From an uncultured Phycisphaerales bacterium (GTDB lineage: Bacteria; Planctomycetota; Phycisphaerae; Tepidisphaerales; Tepidisphaeraceae): 64,000 nt of DNA. Each line of letters begins with the position of its first letter. Position 1 is the stretch's first letter. Below are positions 1 through 64,000 of the stretch, piece after piece. Where the stretch lies: contig CAVWLP010000002.1 of assembly GCA_963755915.1 (NCBI GenBank), forward strand, positions 96,001-160,000. Direction: 5' to 3'. The notes under the pieces were generated by a model. It did not search any database. It saw only the letters and a list, made by a program, of their open reading frames with translations, and was not told the DNA's origin. The position numbers were made by a program, and so were the translations under genes.

Positions 1-2
1 TC

Positions 3-122
3 GTGAAGGCGATGCGGTTGGCGCATGGTAGAGTGCCGGTCGAATCGTTTGATGGCAAAGTCGAATGCCCCGGTTACTACGAAGACATCAGCCGGAGCCT
101 TCATTCCCAAATCTTAGGATAG
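3..122 (+). CDS. 3' end of an unidentified CDS running in from the window edge
   Basis: Open frame VKAMRLAHGRVPVESFDGKVECPGYYEDISRSLHSQILG* ending at TAG 120-122; too short to assign. Confidence 0.35.
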   Translation: MKAMRLAHGRVPVESFDGKVECPGYYEDISRSLHSQILG

Positions 123-499
123 CGGAATAAATCAGGCAATAATCCGAACGCTAGATCAAAGCCGATCTGCGATTCTGATCGTCGTGAAGGATGCAACGAT
201 GAATCCCATCCCAGTCCAGAGCGCACCGTCTGCCACATCGCCTTCTGGGAGCCGCACATGGCCTTCGAGTTCAGCCTCGCCGATTGGAAAATACAAACCC
301 ACCGCATCGGCATGAATGGGCGATACCTGTGGGGTAGCGCCGCCCCATTCGTGAGTTGGATCGACGATTCAATTACGTACGTATTCACGTATGTCATGGA
401 AACGAAAACGCTTAGGGCGTTACCACAAGGGATTGGCCGCAGTATGAGTGATGACGCACCAACCACATGGTTGTACAATTGATCGACGGTACGAAGCTC

Positions 500-1291
500 A
501 TGATCCATTTGCGTGGACATTCCGCGTTTATCACTGGTTCCGCTCGAGGCATTGGAAAGGCGCTCGCATGCGCCTTTGCGCAAGCTGGTGCGAATGTGCT
601 AGTGCATGGGGAACGTAACGCACAAGAAGCTCAACAGGTTGTGGCAGAGTGCAAAGGGTTTGGCGTTCAATCGCAATTGTTGACAGCTGAGCTAGCCAAC
701 ATAGGCGAAAAGGAGCTTTGTTCACTCTGCAATAACTGTTTCTCACTTATGCCAACACTCGATATTCTTGTGAACAATGCGGGATCATTTTTTGATTTGC
801 CATATCTGGAGATGTCGCAGGAACGCTTTGATCGCACGATGAATCTGCACGTACGGACGCCTTATTTCTTAACTCAGGCGTTTGCTCGTCATTGGATTGC
901 GTCGCAAACTCCTGGGCGCGTTTTGTTCGTGGGCTCGATCAATGGGCGACTCGCTGAAGTCGATTCCACGGCCTATGACACCTCTAAGGGTGCAGTCGAG
1001 ATGATGGTCAAAACGATCGCCGTAGCCTTGATTGGCAACAGAATTCGGGTGAACGGTATCGCACCGGGCTTAATTCGAACGCCACTGACTGCGTGGGTTG
1101 ACGGTGACCAAAGGGCATCAAGTTGGATAGAATATCATACGCCAAATAAACAAATTCCTCATGCACAGGTTTGCGGCCCTGCCGCCGTTTACCTCTGTAG
1201 CGACATGTCAGATCACGTTGTCGGCCATATGCTCACGGTGGATGGCGGTATTAGCACGTGGCAACAACCGCCAACACCCCTATCCGAGTAA
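500..1291 (+). CDS. SDR family NAD(P)-dependent oxidoreductase
   Basis: TGSARGIG Rossmann motif, NNAG, catalytic YDTSK (YxxxK), NGIAPG, DGG. ATG 500 (MIHLRGH) preferred as start. Confidence 0.9.
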   Translation: MIHLRGHSAFITGSARGIGKALACAFAQAGANVLVHGERNAQEAQQVVAECKGFGVQSQLLTAELANIGEKELCSLCNNCFSLMPTLDILVNNAGSFFDLPYLEMSQERFDRTMNLHVRTPYFLTQAFARHWIASQTPGRVLFVGSINGRLAEVDSTAYDTSKGAVEMMVKTIAVALIGNRIRVNGIAPGLIRTPLTAWVDGDQRASSWIEYHTPNKQIPHAQVCGPAAVYLCSDMSDHVVGHMLTVDGGISTWQQPPTPLSE

Positions 1292-1696
1292 TTCCATATT
1301 TACGAAACTACTTTCATACTACAAAACATGTTGGCAGAACCATCTCAATGCACACCTGATTTGATCGGTAACCCTTCGGCCGACCGCATTGCTCAACTGC
1401 TAGCGGCTCGGAGCAGCTTCACATGATCCGCTTCCAACGCCGACTTCTGCGCGGTCATCAAATCGCGCTTCCATGCATCCGCAGGTAATTTTGCAATTCT
1501 TCCGCCGGCGTGGCTGTGAGATGGGCCAGCACGTTGCGCGATCACCTTTGTTGTAGGTTATGTCGTAAGGCTTCCTTTTGCGGCGAGAATCCCGCCGCGC
1601 CAGGATGAACTTCCCAGCTCCGTGGCGATCCGGGCGCTTTCGGATAACTGATATCTGAAAAAACAGAAACCCGTCAAGTGCGCGGACCAACTCGGT

Positions 1697-2473
1697 TCAC
1701 TTGGCTGTATAACCGCCATCAACCGCGATATTCGTCCCCGTGATATACGCCGACGCGTCCGATGCAAGGAAAACCACAGCCCCCGCCAGATCCGTATCAT
1801 TAGCCATACGGCCCAGAAAAGTCCTGCGGGAATACCGCTCCACAAAAACCGGATCCTGCCCAGCCAGAAAACCGCCCGGGCTGATCGCATTGACCCGCAC
1901 TCCCCGCGGCCCGAGCTTGGCCGCCGCAAACCGCGTCAGTTGCAACAGCCCCCCCTTATGAAAGAAGTAATCGGGCGGCGTCTCCCAGCCCAATTCCTCA
2001 TAAAGCGTGAAGTCGGGCCCTACCGAGCCCTGAATCGAGCTGACATTGATGATGCTCCCCCGCCCGCGCTGCGCCATGTGATCGCCGAAGATTCGCGTCA
2101 TCATGAACAGCCCCGTCGCGTTGACCGCCATACTTTTTGCGAAATCCGCGCTCGGCGAAGCCCAATCTTTCATCGTTCTCAGAACCGCATTGTTCACCAG
2201 TACGTCAACCCCTCCCGCCTGGCGCACGATAAAGTCCAGCGTTTCCTGAATTGATGCTTCCTCCGCCTGGTCCAACCGGAGCGCTTCGGCGCGGAGTCCT
2301 TCTTTTGCGAACTGATCGGCAAGCTGCCGCAAGCCGTGCACGTTTCGGCTGGCCATATAAAGTGTCGCCGCCGCCTGCCCCAATGCCCGCGCGATTTGCC
2401 TGCCGAACAGTCCCGCCGCGCCGGTCACCAGAGCAACTTTTCCATCGAGCCGAAAGGAGTCCATCACTGTCAT
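1697..2473 (-). CDS. SDR family oxidoreductase (sugar-acid dehydrogenase-like)
   Basis: TGAAGLFG, NNA, YFFHK, NAISPGG, DGGYTA. The start overlaps the stop of the upstream MlrC gene. Confidence 0.9.
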   Translation of the reverse strand: MTVMDSFRLDGKVALVTGAAGLFGRQIARALGQAAATLYMASRNVHGLRQLADQFAKEGLRAEALRLDQAEEASIQETLDFIVRQAGGVDVLVNNAVLRTMKDWASPSADFAKSMAVNATGLFMMTRIFGDHMAQRGRGSIINVSSIQGSVGPDFTLYEELGWETPPDYFFHKGGLLQLTRFAAAKLGPRGVRVNAISPGGFLAGQDPVFVERYSRRTFLGRMANDTDLAGAVVFLASDASAYITGTNIAVDGGYTAK

Positions 2474-3934
2474 TGCAACTCCTCAAAAGGAAACAGCGGC
2501 CGTCGCCGCCGCTTAAATGGTAGCCGCGCCATGTTCGCGGTCGTCACGCCGGGCGTATCCACGCGGATAAACGTCCGGCACACCGGCGAATACGCCGCGA
2601 TCGGCGCATTAACGCCCTTGGCAACCAGAACCGAAAACTTCTCCGGCTCAATCCTGCACGATGTCAATTGATTCAAGCTGAAGGGCGGCGTGCGCTGCGA
2701 GTGCACGAGCAATGTTAGCGATTCCGAATCAATCACCGCCGTCTTTCCCATATCAAATCGCCCCTGCCCGCCGTGCCGAATCTGCTCTTCGCGAAATACT
2801 CCATCGTGAAGACTTCGAACCCGTCCCCTGACAAGCAACGGCTCGCCATGCATTTTATCGCTCTTCCCGCCGACAAGTCCTTCGAATACCGCGTCTCCTC
2901 CCAGTGAAGCCGCCACTTCGGCCGCATCCGCATCGCATAGCGCGACAAAACTATTTCTAATTTTCTGCCTTTGGAAGGCGTGCGCTATGATGGTCCCATC
3001 CCCCGGCGAGCCGCCACCGACGTTGTCCCCCAAATCCAGCAAACACACCGGCTTTTCAGATCGCATCGCCAGGTCGATCGCTTCTTCAACTGACGGCAAC
3101 TGCGGCTCGAAATCCCGTCGGTGCGCGACGAGATAAGTACCCAACTGATCCGCCAATCCGCGCCTGCTCCTGATCATTGTCCGTCACCACAACAAAGCTC
3201 GACCCCATTTCCGGCACATCGGCATATGGAAATCCCAGAACCACCCCGTTGCTCAGCACCCCCGGCAATTTCAACTGCGCATCGGCCAAGCGTACCAGTT
3301 CGAGGCTAGGAGGCGATTCGGTATGTTGTGCCGCAATATTGATCGCGACCGTTGGGAAAACCGCGGCCATTGTCGGCCGAACTTCGCCCCGCAGCGTCCG
3401 CACCATCAACACTGCCGCTTCAAGCCCCCTTGCATGTTGATCGACATGAGGATTCGTACGATACGGAATGATCGCCTGGCAGGCACTGACCATTGCCGCC
3501 GATAAATTCGCATGCGGATCAATCGTAGCAATGATCGGCTTGGCCTGGCCCAGGCGCTGGCGAACCAGCCCCAACCAATGCCCATCCATATCCGGAATCT
3601 TTTCGCTCACTCCGGCCCCATGGGGCGCCGCCAGTATTCCCGCCAGCGGACCAGCGCCATCGAGGCAATCCAGCATCTCCGTCAGAAGATGCCCAAATGC
3701 ATCGTCGGTGACGACTCCGCCTGGCGTGGCGATCGCCGCAAACAGCGGAACCGCCTCCATCCCTGCCGACCAAAGCCCGTTGAAAAATCCCCCCACTTCA
3801 TGATGGCTGTTTCGGAAATGCTCTCGTACTGCTTCTCCGGTTAACAGCACGTTTCGCCGGAAGTCTTCCAGGCTCGTCGCTTGCGGAAGGAACGTATTCG
3901 ACTCGTGCTGGAGAGCTATGATTCCGACGCGCAT
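2470..3934 (-). CDS. M81 family metallopeptidase (MlrC-like), split by one frameshift near 3160
   Basis: N-terminal frame has MRVGIIALQHESNTF, HGA, DPHAN and YRTNPHVD. C-terminal frame has DLGDNVGGGSPGDGT, VAKG and DTPG. Confidence 0.88.
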
Positions 3935-3966
3935 GCGATTTTGCCGCGATCTGTCACCGATCTTGT

Positions 3967-3983
3967 ATTCCACTATACGAAAC
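3967..3983. promoter_or_regulatory. Probable IclR-family operator between the divergent mlrC-like and iclR genes
   Basis: ATTCCACTATACGAAAC matches the IclR-family consensus GKTYCRY-W3-RYGRAMC (recalled) at 16/17 positions, inside a 64-bp divergent gap. Confidence 0.7.
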
Positions 3984-3998
3984 GATATATTCACAATA

Positions 3999-4757
3999 AT
4001 GGAATCGACTTCGATTGTCAAAGCCTTTTCCCTGCTTGAATTATTGGCCGAATTGAAAGGTTCCGGCTCGCTCAACCAGCTCGCCCTCGGTACCGGCACC
4101 ACAAAGCCAAGCGCTCATCGCATCTTGCGCTGCCTCGTCGGGCTCGGATATGTTCAGCATGATTCGGGGGGTATATACCGCCTCACCCCGAAGCTTCACT
4201 GGGTCGCCCTTGGACGAAGCGATCGCCGGTTGGCATCGATCGCCGATTCGCTCCTCCGCCGGCTTCATCAGCAAACCGCAGAAACCGTCAACCTCGGCGT
4301 CCTTCGCCGCAATCGCATCGTTTACATCACAGTACTGGAGTCCTCTCATCCGTTGCGGCGCGTCGTCGAAACCCATGAGAGCGATCCCGTCTTCTCCACC
4401 GCTCTCGGCCGCGCAATCGCCGCCTTTCTGCCCGAGACAAAGATCGACAACTTGCTCTCTACCGCCGCGATTGAGGTCAGAACTCCTCGAACGACCAGAA
4501 ACGAGGAAGAGTTGCGGCGAGTTCTCGCCAAGGTCCGCCGCGTTGGGTACGCCATCGAGCGCGATGAAACTGATCTGGGTGTAACCTGCATTGCCGCACC
4601 GGTGATGTCCGACGGACAGCCGATCGCGGCGATCAGCCTGAGTGTTCCCTCGGCCCGCGTCGATGCAAATTCAGAAAAACGCTGGACTTCCGACGTGCAG
4701 TCGACCGCGCAGTCCCTCAGCCGTGAGCTTGCCGCTTCCGAGCGAGCAACCGCCTAG
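3999..4757 (+). CDS. IclR family transcriptional regulator
   Basis: N-terminal HTH (SIVKAFSLLELLAE...TKPSAHRILRCLVGLGYV), ETVNLG, TALGRAI and GYAIERDETDLGVTCIAAPV signature. Confidence 0.93.
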   Translation: MESTSIVKAFSLLELLAELKGSGSLNQLALGTGTTKPSAHRILRCLVGLGYVQHDSGGIYRLTPKLHWVALGRSDRRLASIADSLLRRLHQQTAETVNLGVLRRNRIVYITVLESSHPLRRVVETHESDPVFSTALGRAIAAFLPETKIDNLLSTAAIEVRTPRTTRNEEELRRVLAKVRRVGYAIERDETDLGVTCIAAPVMSDGQPIAAISLSVPSARVDANSEKRWTSDVQSTAQSLSRELAASERATA

Positions 4758-4772
4758 GCACAGGGTTCGATT

Positions 4773-5434
4773 ATGGCCAAGACAACTGAAATCACGCTCG
4801 GCATGATGAGAGAAAAGCTCTACAGCGCCGTCGTCTGCGATGCCTTGGACGCCATCGGTCGCCGCAACCAATCCCCTTGTCTCCCCCTGCAACCAATGAC
4901 CGGAATCTCCCGACTTGTCGGCCGGTGCCGCACCACCCTCTGGGCCGATATGGCCCACGAAGATCCCCGCCCTTACGAACTGGAACTTCAAGCGGTGGAT
5001 GGCTGCCGGCCCGACGAAGTATTGATCTGCGCAGCCGCGGGATCCATGCGGTCTGGAATCTGGGGCGAACTACTTTCCACCGCCGCGCACAACAGCGGCT
5101 GTGTTGGCGCGATTGTTGACGGCGCCGTCCGCGATCTCCAGAAAATGACGACGATGGGCTTTCCCGTCTTCGCGCGTGGAACCTGCGTTTACGATAGCCT
5201 TCACCGCCAGCGCGTGATCGATCTTGACGTACCCGTCGAAATCGATGGCGTAGCCTTTCGAAGCGGAGATCTTGTTATTGCAGATACCGACGGCGTTGTC
5301 GTCATCCCGCGAGAAGTTGAGACCGAAGCAATCCAGCGAGCCTGGGAAAAGGTCCACGCTGAAGACCACATGCGCAATGAGATTCGCGCGGGATGAAAGC
5401 CACCGCGGCTTTTTCCAAGTACGGAATCCTCTGA
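4773..5434 (+). CDS. RraA family / HMG-aldolase-like protein; 1-nt deletion near 5392 hides the C-terminus
   Basis: VCDALD, WGELLS and VDGAVRD motifs. Restoring one base gives ...EIRAGMKATAAFSKYGIL*, whose TGA overlaps the next ATG (TGATG 5432-5436). Confidence 0.88.
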
Positions 5435-6531
5435 TGTCCGAGCAATACACTGAGCCAAGCGTCACCCGAGACGGTTGTCAGGCGCGTCAAATGCGCTTTG
5501 CCGACTTGCTCGCCGAAAGTGGATATGACGGCGCCATCCTGACCCACCCGGGACAAATCTTCTCCCTCAGCGGCCATTGGACGCGCGGCGTCTTCCAATC
5601 GCTCCTCTTTGTATGCAGCGAAGGAAAAACCACCCTTGCCACTCCAATTTCCCCAAGGCTGCCCGTGTTCGTCACCGACACAATAATTTTCCCCGGCGCC
5701 AAGCTCGGAACCCTGATCGACGATCAATTGGCAGCAGGACTGGAAGCACTTTCCCCCCGGACTTCCGCCCTGAAACGAATCGGCTCCGACATGCCGATGG
5801 ACGCGCTCACCAGCGGACAAATCTCTCCCTACGACATCGCCCCCCTGCTGCGTAAACTTCGACGCACAAAACTCCCCGACGAGATTGAACTAATCCGCCG
5901 CGGCATCGCCGGCTGTGAGACCGCCTATGAGGTTGCAAAGGAAAGCGTCCGTCCCGGGTACTGCGAATGGGAAATGTATTTAGCGCTTCATGCCGCCGCC
6001 GTGGCCGCCGTCGGCGAACCCATCGGTGAATTCGGCAACGATTTTCAGGCCGGCACGCCCGGTGGCCCGCCCCGACGGCGCCCAATGGCCGATGGCGAAC
6101 TGATGCCCCTCGATTTATCCGTAGTCGTCCGCGGCTATACGTCCGACATGTGCCGAACGTTTTGCGTCGACAAAGATCCGACTGCCGCGCAAGCCGACGC
6201 CCATCAGTGGGTCGCCGACGCTCTCGCTTTCGTCGAACAAACCGTCAGGCCCGGCGTCAGTTGCCGCCGTCTCTATCTCGACGTCGCCGAAATGCTCCGC
6301 AAATCCCCTTGGGACTTCCCCCACCATCTCGGCCATGGAATCGGCCTGTCGGCCCACGAAGCTCCGCGGCTGAATCCGAATTGGGACGACACCTTTCAGG
6401 AAGGCGATGTCTTCACCGCCGAGCCCGGCCTCTACGGCGAAGATCTGCGCGGCGGCGTTCGATTGGAAAATGACTACGTCGTCACCGCCGATGGTGTCCG
6501 TTCTTTGTGCCGTTTTCCCCTTGATTTTTAG
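5434..6531 (+). CDS. M24 family Xaa-Pro peptidase
   Basis: LRRTKLPDEIELIR plus metal-ligand motifs DLS, YTSDMCRT, HHLGHGIG..HEAP, EPGLY and GVRLEND. Confidence 0.92.
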   Translation: MSEQYTEPSVTRDGCQARQMRFADLLAESGYDGAILTHPGQIFSLSGHWTRGVFQSLLFVCSEGKTTLATPISPRLPVFVTDTIIFPGAKLGTLIDDQLAAGLEALSPRTSALKRIGSDMPMDALTSGQISPYDIAPLLRKLRRTKLPDEIELIRRGIAGCETAYEVAKESVRPGYCEWEMYLALHAAAVAAVGEPIGEFGNDFQAGTPGGPPRRRPMADGELMPLDLSVVVRGYTSDMCRTFCVDKDPTAAQADAHQWVADALAFVEQTVRPGVSCRRLYLDVAEMLRKSPWDFPHHLGHGIGLSAHEAPRLNPNWDDTFQEGDVFTAEPGLYGEDLRGGVRLENDYVVTADGVRSLCRFPLDF

Positions 6532-6549
6532 CTTTTCAGGTGCGATTCG

Positions 6550-6750
6550 GTGTTACAAGACCAGCTCATCTCGACCGTCTATTTTGGAGCCGACGGCCCC
6601 ACCCTTTTGATTACCGCCGGCGTCCACGGTGACGAATACGAGCCCATGCTGGCGATTCGCAGCCTCTTTCCGATTCTGGAATCGGCGCGGTTGCAACCAC
6701 AATCGTCCCTCGATCTCTCACAACTCGAGCAAATGTTGGGACCACAATAG
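6550..6750 (+). pseudogene. N-terminal fragment of a succinylglutamate desuccinylase/aspartoacylase (M14) family protein
   Basis: GPTLLITAGVHGDEYEP is the HxxE zinc motif. The ORF ends after 66 aa and the next gene starts 20 bp later. Confidence 0.7.
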
Positions 6751-6769
6751 AGAAAGAGCTCCTCCAAGA

Positions 6770-7528
6770 ATGTTCGATCTCAGCGCAAAGTTTGCAGTGG
6801 TAACCGGCGCAGGCTCCGGAATTGGCGAGGCGATTGCCCGGGTTTTCGCCAACGCCGGCGCGGAAGTCTTTGTGCTTGATTGCGACGCCTCGGCCGCGCA
6901 ACGCGTCGCCGAAAAGCTCCCAAATGCCAAGGCGATTCTCGCAGATGTATCCGATGAAAATTCCGTCAATCAGGCCGTCAGCCAAGTTCTTGAGCAGACC
7001 AGCCGGCGAATCGACGTGCTGGTCAACAATGCCGGAATCGGCCACGTTGGAACCGTCCTGACCACCACCCCAGCAGATCTCGATCGCCTCTACCGCGTCA
7101 ACGTCCAGGGCATTCTCATGATGACCCGCGCTGTCCTTCCCTCGATGATCGCCCAAAGCACCGGCTCCGTAATAAACCTCGCGTCTATCGGCGGCATTGT
7201 CGGCATCCGCGACAGGCTCGCCTACTGCACAACCAAATTTGCCGTCGTGGGAATGACCAAGTGCATGGCGCTGGACCATGCGACGACCGGTGTGCGATTT
7301 AACGCCATTTGTCCCGGCCGGGTCGAAACGCCTTTCGTCACCGCGCGGCTTGCCGAATACGCCGACCCGCAAAAAGCCCGCCAGGAAATGGCCGCTTCCC
7401 AAGCCATCGGCCGAATGGGCCAACCCGACGAAATCGCCGCCGCCGCCCTCTATCTCGCTTCCGATGAATCCAGGTTCGTCACCGGCAGTTCATTCATCAT
7501 CGATGGGGGATTCTCCGCGGGAAAATGA
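6770..7528 (+). CDS. SDR oxidoreductase (2-keto-3-deoxy-sugar-acid dehydrogenase/BDH2-like)
   Basis: TGAGSGIG, NNAG, AYCTTK, NAICPGRVETP, DGG. Confidence 0.9.
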   Translation: MFDLSAKFAVVTGAGSGIGEAIARVFANAGAEVFVLDCDASAAQRVAEKLPNAKAILADVSDENSVNQAVSQVLEQTSRRIDVLVNNAGIGHVGTVLTTTPADLDRLYRVNVQGILMMTRAVLPSMIAQSTGSVINLASIGGIVGIRDRLAYCTTKFAVVGMTKCMALDHATTGVRFNAICPGRVETPFVTARLAEYADPQKARQEMAASQAIGRMGQPDEIAAAALYLASDESRFVTGSSFIIDGGFSAGK

Positions 7529-7632
7529 GAGGTATTATGACCTACAGCATCAAGCACCGCATTTGAGTTACTTTTACCGTCCTGACTTTTTTGTCCGCAA
7601 GCCGCATCTTCGTGGCATTCATTTTGGAGCGG

Positions 7633-8700
7633 TCAAAGTTGATGCGGGAGATCAGGTCCCCGTCGCTTCTTGCCTCTGGTCGCCTCGTCGGTAAAAACGT
7701 AGTGAACGAGATCCAACAACTCCCCCGCCCGGACCGCCCAGGTCTGCCGCTCGATATATTTCCGCCGCGCCGCAACGTCCACCGCGAATTCCCCGGCGAG
7801 AATCCTGCGAGCCAGCTTCGCCGCCTCCCGTCCGTTTTCAGCGATGTGAATATGCGGCAGATGCTCCCGCGCTTCCCGGATCGCCGTGCTGATGATCGGA
7901 CGCGGGATGGTTAAATAATCATACAGCCGTAGCGGGCACCGGCGGTCAGCGTACCCACCGGGTTTCAGCAGGCACAGCGAGATGTCGAAGTGCTGCATGA
8001 ACGCCGGAAGATTTTCGTGCGGCTGCGGGCCCAGGAAGTGGATGTCGAATTTGCTCATCAACTCCGCCGCGATTTTCCGCAGGCGATCGGGGTTCTCGTC
8101 TTCAAGACCGCCCACGAGGCACAGGCGCGCTTCGGGAAGATTCGCCGCGAGGTCGGCAATGAAATCCCAGTCGCAGGTGTCGTTGATCTGGCCAACGGCG
8201 CCGAGCACCCGCTTGCCCGCGGGAAGATTCCCCGGTCGCGGCATCGGCGCGGCGTCGAGGAACGATTGCTCCGTGGCATTCGGAAGATAAAAGACTTTTC
8301 CCCGCGTTCGCGGGACAAACTCTTCCACGAGCTGCCGCGAGACGGCGAAGACCGCGTCGCAAATGCTCAGCATCCGCGACTCCAGCCGATGAATCTCGTC
8401 ACGGTTCCAGCAGGTCCAGTATTCGAAGGGGTCCTTGCAATAATAAACCCGCACCGCCCGCGGAAACTTTTCCGCCAGCGGAGCAAGCTGCGGCCAGGGG
8501 AACACGATTACGTCCGGATTGCCGAACTGTGCGTCGACCTGCCGATAAAATTGATCCGGCAGAGTGCCCGTCAGCGCAAGCTGGTGCTCGGGCGTCGGCA
8601 GAAACTCCAGATACGAAACCTTCGCGTGGCATCCGACTTCGTCGAAAAGATAACGCACCCGCGGGTTCTGAGGGGCGACGACGAGAAACGATACTTCCAT
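7633..8700 (-). CDS. GT-B fold glycosyltransferase (GT4-like)
   Basis: VYYCKD, DAVFAVS, YLPNA, FLGPQPHENLPAFMQHFD, PLRLYDYL...PIIST, TWAVRA. Confidence 0.8.
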   Translation of the reverse strand: MEVSFLVVAPQNPRVRYLFDEVGCHAKVSYLEFLPTPEHQLALTGTLPDQFYRQVDAQFGNPDVIVFPWPQLAPLAEKFPRAVRVYYCKDPFEYWTCWNRDEIHRLESRMLSICDAVFAVSRQLVEEFVPRTRGKVFYLPNATEQSFLDAAPMPRPGNLPAGKRVLGAVGQINDTCDWDFIADLAANLPEARLCLVGGLEDENPDRLRKIAAELMSKFDIHFLGPQPHENLPAFMQHFDISLCLLKPGGYADRRCPLRLYDYLTIPRPIISTAIREAREHLPHIHIAENGREAAKLARRILAGEFAVDVAARRKYIERQTWAVRAGELLDLVHYVFTDEATRGKKRRGPDLPHQL

Positions 8701-8720
8701 AAAACTCACACCAGATTACC

Positions 8721-8758
8721 CCCTCTCCCAGTACTCTGGGAGAGGGCAGGGGTGAGGG
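8721..8758 (+). repeat. REP-like palindromic repeat, family A, copy 1
   Basis: CCCTCTCCCA-GTACTC-TGGGAGAGGG (perfect 10-bp stem) plus CAGGGGTGAGGG tail. Eight related copies occur in the window. Confidence 0.85.
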
Positions 8759-8837
8759 CCTAAAAACAATCCGGTATACAATTTGCTCTCATCCGCGAGG
8801 TCTTGCGGCAAATCGTTGGGCAATCTATTTTCCCGTC

Positions 8838-9617
8838 ATGCCCTCAGAAACCGTGGTCTTCCAGAGCTTCCGCACGCACGATGTCCCCACCTGGATCACC
8901 CGCTGTATGGAGACCGCGCGGGCGTGGGCCGCCTTGCGGGGGTTTGATTACCAGTTTCTCGACGACGGGTTCTTCGATCGGATTCCCGACCGATATCGCG
9001 CCCGGACCGACAATAAAGTAATCCTTTCCGACCTGGCCCGTCTGCTCGTGAGCAGGGAGCTGCTCGACGGTGGTTACCAGCGCGTCGTCTGGGTGGATGC
9101 GGATGCGGCGGTCTTCGATCCGCAGGCGTGGGTCTTGCCGACAGGAAGCAGCTTTTATTTCTGCCACGAGCTTTGGCCGATCCCGATGCCCGACGGGCTG
9201 AAGCTGGAGATTCGGGCGAACAATGCGGTGATGGTTTTCTCGCGGGGGAATTCGTTTTTGGATTTTTATATCGACAGTTGCTGCCGGATCCTCGACAGCG
9301 ATGAGTCCCTGAAGAGCTGGCATCTCGGGGTGCGATTCCTGACGGCGATTCGCAACGTCTGTCCCCTGCCGGTGCTGACGAATGTGGGCATGATCGGCGC
9401 CGACCTCCTGCGCGATATTGTGGCCGGCCCGAAGCGGATGACCGCGGCATACGTGAAGTCGATGGGCGTGCCGCTGGTGGCCGCGAATATGTGCGCCTCC
9501 GCGCTGGGGGCCAGTGGAGATGGGTTTACCGTCACCGAGGAAGTTTTTCACGGCGTGGTGGAGCAACTCATCGACTCGAAGGGTGAGATTCTCAACCGGT
9601 ATCTGAAGCCGCGATAG
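8838..9617 (+). CDS. Hypothetical protein, possible GT-A nucleotide-sugar transferase
   Basis: SDLARL...YQRVVWVDADA carries a DxD motif after a hydrophobic strand; NNA motif. Confidence 0.6.
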   Translation: MPSETVVFQSFRTHDVPTWITRCMETARAWAALRGFDYQFLDDGFFDRIPDRYRARTDNKVILSDLARLLVSRELLDGGYQRVVWVDADAAVFDPQAWVLPTGSSFYFCHELWPIPMPDGLKLEIRANNAVMVFSRGNSFLDFYIDSCCRILDSDESLKSWHLGVRFLTAIRNVCPLPVLTNVGMIGADLLRDIVAGPKRMTAAYVKSMGVPLVAANMCASALGASGDGFTVTEEVFHGVVEQLIDSKGEILNRYLKPR

Positions 9618-9978
9618 CGGCTTCGATAAGCTGCTTCAGCAGGGAGCGATGGCAATGCGACTCGCGCGTGCACGCGGAGGAGCACAGAAGGGTGATCGTC
9701 TCGCCGGCTTTCGAGCGATCGGCCAGTGACTGGATCAGCGATTTTTGAGATTTCATCTCCGCAAGATAGCGCTGTCGATATTGCGCCCAGGAAATAGGCG
9801 AGGAACTCTTCGCATGAAACGCCGCCAGCAGCTCCCGGCTGGGCCCGAGATCGGGCTGCCAGGCGTCCCAGGTTTCATCCGATTTGCTGACGCCGCGCGG
9901 GCGGTAGCGACAGATGAGCAGGCGAAAGCCGTCGTCTTTTTCGATGGAGTCGTTGAAGCGTTTGGTTTTGATGGGCAT
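9592..9978 (-). CDS. DUF488/YeaO family protein
   Basis: MPIKTKR, DDGFRLLICRYRPRGVSK, LGPSRELL, ITLLC, HCHRSLL. Confidence 0.85.
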   Translation of the reverse strand: MPIKTKRFNDSIEKDDGFRLLICRYRPRGVSKSDETWDAWQPDLGPSRELLAAFHAKSSSPISWAQYRQRYLAEMKSQKSLIQSLADRSKAGETITLLCSSACTRESHCHRSLLKQLIEAAIAASDTG

Positions 9979-10109
9979 TGGAATCTGCCTAAAACGTAGA
10001 TTTTGTGGTGCAAACCTAGATCGCCAAACGAAGTATATGCTGAAAAACACGCAGATTACTTGCGAGTTCGCAAACTGTTAGGTACAGTTACCCTAGCCAG
10101 GAGAGTGCG

Positions 10110-10877
10110 ATGGCCGTGGGATCATCGATTGAATGGACGGACGCGACGTGGAACCCGGTTGCCGGATGCACGCCAGTTTCTGCAGGATGCAAGAATTGTT
10201 ATGCCGCGCGGATGGCGTTGCGATTGACGCACATGCCCAACGGTACGGGAAAGAAATACCATGGGACAGCAAAGCGGACGCGCGGCGGGCTTCCGGTTTT
10301 CACGGGTAGGATCAATTTAGATCGCGAATCTCTTGAACTGCCCCTTTCGTGGCGTTTGCCGCGAACGATTTTCGTCAACTCGATGAGCGATTTGTTCCAT
10401 GAGGATGTACCGCTCTCTTACATCGAAGAGATTTTCGAGGTAATGGTCTCATGCTCCAGGCATACGTTTCAAATTCTCACAAAGCGACCCGAACGCGCGG
10501 CGAGCTTAGCGAAGAATTTGCCATGGCCGGGAAATGTTTGGATGGGTACGAGCGTGGAGGACGACCGAGTCCTAGGCAGGGTGGATGAGCTGCGCCGGGT
10601 TCCAGCGCGCGTTCGGTTTCTATCGTGTGAGCCCCTAATCGGACCGCTTAGCGGTCTATTTTTGGATGATATCCATTGGGTGATCGTCGGAGGTGAATCG
10701 GGTCCTGGCGCCCGACAGATGGAGGAAGAATGGGTGCTGGAGATCAAGCGGCTTTGCGCAAAAAACCAGGTGCCGTTCTTTTTCAAACAATGGGGCGGTG
10801 TTCAGAAGCACAAGAGCGGTCGCCTACTTGACGATCGGACCTGGGATGAAATGCCTACGCTGGCGGCCGCGAGATGA
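10110..10877 (+). CDS. DUF5131 / phage Gp37-Gp68 family three-Cys-motif protein (radical-SAM-like)
   Basis: SIEWTDATWNPVAGCTPVSAGCKNCYA, FVNSMSDLFH, FQILTKRPER, RFLSCEPL, WVIVGGESG, FFFKQWGG. RBS GGAGA upstream. Confidence 0.95.
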   Translation: MAVGSSIEWTDATWNPVAGCTPVSAGCKNCYAARMALRLTHMPNGTGKKYHGTAKRTRGGLPVFTGRINLDRESLELPLSWRLPRTIFVNSMSDLFHEDVPLSYIEEIFEVMVSCSRHTFQILTKRPERAASLAKNLPWPGNVWMGTSVEDDRVLGRVDELRRVPARVRFLSCEPLIGPLSGLFLDDIHWVIVGGESGPGARQMEEEWVLEIKRLCAKNQVPFFFKQWGGVQKHKSGRLLDDRTWDEMPTLAAAR

Positions 10878-10881
10878 GCAA

Positions 10882-12120
10882 ATGGGACGTGATTACCGCG
10901 ACAGTTTCTTTGATAGCAAAAGAGACTGGTCGAAATACAAGGATTCTGTTCTAGACTATTACCTCAAGCCCTATCTTGAAAAGGTTAAGATACTCGGAAA
11001 GCCAATTTGCGTCGTCGATATGTTTGCCGGCCGAGGGGAGTTTAAGTCGGGAGAACCTGGTTCGCCGCTCATTATCGCTAATTGGCTGAAAGGGCTCTCA
11101 GAACGAGGTTATGACGTCAAGCTGCGATGTTATGAAAACCATGCGGTCTTTTACGAGCATCTTAATGGCGTCCTTGAGAATTTTGCATTCGCGGAAGCTC
11201 TGCAAAAGGACTGTTTTGAGGACGTTGCCAGCATCGCCGATCTCGCGTTAACGCACACGACGCTCCTATATATCGATCCGTTCACCGCTACACAGCTTAG
11301 ATTTTCGAAATTAAGTTTGATCTTTGAAAGGGTGCGACAGAACTCAAGCGTCGAAGCGCTAATCATATTCATGGCGGGTGCGTTTATGAGGCACGCTGCG
11401 TCCGCTCACAATGGGGATATTGGTGCCGAGCGGCCCACAGCGTCGGCCGACCCTTTGCTCCGCGATGCCGAAGAAGACAGTGACGCCCTGTGGTCCGACT
11501 TAATTCCCGAAGACGAAGGGCCCACACAAAAACAGAAACTCAATCGAGAACTATTGGATGATATCGCTGGCGGTGGGTACTGGCAAGCTATCCTCGATGC
11601 TCCAGGTATTTTATGGGAGGAAAGATGCGCCAGGATGATCGATGGCTATCGCGAGAAATTGCGCCTTTGGTTTAAACTCGCCGAGGCATTGCCTGTCCAC
11701 GCCGACACCTCAGCGGCTTCAAAATATTGGATAGTCTTTGCGTCTCGCCATGAACCCGCCTTCGATCTTTTCAATGGCGCTGCTTGTAAAATTGTGCGTT
11801 CGCAGGCCAAGAACGTATTGACCAACGTCGGTTTGTTCGCGGGGACCGAAGGCACACCCGCGACACCGGCGCCGCAGACCGTCGATCGAGTTGTGAAGTC
11901 GGCCGGCAAAACTCATTTGCCGCGTAAATGGCAGGAATTCCGATGGCATATCTGCGGCAACAGGAATGTTGGCAGGTTTACCGAAGGCGAAGTGAATCAG
12001 AGTATCAGGCGATTGTTAAAATCGGGCTGGTTGAGCCGCGCCCCCGAGCGAGGAGTTGAGAAAGAATCGATCCTCTCGGCGACCATGCAGCTCATGTCCT
12101 GGCAAGAACGACCACAATAA
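10882..12120 (+). CDS. tcmP: Three-Cys-motif partner protein (methyltransferase-like)
   Basis: FFDSKRDWSKYKD, DMFAGRG (SAM-binding-like), GSPL and YIDPF. Starts 4 bp after the DUF5131 gene, the usual pairing. Confidence 0.82.
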   Translation: MGRDYRDSFFDSKRDWSKYKDSVLDYYLKPYLEKVKILGKPICVVDMFAGRGEFKSGEPGSPLIIANWLKGLSERGYDVKLRCYENHAVFYEHLNGVLENFAFAEALQKDCFEDVASIADLALTHTTLLYIDPFTATQLRFSKLSLIFERVRQNSSVEALIIFMAGAFMRHAASAHNGDIGAERPTASADPLLRDAEEDSDALWSDLIPEDEGPTQKQKLNRELLDDIAGGGYWQAILDAPGILWEERCARMIDGYREKLRLWFKLAEALPVHADTSAASKYWIVFASRHEPAFDLFNGAACKIVRSQAKNVLTNVGLFAGTEGTPATPAPQTVDRVVKSAGKTHLPRKWQEFRWHICGNRNVGRFTEGEVNQSIRRLLKSGWLSRAPERGVEKESILSATMQLMSWQERPQ

Positions 12121-12237
12121 TTAAGACCGCAATGACCTGAGAAGCTTATCGGCGCTCTGCGGCCGCAATTCACGATGACACGCCATAATGCCAGCGGCGA
12201 TGACACCTAAGGCGCCCAACCCGCGAGGGCCATAACA

Positions 12238-12519
12238 ATGACCGATCCCATTTTAGATTACCGAAAGCCGGAAGTTCCAGAGAAGAGGCGTACGGACTTT
12301 GGGGTCATGTCCATCGTTTCGATTGCGCTGGTATATCCGGCAGCAATGGTGGGCCCGCAACTGTCGGCCGTGATATTTTTTCTTGCCCTTGTTTTCGCCA
12401 TTTTTGGCGTCATCGAAAGCCGGCGGCAATCGGTGCTTAGCTGGGTTGGATTTGGGATATGCAGCTTAACGATCATCGCAATCGCCGTGATCGGATTTTT
12501 AGTCCGCAATGACCCGTGA
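12238..12519 (+). CDS. Small hypothetical membrane protein
   Basis: 93 aa with three hydrophobic segments; N-terminal ILDY motif. Confidence 0.6.
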   Translation: MTDPILDYRKPEVPEKRRTDFGVMSIVSIALVYPAAMVGPQLSAVIFFLALVFAIFGVIESRRQSVLSWVGFGICSLTIIAIAVIGFLVRNDP

Positions 12520-12577
12520 TGGCACGAATTAGGTAGCTTGGGGTCCCTCGCGAGCGGTTAACGCGCGGTGCGAGGGC

Positions 12578-13389
12578 TTACCCGTCAATTATCTTCCGGC
12601 ATCTCGGATAGTTGGGGCAGCCCCAGAACGATTTGCCGGCGTGGACACCCTGATGGGCGGTTCGGCGCTGCATGGGTATCTGACAGCTAGGGCAAAGGGG
12701 AGTTTTTATTTGTAACGGGGCATTCGTAAAGGTTTCCGCGGCCGGTGTAATCGGATTGGTGGTGTTGAGGATGGTTAGGAGCTCCTCGCCGTCGATCAGG
12801 CGCAAGGGCTTGTCCGCCGCGAACGAGCGGGCGTCGTCAGTGTAACGACCGCAGGTTACGAAGATTCCCTGGCAGCGGGTTTGGTGGGCGGCCATGGCGC
12901 CATAGAACTCGCGGACTTCCCGAACGCTGACTGTCGAAGATCGATAGCGTTTGCATTGCACCAGATGCGCAATGGTGGAATCGTTGTGCCGTCGTAGGGT
13001 CAGGTCCACTCCGCCATCGCCGGTGCCGCCGACCTCCTCCACACGGTATCCGCGACGGCGATACATATCGGCGATTGTTTTCTCAAAATCTGAGGGTGTA
13101 AGCCGGTGGAGATCGTCAAATGACCATCTCGAGCGGCGCCATCCCCGCCCGCGCCCGGATTTGATCCTTGCCGAACAAATCCAATCAGAGAAGCCACGCT
13201 CACGATTCCGGCAAGTAACCACAAGATCAGAGCGATGAACCTTCCAAGGTGCATCATCGCGTTGGGATCGATCCACTGAAAATAGGCAGCGGCAACGGCA
13301 AAAATCGTCGCCAGCGCGGCGCCTACTGCGGGGGCCGCAAGGGCCATTTCATAAAGATCGTCGATAATATTTCGTTCGCTCTGTGCCAC
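12578..13389 (-). CDS. Membrane-anchored Mrr-type endonuclease with C-terminal topoisomerase C4 zinc finger; frameshift near 13165
   Basis: Two N-terminal TM helices (GTG start 13389), then FEKTIADMYRRRGY, DGGVDL, LVQCKRY, VREFYG, LIDG and CPSC...FWGCPNYPRC. Confidence 0.85.
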
Positions 13390-13514
13390 GCTCGATTCTC
13401 GGAAGTGGGGCTTGAAATAGTGTACTATTGCAGCCGATTTAGAACTACATGGCCAGGGATTTCCGCGGGCGGTTACCAGGGCAATCGCGTAGTCTCGAAA
13501 GCCAAGTGGGGAGA

Positions 13515-13553
13515 CCCCCACCCCAGCCCTCCCCCGGAGTACCAGGGGAGGGG
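13515..13553 (-). repeat. REP-like family A, copy 2
   Basis: CCCCCACCCCAGCCCTCCCCCGGAGTACCAGGGGAGGGG, reverse orientation relative to copy 1. Confidence 0.75.
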
Positions 13554-13775
13554 AGTGAGGTTGGACCCCGCCCCAACCCACTGAACACTTTTTCAGGCAC
13601 ATTTATCAACGAACCAACTAGCTGCCGCATAACTATGTTTCCCGCATACACTTGCACCAAACCTATAAGCTAGCGTTCACTAATCAAAATCTCAAAACTG
13701 TCCAGTTTTGTTCAGTTCTGTTCAGTCCCCCCAATATCGTCAAAACCCTTCCCTCCGCGTATTCTGTGTCCTCAA

Positions 13776-15623
13776 ATGCCCGACAACGAACTTGAGATCG
13801 CCTTCCAAAAACACTCCGCCGGCAATCTCTCTGAGGCCGAGGCGGGCTACCGGCGGTATCTCAAGGACAATCCCAACTCTGCCCCGGCGCTGCATTTCCT
13901 CGGCGTCCTCGTCGGCCAGCAGGGCAACAGCCGCGGCGCGATTGAATTGATCGGCAAGGCGATTTCGATCAACTCGCGAATCCCCGATTTCCATTCGAAC
14001 CTGGCGATGGCTTACAACGAATCAGGGGAACACGACAAGGCGATCGTCTGTTGCGAGAGGTCCCTGGCCCTCAAGCCCGAGAATCCCGAGGCGCTAAATC
14101 ATCTGGGCAATGCGCTGAAGCAACTGGGGAAGGTGGAGGATTCGATCGAGTGTTATCAACGGGCGATTGGCCTGAAGCCGGATTTCCTGCTGGCGATGAG
14201 CAACCTCGCCGACAGCTTTCGGCGGCTGGGGCGCGGGGGCGAGGCCGAGAAGATGGACGAGCGGGTGCTGGCGCTGAAACCCAACGACGCCACGGCCCTG
14301 CGCCCGCGGGCCGAGTCTCTATTACGACAGAATAAATCGAATGACGCCCTGGCAATCTTTCGCAGGATCATCAGCGCCTCGCCGGGCGACTGGTTTGGAT
14401 ATAACGGGGCGGGGGTGGCGCTGGCGCAGCAGCAGAAGCTGGATGACGCCATTGAGATGTATCAGAAGGCGATCGAGCTTTCGCCCGAGAATCCGGGGCC
14501 CTGGAATAACCTGGGGCATGCGCGGATCACCCAGGGAAAAATCGACGAGGGGATGTCGGCCTATTTGAAAGCGCTGGCGCTGCGGCCGGATTTCGCCGAT
14601 ACGCACAACAACCTGGCGAACGCATATCTTTCCCGCCTCGATCTGGAAAAGGCGATGGCCGAGTATGAGGCGGCGATGTTTTTCCGGCCCGACCATGCCG
14701 ATGCGCACTGGAATCGGTCGCTGCTGCTGCTGCTCCAGGGAGATTATCCGCGGGGATGGCTGGAATATGAGTGGCGATGGCTGAAGTTTCCCCAGTTCCG
14801 CCGGCAGTTTCCGCAACCGATCTGGGACGGCGGAGATATTTCCGGCAAGACCATTCTCGTGCACGCCGAGCAGGGGTTTGGGGATACGTTTCAGTTCATC
14901 CGGCTTGCCCCGATGGTGGCGGAGCGGGGCGCGACGGTGAATCTGGAATGTCAGAGGGAATTGTCGGCGCTGCTTCAGCATGTGCCGGGGATTGCGCGGA
15001 CCGTGAGCCGGGGCGATCCGCTGCCGCCATTTGACGTGCATTGTCCGCTGCTGAGCGTTCCGCATGCGCTGCGGCTGTCGCCGGAGCAGGTCTCGGCGAA
15101 GGTGCCGTACCTCTCGGTGGATGACAATCTGCGGAAGAGGTGGGAGAGGCGATTGGAGCCGCAGGCGAAGAAATTCAAAGTGGGAATCGTCTGGGCGGGA
15201 GCGACGATTCATCCGAAGGACGCGGAACGCTCGATGGAGCTGAAGCGGTTTGCCCCCCTGGCGGCGATCGAAAACGTGGCGATTTTCAGTTTGCAGAAAG
15301 CGAGCGGACGGGCGGCGGAGAATGTGGATTTCGAGGTGATCGATCATACGCATGAGCTGCACGATTTCGCGGATACGGCAGCGCTGATTTTGAACCTGGA
15401 CCTGGTGATCGGCGTGGACACATCGGTGGTGCACCTGGCGGGAGCGCTGGGAAGGCCGGTGTGGACGCTGCTGCCCTTTTCGCCGGACTGGCGGTGGCTG
15501 CTGGGCAGGGAAGATTCGCCGTGGTATCCCACGATGAGATTGTTCAGGCAGTCGCGGGTGGGGGATTGGGAGGGAGTGATGCGAGCGGCCGGAGAGGCGC
15601 TGCGCGAGAGAGTGGAGCAGTAG
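13776..15623 (+). CDS. TPR-repeat protein with C-terminal glycosyltransferase (GT9-like) domain
   Basis: Many TPRs, then GWLEYEWRW, EQGFGDTFQFIR, GIVWAG, DLVIGVDTSVVHLAGALG, DWRW, SPWYPTMRLFRQ. Confidence 0.92.
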   Translation: MPDNELEIAFQKHSAGNLSEAEAGYRRYLKDNPNSAPALHFLGVLVGQQGNSRGAIELIGKAISINSRIPDFHSNLAMAYNESGEHDKAIVCCERSLALKPENPEALNHLGNALKQLGKVEDSIECYQRAIGLKPDFLLAMSNLADSFRRLGRGGEAEKMDERVLALKPNDATALRPRAESLLRQNKSNDALAIFRRIISASPGDWFGYNGAGVALAQQQKLDDAIEMYQKAIELSPENPGPWNNLGHARITQGKIDEGMSAYLKALALRPDFADTHNNLANAYLSRLDLEKAMAEYEAAMFFRPDHADAHWNRSLLLLLQGDYPRGWLEYEWRWLKFPQFRRQFPQPIWDGGDISGKTILVHAEQGFGDTFQFIRLAPMVAERGATVNLECQRELSALLQHVPGIARTVSRGDPLPPFDVHCPLLSVPHALRLSPEQVSAKVPYLSVDDNLRKRWERRLEPQAKKFKVGIVWAGATIHPKDAERSMELKRFAPLAAIENVAIFSLQKASGRAAENVDFEVIDHTHELHDFADTAALILNLDLVIGVDTSVVHLAGALGRPVWTLLPFSPDWRWLLGREDSPWYPTMRLFRQSRVGDWEGVMRAAGEALRERVEQ

Positions 15624-15646
15624 ACGGGTGAGCAGGAGAGCGGGAT

Positions 15647-15674
15647 GCGAAATTCGAAATTCGAAATTCGAATG
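15647..15674 (+). repeat. Heptamer tandem repeat (CGAAATT)n
   Basis: gCGAAATTCGAAATTCGAAATTCGAATg in an intergenic position. Confidence 0.8.
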
Positions 15675-15728
15675 TGCGAAACGAATGCGCTTGGGCAGCG
15701 AGGGAGGTCCGGCATTTTGGCAGATTGG

Positions 15729-15798
15729 CCCCCTCCCCTGCCCTCCCCTCTTCGAACCCGAGCCTCAGAGCTGAAGGCCGGATTACCGGGGGCGGGGG
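15729..15798 (-). repeat. REP-like family A, copy 3, interrupted by a 29-bp mini-element (15749-15777)
   Basis: CCCCTCCCCTGCCCTCCCC-[TCTTCGAACCCGAGCCTCAGAGCTGAAGG]-CCGGATTACCGGGGGCGGGGG. Confidence 0.65.
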
Positions 15799-15863
15799 CG
15801 GGATGAAATATCTGGGGCGCTCATGCGGGGCCGGGAAATCGCCGATATTGGGGTTATCGGACC

Positions 15864-18502
15864 ATGGTTGCCCGAAGGTTCTCCATTTTTCTCGCTCTTT
15901 TTCCGCTGCTGATGGCCGCGGCGCCGGCGGATGTCAGCCGGGTGCTCAAGTCGATTGATTTCGAGGAACGCCGCATGGGGAACATGGAAGACCTGCCCAT
16001 GCACTGGAGCAAAGTGACCGGGCCGGGGCTTCCTTATTATGTCAACGGCCACCTCTCCAATGACATGGCCCACAGCGGCCAGTGGAGCTTTCGGTTTGAT
16101 CTCAATGGCGGGTCGCTGATCTATCGGTATGACCCCAAGGAAGTGCCGATCCGGCTGGGGGCGCATTACCAGGTCGATTGTTATGCGCTGACGAGCGTGC
16201 TGCCGCATGCCCGGGCGCGGGTGACGGCCTATTTCACCGACCTGGACGGGCACCCGATTCCCAATACCACCGTGCATTCGGAGCTTTATGCGGCGAAAAG
16301 CGAAGGGGAGCCGTGGCATGAGCTTTCGATCGAGCTTTCGGCGCAGAAGCCGGCGGCGGCTTACCTAGCCGTACAACTGGAACTGCTTCAGCCGAGCCTC
16401 TACGCCCCCAGCACGCTGGGAGACCGGACGCTGTTTGACCAGGACATTTACGGCTCGGCGTGGTTTGACGATCTGACGATTTCGCAGGTGCCGGAAGTGA
16501 TCCTCAGCTCGGGTCATCCCGGGAATGTCTTTCGCCGCAGCGATCCACTTCAGCTTTCGGTGCTGGTGAACGACCGGTTTACCGACGACCTGGCGGCCCA
16601 GTTGCTCATCAGCGATGCGGGAAATGCCGTGATCTATCAGCACAGTGGGGCGATTGACGTTGCCACCGCACAGGACCTGGGGCCGGGGTTGAAGCAGATG
16701 CTCGTTTCGCTGCCCGATCTTCCGCCGGGGTGGTATCAGGCGAAGCTGGTCATGACCAGCCGGGGGCAGTACGTCGGGGCGCAGAGCATTGATTTCGTGC
16801 GGCTGGCGGATGACGTGACCAGCTTCGCGCCGATCCGCGGTTTGGGGTGATCGCCACGGATTTGCCGTTCGATGGATGGTCGCAGCTTCCCGATCTTCTG
16901 CCGCTGCTGGGGACCGGGCGCGTGAAGCTGGCGGTCTGGAGCAAGCAGGGCGACGTGGAGCAGGTGGATCCGGGGGGGTTTGACACGCTCCTGGAGCAGC
17001 TTCAGAAAAATGGAATTACCCTGACGGCGTGCCTGGCGGCGCTGCCGCCGCAGATCGCGCAAAACATCGGCAGCAGCGACTGGACGGCGCTGGCCCAGGC
17101 GCCGCCGGAGACGTGGCAGCAGCCGCTCGCGTATATGGTGGCGCGTCATGCCAACCATCTGGACCGGTGGCAGTTCGGCGACGACAAAGACGCAGCGGAT
17201 TTCGTGCAGCGGGCCGGAATGGGGCAGGTCTATAACCTGATTTATGCGGCGTTCGCGCGGGTGGTGGTGAAGCCGGACCTGGCGATGCCCTGGCCGGCGT
17301 GGTACGACCTGAGCGGGAATCTGCCGGCCACGGTGGCGCTGTCAATTCCGCCGGATGTTTTGCCCTCGCAGATTCCGCTCTACACCCAGGACATTCGCGG
17401 GCACGAGGGGCACAATCTTTCCCTGAGCTTGCAGCTTCTGGACGACCGCTACGGGCGCGAGGTGCAGATTCGCGACCTGGCGCAGCGGGTGGTTTACGCG
17501 CTGGCGGGGGGAGCGAGCCGGATCGATTTGCCGCTGCCTTTCACGGTGCATAGGCAGAACGATCATGTGACGCCGGAGCCAAAGGAATTGCTGCTGATCA
17601 TGCGGACATTGCTGGCGCAGCTATCGGGGGCGACGTATCGGGGGAAGATTCCCAACGCAAGCAACGTGGATGCGTTTTTGTTTGACCGCAACGGGCAGGG
17701 GCTGATGGTGATCTGGAGCCGAGGGCAGGAAAACAAAGCCCGCCCGCTGGCGCTGAATCTGGGCCAGCATCCGGAGCGGATTGATCTATGGGGAAACGTG
17801 ACGCCGCTGGCGGTTTCGCAAAGCTCGCAGTCGCAGGCGGTGACGCTGGACGTGGGACCGATGCCATTTTTCCTGGTGGACATCGACAGCACGACGGCGC
17901 AGATGCGGGCCAGCGTGACGCTGGACAAGCCGCTGCTGGAATCGAGCTTTCAGCCGCACACGCGGCACATCCGGTTTTCGAATCCGAGCCAGATGACAAT
18001 CAGCGGCATGGTGAAGCTGGCTCCGCCGCCGGGATGGACGCTGACGCCTTCGGTCTTCAACTTCACGCTCAATCCCGGTGAAGTATTCGATCATGAGATC
18101 ACCATAGAATTCCCGTACAACAGTTACGCCGGGCCGAAGACGATCAACGCGAATTTCGACGTTCAGACGGATCGGGAGACGACTTTTACGGTGCCGGTGA
18201 TCGTGAACCTGGGGCTCAGCGACGTCGGAATGCGGACGATTGCCCTTCGGGAGAATTCCGATTTGATCGTCCAGCAGATGATCAGCAATTACGGGGACAA
18301 GCCGATCAACTACAACGCGTTTGTCGTCTACCCGGGTCAAGCCCGGCAGGAACGGCTGGTAATGCAACTGGCGCCGGGGCGTACTATCATCAAGCTTTAT
18401 CGCTTCAACAACGTGCAGTTCATTCCCAATGCCAAGGTCCGCAGCGGGCTTCGGGAACTTGAGGGGACAAGGATTCTTAATGATGAAGTGACTGTGCAGT
18501 AA
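15864..18502 (+). CDS. Large secreted hypothetical protein (about 880 aa); frameshift near 16835
   Basis: Signal peptide and N-terminal carbohydrate-binding-like region (AHSGQWSFRF, AWFDDL). Central region resembles a degenerate glycosidase barrel; Ig-like C-terminus. ORFs 15864-16850 and 16847-18502 abut. Confidence 0.7.
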
Positions 18503-18513
18503 GATAGCGGGGT

Positions 18514-20543
18514 ATGGACCAGCCCTCATCGGCCCCGGCGGCGGTTGAATCGGCCCCGGTTGGGAATTCGAGCCATCAAACGGGACAGTGGCGCACCTAT
18601 GCGGTGCGCGGGGTGGTCTGGCTGCTGATCGCGATCGTCCTGGCGAGTTCATTTCGCGAGGGTCTGCAAATCCGAAGGTGGATGTACGTCACCTTCGATC
18701 CGATCCGGTTTCGTCCTGATATCTATCGCGGGTGCTTCTGGGCGCTGACTTCCAGCGGCAGCGAGGGATACCTCAATCAATACGACAAGATGGAGCCGCA
18801 GATTCCGGATCGGCTGGATGCGCGGTGGGTGCCGTGGCTGGATTACGCCCCGCTGCGATTGTTCGTCTTGCACGAATGGGGCGCGTGGCTGCGAAAGCAT
18901 CATCCGCCGGACCCGAATGTTCCGCTGATCCAGGCCTGGCAGCCGGAGTATGACTACACGGCGCCGATGCTGCGATTTAACACGTCGATGGAGATTTTCG
19001 GCGCGGTGTCGCGTTTTTCCTCACCTGGCACTGGACGTTGCGTTCGCGCGGCGGCAAGCCGCGATATGAATTCGAGGGCGTCTGGCAGGGAGTCGTCGCG
19101 GCGCTGCTGCTGTGGTTCAGCCCCGACATTCTCATCAGCGCGCACGCCTGGCTCACCTGGGATTCGTGGCTGATCCCCTGGTTTTTATGCACGGCATTGC
19201 TGGCGAGCCTCGACTGGTGGTTCGCGGCGGGGCTGGCGATGGGCGTGGGGGCGATGTTCAAGGGGCAGGAGCTTTTCGTCGCGGTGATATTTATCGTCTG
19301 GCCGCTGATGCTCGGCCGGCCGGGGGCGGCGCTCCGGTGGATTTGCGGGCTGGGGCTGATGATTTCACTGATCGCATCAGGTTGGCTGCTCACCTATATC
19401 CCGCCCGCGCAACTGGCAACGGCTCGGGGCGTGCAGGATACCCTGGCCGTCGCGGACTATCCGCCGGGTCTGTTCGCCATTCGGCGCACGTTCGATTACG
19501 GCGCGGCGACGTGGATTTTCGAATTGCTTCTATTCGCGACCGCGGTCCCGTGGCTGTTGCGCACTTATGCCCCCGTGGAAACGCTGCCTCAGCCGACGCG
19601 GCTGAAAACAATTTTAAATTCGCGGTGGACGTGGATCGCGGGCGCGGCGGCGCTCATCTTCCTTGCCGCTTACTGGCCATTTTCCCTGCGATCCAATCGG
19701 CAATATTGGTACTGGGGCCTGCTGTGCGCCGCGGCGATCGCAGCCGCGGCTTTGCTCCTGCGCGGGCGGAATCTGCTTTATCTTCTAAGCGCAGTCACGG
19801 CGGCAGGATTGCTCTCCTGCATGGTCCTCTTTCACGGCGGCGACGGCTGGGCGAAATGCGCCTTCGGCTACGGACTGAACCACTGGCCCTACATGACCCA
19901 GGGACTCTCCAGCAATGTTCCCGCGATTTTCGAGCACCGCTTCGGCTGGGACCACGAGGCCGATCAGATCGCCTTCACCCTCCCGGCAATCCAGCGGCAC
20001 TGGCCGCCGGTTTTCGCGAACCGCGGCTGGTGGCCCGCCGCCGGCTTCGACGTCACCGCGAAGACGATGTTCGACAGCATCTTTATTTTCTTCCTGCTGC
20101 TGAGCGCCATCGCCATCGGCCTCCAGGCCCGCCGGGGCGATCGGCACATGCTGGTGGCGCTGGTAACGCCGTGGATCATGTTTTTCCTTTGGCCCGTGCA
20201 GATTCACGAGCGATACCTGATTTTCGCATCTGGCATCGCCGTCTGCTGCATCGGCAACAGCGTGGGAACGTGCCTGCTGGGAATTTTTCTGTCGCTTTGC
20301 AGCGCGGTGATGCACCTGAACGTGCTGTTTACCAACGCGGACAGCTCCGCCGCGGACGCGTTCGGGCAGAACCTGGCGAATTCGTTTCCGAAAATCTTTA
20401 CGCCGGACAGCGGCCAGACGATCGCCCAATATGTGGCCGCGACGTTTCCGGATATGGGCTGGGGAATTTTGACGGTGGGGATGATTTTTCTTTATCTATC
20501 GTTCGCCAAGAGTTCGGCGAATAAGTCGGGGATCGCGCATTAG
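18514..20543 (+). CDS. Polytopic membrane protein, GT-C glycosyltransferase-like; frameshift near 19015
   Basis: DYAPL in the first loop, HAWLTWDSW, MFKGQ and IHERYL motifs with many TM helices across two abutting ORFs. Confidence 0.65.
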
Positions 20544-20801
20544 ATTCATGACCGCTAAAACTCGAATGTGCGATTCTTCAGTTACAAAGAAGATCGCGTA
20601 AGGGAAATGCGCAATGCGCGCCCGGCGAATGTCGTGCCGATAAATTGGGAAACTCTCGGGCGAATCGCTGATTGAAACAATCGTCTCATCCAGCTCACCA
20701 AGGAATCGCGTCCCCAGCCCTTCAGCGCACTCCGCGTACCAAAGGCTGGCTTCCATCGCGTCGGCTTCTGCCTCAGCCTCTACGATGATTCGCCGCTGCA
20801 T
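20496..20801 (-). CDS. Type II toxin, RelE/ParE family
   Basis: MQRRIIVEAEAEADAMEASLWY...GLGTRF...RRARIAHFPYAIFF...IRVLAVM. Confidence 0.88.
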   Translation of the reverse strand: MQRRIIVEAEAEADAMEASLWYAECAEGLGTRFLGELDETIVSISDSPESFPIYRHDIRRARIAHFPYAIFFVTEESHIRVLAVMNLMRDPRLIRRTLGER

Positions 20802-21021
20802 CCAGGCTCCTCTGAATCCGCTCGCGAACGACTTCCCATGGGTCCCCTCCCACGGGATTCGCCTTGTAGGCCCGGTATCTTCGATCCAGTTCCGTATCAA
20901 GCTCGGGCGACAACTGGTTTGAAGATTCGGTTTCGACAGATTCGATGAGCTGATCGATCAAATCCAGTCGCTCACCAACGGGAAGGTCTTTGGCAGCCTT
21001 CAAAAGCTCTGCGGATGACAT
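20773..21021 (-). CDS. Addiction module antitoxin component
   Basis: LPVGERLDLIDQLIES...ELDRRYRAY..NP...PWEVVRERI; overlaps the toxin start. Confidence 0.88.
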   Translation of the reverse strand: MSSAELLKAAKDLPVGERLDLIDQLIESVETESSNQLSPELDTELDRRYRAYKANPVGGDPWEVVRERIQRSLDAAANHRRG

Positions 21022-21027
21022 AACTTG

Positions 21028-21036
21028 ATTATACCA
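21028..21036 (-). promoter_or_regulatory. Extended -10 promoter (TGGTATAAT) of the TA operon, leaderless geometry
   Basis: TGnTATAAT lies 6 nt upstream of the antitoxin ATG; no RBS. Confidence 0.65.
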
Positions 21037-21047
21037 CAAGACTGAAC

Positions 21048-22119
21048 CTAATCCCCCCGCGGATAACTCCCCAGCACCGTAAGCTGCAGGCAATGCTTTT
21101 TCGCCTGCTCAATCGCCGTCTTCATCCCCGCGTCATCGCAATGTCCCTGCGCGTCGATGAAGAAATAGTATTCCCAGTTCACCTTGCGGCTCGGGCGCTT
21201 TTCGATGTCGGTGAGGTTGATGCCGTTCTCCTTAAAAACATCCAGCACATCCGCCAGAGCGCCAGGCTTATGCGCCGTGGTAAACATGATGGCCGTCTTA
21301 TCATCGCCCGTGCGTCGTGCCGCTTCGCGGCCGATCACGAAGAAGCGGGTCATGTTGTCGGGATTGTCCTCGATGTTCTCAAAGAGAATGTGCAGCCCGT
21401 AAAGCTCCGCCGCCTGCCTCGATCCGATTGCGGCCACGCCCCCCTGATCGCGCGCGATCTGCGCCGCCGCGGTCGTGCTTTCCGTGGCGATCGTCTGCCG
21501 GCTCTTCGCCGTGGCGCTCAGCCAATTCCGGCACTGGTTAAAAACCTCCGCCTTGGAATAAATTCTCTCAACCTTCTCCCACGGCGAATTGGCCAGGAGA
21601 TTGTGATGCACGGTGAGGAGCACCTCGGCGCAGATTTTCGCCGAGCTGGTCAGAAACGCGTCGAGCGTATCGACGATCCCGCCGCCGATGCTGTTTTCGA
21701 CCGGCACCAGCCCGTAATCCACATGCCCGCGCACGACTTCCTCGAATACGGCGGAGATGGCGCTCAGCGGCACATAATCCACGCTGCTGCCGAACTTCGC
21801 CACCGAAGCCGCATGGCTGAACGACCCCTCCGGACCCAGGAACCCGATCCGCAGCGGCTTCTCCAGCGCGAAGCTCCCGCTCATCACCTCGCGATAAACC
21901 GCCTCCAGACACCGATCCGAAAGCGGCCCGTGATTCAGCGACCGCACCCGATCGAAGACCGCTTTTTCACGATCCGGCGCATAAATCGGCGAGCCCTGCG
22001 ACTGCTTGAGCTTTCCGATCTCCACGACGATCCGCGCGGGCGTTCAGCAACTCGACGATCTCCTCGTCGAGCTTGTCGATTTTCACCCGATATTCCGCAA
22101 GAGGATCGGTGTCCGCCAT
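21048..22119 (-). CDS. pheA: Chorismate mutase / prephenate dehydratase; frameshift near 22040
   Basis: MADTDPLAEYRVKIDKLDEEIVELLNAR (CM domain), then FLGPEGSFSH, PVENS, NMTRF and an ACT domain ending LGSYP. Confidence 0.93.
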
Positions 22120-22227
22120 GCGGTATTTTTAGCCGCAAACGCCGCGGGTTGCCAGCAAAGGGCTGAACGCAACGGTTGTACGCAGAATTCGAGTTAACAT
22201 TCTAACCTTCTGCGCAGCGGGCATTTT

Positions 22228-22350
22228 CCCCTCGCCCTGTACCCAGGGAGAGGGCAAGCGGCGCAAGCCCGCGCGGGTGAGGGCCGTGCGTACGTCAGAT
22301 TCTTACAAGGCCCTCACCCCAACCCTCTCCCAGGGTACTGGGCGAGGGGG
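22228..22350. repeat. Inverted pair of REP-like family A copies (4 and 5)
   Basis: 22228-22283 CCCCTCGCCCTGTACCCAGGGAGAGGG...GGGTGAGGG (with a short insert) faces 22311-22350 CCCTCACCCCAACCCTCTCCCAGGGTACTGGGCGAGGGGG. Confidence 0.8.
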
Positions 22351-22384
22351 TAAGAGTGGCGCCTTCGCAGAAAGAAGGGGCCGA

Positions 22385-23737
22385 CTATTTCCCCATCCCC
22401 ACGACCCCATTTGCATATCCAACCAACCCTCCGTGATCCGGTTGACCATTCTTAACTTCGTACAGGATCGGCGCCACAGGGTTCGAGATATCCGATAGAC
22501 GACTCGCCCCAGTCGGTTTCACATAGACGAACCCGTTATCCTGCCCGCTGCGCGGATCGTGAAAAACCTCCGCCCCCGGCACCAGCTTGTCCGTCACCAG
22601 ATCATCCAGCGAATTCGGCAGCGCCTGATGCTCGCGATCGTATTCCCCAATCGCACTGAGAATCAGCCGCATTTGCACCGTCGCCGAATCCGTCGCCGGG
22701 TCGGTCGCCGTCCAGTCGGCGGCAACCGGCGTTTGCGTCACCGGCTCCACACCGCCGTTTTGCTGATTGCGCGACGCCGCGGCGGCGATCACGACCGTCG
22801 TAAACATCGTCGCCAGTTGTTTCTGGTCCAGCGAGAGGCGATCAACATTTCCTTCCCGCACCGGATTGATTAGCGCCAGGACCGGCGAAAATACGGTCGG
22901 AATCCCCATCGACGCGCCGTCGCGTTTTATTTCGTCCCGGCTGCTCTGAAACTGCTTGATGACGGCATCCGCGCCGCTTTCGTCCTGCGCAGCCCAGCGG
23001 ATTTCCAGCGCCGGATGTGCCCCAAGCCGTCCGCCGACGAACAGGTACCGCGATTTTTCGAAAAGCTCGATCATCTTCCGAATCGGCGCTGGTGCGCCGC
23101 CAGACGAGGTCGCCCGGTTGTAAGCATCCGATGGGAAATAGACGATTTTCAGCCCCGCGTCTTCGCTCCAGCAGTTCAGGGCGGCGCGGATCATGTCCGC
23201 CTGCGGATTGATCGGCGCATTTTGCACCGCGGGGAAAACGAGCATCAGCCACTGCCCCTTGCTCACCACCCGGCCGCGTATTCCGGTATTGCGCAACCAA
23301 TTTTCCCCGGCGATCTGGTCGGCATTGGGCGGGAAATGCAAGGCGATTTCAGGGTTGTTATTCTTGACCAAAACTCCCATCGCCAGCCGATCGGCCCCGG
23401 TACGAAAAATCGGCCCCAGCGCCTGCTCCAGCCCCATCGGAAGCTGCGCATTCGTAGCCAGCGGGCGCGTGGTCGGCGCCCCGCCCATGATCACCGTCGC
23501 TGCGTTGCTCCAGGCAGTTTTGTCGGCAATTGCGAAATCGAGCACCGCCACCGCGTAGATGTCGCCGTGCAATACATCGTCCGGCAATTCATCCTCCGAC
23601 ATCGGCGCCGCCCCGCGCAAAGTCGGTGGCGCCGGCTGGGTCGCAGGCAACGTTTGTGCCGCACAGCGTCCCTCGAAACCTGCGGGCAACGCCCCGCAAA
23701 CGAAAATCGCCAGGATTACCGCAATCGTGCGTTTCAT
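22385..23737 (-). CDS. Secreted hypothetical protein with a C-terminal pseudopilin-like segment
   Basis: Signal peptide and PATQP linker. C-terminal QMRLILSAIGEY...LPNSLDDLV...HGGLVGYANGVV resembles DUF1559/H-X9-DG-type domains. Confidence 0.6.
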   Translation of the reverse strand: MKRTIAVILAIFVCGALPAGFEGRCAAQTLPATQPAPPTLRGAAPMSEDELPDDVLHGDIYAVAVLDFAIADKTAWSNAATVIMGGAPTTRPLATNAQLPMGLEQALGPIFRTGADRLAMGVLVKNNNPEIALHFPPNADQIAGENWLRNTGIRGRVVSKGQWLMLVFPAVQNAPINPQADMIRAALNCWSEDAGLKIVYFPSDAYNRATSSGGAPAPIRKMIELFEKSRYLFVGGRLGAHPALEIRWAAQDESGADAVIKQFQSSRDEIKRDGASMGIPTVFSPVLALINPVREGNVDRLSLDQKQLATMFTTVVIAAAASRNQQNGGVEPVTQTPVAADWTATDPATDSATVQMRLILSAIGEYDREHQALPNSLDDLVTDKLVPGAEVFHDPRSGQDNGFVYVKPTGASRLSDISNPVAPILYEVKNGQPDHGGLVGYANGVVGMGK

Positions 23738-23744
23738 CTTTCCC

Positions 23745-24680
23745 TCAATTCACCGCATTATCCGAAAGCCACTGCACGCAATGAATGTAAAACCTTCCGT
23801 GGTTCGCCTCGTTCAGCTCCGCCGGCATCGCCTGCCCCACGGAATACCCAATGCCGACAATTCTTCCCCGCCCAAGCTGGCTCACGTACAGCGGGTAGAG
23901 ATATTCGCCCGTTGAAACCGTGTGGTCAGAATTCACGATCCGCACCCGCTTCATGTCCTTCACGCGAATCAGGGGAATTCCCTGCAAAGTGCCGGCGGTG
24001 CCGTTGGGCACCAGCGAAATGACGCTGCCAATACGCCCGGAAAGATCGCCCAGCAAGGGATTTGTCCCGACGATCTCGCAATCCACCGGCTTGGAGTTCC
24101 ACGCGAAAACCCCGTTGCTGAACCCGCACAGCGCCCGTATCTGGGCGTTATATCCCGGCGTCTCATAACCAAACTGCCGCTCCAGGAATCCCATTCCTTC
24201 GCGCACCCGCTGCGTGACGGCCGCGACCACCTCATCCTGGCAATTGGCGACCGACGTGGCCACCAGCACGTCAAGATTTTTCAGGTCGTCCTCGCGCGTC
24301 GCATCCAGTGGCTTTTCGCCCGGGAAGTATTGCGACAAAATCCGCGCCAGTTGCGGATTATGCTTCGTGCCCGGCTCGATAACGGGAATCAGATGGATTT
24401 GCGGATCGCGCAATTCACCGATCGGCCGGGTCTGCCCGTCATATCCATGTAGCAGCACGTCCCGATGCGGACCGGTGGCCGTGAACTGGCTTAGCAGAAT
24501 CCCCACCTGAATCTGCGAAGCCGGCGCGGCAACGGACGACGATGCCGCAGCCGATTCGGACGGTGCCTGCTCCGAGTCCGCAGAAAACAGATAAAACTTC
24601 GCCACCAGGATCGCTGCCACAACCGTAATCAGGAACAGCCCCACCGCGGCAAGCATCCCCAGTTTTTTTGCTTCCAGCAT
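23745..24680 (-). CDS. Hypothetical membrane-anchored protein
   Basis: Single N-terminal TM helix and a globular domain with no motif I recognise. Confidence 0.6.
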   Translation of the reverse strand: MLEAKKLGMLAAVGLFLITVVAAILVAKFYLFSADSEQAPSESAAASSSVAAPASQIQVGILLSQFTATGPHRDVLLHGYDGQTRPIGELRDPQIHLIPVIEPGTKHNPQLARILSQYFPGEKPLDATREDDLKNLDVLVATSVANCQDEVVAAVTQRVREGMGFLERQFGYETPGYNAQIRALCGFSNGVFAWNSKPVDCEIVGTNPLLGDLSGRIGSVISLVPNGTAGTLQGIPLIRVKDMKRVRIVNSDHTVSTGEYLYPLYVSQLGRGRIVGIGYSVGQAMPAELNEANHGRFYIHCVQWLSDNAVN

Positions 24681-24811
24681 AGATATGCCCTTTCCGCCTC
24701 CCCTCATGTTAACCGCAATCCACATAAAGAGTAACAGCTAGCAAGTGTTTGGTAGCATCGAAGGAGAGGCCTACAGAAATCGCTGCCCGCTGGTCGATAA
24801 TCCCTTAAGAG

Positions 24812-25582
24812 GTGCGCGAATTGTTTCAGCATTTGATCATGCTCCTGCCCCATCAGCCGGGAACGATCACCCTGATCGCCGCGATGATGGGATCGATGAT
24901 GGGCCTCTCGCTCTGGATAGCCGGGGCGCGGTTTAGCCGCTCGATCCTCACCCTCGCGGCCGTCGCCATGGGCACGTCGATCGGCATGAAGCTGCCGATG
25001 TGGGCCCACTGGCAAGTCGACCCCATGGCGCCCGCCGTCGGCGGAGCCATCGGCTTGGGCGTCAGCGCCTACATCTTCCATAAACTTTGGGTCGGCGCCT
25101 GGCTTGGCGTCGTGCTGGGAATCTGGACGGCACTGGTTCTCTGGGCGACCCGCGGCGCCGCCTTTCACTGGCGCTGGCCGCAGTACGATCCGGCTCAATC
25201 CCTTCCGCAATATCTCTACACCCTCTGGCAAAACGTTCCTGACGCGATGCAGCAATGTCTGGGCATTTCCGCCGCAGCGGCAATGCTCGTGGGCATCAGC
25301 GCCGCCCTCCTCTGGCCGCGCGTGGGGATCGCGCTGCTCTGGAGCGCCGCGGGAATGTCGGTGCTTCTCCCCGCCGCCGTCACGGCGCTGGGCCGCATCG
25401 ACCCGCAGATTCTCCTGCAGGTTCCCCGCCGCACGTCCGATCAACTCGCGCTGTTCGCCGGACTGATTGGATTGGGGGCGATCTTCCAATGGCGCACCAA
25501 TCCATTGACGGAGACGCAGGCAGGTTCTTCGCCGGCCCCCGGCGGAAAAAAAGGGGACAAGCATCAGGATGGGGCGGATTAA
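24812..25582 (+). CDS. Polytopic membrane protein (DUF4203-like)
   Basis: About 7 hydrophobic helices; GLSLWIAGARFSR parallels the next gene. Confidence 0.65.
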   Translation: MRELFQHLIMLLPHQPGTITLIAAMMGSMMGLSLWIAGARFSRSILTLAAVAMGTSIGMKLPMWAHWQVDPMAPAVGGAIGLGVSAYIFHKLWVGAWLGVVLGIWTALVLWATRGAAFHWRWPQYDPAQSLPQYLYTLWQNVPDAMQQCLGISAAAAMLVGISAALLWPRVGIALLWSAAGMSVLLPAAVTALGRIDPQILLQVPRRTSDQLALFAGLIGLGAIFQWRTNPLTETQAGSSPAPGGKKGDKHQDGAD

Positions 25583-25618
25583 CCGGCAAATAATTCGCGC
25601 TTCAAAGGGCACCAAGCT

Positions 25619-26353
25619 ATGTCATTGCAAATTCTGGCCGCATTCGGGACTGTTTCCCAGTCCCTGCACGATTCCGAAAACTTCTTTGACGGCGTTCCCC
25701 GGGGCTGGCCCCATCAGCACGACCTGCTGACCTGGTGCCAGCAGATGACCCCCGCGGTGGCCGCAATGCTCATCATCGTCGGCCTGATCTATCTCCTCTT
25801 CGGCTTCCAGATTTTCCGCGCCCTGGTACTGGTGAACGCCGCCGTCGTGGGCGCATATGTCGGCGCCTACTGGGGCAAAGAGGGAGATGCCGAGACGATC
25901 GGCGCCGTGATCTGTGCGGTCGTTGCCGCCGCCATCGCCTGGCCCACAATGAAATACGCCGTCGCGCTCATGGGCGGACTCTTCGGCGCCCTGCTGGGAG
26001 CAAGCGTCTGGCACGCCCTGGGACTCGACCCCAACGTCGATTGGGCCGGAGCGCTCGTGGGTTTGATCGGTTTCGGCATGCTCTCGTTCGTCCTCTTCCG
26101 CGGAAGCGTGATGATGTACACCAGCCTCCAGGGGGCGTTCATGCTGGTCTTTGGAATTCTCGGACTGACCTATCAATACCAGGACGCCGCCAAGCAGGTG
26201 AGCGAGCATATGAAGCTCCAGCCCTTCCTGCTTCCCGCGGCGATCTTCATCCCCGCCCTGATGGGCTTGATCTTCCAGCAGCACAACACGTCCCCCGCCG
26301 GCGGGGGAAGTGGCGGCGGTGGTGGTGGCGGTGGCGGTGGGCATAAAAAGTAG
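25619..26353 (+). CDS. Polytopic membrane protein (DUF4203-like) with poly-Gly tail
   Basis: GLIYLLFGFQIFR, TSLQGA, GLIFQ; about 7 TM helices. Confidence 0.7.
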   Translation: MSLQILAAFGTVSQSLHDSENFFDGVPRGWPHQHDLLTWCQQMTPAVAAMLIIVGLIYLLFGFQIFRALVLVNAAVVGAYVGAYWGKEGDAETIGAVICAVVAAAIAWPTMKYAVALMGGLFGALLGASVWHALGLDPNVDWAGALVGLIGFGMLSFVLFRGSVMMYTSLQGAFMLVFGILGLTYQYQDAAKQVSEHMKLQPFLLPAAIFIPALMGLIFQQHNTSPAGGGSGGGGGGGGGGHKK

Positions 26354-26470
26354 CCTGCCAAAACTGCGCCCAAATCTCCTCGCCCGCCAACATTGGCAGC
26401 AATTCGAATCGCCCGCCAGTTTCCTCGCGCACCTAAAGCCCTGAAAATCCGCAGCTTGCAATCGCCATAT

Positions 26471-26487
26471 TTGGCCCATGGTTTGCT
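26471..26487 (+). promoter_or_regulatory. Sigma-54 (-24/-12) promoter upstream of clpB
   Basis: TTGGCCCATGGTTTGCT has GG-N10-GC spacing with TGGC...TTGCW, 30 bp before the clpB ATG. Confidence 0.7.
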
Positions 26488-26517
26488 TTTCATCCACCAA
26501 CCCCATCGGGTGGAACT

Positions 26518-29145
<2,628 letters not shown>

Positions 29146-29167
29146 CTCTGCCGCCTTTTATCCCCTC

Positions 29168-30322
29168 TTATTCCCTTTTATCCCCTCGCCCAGTACTCTG
29201 GGAGAGGGTTAGGGTGAGGGCGAATGCCGCTTTTTCCAACAGCTCGGCCGTTCTCGTCATACACTCTGCAAGAGTAATCTTCCCATCCATCAGCGGCACC
29301 ACTGAATCAATCCCCGCCGCGCGATAATCCACCCCGCGCTCCACCGACCCCGCCACAACAAAACATTTCACCCCCGCTTCCCGGCACGCCGCCGCAACCC
29401 CCCCCGCCACTTTCCCACTGAGGCTCTGCGCATCCAACTTCCCCTCTCCTGTAATACAAAAATCCGCCCCCGCGATCCGCTTCCGAAAATCCGTCGTGTC
29501 CATCACAATTTCAATCCCGCGATTAAGTTTTGCCCCAAAAAACGCCGCCATCGCAAACCCCAATCCCCCTGCCGCCCCCGCCCCCTTCAAATTCGCCTCC
29601 GCGGTCTTTCCACACCGCCGCGCCAGCTCCATCAGATCGGCATCGAGCCGCCGAATTTCTTCCGCGTTCGCCCCCTTCTGCGGCCCATAAACCACCGCCG
29701 CCCCGTTCGGCCCATAGAGCGGATTCTCCACATCGCAAGCGACTTCAATCTCGACTCTTTCAATCGCACTCCCCCTCCCATGCTTGATGAGCACGACCCG
29801 CGGCAGATCGCCCCCCACCAGCGGCTCCGTCGCCGAAAGCGGCTCCCCGCCTTCCAGAATCACCGGCAACCCGCACGCCTGCGCACACCCAATCCCCCCA
29901 TCGATCGTCGCACTGCCGCCGATCCCCAGGATAATCTTCGAAACCCCCATACCCACCGCCGCCATCATCAGCTCCCCCGTTCCGAAGGTCGTCGTGAACA
30001 TCGGATTCCGCTCATCGTGCCGCAACAGCGCCAACCCGCTCGCCGCCGCCATCTCAATGATCGCCGTCTTCCCATCCCCCAGAATTCCGAACCGCGCATC
30101 GACTTTCATCTCCGGCAGCGGCCCGGTAACCCGCCGCGTGAAAAATTTCCCTCCCGTCGCCGTCACCAGCGCATCAACTGTCCCCTCCCCCCCATCCGCC
30201 ATCGGACAGCGATCCACGATCGCGTCCGGCCACGCCCGCTTCACTCCAGCAGCCATCGCCTCCGCCGCTTCGGATGCAGTAAGACAACCCTTGAACTTGT
30301 CCGGCGCAATCACGATGTGCAT
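29168..30322 (-). CDS. glxK: Glycerate kinase
   Basis: [63 protein letters not shown]. Confidence 0.93.
29182..29220 (+). repeat. REP-like family A, copy 6, inside the 3' end of the glycerate kinase gene
   Basis: CCCCTCGCCCAGTACTCTGGGAGAGGGTTAGGGTGAGGG; encodes [12 protein letters not shown] on the minus strand. Confidence 0.82.
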
Positions 30323-30406
30323 GGCTAAGAAGTTATGATCTACAATTCGCAACTGGGGACCAGCGGCTTGTGCATTACACTCGCAACTCGCAACCCGCAA
30401 CTCCGC

Positions 30407-31726
30407 TCACTGGCGCTCATCCCCAAAATCCAGCGCCCCCACCGCAACCTGATCATCGCGAATCACCGCAATCCTTACCTGCCCCGAATCCGGCAGCCGA
30501 TTCAGCAGCGCCGCCAGATCATCCATCGTCGAAACGTGATACCGCCCCATCTGAACCAGAATATCCCCCGCCCGCAGCCCCGCCCGCCCCGCGATGCTGT
30601 CCGCCTCCACGCCATCGATGAAAATCCCCTCCGTCTGATCCAGATGATATCTCTGCGCCAGCATCGGCGTGAGCTGCTCAACGGTAATCCCCAGCTTCGC
30701 CTTCGCCTCCATCACCGCATCCGGCAACGGCACCGGCTTGGGCGTCAGCGTCTCCGATTTCCCATCCGTAAAATCAATCACCACCCCGCGCCCGGCCCGC
30801 GCCAGCAGAAGCAAATCATAAGCATCGATAATATTCCCCGGCTTCACCCCGCCGATGTCCAGCACCGTCTCCGAATTGTCATCCGTCACCACCGCCACCT
30901 TCACATTCGCCGGCGGCGTAATCTCCCGCTCCTCCTTCAACTTAATCGGCATCGACAGCTTGCTGATCTGCGCCGGATTCATCAGCTCCGGAATCAGATC
31001 GCGCAGCCGGTTGATCGGAATCGCGAACCCAATGTTCTGCGCATCCGAGCGGATCGCCGTATTGATCCCAATCACTTGCCCATACGCATTCAGCAGCGGC
31101 CCTCCGCTGTTCCCCGGATTAATCGCCGCATCCGTCTGAATCAAATTCGCCAAACTCGCCTTGTTTTCCACGTCCTTCAGATCGCGGTGCAGCGCCGACA
31201 CAATCCCCGTACTCACACTATGGCTGTACCCAAACGGATTCCCGATCGCGATCGCCGGCTCCCCAATCATCAGGTCCGAACTATCCCCCAGCGAAATCGT
31301 CGGAAACGGCTGCTTGTCCGTTATCTTCAGCAGTGCCAGATCATTCTCGGCATCGGCGCTCAGAAGCTGCGCCGGCAATTTCCGCCCATCCTCCAGCTCG
31401 ACGGTAATCTGCGTCGCCCGGTCGATCACATGATTATTGGTAACGACATACCCATCCTTATGGATAATAAACCCGCTCCCCAGCGAATCCGCCGGCACCG
31501 ATTCCAACTGCCCAAACTGCTGAAAAAACGGATCGTTCCCGAACGGGCTCACCCACTGCCGAATCATCTTCGTCGTCGAAATATTAACGACCGCCGCCTT
31601 AGTCTTGGCGACAACCTGCACCGTAACCGTATTGCGCAAATTAATCGCCTCCGGCGGATCCGCCAGAGCGATTAGCGGAGTAATGAGCAGAATAATTTGA
31701 GCAGTATACTTCCACCGCAAGCGCAT
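30407..31726 (-). CDS. HtrA/DegP-family trypsin-like serine protease with PDZ domain
   Basis: GSGFII, TNNHVI, DLALL and IQTDAAINPGNSGGPL triad motifs; C-terminal PDZ (AGRAGLRAGDIL). Confidence 0.93.
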   Translation of the reverse strand: MRLRWKYTAQIILLITPLIALADPPEAINLRNTVTVQVVAKTKAAVVNISTTKMIRQWVSPFGNDPFFQQFGQLESVPADSLGSGFIIHKDGYVVTNNHVIDRATQITVELEDGRKLPAQLLSADAENDLALLKITDKQPFPTISLGDSSDLMIGEPAIAIGNPFGYSHSVSTGIVSALHRDLKDVENKASLANLIQTDAAINPGNSGGPLLNAYGQVIGINTAIRSDAQNIGFAIPINRLRDLIPELMNPAQISKLSMPIKLKEEREITPPANVKVAVVTDDNSETVLDIGGVKPGNIIDAYDLLLLARAGRGVVIDFTDGKSETLTPKPVPLPDAVMEAKAKLGITVEQLTPMLAQRYHLDQTEGIFIDGVEADSIAGRAGLRAGDILVQMGRYHVSTMDDLAALLNRLPDSGQVRIAVIRDDQVAVGALDFGDERQ

Positions 31727-31737
31727 TCCGCGCCTTT

Positions 31738-31777
31738 CCCCCTCGCCCGGTACTCCGGGAGAGGGTCGGGGTGAGGG
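31738..31777 (+). repeat. REP-like family A, copy 7
   Basis: CCCCCTCGCCCGGTACTCCGGGAGAGGGTCGGGGTGAGGG. Confidence 0.82.
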
Positions 31778-31881
31778 TCTGAGAAAAAATTCCGCGAACA
31801 TACAAATTTTCCGAATGTGAAACGCGTCCATCTACATCTAAACCATGTTAATCCCCTCCGATCCATCGTAAAATACCCCCA

Positions 31882-32094
31882 ATGCCCCAGAACCCGAATA
31901 TTCCCCCCGAATGGCTCGCCGAATTCGAGGCCGCAGCCCGTCGCCCCCTCGAGCAGCGCATGAAATACGCCTTCATCCGCACCTACAAGCCCGTCCTCGA
32001 CGACGCCCGCTTCCGCTCCTTCGACACGATGGAGCAGTACCGCCAATGGTGCGAAAAAAACCTCCCCTCATGGCTTGGATATGGCCGCGCCTGA
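31882..32094 (+). CDS. Small conserved-looking hypothetical protein (70 aa)
   Basis: YAFIRTYKPVLDDARFRSFDTMEQYRQWCEKNLPSWLGYGR. High-GC codon usage; TAAAAT lies 7 nt before the ATG. Confidence 0.7.
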   Translation: MPQNPNIPPEWLAEFEAAARRPLEQRMKYAFIRTYKPVLDDARFRSFDTMEQYRQWCEKNLPSWLGYGRA

Positions 32095-32118
32095 ATTCCA
32101 CGAAGTTCCCCACCGCTT

Positions 32119-32158
32119 CCCCCGCCCCCGGTACTCCGGGAGAGGGCAGAGGAGGGGG
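32119..32158 (+). repeat. REP-like family A, copy 8
   Basis: CCCCCGCCCCCGGTACTCCGGGAGAGGGCAGAGGAGGGGG. Confidence 0.72.
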
Positions 32159-32168
32159 TTGCACCATA

Positions 32169-32220
32169 AAAATCAAAGGGGTCGGGAGTCTTTGAAAAGA
32201 CTCCCGACCCCTTTGATTTT
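32169..32220. repeat. Perfect 25-bp inverted repeat overlapping the start of the next gene
   Basis: AAAATCAAAGGGGTCGGGAGTCTTT-GA-AAAGACTCCCGACCCCTTTGATTTT. Confidence 0.9.
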
Positions 32221-34420
32221 CGTGGCGATTCTCGCCGCACTCACCCCCCTCGCCCCCGCCGACACCTGGGCCTTCGTCCACCCCCCCGATCCCTTCACCC
32301 CCACCGCCCTCCTCGACCTCCGCTCCATGAACGAACCCATCGCCGGCCAAACCGGTTTCATCCGCGCCTCCCCCGACAGCGCCTCCCCCACCCACGGCTT
32401 CCTTCGCGGCGACGGCCAACCCATCCGCTTCTGGGCCTGCGGCTCCGACCTCTATACCTCCGACGCCCAAACCCTCGCCCGCCACGCCCGCTTCCTCGCC
32501 AAGCTCGGCGTCAACATGGTCCGCATCCACGCCCAGATCGGCTCCAGCCGGGACGGCGCAAATCTCACCGACGTCAGCCAGAAACAAATCGACGGCATCT
32601 GGCGCGCCGTCGCCGCCTTCAAACGTGAAGGAATCTACGTCACCATCTCCCCCTACTGGGCCACCGATCGCCCCGTCGCCAACTGGGGCATTGACGGATA
32701 CGACGGCCGCTCCGACCTCTGGGGCCTTCTCTTCTTCAACCCCAGGCTCCAGCAGGGATACAAAGCCTGGGCCGCCAAGCTCTACGCGCAAACCAATCCA
32801 TACACCGGCATCCCTCTCAGCCAGGATCCCGCCGTCGCCATCATCGAAGTGCAAAACGAAGACGGCATGTTTTTCTGGACCGTCGACGCCATCCACCCCC
32901 CACAGAAGCAATTGCTCGGCCGCATCTTCGGCAAATGGCTGGCCATAAAATACGGCTCGCTCAATTCCGCATGGGACGCCTGGGACAACATCACCCAAAC
33001 CGGCGACGACTTCCCCGTCGGCGACGTCGCCATCCTCCCCATCTACCAATGGACCATCCCCCATCGCGTCGGCATGGCCCGCCGCCTCCGCGATCAGCTC
33101 GAATTCTTCGCCGCTCTCGAGCGCGATTTTTACGTCCGCATGGTGAACTTCTACCGCCACGACCTCGGCTGCCGCCAGCTCATCAACGGCTGCAACTGGC
33201 TCACCGCCGATGCCGTCACCCTCAACGACGTCGAGCGCTATTGCAACACCCCCGCCGACGTCATGGCCGTCAATAAATATTTCAACGCCGTCCACGCCGG
33301 CAAAAACGTCGGCTGGCGAATCGACCCCGGCGATTTCTTCACCGATCATCCCGCCGTCCTCAATCCCTGGGACCTCCCCACCAATCTCAAGCAGGCGATG
33401 GGCCATCCCATGATCGTCACCGAAAGCACCTGGGTTTCGCCGATGGATTTTCAGGACGAAGGCCCGTTCCTGGTCGCCGCCTACGAATCCCTCAATGGCC
33501 TGGCCGGCTATTACTGGTTCACCGCCACCGCGGAACAATATCTCAACGACCCGCGCTTCCCCTTCGTGAAAGTCGCTGGCCAATTCCCCCTCAAAAAATG
33601 GACCATCTCCACCCCCTCCATCATGGGCAATTTCCCCGCCGCCGCGATCATGTATCGCAACGGCTATGTCCAGCAGGGCCAACCCGCTGTCATCGAAAAC
33701 CGCCCGCTGAATGATCTGTGGAACCGCAAACCCCCTCTCATCTCCGAGGGCACCGCCTTCGACCCCAACCGCATGTCCGGCCAACCCACCGAGACCGGCC
33801 CATATCGCCAGGACGTTGATCCCCTCGCCTTCCTCGTCGGCCCGGTCATCGTCAACTATGGCGGCGACCCGCGCAACAACCAGCTCGCCGACTTCTCGAC
33901 CAGTATCGACCGCCAGAAAAAGCTCATCATCAGCAACACCGGCCAGATTCGCATGGACTATAACATCGGCCTATGCACCCTCGACGCCCCCGCCGCCCAG
34001 GGCGCCACAGGATTCCTAAAATCCGCCGGGGCGATCCATCTGAGCACGATCGACATCACCGCCAACAACGCCCATGCCACGGTCCTTGCCGTTTCGATGG
34101 ATGGAAAACCGCTGAGTCAGTCCCAACGGATACTCGTTCAAGTCGGCGCAGCCGCGCACTTGGCCGGCTGGACGCAGGAGCCGATCGACTTCAGCGATAG
34201 CGGGCACCAATACCAGGGCTTCAAGGTCACCCAAGCCGGCCAGCCGCCCTGGCTCGTCGAAGATAACGACATCACCCTCACGATCCGCAATCCGCATCTT
34301 TCGCAATTGACGGCACTGGACACTGCCGGATATCCGTTAACCCGCACGGCGCTGAAATCTTCCGGCGACAACATTCAATTCCGTTTTCCCGCCGGATCGA
34401 TGTACGCAATCTTGAATTGA
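32192..34420 (+). CDS. Secreted clan GH-A glycoside hydrolase-like protein
   Basis: Signal peptide MKRLPTPLIFVAILAALTPLAPA (TTG start), LAKLGVNMVRIH, NPYTG, IIEVQNED (acid/base Glu), IVTESTW (nucleophile Glu). Confidence 0.75.
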   Translation: MKRLPTPLIFVAILAALTPLAPADTWAFVHPPDPFTPTALLDLRSMNEPIAGQTGFIRASPDSASPTHGFLRGDGQPIRFWACGSDLYTSDAQTLARHARFLAKLGVNMVRIHAQIGSSRDGANLTDVSQKQIDGIWRAVAAFKREGIYVTISPYWATDRPVANWGIDGYDGRSDLWGLLFFNPRLQQGYKAWAAKLYAQTNPYTGIPLSQDPAVAIIEVQNEDGMFFWTVDAIHPPQKQLLGRIFGKWLAIKYGSLNSAWDAWDNITQTGDDFPVGDVAILPIYQWTIPHRVGMARRLRDQLEFFAALERDFYVRMVNFYRHDLGCRQLINGCNWLTADAVTLNDVERYCNTPADVMAVNKYFNAVHAGKNVGWRIDPGDFFTDHPAVLNPWDLPTNLKQAMGHPMIVTESTWVSPMDFQDEGPFLVAAYESLNGLAGYYWFTATAEQYLNDPRFPFVKVAGQFPLKKWTISTPSIMGNFPAAAIMYRNGYVQQGQPAVIENRPLNDLWNRKPPLISEGTAFDPNRMSGQPTETGPYRQDVDPLAFLVGPVIVNYGGDPRNNQLADFSTSIDRQKKLIISNTGQIRMDYNIGLCTLDAPAAQGATGFLKSAGAIHLSTIDITANNAHATVLAVSMDGKPLSQSQRILVQVGAAAHLAGWTQEPIDFSDSGHQYQGFKVTQAGQPPWLVEDNDITLTIRNPHLSQLTALDTAGYPLTRTALKSSGDNIQFRFPAGSMYAILN

Positions 34421-34557
34421 ATTACAAACTCCCCGTGTAGCCGTCCCACTTGTCGGGCGCGTCTTCCGACGGCGGCAAAAAAAATGTGGTATCGCGAACA
34501 TCTTGCTGATACCTTAAAATCCCTGCCGGACACGCAGCGCCGAAAGGAAAACCCAAA

Positions 34558-34911
34558 ATGAAAAAAGCTCACCCCGGAATTAACCCCGCTTCCAAACCAA
34601 GTGGCGACGGATGCATGGAATGCCTGGCGTCCCCGACAGACTGGTGGTTTCATCTCCGTCGCTGTGCGCAGTGTGGGCACATCGGATGCTGTGACAGCTC
34701 TCCCAATCAACATGCATCAAAGCACGCGGCCGAGACGGGGCATCACATCATCTGCAGCTTTGAGCCGGGCGAGGACTGGTTCTACGATTACGAGACGCAG
34801 GCGATGATCGAAGGCGTGGAATTGCCTCCGCCGCACGCGCATCCCGCAAGTCAGCCCACGCCCGGACCGGCGGGAAGGGTGCCGGACGACTGGGATTCAC
34901 AACGAAGCTAG
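34558..34911 (+). CDS. UBP-type zinc finger protein
   Basis: CMEC...HLRRCAQCGHIGCCDSSPNQHASKHA...H...SFEPGEDWFYDY. Confidence 0.9.
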   Translation: MKKAHPGINPASKPSGDGCMECLASPTDWWFHLRRCAQCGHIGCCDSSPNQHASKHAAETGHHIICSFEPGEDWFYDYETQAMIEGVELPPPHAHPASQPTPGPAGRVPDDWDSQRS

Positions 34912-34996
34912 CTGCCGTCGATCGACTTTTTATGAATCGGAGCGGGGACTCGGGAGACCGTATTTAAAATGAGCACCGCATCGAAAGGAGCCGTCA

Positions 34997-35449
34997 ATGA
35001 GCAGCGTACAAATCGAACCAAAGAGCTATGAGTTGCGCCCGCGCGTTGGGTTCACCGTCACACATTTCATCACCGTCGCCGACATCGACCGATCGGCTGA
35101 TTTTTATGAAAAGGTCTTCGGCGGCCGCGTTCTGAGCAGAGGCGACAGCAAGGGCGCCTCTGGGCACATTCAGATCGCGAATTCCTGGCTGATTGTCAAC
35201 GTCGGCGGCGGCCCCACCCCGGACAAGCCGACGGTAACGCTCGACGTCCCCGCCGACCCGGATAAGGTCAGCAGCTTCCTGAATATCCGCGTTGCCGATA
35301 TTCAAGCGTGCTATGAATTATGGAAAAGTCGAGGAGCCGAGTTTCTCACGGAGCCGAAGCAAAAGTACGGCGAAATACGCTGCTACATCCGCGATCCTGA
35401 CGGCTATATCATTGAAGTCGGACAGAGCACCGACCTCACGCACGGCTAA
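34997..35449 (+). CDS. VOC/glyoxalase family protein
   Basis: HFITVADIDRSADFYEKVFG...CYIRDPDGYIIEV; RBS AAGGAG. Confidence 0.9.
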   Translation: MSSVQIEPKSYELRPRVGFTVTHFITVADIDRSADFYEKVFGGRVLSRGDSKGASGHIQIANSWLIVNVGGGPTPDKPTVTLDVPADPDKVSSFLNIRVADIQACYELWKSRGAEFLTEPKQKYGEIRCYIRDPDGYIIEVGQSTDLTHG

Positions 35450-35462
35450 CGCTCGGTTACAA

Positions 35463-36287
35463 TTAGCAACGGCGGTTGCGCGGACGGATCAAATGTAGAC
35501 TAAAGTTGACGGCGAGCATTACCGAGAGCGAAATCGGCTCCGGAACAACTGCAACGGCGGATAGTGACGCTGATTCGACTGCGATGTTGTCGTACTGCCC
35601 GTTGTCCGCGGTCGTGGTGTAGTCAACTGTCAGAGTCTGGCCCGGGGAGTTGGCCACGTAGGTGATCGTGTAAATAGAAAAGTTGGCGCCGTTATCGCTC
35701 GAGGATTCAACGTCCGTGTACGGCGATGCCGAGCCGTCGCTCAGAGCTGCCGTGAGTGAAGCAGTCACATTCACATAGCCCAACGTCAGAATCAGCGTCC
35801 TGGATTCCGTGCTGCTGGCGGCGAATGTCAACTGGAACCCGGTGCCGACTGCCGGCCCATCTGTGGCGCCACCGTTTACCGGATAGGCCTGCATAAACAA
35901 AGGCAGGGCCGAACTCTGATCGGGCGTATTCGTTCCGTCGCTCCAGGTGTACTCGCCAGGCTGATTCGTCCGGTTGGTCAAACCGGAGACGGTCAGACCG
36001 CCAAGCAGCGTCATACCCCGGATATCGTGGGTGGCGACATTTTTCTCATCATAAGGGGTTGTGCTTCCCTGCGTCTCGTTGGAGGCGCCACCCCAAACTG
36101 CCCAGTCATCGGTGCCCACGGTGGTGAGATTTGACGTCCCAGGATCCGTGGTGAGCATGACCGAACCGTTAATGACCCCCGCGCGGGCGGTCAGATCGAG
36201 TGCCGAAACGATCGCCAGGACCAGCCAAACGGCGGTGTAAATACTGATTGCCGAGAGACGTCTAACAGAATGAGGTGCAAGGTCCAT
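35463..36287 (-). CDS. PEP-CTERM-type secreted surface protein
   Basis: Signal peptide and Ser/Thr-rich beta domain. C-terminal VPEP, hydrophobic stretch and basic tail (RPRNRR). Confidence 0.78.
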   Translation of the reverse strand: MDLAPHSVRRLSAISIYTAVWLVLAIVSALDLTARAGVINGSVMLTTDPGTSNLTTVGTDDWAVWGGASNETQGSTTPYDEKNVATHDIRGMTLLGGLTVSGLTNRTNQPGEYTWSDGTNTPDQSSALPLFMQAYPVNGGATDGPAVGTGFQLTFAASSTESRTLILTLGYVNVTASLTAALSDGSASPYTDVESSSDNGANFSIYTITYVANSPGQTLTVDYTTTADNGQYDNIAVESASLSAVAVVPEPISLSVMLAVNFSLHLIRPRNRRC

Positions 36288-36479
36288 ATTCTTCTCCCAT
36301 CCCTTGAAATCTTCAAACACCTGATGTGCAGGATGAATCTAGAAGTGTGATGAGCCAGGTTCAATATTTTTCTGGAGATTTTTTATATAATTTTGCTACG
36401 CAAAATGCGGCACTTGCAATCTCATAACGCGACGAAATCGGCAGCGCCAGCTTAAGGCGCGGGATGGGATAGGGTTCAC

Positions 36480-36710
36480 TTAACTGGGCAGGTTGCACTC
36501 CGGGCATCACTCACCGGCACTTTCGTGAGCGATAGGCAAACTGCACTTCAGACACCATTCACCCTTAACCATCACCCGGACTACCAAGGGAGGGAAAAGA
36601 GGAGGAATTCGAACTCGTAGACCACGCCCCCGAAACCCGGGCAGCATAAATAGACTACTAAAGATTATAAATAGTGCCAAAAACGACAAAAGGCGCTCCC
36701 CAGCTTACCC
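36480..36710 (-). pseudogene. Degenerate membrane + zinc-ribbon gene remnant
   Basis: Hydrophobic LLSFLALFIIFSSLFML, then CLKC...(TGA)CPECNLPS*, the same CxxC...CPEC layout as 36788-37135. Confidence 0.4.
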
Positions 36711-36787
36711 ATCCATCCCAGCTTGTTGCCGAGTGTCCGGTAGTGGTATACTCTGAAGTAATCGGAAAATATTCATCTCTTCGGACA

Positions 36788-37135
36788 TCAAACCGGCCTT
36801 GACTTCATGGGGGTTGTTCCGCATTCCGGGCAGCGATCCGGCGTGGCGCGGAGGTCGTACCCGCATTTTGCACAGCGTCCTCGCAAATCGCGTTTTCGCG
36901 CTCGCCGATCCATGAAGAGTAGAACGGCCGCCATGAAATACAAAGCTGGGCACGCATAGCTAACGATCAAAAGAACCGTTCGCGTCGAATCCGAAAATGG
37001 TCCAAAGGTTCCTATGAGCGTATGAAGCTTGAATTGCCCCAGCCCGTGAATCTCAAACCCGGAAACCAAAATCGAACTCGCGAAGAGAGAGAAGGCGAGC
37101 ATCGCGTATAGCATCCATCGAGGAAAGCTTTTCAC
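36788..37135 (-). CDS. Small membrane protein with C-terminal zinc ribbon
   Basis: Two TM helices, then GRCAKCGYDLRATPDRCPECG. TACAAT lies 7 nt before the GTG start. Confidence 0.75.
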   Translation of the reverse strand: MKSFPRWMLYAMLAFSLFASSILVSGFEIHGLGQFKLHTLIGTFGPFSDSTRTVLLIVSYACPALYFMAAVLLFMDRRARKRDLRGRCAKCGYDLRATPDRCPECGTTPMKSRPV

Positions 37136-37195
37136 GCGACCGATTGTACCGCGCCTCAGCCGATCGGCTTCAGCAAATCATCAATCTCCCAAACC

Positions 37196-38083
37196 TCATG
37201 CGAGCTTCTTTTTCGCTGGCTTATAATCGGTCAGTCTGCCGCCCAGCAACCGCTCTTCCCGTTCCAGCAATTCCACAAAATCACGCATCGTCCATTCTTT
37301 GTTGGCGATTCCGGCCCGAACGGCTGGCGTCGTCTTCAATGTCATGTGAACGCGGATGAAATTGTAGTGCATGTATTGCAGAGCAACCATGTGCTCGTGA
37401 TTCGCCAGCTTCTTTGAGAACGCATTGGTAAGGCGAGTGAATCGCCGATTGCCCATCCGCACCGTCAGATTCTGTCGCTCGATATAGCTCGTGGAAATCT
37501 TCTTCGGCTCGGGCGCGCCGCATACCGCCTCTTTCTTTATGCTGACAACTTCGGGTGGGCTGTAGCGACCGGGGCCCGACCTATCGGGGCCGTAAACTTT
37601 GATGAGCTGCGCGTAGTCAATGTCGTTTCCGAAAGCGGTGTCCACTGCGTCAAGATAGGCTTTCAATCCGTCCGTCGTAAGCTGCACGCGATTCGCCAGC
37701 CGATCCGCAACATCATTCATAAACTTGTGAGCGTACCACCCATTGCGAAGGCCCACAGTGTAGCCGATGACGAGTTTTGTGTCCGCGTCGATTGCAACCC
37801 ACGTCCAAACATCGCCGATGCCAAAGACACCTTGAAGATCGATCGGGACATTCTTTTGTTTGCAACCGACGTACTGCCAGATTTCGTCACATTGGACGCG
37901 GCGGCTACGGACATCGCAGACGGTCAAATCGTGATACTGCGCGGCCAGCGTACCAGCATCGGCCAGCAACCGGAGAACGGTAACCTTGTTCACGCCGAAC
38001 ATCCGGCAGGTTGACGCGATGCTGACGCCTTCAACCAGAGCTGTAAGAACTGCTGCCCGCGTTTCGATGTTCAGCTTTTTCAT
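37196..38083 (-). CDS. IS1-family DDE transposase (single ORF, N-terminal HTH)
   Basis: LVEGVSIASTCRMFGVNKVTV (HTH), VQCDEIW, WTWVAID, LTTDG, STSYIERQNLTVR..NRRFTRLTNAFSKK, YNF.R.H, TPA..AG. Confidence 0.92.
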   Translation of the reverse strand: MKKLNIETRAAVLTALVEGVSIASTCRMFGVNKVTVLRLLADAGTLAAQYHDLTVCDVRSRRVQCDEIWQYVGCKQKNVPIDLQGVFGIGDVWTWVAIDADTKLVIGYTVGLRNGWYAHKFMNDVADRLANRVQLTTDGLKAYLDAVDTAFGNDIDYAQLIKVYGPDRSGPGRYSPPEVVSIKKEAVCGAPEPKKISTSYIERQNLTVRMGNRRFTRLTNAFSKKLANHEHMVALQYMHYNFIRVHMTLKTTPAVRAGIANKEWTMRDFVELLEREERLLGGRLTDYKPAKKKLA

Positions 38084-38090
38084 GTGAGTT

Positions 38091-38159
38091 ATTGTAATTA
38101 CGTAAACATTACAACGCAAGAACAAAATGATTGATTTCTAAGTTTTTTGTGATTACAAT
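38091..38159. promoter_or_regulatory. Candidate RHH operator boxes in the divergent transposase/regulator promoter
   Basis: TTGTAATTACG (38092-38102), half-site ATTACAA (38108-38114) and TTGTGATTACAA (38147-38158) approximate the palindrome TTGTAATTACAA. Confidence 0.55.
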
Positions 38160-38165
38160 GTTGAG

Positions 38166-38378
38166 ATGAAAAAACATATAGGCAGACCGAAAAAACCTGC
38201 GGACCACTCTAAGGGAGAATTGCTCCAGGTGCGATTGGAAGCCAAAGAAAAGCAGGGTTTTTCGGATGCTGCCGCCCTGTCTGGCCTTGCCTTGTCTTCT
38301 TGGGTTCGGGAACGATTGCGTGGCATCGCGCGTCAGGAATTGGAGGGGATGGGAAAGCCGATTCCGTTTATTCCCTAG
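38166..38378 (+). CDS. Ribbon-helix-helix DNA-binding protein
   Basis: GRPKK, beta-strand LLQVRL, helix, AAALSGLALSSWVRERL: typical RHH pattern. Confidence 0.75.
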   Translation: MKKHIGRPKKPADHSKGELLQVRLEAKEKQGFSDAAALSGLALSSWVRERLRGIARQELEGMGKPIPFIP

Positions 38379-38444
38379 GCCGTTTTTATGGGCGGATGCG
38401 GAGTGCTGTACTTCTTTTAATTGCCATGCGATAATTCGCGCATT

Positions 38445-40980
38445 ATGCCTCACAATGGCGAATGGAATCCGTTCTCGACCAAAGACTGGGCGGATGCTAT
38501 TGGCCTAGTGAACATCCCTTTGTTTGGAGGAGAGCAACCCAGAGGAATTGCCGGCGACTTCGCTGTGCTTTTGGACGGACGCCGGTCTAGCTTTGGACTT
38601 TTTCTGGCCGACGATCCTAATGAGCTGATTTACAGCAACCGCCCTCTTTCTTGGTCATGGTCCGCGAATCTGCGCCACTCGTTAATCGTTCACAAAAAAG
38701 CTGACGTTGTTATTCACCGGCGGTGGGACTCTCCTGACAAATCCACAAAATTTCCTATTCCGAGAACGTCTCTTGAGGCGGCGACGGCCTTTGCGGAAAG
38801 AATTGGGTCGGCGAAGGCTAGATCGGCATCGGACGTAATAGGCCGAATGCTTGGCGCGTTCCGCAGGGTGCGGGCCAATTTGGCCCCACAAATTATGGAT
38901 GCCGTTGTCGCGATTCGTGTCTTTAATGCCTTTCTCGTCGGGGCGGAAATGGTTCGAAAGGGCTCGTTGCGTCCTGACGAATGGCGCGGTTGTCGGACAG
39001 TCAAAGACGCTCTCGACCTGATAAAGAACAACGACGATGGCGTCGGAGTTGATAGAATCCCCTCAGACGCAGCAAGCATTGAGATCGGTGGACTTCCCGG
39101 AACATTCATTGATCCTGATCCATCCACCGGATGTGAATTAGAGCCTGATTTGCTGATACGCCATGCGTCCGGCTCGCTCTATCAGGATGCGCATTTCGAA
39201 TTGGAACGAGAAGATCAATTATCGTTGCCTGGGCTTGCCGAGAATCCCTCGTATCAACCTTCACTTCAGCGCGACGCGAGATTTACACAGCCAGCACTTG
39301 CGAGGGCTATGGTGCAACAGGCACTCAAGGCATATCGTCGAACAGAACGCGAACGAGAGATGGTTATATTGGACCCCGCATGCGGGTCGGGGGTTTTTCT
39401 TCAGCATGCCTTGCAAGAGCTGGCAGCTACAGCATGTAAACGTGCGATCAAATTAATTGGCTTTGATACTTCGGCCGTTTCCTGTGCGATTTCAGAATTC
39501 TGTTTACATCGCTCCGCAAGAGATGCGGCGTTGCGCGATTTGAGAGTTACAACCGAGATCAGCGATCAGAATGCGATGCGCAGAATGGCCAGTTGCTGAT
39601 CTGATTCTCACAAATCCACCATTTGCCGCGTGGAAAAAGATGCATGCCGACGATAGGAACATGGTGCGCGAAGTGCTTGGCAAGCTGTTTAAGGGCCATG
39701 CCGACAAGGCAATGGCCTTCATCTGGAAGGCTGCGAATTCAACGGCGATGGGTGGAACCTTTGCTTCGGTTCTTCCGAGCCCGCTACTAGAATCAAACGC
39801 CGGGGAACGGTGGCGGAAAGCGGTTATGGAACTGGCGAACATGGCGCTTGTCGGGCGGTTTCGTGGATACAGTTTCTTTCAAAACGCGATGGTTGAACCC
39901 GCTTTTGTTGTAATGCAGCGGAAGATTTCCGAAGACGATTTACCAAGGCCGGTGCACGTTCTCCTCTCCGATGAGGGAGCGGAAGATGAATCGTTGCGTG
40001 CAATTCGCCGGAACCGCCCAGACGGAGAACATGCGGACGATGACTCGTTCAGTGTGTTTACAGCTCCCCCATCCATAATAACATCCGTAAGTTGGATGCC
40101 CCGGTCGAAAAAGATGATGGAATTGATCCGCCGCCTTAAAGATAGCGAAATTGCGACCGTTGGAGAATTGTTTTCGATCGACCAAGGCGTCCTAACGGGC
40201 CTGAATAGCGCTTTTATTCTTTCCAAGGCTGAATTTCTCGGTCTGCCCGAAGATGAGCGCGAATACTTTATGCCCGCAATTGGATCTTCCACAATTAGGG
40301 GCGGCCAAATTCTTGAAGAGGAATATGTCTTTTATCCCTACTTGAAACCAGAGGACAACGATCCAAATCCGAAGACGCGAATAACCACCGTTGATGAACT
40401 GCGCGAAATGGTTCCGAATTATTTTGATGGTTGGCTACAGCCTTTCGAAGATCGCCTCTTAAAGCGAGAAGGATTCGGACAAAACAATTGGTGGCTTCTC
40501 ACGCGTGAACGAAGATGGCCCAAAGTACCAAAAATCGTCACGGCATATTTCGGCGAGACGGGAAGTTTCAGCTTTGATGTGGAAGGCCGTTTCGTCGTGG
40601 TTCAGGGTTATATCTGGCGATGGAATTCCGCCCAAGACAATGGGGATGAGGAGGCGGAAGAAATAGACTTCAATCGTAGTGGACTGCCGTGGGCTTATGT
40701 GGCGATGCTTAACAGTTCGGTATTCGAGACAATGTTGTCCCAATATTGCCCAAGGGTTCAAGGGGGACAATTTAATCTTTCTGATAGGTTTGTATCTAAT
40801 GCGTTTCTGCCAGACCTTACTGACGAAAGTCGCGTTGTCCCGGACGACGTGAAGGAATTGTCGCGCATTGGATTGAATTTATTCACGAATCGCTTAGTTG
40901 ATCTCAACCGGCTCAATTTAATCGTGGCTCACGTTTATGGAATTACGCTGGCGGACTTAGCAAGCGCAGCGAGGAGCTAG
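38445..40980 (+). CDS. Large N6-adenine DNA methyltransferase (about 845 aa, HsdM/type IIG-like layout); frameshift near 39580
   Basis: FTQPALAR (motif X), ILDPACGSGVFL (motif I), GFD, ILTNPPF (motif IV), SVLPSPLL. C-terminal TRD-like region (QGVLTGLNSAFIL, PKIV, AMLNS). Confidence 0.88.
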
Positions 40981-40982
40981 AC

Positions 40983-41663
40983 ATGGCAGGCGTTTCGCGC
41001 GGAGAAATTAACGCGATGCACGAGCGCCTATCGCGGAGCTTTGGGTCAAACCTTAGAAATGGATGCGATATTGCTCCGATGCCAGAATCCAGGCAGGGCT
41101 GGCATAGGAGAGCGCTTATGGCAGATATAGAATTCTTTCTTTGGAGCAGAAACCGAACACAACAATATGGGCTCCGGTCCGGGGGTCGTGGACAATGCCC
41201 AATCGTTTCCGCGATAGAAACCAGCGACGACTGGGATGTTGGAGAATTCTCGTGGGTAGCGTGGCGGGAAATATGGATCAGGAAGAAAGACGACGAATTT
41301 GATTTGAAAGATGCCGCCTTCACGTTCTTTTGGGGAAGAGAAACCGGATTAGGCCCCATTGACGATCAGTTGTTCCGCGTAGAGTGGCCGCAAAAGGGAT
41401 ACGGGGGCGACAGGTTGGGGCGACCTCATTGGCAAGTAGATTGGCCGCTCGCCGACCTGGAGCGATCTGTATCTGGTATTCATCTCGCGATGGCCGGATG
41501 GAATCAAACCGATGGCCGAAATTTGGATGGTGAACCCCACATATCCGAACACTTTATTCGGTATGCCACGGATGTAATAAGCGACATTGAAATTTGGGCG
41601 TCTCGTACGATGGCCTATTCGTTCGACCAGATCGCTCGATTCTTTCCGAGAAATTGGGGATAG
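40983..41663 (+). CDS. Hypothetical protein coupled to the methyltransferase
   Basis: Starts 2 bp after the MTase stop with RBS GAGGAG; 226 aa; contains LFRVEW...RPHWQ and IHLAM.GW. Confidence 0.75.
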   Translation: MAGVSRGEINAMHERLSRSFGSNLRNGCDIAPMPESRQGWHRRALMADIEFFLWSRNRTQQYGLRSGGRGQCPIVSAIETSDDWDVGEFSWVAWREIWIRKKDDEFDLKDAAFTFFWGRETGLGPIDDQLFRVEWPQKGYGGDRLGRPHWQVDWPLADLERSVSGIHLAMAGWNQTDGRNLDGEPHISEHFIRYATDVISDIEIWASRTMAYSFDQIARFFPRNWG

Positions 41664-41670
41664 AGAAAAA

Positions 41671-41883
41671 TTAGGACATCATCCGTTGTCCCGCTTCCGC
41701 CCCCGCAAAGAACGCCGCCCGCAACAACGTCATCCCCCGTTCATCCACTTTTTGAATCCCCTTCGCCCACGCCTTCCACGCGGCCTCCAGGCCGGGCGGT
41801 AGCTGCTCCTCATGGCGCTTGATTGTCTCGTCAACGATCCGCTTGGCGGTTACGGCGGGGTCGGGGAGCTTGGCCTTTTTCAT
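41671..41883 (-). CDS. Small hypothetical protein at the transposon end
   Basis: MKKAKLPDPAVTAKRIVDETIK...; TACAAT lies 6 nt before the ATG; same strand as the transposase. Confidence 0.7.
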   Translation of the reverse strand: MKKAKLPDPAVTAKRIVDETIKRHEEQLPPGLEAAWKAWAKGIQKVDERGMTLLRAAFFAGAEAGQRMMS

Positions 41884-42023
41884 GGGCAAATTGTATGCCA
41901 AAGTGGCCCCGGCGGCTAAACCCTGAGTATACTACTACCGAATGTCCAGTTTTGTCTTGATTGCCCCAAACCAAAAAAACATCGCCGCCCCAAAAAACCA
42001 CTTCGCGCCACCCCCCAAATTCT

Positions 42024-44273
42024 TCACCCCTCCGCAACCTTCTGCACCACCCCCTGCAACCTCTGAAAATTGATCGGCTTGGTGAGATGATCCGTAAACC
42101 CCGCCTCGCGGGTTTTGAGAATGTCTTCTTCCATTCCAAACCCCGTCAGCGCCACGGCCGGAAAATCGTTTTTACCTCGCTGGCGCAATTGCTGAATCAA
42201 ATCGATCCCCGTTCCATCCGGAAGCCCGATGTCGCTGAGCAGCAGATCGAACGGCTCCTCCGCGGCCACCAGCGCCGACGCCACCGAATCGGCCGTCCGC
42301 ACCTGGTGCCCAAGCCGCTCCAGCAGCCGGCTCATCACCCGCGAGGTGTCGTCGTGATCTTCCACCAGCAAAATCCTCAGCGGCCGCGTCGACCCCGCAG
42401 CGGGCCTGGGCGCCGCGCCCGGCTTTGAAGAGGGGATCGACGGCATCACCGGCGCGGAAGTTGTCGGCATCGAGATCGTGAACGTCGAGCCCTTCCCCAG
42501 CCCCTCGCTTTTAGCCGCGATGGTTCCGCCCTGGGCCTGCACGAACGCCTTGCTCAGGCTCAGCCCCAGTCCCAGCCCGCCATACTGCCGAACGATCTCT
42601 GCCGATCCCTGCTCGAACGGCTGGAAAATCCGCTTGATCGTCTCGGGCGTCATGCCGGTGCCGGTGTCGGTGATGTTGATCTCGACCCGGCCGCTCGCCG
42701 GGTTGAGGCACTTGATCTCGATTTTGCCGCCGGCCGGCGTGAACTTGGCGGCGTTTTTGAGGATGTTCCAGAAAACCTGCTGAAGCCGCCCGGCATCCGC
42801 CATCACAAATCGCGATTCGGCGTTGAGGTGCATCTCCAGCACGATCGACTTGGCGTTCAGATCGGACCGGTAGATCCGCGTCACCCCATCGAGCATGGCA
42901 TGAACGTCGACGGCTTCCATGTGCAGCGCCAGCTTACCACGCACGATGCGGGTAAGATCAAGCAGATCGTCGATCAATCGCGCTTCCAGCTCCGCACATC
43001 GCCGGAGCGTGCCTAGGTCCTCGCGAAACTCGACCGGAAACGACGGGTTCTGCGTCCAGGAGGTGAGCGTGACGACGACAGGCGTGAGCGGCGTGCGCAG
43101 CTCGTGCGAAAGAACGGCCAGAAAATTGTCCTTGGCCACGTTGGCGCTCTCGGCCTCTTCCTTGGCGTGCTGGAGGTTCTGCTCGAACTGTTTTCGCTCG
43201 GTGAAATCGCGGAAGACCAGCACAACGCCGTGAATGATCCCATCGTCCCCGCGGATCGGCGCCCCGCTGTCGTCGATGGGCAATTCGGAGCCGTCCTTGC
43301 GGATCAGCACCGTATGATTCGCCAATCCCTGCACCACACCGGTCTCCAGAACCTTTTCGACGGGATTAGGCACCGGCTTATGCGTCGTTTCGTTGACGAT
43401 CCGGAAAATCACCCCGCACGGTTTCCCGCCCGCTTCCGCGGAGGTCCATCCCGTGAGCTGCTCGGCGACGGCGTTCATGAAAACGATATTTCCTTTCGCG
43501 TCGGTGACGATCACCCCGTCGCCGATACTCGCCAGCGTTACTGCGGTCAGGCGCTGCTGGCGGGCCAAGTCATCGACCACAACTTCTCGCCGGCGCATTT
43601 CCTGCTGGATCTGGTTAAACGCCCAGGCGAGGAATATAAGGTTGATCCCGGCGGTAAAGGCAAATGCGAGTGTATGGATGTCGGTAACCCGCTCGGTCTT
43701 TTGCTGGACAGCGAGCTGCCGCTGCTCCCCCTGGTCGATCATGTGGGTGATCAGCGTGCGGATGTCGTCCATGAACTGCTTGCCGACGTTGGATTTGACG
43801 GTTGCCAATGCCGCCGCGGATCCTTCGGGACCCCGCTGCTGGTCGATGGTGAGTTTCAACTCCGCCATTTTTTCATGGCAAAGCTCCTGAAGCCGACTCA
43901 CGTCATCCTTATCCAGCAACCCTTCATTGACCCGCGCATCGAGATCGGCCAATTGCCCGTCCACCCGGCCGACTGCCGTGGTATAGGGCGCCAGATACGT
44001 CGAATTCCCCGTCAGGAGATAACCCCGCTGGCCGGTTTCAGCATCTTTTAAGGTGGAGAGCACTACGTTGAGGGCATCGACCGTGTTATGGACCCTCAGC
44101 AAAGACCGCCCATATTCAATCCGCACCTGGCCGATCCAGTAAGTGCCCGCCACGGTTGCGACCAGAAGCAGGGCCATGGCCCAGAAAAGGGTTTGGACGC
44201 TGAGCGTGGGGCGGATTCGCCGTTGTCGTACGAAGCCGTCGATCGTGAAATTTTCAGATTTTTCCATGCCCAT
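42024..44273 (-). CDS. Hybrid sensor histidine kinase (CHASE3-PAS-HisKA-HATPase-REC)
   Basis: DAETGQRGYLLTG, SIGDGVIVTD, SHELRTPL, NILKNAAKFT, DTGTG, GLGLGL, LLVEDH...SDIGLPD...KP. Confidence 0.95.
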   Translation of the reverse strand: MGMEKSENFTIDGFVRQRRIRPTLSVQTLFWAMALLLVATVAGTYWIGQVRIEYGRSLLRVHNTVDALNVVLSTLKDAETGQRGYLLTGNSTYLAPYTTAVGRVDGQLADLDARVNEGLLDKDDVSRLQELCHEKMAELKLTIDQQRGPEGSAAALATVKSNVGKQFMDDIRTLITHMIDQGEQRQLAVQQKTERVTDIHTLAFAFTAGINLIFLAWAFNQIQQEMRRREVVVDDLARQQRLTAVTLASIGDGVIVTDAKGNIVFMNAVAEQLTGWTSAEAGGKPCGVIFRIVNETTHKPVPNPVEKVLETGVVQGLANHTVLIRKDGSELPIDDSGAPIRGDDGIIHGVVLVFRDFTERKQFEQNLQHAKEEAESANVAKDNFLAVLSHELRTPLTPVVVTLTSWTQNPSFPVEFREDLGTLRRCAELEARLIDDLLDLTRIVRGKLALHMEAVDVHAMLDGVTRIYRSDLNAKSIVLEMHLNAESRFVMADAGRLQQVFWNILKNAAKFTPAGGKIEIKCLNPASGRVEINITDTGTGMTPETIKRIFQPFEQGSAEIVRQYGGLGLGLSLSKAFVQAQGGTIAAKSEGLGKGSTFTISMPTTSAPVMPSIPSSKPGAAPRPAAGSTRPLRILLVEDHDDTSRVMSRLLERLGHQVRTADSVASALVAAEEPFDLLLSDIGLPDGTGIDLIQQLRQRGKNDFPAVALTGFGMEEDILKTREAGFTDHLTKPINFQRLQGVVQKVAEG

Positions 44274-44363
44274 CGAAGTTGCGATAGTGATTTTCCGTTC
44301 CCCGTCAGTTATCGTATTTGGTTGGACTAATCCACGTCAAATGAGCAAGATACATAGAGCATA

Positions 44364-45191
44364 ATGCGACTGAGAACGACGATTTTTGATCCGGTCCAGC
44401 ACAGCCTACCTGTGAAGCTGGATTTGCCGGCGACCCAAAGCCCCCCGGCAGAGCCGACCACGGTTTTCCAGCAGCTCAAGTGTCTCATCATCGTTCCCGC
44501 CTTCAACGAAAGCCAATCGGTCGCGAAACTGGTGAACCGCCTGAATCGCGCCCTGCCGGATTGCCATATTCTTGTGATCGACGACGGCTCGACCGACGGC
44601 ACCGCCCGGCAAATCCCCCCCAGCGCCACGGTGGTGAGCCTGCCCTTTAACCTGGGCATCGGTGGGGCGATGCAGACGGGATATCGCTACGCGGCCTGCC
44701 ACGGCTACGACGTCGCCATCCAGGTCGACGGCGACGGGCAGCATCGGCCGTGCGAGGTGGAAAAACTGGTCCAGGCCCTGGTCAGCGGCCCGGCCGACCT
44801 GGTCGTCGGCTCGCGATTCCTGGCGGCGCCAAGTCTCGTCCCCTCCTTCACCCGCATGACGGGCATTCGGGTCCTTAGCGCCTGGATCCGCATTCTCACC
44901 GGTCTGAAAATCACCGACTGCACCAGCGGCTTCCGGGCAGCCAACCGCAAGGTCATTCTCGCCTACGCCCACTGGTATCCGGAAGATTATCCGGAGCCGG
45001 AGGTCGTGCTGCTGCTTCACCGCTCGAAATTCAAGGTTGTGGAAGTCGCCACGCGCATGCGCCGGCGAATGTACGGAAAGAGCAGCATCAGCCTTCTTCG
45101 CGGTCTGTATTATGTTTTGAAAGTCAGCTTCTGCCTCTTCCTCGACATGATCCGCCAGCCCTGGCCGAGCGGGAAAATTGACGTGCAGTGA
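44364..45191 (+). CDS. Glycosyltransferase family 2 (polyprenol-P sugar synthase-like)
   Basis: IVPAFNE, IDDGSTD, NLGIGGAMQTG, QVDGDGQH, GSRF, DCTSGFRA, DYPE. Confidence 0.92.
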   Translation: MRLRTTIFDPVQHSLPVKLDLPATQSPPAEPTTVFQQLKCLIIVPAFNESQSVAKLVNRLNRALPDCHILVIDDGSTDGTARQIPPSATVVSLPFNLGIGGAMQTGYRYAACHGYDVAIQVDGDGQHRPCEVEKLVQALVSGPADLVVGSRFLAAPSLVPSFTRMTGIRVLSAWIRILTGLKITDCTSGFRAANRKVILAYAHWYPEDYPEPEVVLLLHRSKFKVVEVATRMRRRMYGKSSISLLRGLYYVLKVSFCLFLDMIRQPWPSGKIDVQ

Positions 45192-45252
45192 CAAATATCC
45201 GTGAAATCCGTGTAATCCGTGGTTCTCTTCTTTTTTTCCTGTTTGAGCCTGC

Positions 45253-45639
45253 ATGGCCGCGAGAATCATCCTCATCTGTTTCGGAGCGACGGTGATGATC
45301 GTCGCCGTTCGGCGGATGCGTTCCTATCGGCTCAAGGAACGCCACATGATTCTTTTCCTGCTCACCGGGCTGCCATTTTTGCTCCTGGCGGTCTGGCCGT
45401 CGGCGATCGGCTGGGTCGGGCACAAGCTGGGCGTTCAATATCAAACTGTCTCCCTCCTGTGCGTGGCGGCATTTTTTATCCTGGTGATTTTCGAGCTGCT
45501 CACCATCGTCAGCCTCCAGGACCGTAAGATTGCCACGCTGGCGCAGATCGTCGGCATCCTGATGGAAAAGCACGGCATGGGCGACCGCCCCACCGGCGAG
45601 GGCAAGCCGGCCGAGTCCTCCGATCCGGCGCACCGATGA
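45253..45639 (+). CDS. DUF2304 family membrane protein
   Basis: Three TM helices, then VSLQDRKIATLAQIVGIL; in its usual position after a GT2 gene. Confidence 0.8.
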   Translation: MAARIILICFGATVMIVAVRRMRSYRLKERHMILFLLTGLPFLLLAVWPSAIGWVGHKLGVQYQTVSLLCVAAFFILVIFELLTIVSLQDRKIATLAQIVGILMEKHGMGDRPTGEGKPAESSDPAHR

Positions 45640-45640
45640 T

Positions 45641-46694
45641 ATGACACGCCTCGCGATCCTGATCGCATGCTTCAACGGCCGCAAATACATCGCCGATTGC
45701 CTGCGCTCGCTTCAGAAGGCCGCCACTGCCGACGCTGAAATCTCCATCATCGTCATCGACAACGCCAGCACCGACGGCAGCGCCGATTTCGTCGCGGCGG
45801 AATTCCCAAATGTCGAGCTGATTCGCCTCCCTGACAACCGCGGCTTCGCGGGCGGCATCAACGCCGGCTGGCGACATGCGCGAGAAATTCTCCAATCTCA
45901 AGTACGTCGCCCTCATCAACCAGGACGTCACCGTCGCCCCCAACTGGCTCGCCCCTCTTCTTGCCCATCTCGATTCGAACCCTTCCACGGCCGCCGTCCA
46001 ACCCAAGGTGCTTCTCGCCGACCCTCCCAACCGCTTCAACACCGCCGGCAATCGCAGCCACTATCTCGGGTTCGGCCTCGTCACTGCCTACGGGCAGATC
46101 GACGACGGCTCCCACGACCAGATCTGCGAAATCGACTTCCCCTCCGGCGCCGCCGCCGTCATCCGCGCCGAAGCGCTGGGCAACGCCGACATCTTCGACG
46201 ATCTCTACTTCCTCTACCTCGAAGACGCCGAACTCGGCTGGAAACTCCGCCAGTTCGGCTTGAAAATCCACTTTATCCCCGCATCCGTCGTCTGGCACCA
46301 GTACGAATACCGCCATGATTACAAATTCTATTTCTACCTCGAGCGCAACCGCTGGTATCTGCTGGCGACGTATTTTAAGCTCCCCACGCTGCTGATTCTT
46401 CTGCCCGCGATCATCGCCATGGAATTCGGCCAGCTCTATTTCGCCTGGCGCAACGGCGTGCTAGGCCAGAAGCTGGCCGCCTATCGCTTCTTCCTGTGCC
46501 GAAAGAACCTGGCAAGGCTGCTGGAACATCGCCGCCGCGCTCAGGATCGCCGGCGGATCGACGACCGCCAGTTCGTCCGCACTTTCGTATCGGAAATCGA
46601 TCTCCCCGAATTGCGCAGCACAATCCTTCGCCGGATCGGCAACCCCCTGCTACGGACCTATTGGCACATCGTGCGTCCGCTCATCATCTGGTAA
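45641..46694 (+). CDS. Glycosyltransferase family 2; frameshift near 45885
   Basis: IDNASTDGS and NRGFAGGINAG in one frame; LINQD, SGAA, YLEDAELGW and ERNRW in the next. Confidence 0.9.
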
Positions 46695-48281
46695 CGCAAA
46701 CCGCGCCCGTTCCAGCGTCAGCGGCGGAAGATTGGGGCCGCGGTTCACGGTAATCAGCGGATCGCCATACGCATAAACCTGCGCCCGCTTCAACCATCGC
46801 TTATATTCGATGTCCGCCGGATCGAGAATCACCAGCATGTGCCCGTTCTTCGCCTTGATCGGCTCGTTGAATTCATAAAACATCCGATCCGACAAAAACG
46901 CCATGATGCGAGCCAATTTCTCCGGGCAGAGGATCACGTCTTCCTGCGTTGTCTGGGCCGGGATCTGCTCGGCCATCTGCACGACCGGCGCAAATTTCCC
47001 ATTCTGATACCCGTCGAGAAACGGAATCCACCTCTGGTGAATCACAAACCCGCCGAGCAGAATTGCGTTGGGAACCGTCCCAAGCACGACCAGCAACAAA
47101 AATATCCAGTTACCCACCGGCGTGGGAAACCGCAGGTTGAATCGCCGGATGACGTCCCACCACCCCAGCACGATCAGCGGGAGAATCGGCAGAAGATACC
47201 GGTCGTCCGAAACCGTCATCAAAAGCGTCGCCATCAGGGCGATTACCCACAGCCCCCAGAGCATGCGTTTGCGGATCAGCGCCACGGCCGCGGCGATGAT
47301 GCAAAACCCAAAAATCGCGTTGGGCCACCACCAGCCCCCCAGCCGCAAACCGAACGCGGCCTTCGCGATCAGCGGATTCAAAAGCCTCCCGAGATTCAGC
47401 TCGATCGCGTTCCGCAGATCGTCGAAATGCGTGAGCTGATGCACTGCATACTGGAGATACCCGCTGACCAGCCCATGCCCCCGCCGGCGCGGATCGAAAA
47501 CGAAGAAGACCACCAAAATCGCCGCGCACAGCGCAATCGCGCCGGCCGCCTTCAAATTTCGCCGAACCACCGCGGCAAACCCCAGCGAGACAAACCACGC
47601 CGCCAGGAACGCGATCATGACCGGCCGCGTGGTGATAAGAACGATCAGCCCGCCGATCAGCAGCGCCCAATCCCACCACCGCGCCCGGCGCGACGGGCTC
47701 GAATGAAAAACCCCTTCATGCCCCGCCAGCACTGCCATCACGCCGGTTAGAAATGGCATGTCCGTGAGGACCGAGAAGGCGTATCGATAAAACTCGGTGG
47801 TGATCGCCACCGCACAGGTCACCAGCAGCGCCGTCTTTCGGTCATACGCCAGCAGCACCAGCCGATAGACCAGTGCCAGCGCCACCACCCCGCACACCCA
47901 CATCAGCAGGTCGGCGGCAAGAATAATGTGGTCCGGGAACAGCCGGTAAAACGCCGCCAGCGCCATCGGAACACCGGGACACGCCGTGTCGTGCAGCACG
48001 CCGCCAAACGTATATCCCCACCCCCGTGCCAGGTTTCGTGCCAGGCAAAGATAAAGCGCACTATCCGGCTGAAGCAGCCATTGCCCGTTGAACCCCAGCA
48101 GATAAACCGCCGCGACCGCAAGCAGGATCGCCCTGCGATGGCGATCAAGAAAATCCATGAGCTGTTGACACAGCGCCTCGGACGGCGCGGCGTCAGTGAC
48201 GGTCGCCGCCGGTTGTGCGTTATCGCTCGCCTTACCGCCTACTTCGTCGGCAGGCTTCGAATGAATCGCCGAAATGTTCAT
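46650..48281 (-). CDS. GT-C (ArnT/PMT-like) membrane glycosyltransferase
   Basis: PDSALYLCLARNLARG.GY, PGVP, LTDMPF, DRYLLPILP; many TM helices. Confidence 0.75.
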   Translation of the reverse strand: MNISAIHSKPADEVGGKASDNAQPAATVTDAAPSEALCQQLMDFLDRHRRAILLAVAAVYLLGFNGQWLLQPDSALYLCLARNLARGWGYTFGGVLHDTACPGVPMALAAFYRLFPDHIILAADLLMWVCGVVALALVYRLVLLAYDRKTALLVTCAVAITTEFYRYAFSVLTDMPFLTGVMAVLAGHEGVFHSSPSRRARWWDWALLIGGLIVLITTRPVMIAFLAAWFVSLGFAAVVRRNLKAAGAIALCAAILVVFFVFDPRRRGHGLVSGYLQYAVHQLTHFDDLRNAIELNLGRLLNPLIAKAAFGLRLGGWWWPNAIFGFCIIAAAVALIRKRMLWGLWVIALMATLLMTVSDDRYLLPILPLIVLGWWDVIRRFNLRFPTPVGNWIFLLLVVLGTVPNAILLGGFVIHQRWIPFLDGYQNGKFAPVVQMAEQIPAQTTQEDVILCPEKLARIMAFLSDRMFYEFNEPIKAKNGHMLVILDPADIEYKRWLKRAQVYAYGDPLITVNRGPNLPPLTLERARFALPDDERTHDVPIGP

Positions 48282-48438
48282 TCAGTTGAATTTCTACTAT
48301 ATCGCAAAATAGTAAATTCCGAACCGCCGAATTTTCTCACAGTGAGATAGGGGCGTCCCGCCCCACGGCCTCCAGCCTATGCGGGGTACCGCTCCTCGCC
48401 TCCGGCTGCGGCTTGGCAATCGGCAATCGGCATTGTTA

Positions 48439-49650
48439 ATGTCTCTCCCAATGGAGGTCCCCTCCTCTTCCCCCCAAGGCCTTCCCCGCCGTATTGGCCG
48501 GATTCCTCGGCTGGTCACTCGATGCCTTCGATTTCTTCATCGTGGTCATGACCCTGCCGCACATCGCCCACGATTTTCACAAAACCGATGCCGAGATGGC
48601 CCTGGCGCTCACAGTGACGCTCGCCTTCAGGCCCGTTGCGCTCTCATCTTCGGCCTGATCGCCGACCGATGGGGCCGGCGAATCCCCCTTATGATCGACC
48701 TGGTCTTCTATTCCATCGTCGAAGTCCTCTCCGGCATGGCGCCGAATTTCACCACATTCCTTATCCTCCGCGCCCTCTTCGGCATCGGCATGGGAGGCGA
48801 ATGGGGCGTCGGCGCATCGCTCATCATGGAAAAAGTCCCCGCCAAATTCCGCGGCGTCCTTTCAGGAATCCTTCAGGAAGGCTACGCCTTCGGCTACCTC
48901 GCCGCCGCCATCGCCTACGAATTCGTCTTCCCCCACTTCGGCTGGCGTGTGATGTTCTATATCGGCGGCGTCCCCGCAATCTTGGCCGTCTTCGTCCGCT
49001 TCGCGGTGAAAGAATCGGAAGTCTGGCAAAAGAACAAAGCCGATTCCTGGCAAAACCTCGCCCGCGGCCTCGTTGCCCACTGGCCGATCTTCCTCTACCT
49101 CGTCGCCCTGATGTCGATGTTCAACCTCGCCTCGCACGGCACCCAAGATCTTTACCCCACATTCCTGCTGCGCTACCTTGGCCTGAGTGTGGACACAAAA
49201 GCCACCCTCGTTGAGATCTCGATGATCGGCGCCATCCTGGGCGGCATCTTCTTCGGCCTTCTCTCCGACCGCATCGGCCGAAGAAAGTCCATGATCATCG
49301 CCTTCGCGTTGGCGATCGTGGCTATCCCCTTCTGGGCCATGCCTGGCGCGGTTGCCAAGCTCGCCGCCGGCGCGTTCGCGCTTCAGTTCATGGTCCAAGG
49401 CGCCTGGGGCGTCATCCCCGCCCACATCAACGAGCTTTCGCCGAACCACATCCGCGGCTCCATGCCCGGCTTCGCCTACCAATGCGGCAACCTGGTCGCC
49501 AGCGGCATCGTCCTGCTGGAAGCATCGCTGGCCGCGAAGCACAACTACGCCACGGTCATGGCCGCCAGCGCGGCGACGATCTTTATCGTCGCCATCCTGG
49601 TCACCGCCGTCGGGCCCGAAAAACGCGGACAGGAGTTCGCCTCAGGCTAG
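48439..49650 (+). CDS. MFS transporter (sialate/lactate:H+ symporter family); frameshifts in the 5' part
   Basis: Alternate frame reads AGFLGWSLDAFDFF...TLAFRP; main frame has ADRWGRR, GMGGEWG, SHGTQDLYPTFL, QGAWGVIP. Confidence 0.9.
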   Translation: MSLPMEVPSSSPQGLPRRIGRIPRLVTRCLRFLHRGHDPAAHRPRFSQNRCRDGPGAHSDARLQARCALIFGLIADRWGRRIPLMIDLVFYSIVEVLSGMAPNFTTFLILRALFGIGMGGEWGVGASLIMEKVPAKFRGVLSGILQEGYAFGYLAAAIAYEFVFPHFGWRVMFYIGGVPAILAVFVRFAVKESEVWQKNKADSWQNLARGLVAHWPIFLYLVALMSMFNLASHGTQDLYPTFLLRYLGLSVDTKATLVEISMIGAILGGIFFGLLSDRIGRRKSMIIAFALAIVAIPFWAMPGAVAKLAAGAFALQFMVQGAWGVIPAHINELSPNHIRGSMPGFAYQCGNLVASGIVLLEASLAAKHNYATVMAASAATIFIVAILVTAVGPEKRGQEFASG

Positions 49651-49656
49651 CGCCCG

Positions 49657-50841
49657 CTATTGCACCACGCTCTGATTCTCCGCCCGCTTCGCCGCTTCCT
49701 GCAAGCCGCAGATTTCCTCCCCGCACGCCATCGGCGACTGTCCCGCGGGCACCGGCGCCTCAGGGCAATCCTGCGGCCGCGAGGGCAGCCCATACCCGCT
49801 GCGCAGCAACCGCCGGTGCTGAAGAATCTGCCGCATGTCGTTCTTGGTCCCGATCGCCGCTGGATGGTGCGCCACCGCGTCGCTGAGCATCGCCCAGGAA
49901 ACCTGCGAGGCGATCGCGCTGTCGCGCGCCGTCGGCATGCCAAGGTTCTTTCCCGCAAAAACCGATCGCGCGAAAATGTCGATCATCACGTCCAGCTTCT
50001 TGTCGTTGAACAGCGCGGTCTTGCGCACCGTCGCATTCATGCCATGCAGCTCGATCGTCGCGTCGATGAAATCATGGTGCATCCGGCAAATCCCCTTGGT
50101 CCCAATCACATCCACGTAGCAGTTATGCGTCTTTTCCTTGGCCAAATGGCCATAGACAAATCCCTGGGTGATATCGAACACCACGCCGTTTTTGAATTGG
50201 CCGTGGGCGTTGATCCACCAGGGATATGTGTGGTCCCACATGCGAACGCCCTGCGCGTGCCAGGTGTCGTATTCGCTTTTGGCATACCAGCGGGCGAGAT
50301 CGACGTAATGCATCCCGCAGTCGTGAAACGGCGGCCCCTCCGGCTCGTGCCCCTCGGTGGGCATGTGCCCCGGCGTCATATGGCACACCCGCACGATCGC
50401 CAAATCGCCGATCTCCCCCTCGGCGATGAACGCCAGCATATCCTTGTGATACCACGCATTCCGATTGAAAAGATTCACCGCAACGAACCGATCGCTTGAT
50501 TCGATCTCCTCAACAAGCTTCCATTCCGTTTCGATATCCGCCCCCAGCGGTTTTTCCGCCAGGATATGCTTATTGAATCGCAGCGCCGTGCGAATCTGCT
50601 GCGGCCGCGCATCGGCAAGCGTGAAGAGCCCGACCACGTCGATCGAAGGATCGGAGAAAATCGGCTCCGGATCGGAAAGGATTTTAGCCCCCGGCGCCGA
50701 TCGGCCCGCCAGTTCCCGGGCGCGCTCAGAGGTGTCGCAGATCGCGACGATTTCCCACGCATCGCTCTGCTGCATGGCCGCGACAAAGCCCCGGCCCATA
50801 CGCCCATATCCCACAATTCCAACCCGCAAACGACGACTCAT
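49657..50841 (-). CDS. Gfo/Idh/MocA family oxidoreductase
   Basis: VGIVGYGRMG, HILAEKP, DCGMHYVDL. Confidence 0.9.
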   Translation of the reverse strand: MSRRLRVGIVGYGRMGRGFVAAMQQSDAWEIVAICDTSERARELAGRSAPGAKILSDPEPIFSDPSIDVVGLFTLADARPQQIRTALRFNKHILAEKPLGADIETEWKLVEEIESSDRFVAVNLFNRNAWYHKDMLAFIAEGEIGDLAIVRVCHMTPGHMPTEGHEPEGPPFHDCGMHYVDLARWYAKSEYDTWHAQGVRMWDHTYPWWINAHGQFKNGVVFDITQGFVYGHLAKEKTHNCYVDVIGTKGICRMHHDFIDATIELHGMNATVRKTALFNDKKLDVMIDIFARSVFAGKNLGMPTARDSAIASQVSWAMLSDAVAHHPAAIGTKNDMRQILQHRRLLRSGYGLPSRPQDCPEAPVPAGQSPMACGEEICGLQEAAKRAENQSVVQ

Positions 50842-51127
50842 TGCTTTATCTCCGAATGAACGAGCCCGGTTTCATCCCTTGATCGTGCCCATATGGATGC
50901 CCATGACCAGGTGGCGCAAAAGCGCAACCAATACAATTACCACAGTTACTATCGACATGGTAGTTGCTCACCAAAACGAGGAGGGCCAGGGCGATTAATC
51001 CGGGCCCGCACGTCGCATCTATTATATCCCATAAAAGCCGCCATTTACCGGGTCCCCCGTTGTCGCATTTAAGGAAAGCGACCTCAGCGATTCCCCTGTT
51101 TGTCCAACGCGAAACTCCACGGTAGCT

Positions 51128-52171
51128 TTGGCGACTGACATGGGGTCACGCGCTTGGACAACCGCCCTGCTGCTGGCGTGGATTTGCCTTCCACGTCCGG
51201 CCATTTCGCAAACGCCCTACGCCCCCGCCCCAGGCCCCTTTTCGGTCAAAACAGAAGCGCTCAACTGGCACGACGCCCAGCGCAACCGCGACGTCCCCGT
51301 GCGGATCTATTATCCCGATTCCCCCCAAGGCAAATTCCCCATCATCATCTTCTCCCACGGCGTGGGCGGCTCGCGCGACGGCTACGCCTACCTCGGCGAA
51401 TTCTGGGCCGGCTTCGGTTATGTCTGCGTCCACGTCCAGCACGTCGGCTCCGACACCTCCATCTGGCAGGACCTCCCAGCCGATGAAATTTCTGCCGCCA
51501 TGCGGCGAGCGACCGTCAGCCCCCGCAACATTCGCAACCGGCCGCTGGACGTCAGCTTCGCCATCGACCAACTCACAAATCTCAACCAGACCGATCCAAT
51601 TTTCAAGGATCGCCTCGATCTCGATCGCATCGGCGTCGCCGGTCACTCCTTCGGCGCCTTCACCACGCTCGCCGTCGCCGGCGAGGTCTTCACCACTTCG
51701 CGCGGCACAAAATTGATGTGGCCGGATTCGCGCGTGAAAGCCGCCATCGCCATGAGCGAATCACCCCCACCCGACCCGTCCACCTGGGACGACGCCTTCC
51801 CCCACATCGCCATTCCCATGATGCACATGACCGGCACAATCGACGACAACCCCTTCGGCGACTCCAAGGCCGCCGTTCGTCGCGTGCCATTCGACCATAT
51901 CCCACCAGTCGCCGACCAATACCTGATCATCCTCCAGGGCGGCGACCACATGGTCTTTTCGGGCCGTACCCAGCAGGGCGAGCCAATGTCCGGCACCGGC
52001 AACCCCGCCCTCGACCCCACGTTTCAGGTCCTGATCCAGCAATCGACAACCGCGTTCTGGGATGCCTATCTGAAATCCGACGCCAGGGCCCAGGACTGGT
52101 TGCAAACCGGCGGATGCAAACAAATGCTGGGCGCGAACGCGGCATTTGAGATGCATCCGAAGAAGGGGTGA
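51128..52171 (+). CDS. Secreted alpha/beta hydrolase
   Basis: Signal peptide, IIFSHGVGG, GHSFG nucleophile elbow, TGTID, GDHMVF. Confidence 0.88.
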   Translation: MATDMGSRAWTTALLLAWICLPRPAISQTPYAPAPGPFSVKTEALNWHDAQRNRDVPVRIYYPDSPQGKFPIIIFSHGVGGSRDGYAYLGEFWAGFGYVCVHVQHVGSDTSIWQDLPADEISAAMRRATVSPRNIRNRPLDVSFAIDQLTNLNQTDPIFKDRLDLDRIGVAGHSFGAFTTLAVAGEVFTTSRGTKLMWPDSRVKAAIAMSESPPPDPSTWDDAFPHIAIPMMHMTGTIDDNPFGDSKAAVRRVPFDHIPPVADQYLIILQGGDHMVFSGRTQQGEPMSGTGNPALDPTFQVLIQQSTTAFWDAYLKSDARAQDWLQTGGCKQMLGANAAFEMHPKKG

Positions 52172-52222
52172 ATGGATCGGCGGAATTTTCGATGGTGTCA
52201 TTGTCTGAGATTCCGGCCACCT

Positions 52223-52498
52223 CTATTTCGCAAACCAGCCCTTTTTCCTATTCTGAGCCGGCTTCCAATTCCGATGCGCGTGCCGCCATGCTTCTTCGCT
52301 TTCATACGAGATAACGAGTTTGATTTTGTCCATAGGAATGGTCGTCGTAGTACCGACAAGCCATTCACGATTCTCAATGGTTAACGTTTTCCCACGAATG
52401 CACGGCAGGCCAAAAAACTCAACCCGCTTAGCTTCCGTTATGACCCAGTGCTCGTTCGCCAAACCGACAATGTGAAAAGAATTTATCTCTTTGGCCAT
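52223..52498 (-). CDS. Small hypothetical protein
   Basis: 91-aa ORF with TGGTAAAAT extended -10 lying 6 nt before the ATG. Confidence 0.55.
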   Translation of the reverse strand: MAKEINSFHIVGLANEHWVITEAKRVEFFGLPCIRGKTLTIENREWLVGTTTTIPMDKIKLVISYESEEAWRHAHRNWKPAQNRKKGWFAK

Positions 52499-52669
52499 GG
52501 TTGGATTTTACCATCCGCGCCCGTGTGCGGATGGCTGACGGAAGAAATCGAAACCCTGCGCCATAAACTGCGGGAACCAATCACCCGCAGTCCCCTCGGA
52601 GATTCGCCTTGGACGGTTAGATGGCATGTTGGTTGTCGGGCTAGCCACCGTCGACTAAACCCGACAACC

Positions 52670-53809
52670 ATGAAACACAATTCTTCTAAAGGTAGCCGCA
52701 AGGCCTCCCAAGTTCGAGGGGAGAGAGTCTCGAAGCCCAATCAGTCGCACGAGGTGATCAAACTCGGCGTGGATACCCACAGCCAGCAATATACCTTCGC
52801 ACGGATGGTCGATCATCAGGGGATTCAACCGGCCCAAAAACTCTCGCCGGCCGTCTTCATCGAGTTTCTCAAAAAGCAGCTGACGCTGGCCAAACGCGTG
52901 GTGATGGTCTACGAAGCCGGTCCCTACGGCTTCGCGTTGCACCGCGAAGCCACCGCCCTGGGCGTAGAGTGCCTGGTCTGTGCCCCCGAACGTCTGTCCC
53001 GCGGCCGCAAGAGAGTCAACGACAAGATCGACGCCACCGAACTGCTCTCGCGTCTGGACCGGCATCTCGCCGGCAACACGACGGCGCTGCGTCTGGTGCG
53101 TGTCCCCACGGTGGCCCAGGAGATCCACCGCCGCCTGGGGCGCGAGCGCAACACCTACCGAAAGGAACGGCAGCGCTGGATCGCCCGTGGACGAAGCCTG
53201 CTGCACAGCCTCGGCATCCATCGCCCGGGAAAATGGTGGGAGCCGCTGGCGTGTGAGCCGCTGCTGAAAAAGCTGGAAGAACTCTACGGCTCAGAACTGA
53301 TCGAACCGATCCGCAAGGAGCTTGCCCGCGACCTGGAGATGGTAGAGATGATGGACCAGAAGCGAGATGAACTGACCCGCCAGCTCTGCGCGGAGGCCAA
53401 GTCCCGCGAATCGGCCCGGATCAAGGGAATCGGACACCTCAGCTATGAGCTGCTGGATCGTGAGATCGTCGACTGGAATCGCTTCCAGAACCGCCGGCAG
53501 ATCGCCAGCTACACCGGGCTTTGCCCTGGAGAATCCTCCTCAGGCCAGAGCCGGATGAATCTGTCGATCGACAAACATGGCAACCGCCGACTGCGCACGG
53601 TGCTGGTGGAACTGGCGTGGCTGCTGCCCAAGTTCCAGCCGGAGTATTTTCGTCTGAAGCGCTGGAAGCAGGTCTTCGAGAACCCCGGAGCCAGAGCCAT
53701 GCGCAAGAAAGCCGCGGTGGCCTTGGCGCGGCAACTGGCGGTGGACCTGTGGCGGATCAAAACCGGCCGGGTCAAAGCGCAGGATCTGGGCTTGAAACTG
53801 GCAGCGTAA
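52670..53809 (+). CDS. IS110-family DEDD transposase/recombinase
   Basis: LGVDTH, VYEAGPYG and NDKIDA (RuvC-like DEDD); IKGIG, YTGLCPGESSSG (catalytic Ser), KHGNRRLR, VALARQL. Confidence 0.93.
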   Translation: MKHNSSKGSRKASQVRGERVSKPNQSHEVIKLGVDTHSQQYTFARMVDHQGIQPAQKLSPAVFIEFLKKQLTLAKRVVMVYEAGPYGFALHREATALGVECLVCAPERLSRGRKRVNDKIDATELLSRLDRHLAGNTTALRLVRVPTVAQEIHRRLGRERNTYRKERQRWIARGRSLLHSLGIHRPGKWWEPLACEPLLKKLEELYGSELIEPIRKELARDLEMVEMMDQKRDELTRQLCAEAKSRESARIKGIGHLSYELLDREIVDWNRFQNRRQIASYTGLCPGESSSGQSRMNLSIDKHGNRRLRTVLVELAWLLPKFQPEYFRLKRWKQVFENPGARAMRKKAAVALARQLAVDLWRIKTGRVKAQDLGLKLAA

Positions 53810-54137
53810 AAAGCCGGCCAAGGTTGTCCCCGAACTTCTGGAGCCTGGATGGACGACGGATAAAGAGCTTGGAATAAAAGTGAAAGAGACGAGCCACGGT
53901 GTAACGCGCCCGTTTTCCCCTATGAGCGCCCTTGAGCGTTCGGCGGTTAGATTGGGTCAGCGTGAACCGCCTGCAACGGACGTATTAGACCATGGTGTAC
54001 TGGCAAACCGCCAGGTACGGATAGCAGGAAGAGCGTTGCCGCAATGATGGCAACAGCCCATGCAGAGCGGACACTGACAGGCCGAGCAACAGCTTAAAAA
54101 GACAAAAGAATAAAGGCGGCGAATGCGGCCCACACTT
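53810..54137 (+). ncRNA. Candidate bridge/seek RNA region of the IS110 element
   Basis: Non-coding, with several stem-loops (GGCGGTT/AACCGCC, CTGGC/GCCAG, GTTGCC/GGCAAC) and copies of the junction sequences. Position matches IS1111-group guide RNAs. Confidence 0.55.
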
Positions 54138-54184
54138 GACAACCAACATAGCAGGGGAAGGGAAAGAGGGTGGAGGGGGTGCGG

Positions 54185-54234
54185 GGGAGGCGGCGAAAAC
54201 CGCTTGGGGCCTTATGGGGTTGTCGCCGCCTCCC
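54185..54234. repeat. GC-rich inverted repeat next to the IS110 right end
   Basis: GGGAGGCGGCGA...TCGCCGCCTCCC, a perfect 12-bp stem. Confidence 0.65.
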
Positions 54235-54310
54235 TGCATTACATTTGAATTTCTCTCTAAAGAGGAACACGGCCGCCTCGTCACCATGACGAAAATCGCA
54301 GCGACCGTTT

Positions 54311-54396
54311 CGTCATTCGGTCATTCGGATTTGATTCCCTTCGGGTCTGAGCATCAGGGTCGAAGACTGGTTTCTGGTTTCGGATTTCTGGTTTCC
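54311..54396. repeat. Heptamer-based repeat (family B) interrupted by the 29-bp mini-element (54338-54366)
   Basis: GTCATTCGGTCATTCGGATTTGATTC-[insert]-TGGTTTCTGGTTTCGGATTTCTGGTTTC; similar to 56088-56144. Confidence 0.7.
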
Positions 54397-54439
54397 GCAC
54401 TCGGCCGCTAAACTCCCGCTAACCGGAGGAATGCCCGCC

Positions 54440-55630
54440 ATGCCCAAAGACGCCATCAACATCTGCCTCATCGGCCAGAAATTCATGGGCCGCGCCCACA
54501 GCAACGCCTTCCTCAAAGCCCCCAAATTCTTCGACCTCCCCGCCGACCCCGTCATGCACACCGTCGCCGCTCAGGATAAATTGGAGCTGGAAAAATTCGC
54601 CAAAAAATGGGGCTGGCAACACGCCTCGACCGATTGGCGCCAAGCGATCGCCGATCCCGAAATCCAGCTCGTCGACATCACCGCCCAGAACCACATGCAC
54701 CGCGAGATGGCCCTGGCCGCCCTCGAAGCCGGCAAGCACGTCGCCTGCGAAAAACCCCTTGCCGGCAGTCTCGACGACGCCCGCAAAATGCGCGACGCCG
54801 CCAGAAAATATAAGAAATCCAAAACCTCCGTCTGGTGGAGCTACCGCCGCACCCCTGCCGTCGCACTGGCGTATCAGCTCGCCCGCGCCGGGAAAATCGG
54901 CCGCATCTATCACGTCCGCGGCTACTACCTCCAGGACTGGGCCGGCCTCGATGTCCCCCTCATCTGGCGCTTCGATAAAAAAATCGCCGGCTCCGGCTCC
55001 CACGGCGACCTCGGCGCTCACATCATCGACATGGCCCGATTCATCACCGGCGAGGAAATCACGGAAATCAACGGCGCGATTACGGAGACATTCGTAAAAG
55101 AACGAACCATCCCCTCCGCCCTTTCCGCAGGCGGAATCGCCGGCGGCGCTAAGGGCGGCGGAAAAAAAGGCAAAGTCGAAGTCGACGACGCCACCCTCTT
55201 CCTCTGCCGATTCTCTGGCGGAGCCGTCGGCAGCATCGAGGCCACCCGCTTCTCCACCGGCTACCAGAACAAGAACGGCGTCGAAGTCCACGGCGAAAAA
55301 GGGGCCATCAGCTTCAACTTCGAAGACATGAACTACCTCAGCTATTTCGACAACACCGCCCCCGCCAAAACGCGCGGCTGGACCAAAATCATGGTCACCC
55401 ACGCCCCCGATCACCCCTACGCCCACGCCTGGTGGCCCGATGCGCATATCATTGGCTATGAGCACACCTTCATCAACCAGGCCGCCGATCTCATGATGGA
55501 CCTCGCCGGAAAAACCCCCACCATCCCCCTTTCCGATTTCGCGGACGCCTATGAAACCCAGCGCGTCCTCGAAGCTGTCATGATCAGCGCGGCCGAAAAA
55601 CGGCCGGTTAAACTTTCGGAGGTCCAGTAG
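54440..55630 (+). CDS. Gfo/Idh/MocA family oxidoreductase
   Basis: IGQKFMGRAHSNA, HVACEKP, YLQDW, GDLGAHIID, HIIGYEHTF. Confidence 0.92.
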   Translation: MPKDAINICLIGQKFMGRAHSNAFLKAPKFFDLPADPVMHTVAAQDKLELEKFAKKWGWQHASTDWRQAIADPEIQLVDITAQNHMHREMALAALEAGKHVACEKPLAGSLDDARKMRDAARKYKKSKTSVWWSYRRTPAVALAYQLARAGKIGRIYHVRGYYLQDWAGLDVPLIWRFDKKIAGSGSHGDLGAHIIDMARFITGEEITEINGAITETFVKERTIPSALSAGGIAGGAKGGGKKGKVEVDDATLFLCRFSGGAVGSIEATRFSTGYQNKNGVEVHGEKGAISFNFEDMNYLSYFDNTAPAKTRGWTKIMVTHAPDHPYAHAWWPDAHIIGYEHTFINQAADLMMDLAGKTPTIPLSDFADAYETQRVLEAVMISAAEKRPVKLSEVQ

Positions 55631-55956
55631 TGCCCTGGGTCAGCCTGTGCGATTTCGATGAAGTCCCCGAAGGCGCCGGCAAATACGTCGAGATCGACGG
55701 CTTCTCCCTGGCCGTCTTCCGCCACCAGGGAAATCCATATGTGATGGACAGCACCTGCCCCCACGCCGGCCACGACATCTCCGCCGGCGCAATAGAAAAC
55801 GCCTGCGCCGTCTGCCCCTACCACGGCTGGATGTTCCGCCTCACCGACGGCCAAATGCCGGACGCCCCCGGCGTCGCCGTAACCGTCTACAAAACCCGCC
55901 TCCTCCCCCGACCCGATCAACCGACGCTCGTGCAGGCCGATTTGCCGATGCCGTAG
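55630..55956 (+). CDS. Rieske [2Fe-2S] ferredoxin
   Basis: CPH...CPYHGW motifs; the GTG start overlaps the upstream stop. Confidence 0.9.
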   Translation: MPWVSLCDFDEVPEGAGKYVEIDGFSLAVFRHQGNPYVMDSTCPHAGHDISAGAIENACAVCPYHGWMFRLTDGQMPDAPGVAVTVYKTRLLPRPDQPTLVQADLPMP

Positions 55957-55961
55957 GCTTA

Positions 55962-56144
55962 GAATGACGAAATCAGAAACCAGAATGACGAATCAAATCC
56001 GGAGGCGCGGACGCCTCCGGGGCGTACTCGCCGATTACGGCCCGGAGCCGTCCGCGGCTCCTCCGAATGACGAATGAAGCAACGGCCATTCGTCATTCGG
56101 ATTTCGGATTTGATTCGGAATTCTGATTTCTGGTTTCGGGTTTC
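55962..56144. repeat. Large imperfect palindrome of heptamer repeats (family B) with a nested 61-bp palindromic insert
   Basis: GAATGAC/GAAATCA/GAAACCA units face GTCATTC/GGATTTC/TGGTTTC units. The insert at 56001-56061 is flanked by TCC direct repeats. Confidence 0.78.
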
Positions 56145-56158
56145 CTGACGTTAAAATC

Positions 56159-56905
56159 ATGCCCATGCCTGCCTCCCAAATCCAGGACCTCTGCGAGCTC
56201 GGCCAGGAGCAGCTTTCCCTGATGCAGTACCTCGCCGCCGAGAAAACCCTCGCCGCCGCCGAGCATCTCGCCTGGACCGCCCGCGATTTCGATTCCCTCT
56301 CGCGCCTCTACATGCCCCTTCAGGAATCTCGCCGCCAGCGCCGCCAGCGCTGCGGCGAAGGAACCGTCCAACTCGACCTGCTTTCCTCCGGCGCAACCGA
56401 ACCCCTCGACGGCAACGCCATCGCCTCCACGATCCTTCGCGGCCAGCTTCTCATCGCCGGCTGGGCTTCCATCGAACCGGCGCTTCAGGCTCGCCGAGCG
56501 CAAGCGCAGGCCGAGCTCTATCTCGACGTCTTCCTGGCCGCCGTCTATCCCGCCGGCGAAGGCCGGCTGGTCGCCATTTTTCCGACGGCCGACGTCGCAT
56601 TGCCTCCGGCCGAGGCAACGTCGATCGACGCCCTCATCCGCCGGCTTCCGGCGCACAGCATTGTCATGTCCGATAATCAGCTTCCCAAAGGGCAAAGGCC
56701 CGGCTCGCCGGATACGTATGCCGAGGTGATGGACCTCTGGGAACGGCTGCACGCCCCGTTCCTGGGCGCCGCCGACGCGACGCCGGACCCCATTCGCCGC
56801 ATCGATGCCTATCGCAAAACCATTGCCGTCGATTATGCTTGTGAGCTCGCCCATCAGAGGATTTCCGACACCGCGCGAAAACTCTGCGCAAAGGGGACTG
56901 CATGA
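56159..56905 (+). CDS. Hypothetical protein (helical, TPR-like ends)
   Basis: 248-aa ORF with high-GC codon usage; its stop overlaps the M48 gene start. Confidence 0.7.
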   Translation: MPMPASQIQDLCELGQEQLSLMQYLAAEKTLAAAEHLAWTARDFDSLSRLYMPLQESRRQRRQRCGEGTVQLDLLSSGATEPLDGNAIASTILRGQLLIAGWASIEPALQARRAQAQAELYLDVFLAAVYPAGEGRLVAIFPTADVALPPAEATSIDALIRRLPAHSIVMSDNQLPKGQRPGSPDTYAEVMDLWERLHAPFLGAADATPDPIRRIDAYRKTIAVDYACELAHQRISDTARKLCAKGTA

Positions 56906-57756
56906 GCTATTACGGTTATGGTTACGGCTACGGACGCGCCCCCGGTTTCCACCTCCGCCACATCATTGGGATCGCGGTCATTCTCTTCGGCATCTTCTCC
57001 TACTTCAGCCACGAAACGGTCAACCCCGTCACCGGCGAGAAGCAGCACGTCTCGATGACTGCCGACCAGGAGATCGCCCTTGGCCTGCAATCGGCCCCGC
57101 AGATGATCGGCGAAATGGGAGGCGAGATTACCCCGCCCGATCCCAAGGCCCAGGCCGTCGAGCACGTCGGCCAGACGATCGCCTCGCAGCGCGAGCCGCG
57201 CGAGAGCGGGTATCCGTTTCAGTATCACCTGCTGGCCGACCAGCAGACGATCAACGCCTTTGCCCTGCCGGGCGGGCAGATCTTCATCACCCGCGGCCTC
57301 TACGACAAGCTGCAGGACGAAGCCGAACTTGCCGGCATTCTCGGCCACGAAACCGGGCACGTCGTCGAGCGCCACGTCGCCCAGCAGATCGAGCAGAGCC
57401 GCCTCGGCCAATCCATCGTCTGGGGCTCAGCCATCTACGCCAGCGGGAATCACAACGGCCTATCGACATGGGCCATCGCGGACATCGCCGACCAGATGAT
57501 CCAGCTTCGCTTCAGCCGCAAGGACGAATCGCAGGCCGACCAGTGCGGGCTACAGTACATGACCGAAGCCGGCTACGACCCGCGGGCGATGATCGACGTG
57601 ATGAACATCCTGAAAAGCCTGGGCGCCGACTCCGAGCCGGAATTTCTCGAAACCCACCCCGACCCTGGGAACCGGATCCAGGCGATCCAGGATTGGATGC
57701 AGGACCATCCGTTCCTGGCGCAGCAGCTTACGCGCGGCGATCAGTTGCCGCATTAG
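56902..57756 (+). CDS. M48 family metallopeptidase
   Basis: INAFALPGG, ELAGILGHETGH (HExxH), FSRKDESQAD, THP...RI. Confidence 0.92.
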   Translation: MSYYGYGYGYGRAPGFHLRHIIGIAVILFGIFSYFSHETVNPVTGEKQHVSMTADQEIALGLQSAPQMIGEMGGEITPPDPKAQAVEHVGQTIASQREPRESGYPFQYHLLADQQTINAFALPGGQIFITRGLYDKLQDEAELAGILGHETGHVVERHVAQQIEQSRLGQSIVWGSAIYASGNHNGLSTWAIADIADQMIQLRFSRKDESQADQCGLQYMTEAGYDPRAMIDVMNILKSLGADSEPEFLETHPDPGNRIQAIQDWMQDHPFLAQQLTRGDQLPH

Positions 57757-57759
57757 CGA

Positions 57760-60249
<2,490 letters not shown>

Positions 60250-60328
60250 CCATGTGCTCCAGTCATGCGTAAAAACAGAAGTTCACCCGCCTTTGCGCCA
60301 AAGGTGATTCCGGGGCGCTGGAGGTGAG

Positions 60329-62196
60329 ATGTTACAGCCCAGCTATTATCTCGAAATCCCGTGCGAATTCTATGCTTGCAGGGGTGAAAAGGTCCACCGG
60401 GGATGGATTGGCGAAGGTGCGTTTTTGCCTCGATTTTTCGTGCTTTTTGCGGTGATCTTTGGGGTTTTTACCGGATGCTGGGCCAGGACGGTTTCATCGA
60501 CGACGCAGCCCTCGGCGGATCAGCGAATTGACGCCTGGATCGAGCAGTTAAATTCCGACAACGCGGATGACCGCAAGGCCGCGGCAAATGCGCTCATCAA
60601 CATGCGGGAAGCGTCGCGGCCGGCGATTCTGAAGCTCATCAAGTCCGCCGATCCGGGGCTGCGAAAACAAGCGCAGGACATCCTTTTGGCGCTGCCGTGG
60701 TATACGGCGACCGATCCGCCCAAGGTGAAGCAACTGCTCCTGAATTACGGAGCACCCGACATCGAAACGCGGCGGGTGTCGATCGGGCAGCTTGCAGGGT
60801 TCGATGACCAGGCGGGACTGGGGGCGCTCACCCGGCTGCTTACCGAAGACCCAAGCCCCGCGGTGCAGTGGACGATCGTCGAATGCCTGCGCGAGCAGGG
60901 GTGGCTGGATGGGTTTCAAAGCATAACCCCCGCGCCCGACGATTCGCGGCAACTGGCGGTTTGCGGTTACGCGCGGCTTTCCAGCGATGTCGCGGGGGCG
61001 ATGGACTATCTTTCCCAATGCGCGGAGCTGGAATTCGCCGAGCCGACCGACGATGACGGGGAGTTTGATTTTGTTATCCGGTTCCTTGCCGATGCTGAAT
61101 GCCAGCAGAAGCGATATGACGAGGCGGCCGATTGGCGCCGCAAAGAAATTCAGCGCGGAAGCCTGGTAGAACAATCATCAGGAATTCCCCAGGCGATGCT
61201 GGAATTGTTCGCGCTTCAGGCAAACTTTGGGCCGCTGAAGGGCCTGGAGGGCGACATCCGCACCGCCGGCGCCGACATTCAAAAGCCGATGCTTCAGTAC
61301 ACGCTGGCGGAGATGTATGCCCGCACGGGGCAGACAGCCAAGGCCCAGGCAGCGCAGAGCGCTGCGTTCGCGGGATCCACCAATCGGATGCAGCGATATT
61401 ACGTGGGCGAATTTCTCTACGAGCATGGGTGGGACGTTTTCGCCGAGGGCGAGCTTCGCGCCTATCTGAAGCGGAACCCGGCGGATGTGGGCAATGAGCT
61501 GGATTTTCAGCAGCTCACCGATGCCAATGTTCACCTGGCGCTGGGCGCGATCGCGGTGCGGCGGGATGACGACGAAACCGCTGCCAAGGAAAAGGAGCAG
61601 GCGATGCTGCTCATGGGCAACGGCAGCGACCTGCTGATGACCGACCACCTGGGGCATCAGTGGAAGCTGACGCCGGACAAGCTTCCGCAGCTTTGGGGGG
61701 AAATTTACTGGCGCTGATCTGCGCGGCAGTCGCGGGCAACGATCAGAAGGAAATCAATCGGCGGATGGAGCAGCTTCTGGGAACCAAGCCGACCGACACC
61801 GATATCGCCATCGATATCGTTCCCCTCCTGCGGAGCATGGGGCGAACGAGCGACGCCGATTTGCTCTTTGGATGGAGCTACGATTCTGTCATGCGGGATC
61901 TGGATTCGGGCCCCAATGATCCCGAAAAGCTGAACGAAGCGGCTTGGCTTTGTGCCAAATGCGATCGCCATCTTCCCGAAGCCCGCGCCTGGGCGGAGAA
62001 GGCGGTCGCGCTTGCGCCAAACGATGCGGCCATTATCGATACTCTGGCGGAGGTCTATTTCCACCTTGGGCGGCCGGATTTGGCGGCGACGACAGAAGCA
62101 AAAGCGCTGAGCTTTCAGCCGGGCGATCCTTATATGAGTAAGCAGCTTGCCAAGTATCAGGACGCGGCAAAGAGCGCCACAACTCGACCCAACTGA
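60329..62196 (+). CDS. HEAT/TPR-repeat exported protein; frameshift near 61715, start uncertain
   Basis: Hydrophobic leader, TTQP linker, HEAT-like repeats. C-terminal LNEAAW...AEKAV...IIDTLAEVYF TPR lies in the next frame. Confidence 0.7.
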
Positions 62197-62218
62197 TCCG
62201 CGGCGTATGATTGAGGGA

Positions 62219-63013
62219 ATGTTTCGGCTGACCCGCGAGGTTCGATTTGGGATTAATCCGGAAGAGGCCGCGCCGGCTGCAGGCACTCCTTCCAATGGGT
62301 TCGCGGGATATCCGCCGCTGATCGGGATCGGGCATTATTTCACGCTGGAAGTGACGGTTGTAGGCAATCCGTCGCCGGAGACCGGCTGCATCCTGAACAT
62401 CAAGGAAATCGATCAGAAGGTGCGCGAGCTGGCGATTCCGACGGCGGTCGCCTTTGTCCGGCGCGGGCGGCTCGCGGGCGGGGCGATGCTGATCACTTGC
62501 ATCTACGAGAGTCTGAAAGACGCGTGGCCGGAGGCGAAGCTGCATCATCTTCGGCTGGCGCTCAGTCCGTATCTAACGCTGTCCCTGTTTGCCCAGGAGT
62601 TTCCCATGGTTCGGCTTAGCCAGAAGTTCGAGTTTTCGGCGTCGCATCGGCTTCATAATTCGGCGCTTTCGGAGGAGGAAAACCGCCGGCAGTTTGGGAA
62701 GTGCAACAACCCGCATGGGCATGGGCATAACTATGTCTTGCAGGTGACGCTGGCGGGAATGCCGGATGGGAATGGGTTTGTGGTGGATATTCCGAAGTTT
62801 GAGGAGGTTGTGGCGGCGACGGTGATCGAGCCGCTGGATCATCGGTATCTGAATGTGGAGATTGCGGAATTCTCCGATCTGATTCCCACCGTTGAGAATA
62901 TTGCGATGGTGATTTTTAAGATGCTGAAGCCGAAGCTGGATGCGCTCGGGGCGAAATTGGCGGGGGTGACGCTTTGGGAGACGACGAAGACTTGGTGTGA
63001 ATATATGGAGTGA
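62219..63013 (+). CDS. queD: Two-domain 6-carboxytetrahydropterin / 6-pyruvoyltetrahydropterin synthase family protein
   Basis: C-terminal FSASHRL...GKCNNPHGHGHNY...LDHRYLN...PTVENIA...LWET; the N-terminal half is a degenerate copy. Confidence 0.82.
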   Translation: MFRLTREVRFGINPEEAAPAAGTPSNGFAGYPPLIGIGHYFTLEVTVVGNPSPETGCILNIKEIDQKVRELAIPTAVAFVRRGRLAGGAMLITCIYESLKDAWPEAKLHHLRLALSPYLTLSLFAQEFPMVRLSQKFEFSASHRLHNSALSEEENRRQFGKCNNPHGHGHNYVLQVTLAGMPDGNGFVVDIPKFEEVVAATVIEPLDHRYLNVEIAEFSDLIPTVENIAMVIFKMLKPKLDALGAKLAGVTLWETTKTWCEYME

Positions 63014-63092
63014 TTATTTCACTGTGGGGGGGGCGGCAAAAAGATTTTTATACGCGGGGCATCGGGTACAAAAGGTAACAGTCCGCAAGCTT

Positions 63093-63138
63093 TGCACAAC
63101 GGGAGGGTTTTGCACAACGCGACGAATCCTGCACAACG
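63093..63138 (+). repeat. Three direct repeats TGCACAACG
   Basis: Exact 9-mers at 63093, 63111 and 63130 in the intergenic gap. Confidence 0.8.
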
Positions 63139-63150
63139 GGACAAGTTCTT

Positions 63151-63999
63151 CTATGGGCTTGGTTTATAGTTCAATGGATTCGGCGCGGAATCTTCTGGCC
63201 TTGGCTTCGCCCCCACGATTATGAGGACGGTCCCCTTTGGGCACGGGACTTCCAATTTCAGAGACATGATTATGCCGCCGGTCGCCATTTCCATTCCCGC
63301 GTCTGCGAATGCGTCGCCAAGCTGTTTCGGAACATCCCACCACTGGCCGGATTTGTGCATCTCCATAAGGTCTTCTGGACCCATTTGTACGGCAACCCCG
63401 GAATGGATTTGTATCAGTTGGTCGCTTGGAGCGAGGCCCAGATATGCGCTGCCGGACCAGCCACAATCGCCCCGAAGAAAATAAGCGATCTGCTGAGCAT
63501 AGTTTCCGGCTTCATTGTCCCCAAATCCGATCTGTACCACCACGAACTTCTGCGTCCCGATTTTCTGAATCAAGGGGATCAGTTTTATTTTTTGGGCTTC
63601 CGTCAATTCTCTTGGGGCAAAAAGCTGCGCGAATGCCTGCCTGTATCCAGCGTCCCCGGACACTTGCTGAACACCGCCGCTATCGACCGCCGGTGCCGCG
63701 ACGGGGGGCGATGAAAAATGCAAATACAGCAAAATGGACACGGTCCAGAGCGCGACCGTAAGGACCCCTGCAAAAACCAGAATCATCCAAGCGTTACCGA
63801 TAAAATAGTAAACGAATGCGGCAAAAAATGTGGCAATGGCGAGCGAAATGCGTTTGACAAGCCTGTGCTTAAATACGCGAAGAGCGCCCACGGTGCGCTT
63901 AACATTAGGGTCATTGAGAATGCGTTTTACTTCATCGCTGGAACGGTCGTAGGGTTTGTTTTGTTGGGCGTCCTGATTCTGTTCTGGCTCCATCGGCAT
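63151..63999 (-). CDS. Hypothetical membrane protein, lower GC; start may lie at or beyond the window edge
   Basis: 282-aa ORF with two TM helices and a C-terminal globular domain ending LIIVGAKP. Confidence 0.65.
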   Translation of the reverse strand: MPMEPEQNQDAQQNKPYDRSSDEVKRILNDPNVKRTVGALRVFKHRLVKRISLAIATFFAAFVYYFIGNAWMILVFAGVLTVALWTVSILLYLHFSSPPVAAPAVDSGGVQQVSGDAGYRQAFAQLFAPRELTEAQKIKLIPLIQKIGTQKFVVVQIGFGDNEAGNYAQQIAYFLRGDCGWSGSAYLGLAPSDQLIQIHSGVAVQMGPEDLMEMHKSGQWWDVPKQLGDAFADAGMEMATGGIIMSLKLEVPCPKGTVLIIVGAKPRPEDSAPNPLNYKPSP

Positions 64000-64000
64000 C

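Follow-up and report, generated by a model that had tools for sequence, protein, structure and literature searches.

A probable 5.2-kb transporter IS of the IS1 family carrying a DNA methylase cassette in a Tepidisphaeraceae bacterium

Classical insertion sequences of the IS1 family span about 0.8-1.2 kb and encode their transposase in two frames, InsA and InsB', joined by a -1 frameshift, between ends that begin with GG (GGnnnTG in ISfinder). The family also includes single-ORF elements and the ISMhu11 subgroup of ISfinder, the latter with members that reach about 4.6 kb and bring passenger genes with them. A literature search under the name ISMhu11 returned no paper, and a search for IS1-family elements with passenger or cargo genes returned only general reviews. 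The term transporter IS (tIS) was reportedly defined by Siguier, Gagnevin and Chandler in 2009, when describing the IS1595 family. Three articles treat IS-like elements with passenger genes as an established category under this name (PMC3129680, PMC9330008, PMC7986276). Because that category exists, an IS with passengers is a less novel finding than had been held in an earlier reading of the locus studied here, made from the sequence alone (hereafter, the sequence-only reading).

The DNA analysed is a 64,000-nucleotide stretch (the window) of a contig from an uncultured Phycisphaerales bacterium. The segment at window positions 36739-41939 is, with high probability, a complete unit transposon, or transporter IS, of the IS1 family, 5201 bp in length. 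Its transposase-side end is formed by the terminal inverted repeat GGTAGTGGTATACTCTG (36739-36755, plus strand), whereas the far end (41923-41939, minus strand) reads CTGAGTATACTACTACC, with GGTAGTAGTATACTCAG as its reverse complement. Direct comparison of GGTAGTGGTATACTCTG and GGTAGTAGTATACTCAG revealed 15 matches over 17 positions, and both ends open with the GG of IS1-type elements (GGTAGTG on the left, GGTAGTA on the right). They are directly abutted by the two copies of an 8-bp target-site duplication, GAGTGTCC (36731-36738) and GAATGTCC (41940-41947), which agree at seven of eight positions and have a length within the 8-9 bp typical of IS1-type duplications. The 17-bp repeats and 8-bp flanks claimed in the sequence-only reading are hence present where it had placed them, and the list of open reading frames bears out the six genes that it had counted between them. 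The insertion site is intergenic and lies 85 bp downstream of a histidine-kinase gene. GC content ranges from 0.49 to 0.55 inside the element, against 0.57-0.65 in its flanks, and this lower GC marks its composition as foreign to the surroundings. Short-read contigs from soil span the left junction.

A repeat search of the surrounding 8-kb region recovered the end pair among 259 inverted pairs, several of them longer, so that the end repeat by itself is unconvincing and the inverted 17-mers and their 8-bp flanks could in principle be a coincidence. The distribution of the end motif makes that explanation barely credible. The 15-mer core GGTAGTRGTATACTC has four exact matches in the 6.63-Mb genome, for which our own estimate of the chance expectation, assuming equal base frequencies, is about 0.03. 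These matches constitute two inverted pairs, each with an IS1-type transposase gene inside. The second pair delimits another element of the same genome (element B), which is bounded by the same type of 17-mer and presents a perfect 8-bp target duplication, GTTTGGGG. The pairing of all four matches around IS1-type transposases, together with the perfect duplication at element B, indicates that the ends are not due to chance.

The recurrence of this end type among relatives likewise argues against coincidence. Of 76 genome loci that encode a related transposase, 51 have a GGT/GGC-type (GGTAGTG-type) end pair bracketing the gene; the elements so delimited measure 2029-6911 bp, and for 46 of them the 8-bp duplication is perfect. 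In metagenomes, 31 of 80 loci present this end type with an 8-bp duplication (2158-6746 bp). None of the 82 complete relatives from genomes and metagenomes is shorter than 2029 bp, and none is close to 1 kb; among cultured organisms, a plasmid of Acidiphilium multivorum carries an example of 2634 bp. The sequence-only reading had named an observation that would speak against it, namely terminal repeats directly abutting the transposase frame in homologues, and this is not what the survey shows: in 55 of 56 clade elements, more than 400 bp (median about 2 kb, maximum 5.6 kb) separate the transposase start from the end upstream of it. In the one exception (L027) this distance is 119 bp, and the cargo is found on the opposite side. 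With distant ends in 55 elements and opposite cargo in the remaining one, no element of the clade corresponds to a bare IS of about 1 kb. The group of cargo-bearing elements to which the studied one belongs is large and poorly catalogued.

The transposase gene (37196-38083, minus strand) encodes an IS1-family DDE transposase of 295 aa, counted from a start codon (ATG) at 38083, within an open frame that extends to 38125. The protein scores 27.9 bits against the Pfam family DDE_Tnp_IS1 (PF03400), above the gathering cut-off of 24.1, and 57.9 bits against the NCBIfam model transpos_IS1 (NF033558), below the curated cut-off of 100. No match to the Pfam IS1595 domain was detected in it. Across an alignment of 47 transposases, residues D80, D152 and E216 (309-aa numbering) are kept in 95% or more, and full-length relatives, with up to 89% identity, are labelled "IS1 family transposase" by NCBI and JGI. 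The assignment to IS1 made in the sequence-only reading is hence backed by the Pfam score, the D, D and E residues and the names of the relatives, but not by the NCBIfam score. The transposase consists of a single 295-aa frame, unbroken in the studied element, and does not present the classical InsA/InsB' arrangement with its -1 frameshift. By analogy with IS1, this one single-ORF DDE transposase would recognise both GGTAGT-type 17-bp ends and join them to target DNA whose strands are cut 8 bp apart, leaving an 8-bp duplication, and all the DNA between the ends would move as one.

The organisation of the element agrees with that of a transporter IS or unit transposon, with one transposase, one pair of ends and a duplication outside all of it. 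A composite transposon was ruled out by the lone transposase gene and by the lack of any additional end motif, whether internal or within reach. Perfect 8-bp duplications are also found at elements C, D, E and F of the same genome. The last two, of 2.44 kb each, are identical at 2440 of 2443 positions, lie between unrelated flanks and have different duplications; for these family members, the whole unit moves. Searches of genome and metagenome contigs with the transposase did not recover a second copy of the element carrying the methylase genes; among metagenome relatives, the best was 59% identical. We therefore infer the movement of this exact cargo set from the family. A search of positions 36000-42600 for tRNA genes and Rfam families gave no match, and ARAGORN predicted tRNA-like genes in only 5 of 56 elements of the family and in none of the studied element (A) and elements B-E. 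The single pair of ends, the relatives and the E and F copies jointly support the proposal of a single-transposase, non-composite transposon with passengers. The additional claim that annotation pipelines would name only the transposase would be consistent with one annotated relative, from a gene table that holds no mobile-element features.

Downstream of the transposase, in a second cargo slot, lies a gene (36788-37135, minus strand) encoding a small membrane protein of 115 aa with a C-terminal CxxC...CxxC zinc ribbon, two hydrophobic segments and a weak match to the Pfam family DZR. A similar gene occupies the corresponding slot of element D, and an unrelated zinc-ribbon membrane gene is found in this slot, on the opposite strand, in an element of a sister species (G001).

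The variable slot between the backbone genes holds an operon, divergent from the transposase, that encodes a ribbon-helix-helix (RHH) regulator, a methylase and a partner protein. The AT-rich intergenic region between transposase and operon (38084-38165) contains an imperfect palindrome, with 29-nt arms (38091-38119 and 38131-38159) that are 72% complementary, and may act as a promoter and operator common to both sides. The operon opens with the RHH gene (38166-38378, plus strand), whose 70-aa product shows a weak NikA-like match. Its closest relative, as compared by eye, is the RHH gene preceding the homologous methylase in an Acidobacteriaceae contig (L105), and the RHH gene goes with the methylase cassette.

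The second gene of the operon (38445-40980, plus strand) encodes an M.BseCI/Eco57I-type N6-adenine DNA methyltransferase whose N-terminus is extended by about 250 aa. In the assembly it is split at around 39577 into two overlapping open reading frames (38421-39599 and 39571-40980). Short-read contigs present two extra bases behind 39577 in all three of the runs listed there, and with these bases the frame is continuous over 845 codons, from 38445 to 40980; the two bases could reflect a strain variant instead of correcting an assembly error. The protein carries the catalytic motifs of such enzymes, a SAM-binding DPACGSG and an NPPF, and matches the Pfam families N6_Mtase and Eco57I, and a relative of it aligns to M.BseCI (PDB 7qw5) over residues 253-763 with an E-value of 2.9e-18. 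The N-terminal 270 aa returned no Pfam match. A likeness of this region to the N-terminal and spacer domains of MmeI, suggested by a protein atlas with scores of about 0.91, was rejected as weak, with low counts of shared features. A search of genome contigs with the methylase yielded a single locus.

The partner gene (40983-41663, plus strand) encodes a protein of 226 aa that is conserved beside the methylase, with identical gene order in L105 and in another contig (L107). Only eight clusters in the protein collection searched matched it at E <= 0.001; Pfam, NCBIfam and PADLOC returned no match, and the protein atlas only unnamed clusters. Its AlphaFold model was unusable (pLDDT 42), and a cytochrome-like identity, based on the sole PDB row at an E-value of 0.037, was dismissed as chance. 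No nuclease was recognised by Pfam, PDB and other profile searches in either the partner or the N-terminal part of the methylase. The RHH, methylase and partner genes are found in L105 without an IS1 gene or ends, and the methylase and partner also in a Proteobacteria contig; the cassette therefore occurs outside transposons too.

The 94 cargo ORFs of at least 100 aa in relatives include matches to Peptidase_M78 (8), HTH_3 (8), SDH_protease (3), Fic (2) and PIN (2), with one each for RhuM, SocA_Panacea, HicB and HipA_2. The cargo of the family is variable and comprises mostly toxin-antitoxin or defence-like genes. We infer that the methylase set is cargo of this sort, which would stabilise itself or serve in defence, and it may be a restriction-modification pair.

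The last gene before the far end (41671-41901, minus strand), here termed small76, points inward and encodes a protein of 71-76 aa. It is also present at the corresponding position in elements B and C and in two further elements (L019 and L020), 47 other elements have a lysine-rich small gene that shares its N-terminal motif, and 121 representative relatives were identified. The lysine-rich form has no Pfam match. The predicted fold consists of three helices (pLDDT 76), and a Foldseek search of this model against the PDB returned no match at E <= 0.001. Across the family, all 56 elements have the transposase and 52 of them the small terminal gene; the two, at opposite ends, constitute a fixed backbone. 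The product of the small gene may be a DNA-binding helper or a regulator of transposition. The description of the enclosed genes as cargo consequently stands for the passengers, but not for the small terminal gene and possibly not for the regulator slot, which belong with the backbone.

A narrower delimitation would restrict the IS to the transposase and the zinc-ribbon gene, at about 1.4 kb, and take the far end as stray and the methylase genes as trapped chromosomal DNA. Such a length would be closer to that of classical IS1, and the occurrence of the RHH-methylase-partner cassette in L105 without an IS1 gene would fit as well, but several observations render this delimitation very improbable. 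The end motif, searched with up to two mismatches, has no other match inside the element, and there is thus no end beside the transposase start. At the far end, the conserved small gene has the position and orientation typical of the family, the 8-bp duplication encloses the entire 5.2 kb, and GC is low throughout. Furthermore, the element at the same site in G001 shares both ends and carries other cargo.

The comparison with G001, a sister species of the same genus, provides insight into the age of the insertion. When a 9.8-kb query was compared with 30 relatives, only G001 was found to keep the locus, and there the corresponding site is occupied by a related element with the same two ends and different cargo, flanked on both sides by GACTGTCC. 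The left flank is colinear with the studied locus over some 20-40 nt and the right flank over several kb, with identities of 87-92%. The two small terminal genes are near-identical, and the transposase proteins are 89% identical. The empty site that the sequence-only reading had recommended looking for was not found among the 30 relatives, and an exact 25-base scan of metagenome contigs for the right flank yielded no matches. Contigs of four soil runs, which cannot show absence, included none joined across the element. Relatives with the methylase at this locus but without repeats or transposase, which would have spoken against that reading, are not what G001 represents, since its locus holds a family element.

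The single mismatch in the duplication, the two mismatches between the ends and the related element at the G001 site indicate that the studied copy is probably old, and suggest that it may no longer be active. A reading that we take seriously, while leaning somewhat against it, is that the element is genuine but a fixed relic, inserted before the split from G001 and inherited vertically, with its interior exchanged by recombination. The colinear flanks around a shared site, the similarity of small gene and transposase in G001, the imperfect ends and duplication and the failure of genome and contig searches to find a second copy would all be expected of such a relic, but the transposase frame is intact and its D, D and E residues are kept. 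In addition, the variable base of the duplication is G and A here and C twice in G001, and, as it differs in all three versions, independent insertions fit at least as well. The family is also known to reuse an 8-bp target, with CGAAATCG flanked by element C, by element D and by a remnant end, and a shared site is hence no proof of common descent.

Whether relic or not, the studied segment is best described as a complete unit transposon, and its relatives allow a broader proposal, which we put forward as speculative and rather unlikely: that it belongs to a clade of unit transposons derived from IS1, very large and uncatalogued, that operates as a cassette-exchange platform. The fixed backbone and its two slots may serve to shuffle addiction and defence modules between phyla. 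Given that the family reuses the same 8-bp target beside an existing end, resident copies may act as landing pads, with cargo swapped in place, as between the studied species and its sister. If this proposal holds, the platform would here carry a new system of defence or addiction, composed of two genes, the methylase and its rare partner. More generally, the label "IS1 family transposase" can conceal complete multi-gene transposons that transfer genes for toxin-antitoxin systems, defence and DNA modification among distantly related soil bacteria. Where annotation stops at the transposase, the ends, backbone gene and cargo go unnoticed, and with them a route of horizontal transfer. The two sister species, with one site and different cargo, offer a concrete case for the study of cargo exchange, and the conserved small end gene is a candidate new cofactor of transposition.

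Among known systems, mobile restriction-modification and toxin-antitoxin cassettes borne by transposons resemble the family in its mostly addiction or defence-type cargo, and the studied element in its methylase, conserved partner and small regulator; they differ in that the studied cargo has no recognisable nuclease, which makes restriction-modification a hypothetical label here. With the IS1 family the element shares a DDE transposase that passes the Pfam threshold, ends starting with GGTnnTG and an 8-bp duplication. It departs from that family in its length (5.2 kb as opposed to about 0.8-1.2 kb), in encoding its transposase, which has an N-terminal helix-turn-helix, in one long frame in place of the InsA/InsB' pair, in an NCBIfam IS1 score under the cut-off and in its five further genes. 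Transporter IS likewise combine one transposase and one pair of ends with passengers unrelated to transposition and a duplication around everything. Unlike the IS1595 elements of that category, the studied transposase does not match the Pfam IS1595 domain, and its clade adds to the transporter IS plan two defined cargo slots and, at the end away from the transposase, a conserved small gene.

Element A, the cargo transposon of 5201 bp at positions 36739-41939 of the window, is bounded by a left terminal inverted repeat (36739-36755, GGTAGTGGTATACTCTG, read directly from the window) and a right one (41923-41939, reverse complement GGTAGTAGTATACTCAG) that matches it at 15/17 positions, with the 8-bp sequences GAGTGTCC (36731-36738) and GAATGTCC (41940-41947) directly outside these ends. 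A repeat search recovered this inverted pair among 259 in the same 8 kb, so that the end repeat taken alone constitutes little proof. The 17-bp ends with their 8-bp flanks are present as the sequence-only reading had claimed, and all six of the genes that it had placed between them were found: a 115-aa zinc-ribbon membrane protein, the transposase, a 70-aa ribbon-helix-helix (RHH) protein, a methylase appearing as two overlapping frames in the assembly, a 226-aa partner protein and a 71-76-aa protein (small76) whose gene adjoins the right end. GC content is 0.49-0.55 within the element, versus 0.57-0.65 outside. Two stretches of A, 56 bases coding for the zinc ribbon itself (36810-36865) and a segment near the transposase stop (37112-37195), recur often at 80-94% identity in related genomes and in the source genome itself, where arrays of these repeats with short transposase C-terminal fragments lie at C2:3541-3543 kb and C3:1339-1342 kb; short-read depth is also higher over both stretches.

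The window spans C2:96001-160000 of the 6.63-Mb source genome, in which the end motif GGTAGTRGTATACTC is matched exactly at four places: both ends of A and, in inverted orientation to each other, C2:1251771 and C2:1255025. The latter two define element B (3255 bp), whose transposase gene shares 79-83% identity with that of A and whose flanks show GTTTGGGG as a perfect duplication. Two bases of the motif are changed in a third pair, which bounds element C (C2:3543407-3550791); C presents a perfect CGAAATCG duplication and a transposase gene interrupted by a later insertion of ~4.4 kb. Elements D (3614 bp), E and F (2.44 kb each) have ends of a sister type, GGTAGTGGGTCAGTTTG, and each shows a perfect 8-bp duplication. 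E and F are identical at 2440/2443 positions and lie in unrelated surrounding DNA, indicating recent movement of a cargo-bearing unit of this family in the source genome. Outside the window, at C2:3543382-3554421, a remnant end, C and D stand in a row with only CGAAATCG copies between them, the three sharing one 8-bp target. The newcomers apparently inserted exactly into the duplication beside a resident end, and this arrangement suggests end-adjacent targeting in the family. Elsewhere (C3:1297899-1297986), a gene-free stretch of 88 bp, delimited by the end repeats of the family and by perfectly duplicated TAATCCGG, resembles a miniature (MITE-like) derivative.

With each species represented by one genome, a search identified 76 related transposase loci spread over many phyla. 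Elements were defined by a 17-bp inverted pair starting with GG (at least 13/17), bracketing the transposase gene and having an 8-bp repeat outside it (at least 7/8), and 53 of the 76 loci yielded candidates. Loci L079 and L092, with weak 13/17 pairs 9-12 kb apart, were left out, as were two surplus pairs with different end sequences, one in L026 and one in L047. The 51 genome elements kept measure 2029-6911 bp, and 46 of them show a perfect duplication. Among 80 metagenome loci, many of the remaining contigs being too short to contain an element, 31 complete elements of 2158-6746 bp were identified (inverted pair at least 14/17), including a few single insertions seen in two samples. No complete element near 1 kb was found among those from the 76 genome and 80 metagenome loci. 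Acidiphilium multivorum provides a cultured example, a plasmid-borne element of 2634 bp whose gene table lists one 'IS1 family transposase' besides four hypothetical proteins. The claim of an IS1-family unit transposon carrying passengers is borne out by the single end pair with its duplication and by relatives with ends of the same type at 51 of the 76 genome loci: element A is a real, complete transposon of this kind, probably represented here by an old copy.

Clustering of the ORFs in 56 elements (the 51 genome elements plus A-E) outlined a common backbone. The transposase is present in all 56 and a gene for a small lysine-rich protein in 47, its position being taken by small76 in A, B, C, L019 and L020, so that 52/56 carry a small terminal gene of either kind; in 33 of these 52, the gene reads away from an end lying no more than 110 bp from its start. 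An N-terminal motif is common to the two small proteins, and one database relative combines both C-terminal parts. For small76, 121 representative relatives were identified; its predicted fold comprises three helices (pLDDT 76), and no structural match to the model was found. The interval between small gene and transposase differs in content element by element, and behind the transposase lies a second slot, measuring at most 110 bp (empty) in 26/56 elements and more than 400 bp in 25/56. In the 94 cargo ORFs that reach 100 aa, Pfam matches encompass Peptidase_M78 (8), HTH_3 (8), SDH_protease (3), Fic (2), PIN (2) and Bro-N (2), with single matches to RhuM, SocA_Panacea, HicB and HipA_2, and revealed no second methylase; nested IS genes also occur among the cargo ORFs. 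ARAGORN called tRNA-like genes upstream of the transposase gene in 5/56 elements (L022, L033, L048, L072 and L080), some with odd anticodons (one four-base, one 'stop'), and found none in element A.

The methylase genes of A also occur apart from the family. An Acidobacteriaceae contig (L105) encodes RHH, methylase (about 45% identical) and partner in the same order; the 11 kb of this contig contain neither an IS1 gene nor family ends. By eye, the RHH protein of A is much closer to that of L105 than to those of B and C, indicating that the RHH gene is part of the methylase cassette. In a Proteobacteria contig (L107), an unbroken 811-aa methylase overlaps a 259-aa distant partner, and an alignment of methylase residues 253-763 covers M.BseCI (PDB 7qw5, E 2.9e-18) almost end to end; no family matched the first ~250 methylase residues. 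The methylase belongs to a common family (139 proteins at E ≤ 1e-10) and the partner to a rare one (8 clusters at E ≤ 0.001), the partner going unrecognised in profile, structure and protein-cluster searches. Contigs from soil runs X1, X2 and X4, which span the left junction of A, all carry two extra bases at ~39577 that yield a methylase frame of 845 codons (38445 to 40980); none of them joins across the whole of A. An assembly error or a variant is the probable cause of the apparent frameshift. Single frame changes also split the transposase of B, the HExxH protein of C and the L105 methylase. Since the one checkable frameshift disappears in short-read contigs, many of these splits may be long-read indel errors. 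The source assembly comprises 3 contigs at an estimated completeness of only 81%.

A sister species of the same genus (G001, locus L019) holds a 3124-bp element at the same place as A, enclosed by two copies of GACTGTCC. The two transposases share 89% protein identity, and the small76 genes are almost identical. In the intervals between and behind the two backbone genes, the G001 element has a Fic gene and a zinc-ribbon membrane gene that differs from that of A and lies on the opposite strand; homology with A ends at the backbone gene edges. The shared site reflects either an ancestral insertion with subsequent exchange of the interior or repeated insertion at one site, the latter being plausible given that C, D and the remnant end all used one CGAAATCG target. 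The sequence-only reading had proposed a search for the empty site; among the 30 relatives searched, the locus is kept in G001 alone, where it is occupied, with synteny lost beyond this species and no empty site seen. The 30 include a genome flagged as unpublished (G014), which enters this count alone. To the right of A, the two genomes are colinear for several kb (87-92%); by contrast, homology on the left extends for about 20-40 nt, and the DNA there (35463-36320, flank to about 36690) cannot be aligned beyond about 45 nt. Judging from this alignment, the left side of the locus has been touched by further rearrangement.

The transposase of A scores 27.9 bits against Pfam DDE_Tnp_IS1, exceeding the cut-off of 24.1, and 57.9 bits against NCBIfam transpos_IS1, under the cut-off of 100. 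At least 8000 database proteins match it at E ≤ 1e-20, the named relatives being called 'IS1 family transposase' by NCBI and JGI, and residues D80, D152 and E216 (309-aa frame numbering) are kept in ≥95% of the transposases in a 47-sequence alignment. The 8-bp duplication and the GGTnnTG start of the ends are both in keeping with IS1, and A differs from classical IS1 in its single transposase frame and larger size. ISfinder recognises single-ORF and ISMhu11-type IS1 subgroups, the latter reaching about 4.6 kb with passengers. Element A adds a member to an already known kind of element, and 'transporter IS' is a category described in passages of PMC3129680, PMC9330008 and PMC7986276.

Follow-up and report, generated by a model that had tools for sequence, protein, structure and literature searches.

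Introduction

The systems closest to the element reported here work by a mechanism that was described in 2024. Siddiquee et al. (2024; PMC11187229) reported the seekRNAs of the IS1111-family elements ISEc11, ISPa11 and ISKpn4, and the passages of that paper cited here give the length of IS1111 transposases as 330-350 aa. For the IS110 group, the passages cited describe the bridge RNA of IS621 (Durrant et al., 2024; PMC11208160) and its handshake guides (Hiraizumi et al., 2024; PMC11208158). An earlier note on the DNA analysed here had proposed that the 3' non-coding end of an IS1111-type element encodes a bridge/seek-type guide RNA. The analysis below supports this candidate by a covarying RNA structure, and by guide strands that track the flanks and ends of the element.

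Limits of the element and its target site

The insertion sequence (IS) spans positions 52621-54152 plus one AG core dinucleotide, and is 1532 bp long without that AG. All features are on the forward strand of the window, by which we mean the whole 64-kb stretch of DNA that was analysed. The genome contains six copies that are 100% identical and have all inserted at one position within a repeated extragenic element (29 BLAST HSPs for the repeat family), and twelve sites that are unoccupied. All twelve carry the exact 12-mer CGGTTAGGGGAA and account for every one of its 12 genomic occurrences. The empty site reads ...GGACGGTT-AG-GGGAAG..., with CGGTT-AG-GGGAA as the 12-nt target. TAG had been noted at both junctions, and literally this is so, but the right TAG lies inside the element; because the twelve empty sites read CGGTT-AG-GGGAA, the duplicated core is AG only (52619-52620 and 54153-54154, from the comparison of empty and occupied sites).

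The flanks common to the six copies are GGACGGTT-AG on the left and exactly 5 nt, GGGAA, on the right, and nothing more. The left half of the target (LT, 52605-52618) ends in CGGTT (52614-52618), the part matched by the B guide introduced below. The right part of the repeated extragenic target (54155-54265) starts with GGGAA (54155-54159), which the T guide would read, and continues with a G-rich tract and a long hairpin. The target site being part of a repeated extragenic element, safe landing places for the IS are numerous.

Between the left core and the left sub-terminal inverted repeat (ATGTTGGTTGTC, 52626-52637) lie the first 5 nt of the element, ATGGC (RD, 52621-52625). The left repeat is a 12-nt antisense match to the right one (GACAACCAACAT, 54138-54149), which is overlapped by a conserved TTGACA (54136-54141) and followed by the last 3 nt of the element, AGC (54150-54152, placed by the empty-site comparison). 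The repeats are perfect over 12 bp, just as the earlier note had described them, and are inset from the core by 5 nt on the left and 3 nt on the right. Their length falls within the 7-17 bp that characterize sub-terminal inverted repeats of the IS1111 group, and the longer downstream non-coding region of that group is seen here as well, with 343 nt after the transposase gene (53810-54152) and 49 nt before it (52621-52669). A hairpin visible in the sequence, GGTTGTCGGG...CCCGACAACC (52631-52669), runs up to the start codon and is kept in close homologues.

Two predictions made earlier for this locus were 3 nt off. The proposed pre-insertion target, ...GGACGGT-TAG-CAGGGG..., has 0 matches in the genome, the real site being CGGTT-AG-GGGAA. 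In place of the proposed circle junction, ...CAACATAG-ATGGCATG..., in which CAG is missing, we predict ...CAACATAGC-AG-ATGGCATG... (core part ATAGC-AG-ATGG). The latter has 0 matches in the assembly, and no circle-type joint was seen in metatranscriptome contigs, with 54075-54275 uncovered in the three RNA runs; we conclude nothing from these two absences. A scan of genome contigs with the single protein returned just 2 loci. A search of 400 other genomes across the phylum at E 1e-40 gave no match. On sequence evidence, the IS element is real and recently active.

The transposase

The transposase or recombinase gene (52670-53809) encodes 379 aa, and the protein is longer than the 330-350 aa given for IS1111 (PMC11187229). 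We propose D35, E82, D118, D121 and S291 as its catalytic residues. It scores 163.8 bits against NCBIfam NF033542, “IS110 family RNA-guided transposase” (cut-off 140), residues 33-363 aligning over profile positions 3-337 of 343, and it matches PF02371 with E 8e-16. PF01548 was not detected in the protein, and its N-terminal domain is likened to that of IS621 by fold, not residue by residue. D35, E82, D118 and D121 are invariant across 39 homologues, with a D-x-x-D spacing like that of D102/D105 in IS621. The serine motif GL-P----SG reads G283-L284-x-P286-x4-S291-G292, and profile alignment places S291 on the catalytic serine of IS621 (...YESG...). This alignment needed a profile search, as phmmer against the PDB with the single protein found nothing relevant. 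The fold of the predicted model matches IS621 and RuvC; the best Foldseek match is IS621 (8wt9, E 2.9e-9), and the top set consists of the IS621 and ISCro4 bridge recombinases. The family profile, the invariant residues, the alignment of S291 with IS621 and the Foldseek result all support the earlier assignment as a DEDD/Ser recombinase. Identity to any plasmid-borne relative is at most 37%.

Structure of the candidate guide RNA

Covariance model R1 has a single match in the window, at 146.7 bits, which delimits a candidate bridge/seek RNA gene of 166 nt (53892-54057) with a paired core at 53897-54041. The underlying structure was drawn by hand on 11 close sequences and then expressed as the covariance model, which matches in 81/100 and 43/61 loci, all locus matches except one being on the transposase strand. 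The structure has two parts. A target-binding module (53897-53969) consists of stem P1 (53897-53911 with 53954-53969) and hairpin P2 (53924-53929 with 53936-53941), and a proposed donor-binding module (53971-54041) of stem P3 (53971-53976 with 54036-54041) and hairpin P4 (53997-54004 with 54010-54018). All four guide strands are unpaired in this comparative structure and lie in internal loops.

Among 74 distinct sequences, in an alignment fitted to the covariance model's own structure, 91.0% of the cells are paired, against 67.1% in shuffles, and in 28 of the 32 stem pairs both partners have changed. The covariation score of 0.617 compares with 0.219 for shuffles and at most 0.105 for slid partners. 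With RNAalifold, a MAFFT alignment of 53 regions yielded no more than 8 pairs, since its columns are displaced by indels. The folding energy is no better than that of shuffles (z scores of -1.12 over 345 nt and -0.53 over 152 nt), and the single-sequence minimum-energy fold differs from the comparative structure. The description of the 343 nt after the stop codon as structured non-coding DNA holds by covariation, but not by folding energy.

Rfam searches gave only noise, with no relevant match at E up to 10 within 52000-54800, and no sigma-70-like promoter was found in 52500-54300. A TTGAC near the right end is conserved in 31/32 loci. Across the junction, at a distance of 17 nt, stands CATGTT or a similar hexamer, which would make a poor -10 element. 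In the Logan contigs of three metatranscriptomes, one contig of 226 nt covers 53787-54010 and may represent DNA carry-over.

Proposed guides for the target

When the non-coding region is compared with the empty target, the two best matches extend over the core, one of 8 nt in antisense (53915-53922) and one of 7 nt in sense (53944-53950). The antisense segment, the T guide UUCCCCUA, is complementary to the target top strand T-AG-GGGAA and covaries with the right flank. The sense segment, the B guide CGGUUAG, repeats the left flank and the core letter for letter, so that its pairing partner would be the bottom strand, and it covaries with the left flank. The two guides match opposite target strands and overlap at T-AG. 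A 2-nt tail of the B guide, AU (53951-53952), equals the first 2 nt of the element and resembles a handshake guide. Tail and first two bases of RD agree in 37/37 loci (AT 29, AA 7, TT 1), with two exceptions outside this set. Homologue ends were located by searches for conserved end motifs, since picking the longest inverted repeat automatically gave noisy results beyond the close family. Ends placed by such motifs make the 34/34 count from the comparisons with the left end partly circular.

The string positions in the earlier note were correct: CGGTTAGAT occurs at 53944-53952 and 52614-52622, ATAGCAGG at 54021-54028 and 54148-54155, and CCTGC at 53970-53974. As to their proposed role as guides, CGGTTAG (with AT) and ATAGCAG lie in unpaired loops and track flanks and ends. 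CCTGC, however, is the 5' strand of stem P3 and is conserved whatever the flank. Two guide strands had been overlooked, UUCCCCUA (53915-53922) and the donor guide CCAU (53990-53993). The accompanying caveat about chance matches was apt for the strings taken alone, which are only suggestive. Shuffling the mononucleotides of the non-coding region 2000 times gave matches of at least 9 nt to the left junction in 44 cases, matches of at least 8 nt to the right junction in 307 cases and both together in 8/2000, and several unrelated 7-mers match as well. Covariation contradicts chance.

Covariation of guides and flanks

The alignment of homologues that had been suggested as a check shows that the guide segments covary with the insertion-site flanks. 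Guides change together with flanks in homologues whose transposases are 40-73% identical, and in close homologues the ends and the RNA scaffold are kept while the flanks and the matching guides are swapped. For example, locus L097 has the guide UGAUGUCCCCU and the flank AG-GGGACATCA, and L098 differs from it by one compensating change.

The statistical comparison covered 31 loci with both ends found, out of 53 RNAs. The mean longest match of the T guide was 6.10 with its own right flank and 3.33 with other flanks; for the B guide, it was 3.61 with its own left flank and 2.68 with others. The observed mean was reached by 0/5000 permutations for the T guide and 0/5000 for the B guide, a result that overstates independence, since related elements have inherited their guides and targets from common ancestors. 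The T guide matches its own flank over at least 6 nt in 21/31 loci and weakly (at most 4 nt) in 5/31, namely L031, L043, L095, L108 and L142.

Proposed guides for the donor

The top-strand donor guide, CCAU (53990-53993), is complementary to ATGG at the left end, with only 4 nt pairing in this copy. The bottom-strand donor guide, AUAGCAG (54021-54027), equals the final 5 nt of the element joined to the core. Left ends fall into classes that go with different top-strand guides: ATGGC with (A)CCAU, AAGGC with GCCUU, ATGAC with (G/A)UCAU and TTGAC with CUCAA. The base next to CCAU drifts (G, C or U) among relatives that share a left end. A second exact copy of the 7-mer is found at the element end in 36/37 loci for ATAGCAG and 4/4 for ATATTAG, but in only 3/26 for ATAGGAG; at locus L128, the end is ATAGG and the guide AUAGGAG. 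In the ATAGGAG class, CATAG-GG-... is read at the right junction and AG is the core on the left. We also considered a donor-guide tail for the right flank, with ATAGCAGG as a mimic of the right junction. This fails in other classes, in which the closing G of ATAGCAGG is not matched to the right flank, so that the earlier reading of this base as part of a guide does not stand. No donor-guide tail matching partner DNA is evident, and the apparent one in the close family arises because all its targets start with G.

Discussion

We conclude, with a probability of about 0.9, that the locus is an intact, recently active IS of the IS1111 group, in which an RNA from the 3' non-coding region of the same element (53892-54057) most probably guides the recombinase. 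The limits of the element, its target, the complementarity, the covariation, the RNA structure and the protein family are observations; from them we infer that the RNA is produced, bound by the recombinase and needed for movement.

Together, these data suggest a model in which the RNA consists of two modules, each an internal loop that is closed by a stem and contains a hairpin. In the target loop, the 5' strand UUCCCCUA would pair with the target top strand T-AG-GGGAA, and the 3' strand CGGUUAG with the bottom strand (the complement of CGGTT-AG). The two strands would jointly specify the 12-nt CGGTT-AG-GGGAA and overlap at AG. The tail AU would resemble the handshake guides of IS621 in pairing with the first two bases of the element only once strands have been exchanged. 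In the donor loop, CCAU and AUAGCAG would read both sides of the circle junction ...ATAGC-AG-ATGG..., and the circle would be inserted by recombination between the AG cores.

More tentatively, and with odds that we put somewhat against it, the tail of the B guide (AT, AA or TT) may be a handshake that tracks the left end in this IS1111-type clade, with the opposite strand exchanged first and the donor recognized by RNA and protein together. If true, IS1111-type recombinases would exchange the opposite strand first compared with IS621, and, as one side of the donor makes only 4 RNA-DNA pairs, the protein would help the RNA to recognize the donor by contacting the long sub-terminal repeats.

It is unlikely, though not far-fetched, that the target module guides alone, as a short seekRNA, that the protein reads the donor ends through the 12-bp repeats, and that CCAU and AUAGCAG are scaffold or protein-contact bases. 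According to the passages of PMC11187229 cited here, an 82-nt seekRNA is enough for ISEc11 movement. CCAU amounts to 4 pairs here next to a base that drifts, AUAGCAG hardly varies, as the ends hardly vary, and the ATAGGAG class mostly fails (3/26). Against this, the end classes ATAGC, ATATT and ATAGG (L128) each go with a loop that contains the corresponding 7-mer, the four classes of left end have different top-strand donor guides that fit them, and both donor strands lie in a loop closed by the covarying P3 and P4.

The data speak strongly against the notion that the conserved block acts at the DNA level, for instance by binding the transposase close to the right end, with the junction-like strings as insertion relics and no RNA guide. 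Compensatory changes and G-U pairs keep the stems, on one strand only; flanks and guides change together while the scaffold stays constant; and the protein's family has been shown experimentally to use such RNAs. This notion is very improbable, even though 52500-54300 contains no promoter-like site, the folding energy is unremarkable, and the sole transcript trace is a partial metatranscriptome contig with possible DNA carry-over. Least credible of all is the idea that the identities of 8-9 nt are due to chance and that the site is chosen by protein-DNA contacts with the repeat. Chance 7-mers do occur, and the 8-mer alone turned up in 307/2000 shuffles, but both matches together did so in just 8/2000, 0/5000 permutations reached the observed values across dozens of loci, and the right-side bases common to the six copies are exactly the bases covered by the guide. 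The covariation of guides with flanks and of the stem pairs already contradicts it. Guidance by the element's own RNA is the reading that we retain.

The locus thus appears to be a well-supported new example of an IS1111-group bridge/seek RNA. The mechanism itself was described in 2024, no new mechanism is added here, and related elements may already be contained in the supplementary files of both 2024 papers. What the locus offers is an apparently active IS1111-type system whose limits are fully defined and whose lineage is remote from those studied, and a calibrated covariance model that detects the RNA beside more than 120 related transposase genes. It also offers a natural retargeting set in which the scaffold is kept and which reveals the programmable bases, 5-9 nt on each side of the AG core. 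Such retargeting series aid the choice and engineering of new programmable recombinases. Where ends are inferred from a single copy, errors of a few bases are possible and would alter every downstream prediction.

Comparison with known systems

IS110-family elements with REP sequences as their target, ISPpu9 among them, are, in the passages of PMC12288879 cited here, also present in multiple copies, each in a repeated extragenic palindromic element. Their target repeat is unrelated to the one described here, and this comparison is by published description only.

With IS621, as characterized in the passages cited in the Introduction, the element shares an RNA in which target and donor have a loop each, and each loop would read both strands around a 2-nt core. 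It also shares a 2-nt extension that would match the partner DNA only after exchange (PMC11208158), and a recombinase with the catalytic serine and a proposed DEDD set, the model being most similar to 8wt9 and 8wt6. Several features set it apart from IS621: the RNA gene lies at the right end, where IS621 has its own at the left; the strand guides come in the opposite order; AG takes the place of CT as the core; and the sub-terminal repeats are long. Moreover, the tail is on the bottom-strand target guide and matches the left end, whereas the handshake bases of IS621 are beside the guide for the other strand.

The IS1111 seekRNA elements differ in their host lineage, and the target described here is a G-rich repeated extragenic element; our system is known from sequence alone. 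In other respects, going by the cited parts of PMC11187229, the likeness is close. Both have sub-terminal inverted repeats and a long non-coding region downstream of the transposase, and in both the segment that matches the top strand is placed 5' of the one for the bottom strand, the two overlapping in the target. The module sizes (73 nt for the target module, about 145 nt for the two-loop core) are near those of the published RNAs of 82 nt and 154 nt. As among the relatives of the IS1111 seekRNAs, stems are conserved while guides are swapped, which amounts to natural retargeting.

Results

The element has a single intact open reading frame (52670-53809, 379 aa), 343 nt of non-coding DNA 3' of the transposase stop codon and, as the earlier note had described, perfect 12-bp sub-terminal inverted repeats at 52626-37 and 54138-49. 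The transposase matches NF033542 ("IS110 family RNA-guided transposase") with 163.8 bits (cut-off 140) and contains PF02371; PF01548 was not detected in it. D35, E82, D118, D121 and G292 are invariant among 39 homologues and S291 is nearly so, and in a profile search the GL-P----SG motif aligns with IS621, S291 falling on the IS621 catalytic serine, in agreement with the original description of an intact DEDD/Ser recombinase. An AlphaFold model (mean pLDDT 80.5) is most similar to synaptic-complex chains of IS621 and ISCro4 (E 2.9e-9 to 3.9e-6), followed by TIGR-TasR, then YqgF and RuvC. The best plasmid-borne relatives are at most 37% identical. The transposase frame is also open upstream, across the left junction (52448-53809; 453 aa from a GTG in the window), and measures 435-598 aa from stop to stop at four of the copies, probably by chance, the DNA being G+C-rich.

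The genome contains six copies with 100% identical bodies, all at the same position within a repeated extragenic element (29 BLAST HSPs). Empty copies of the target site read ...GGACGGTT-AG-GGGAAG..., and comparison with occupied sites shows that AG alone is duplicated; the element therefore spans 52621-54152, with flanking AG at 52619-20 and 54153-54. The TAG previously reported at both junctions is present, but on the right it lies inside the element; the predicted target and circle junction were wrong, and the predicted empty site has 0 occurrences in the genome. The 12-mer CGGTTAGGGGAA occurs 12 times, always in empty repeat copies. The six insertions agree in their left flanks over GGACGGTT-AG only and in their right flanks over GGGAA exactly, and since two copies, L001 and L004, have 121 nt of left flank in common, the independent insertions may be five rather than six. 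These two are inverted copies (G000:C2:1812306-1813858 and G000:C2:1386075-1387626) whose left flanks are identical over 121 nt and similar over about 217 nt, while the right flanks differ, which suggests that either the flank was duplicated or IS copies underwent exchange. The target repeat, about 110 nt long, is found at 54155-54265 and in 28 other genomic places; it contains a G-rich tract (GGGAAGGGAAAGAGGGTGGAGGGGGTGCGGGGG) and a long hairpin (GGAGGCGGGAGA...TCTCCCGCCTCC), and its left and right halves combine differently among copies. In another soil DNA run, a 98.8% identical copy has flanks in common from 52603 on, with divergence starting immediately after 54159 (GGGAA), consistent with 5 nt of right flank being read by the predicted top-strand target guide (T guide).

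Two further features lie near the ends. A 10-bp stem (GGTTGTCGGG / CCCGACAACC; 52631-52669) links the left inverted repeat with the nucleotides immediately preceding the start codon; it is kept in close homologues and may mask the ribosome-binding region of read-through transcripts. TTGAC(A) at 54136-54141 is conserved near the right end in 31 of 32 homologues, including those with a different inverted repeat, at a fixed distance of 11 nt (22 loci) or 16 nt (9 loci); it might serve as the -35 of a circle-junction promoter, for which the matching -10 is poor.

When the non-coding region was compared with the real target and the inferred circle junction, the best two target matches both crossed the core: TTCCCCTA (53915-22), antisense to T-AG-GGGAA, as T guide, and CGGTTAG (53944-50), sense to CGGTT-AG, as bottom-strand target guide (B guide). 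On the donor side, ATAGCAG (54021-27) repeats the element's final 5 nt and the core, and CCAT (53990-93), the top-strand donor guide, is the complement of the left-end ATGG, only 4 nt pairing in this copy. The strings named in the earlier note were found in the window where it had placed them, but one of its three proposed guide segments, CCTGC, is the 5' strand of stem P3, and two guide strands, TTCCCCTA and CCAT, had been missed. Its right-junction 8-mer holds as far as ATAGCAG; the final G is unrelated to the guide and matches the flank only because all close-family targets start with G. In the B guide, the dinucleotide 3' of the core is identical to the element's first two bases in 37/37 loci for which a left end is known (AT 29, AA 7, TT 1), so this segment does copy the left junction, as proposed, and not the intact target. 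Outside these 37, L020 and L109 have the tail UU though their left ends begin with AT. No comparable tail is evident after the AUAGCAG donor guide.

A 32-pair structure drawn on 11 close sequences yielded a covariance model, R1, with one match in the window (53892-54057, 146.7 bits). It comprises P1 (53897-53911 with 53954-53969), P2 (53924-29 with 53936-41), P3 (53971-76 with 54036-41) and P4 (53997-54004 with 54010-18), and leaves all four guide strands unpaired. R1 matches 81 of 100 loci and, in another set, 43 of 61, all but one on the transposase strand and, where checked, downstream of the gene. Among 74 distinct sequences, 91.0% of cells pair (67.1% in shuffles), 28 of the 32 pairs change on both sides, and the covariation score is 0.617 (0.219 in shuffles, at most 0.105 with slid partners); these figures are tilted towards the structure, R1 having been used to fit the alignment. 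The earlier caveat that CGGTTAGAT lies partly in a stem holds for the minimum-energy fold, itself no better than shuffles, but not for the comparative structure, where it is unpaired. Rfam has no family matching the RNA. Parts of the element are present as contigs in three metatranscriptomes, one of 226 nt covering 53787-54010; as these lack strand and ends and may be DNA carry-over, they are weak evidence of expression.

A protein search found 2355 homologues (E <=1e-20) among 8000 scored candidates, and the alignment of 39 of them was used to retrieve 80 genome and 80 metagenome loci. Close relatives (64-73% identity) have the same ends and RNA scaffold at other insertion sites, and their guides change accordingly: L007, flanked by ...GCAA-AG-GGGTCGG..., has CCGACCCCUU and CAAAGAU; L097 has UGAUGUCCCCU for AG-GGGACATCA; L098 has UGAUGUCACCU for AG-GTGACATC, with one compensating change; and between L049 and L124 the T guide shows two compensating changes and the B guide one.

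Where 500 nt or more of downstream sequence is present, the 7-nt loop segment recurs exactly at the right end of the element in 36/37 ATAGCAG and 4/4 ATATTAG loci, and L128 combines the end ATAGG with AUAGGAG. The large ATAGGAG class repeats the segment there in only 3/26 loci, its right junction being mostly CATAG-GG-GTTAGG; differing donor and target cores, or a shorter spacer, are possible causes. This Verrucomicrobia-rich class (28 loci with AUAGGAG, a subset of L019-L091; e.g. L080:3611-3799 and its right end) has core AG at the left junction; at the right, L063 has GA and one L079 copy AG. The top-strand donor guide tracks the left end (ATGGC with (A)CCAU, AAGGC with GCCUU, ATGAC with (G/A)UCAU, TTGAC with CUCAA), with mismatches in five loci. 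In some homologous elements the non-coding region has acquired, 5' or 3' of the guide RNA, an additional hairpin block rich in G/C (GGGGAAGGGCGAACCC...GGGTTCGCCCTTCCCC-like; L095:2810-2960, L014:1320-1470, L093:3930-4020) that looks like a small nested repeat.

Discussion

Taken by themselves, the two junction-like strings are no more than suggestive, in line with the caution in the earlier note that such short matches can occur by chance: of 2000 shuffled versions of the non-coding region, 44 gave a 9-mer match to the left junction, 307 an 8-mer match to the right junction and 8 both, and unrelated 7-mer matches occur too. The alignment of homologues that the note proposed speaks for guides that follow their flanks. 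With the shared core left out, and in the 31 of 53 aligned RNAs with both ends locatable, the longest T guide match averages 6.10 to its own right flank versus 3.33 to other flanks, and that of the B guide 3.61 versus 2.68; 0/5000 permutations reached the observed mean for either guide, a figure that overstates the evidence since the relatives are not independent. Counting against the guide reading are poor matches (at most 4 nt) in 5 of the 31 loci and an offset by one G between guide and flank in several (L014, L024, L029). The main proposal of the earlier note, a guide RNA encoded at the 3' non-coding end, stands.

By its anatomy and its testable defining features, this is an IS1111-group element with a predicted bridge/seek RNA (PMC11187229; PMC11208160). 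As in IS1111 seekRNAs, the match to the top strand comes first (5') and overlaps the bottom-strand one in the target (PMC11187229). The B-guide tail resembles the handshake guides of IS621, which pair with partner DNA after strand exchange (PMC11208158). The mechanism is already known, and the element in the window is a probable further example of it.
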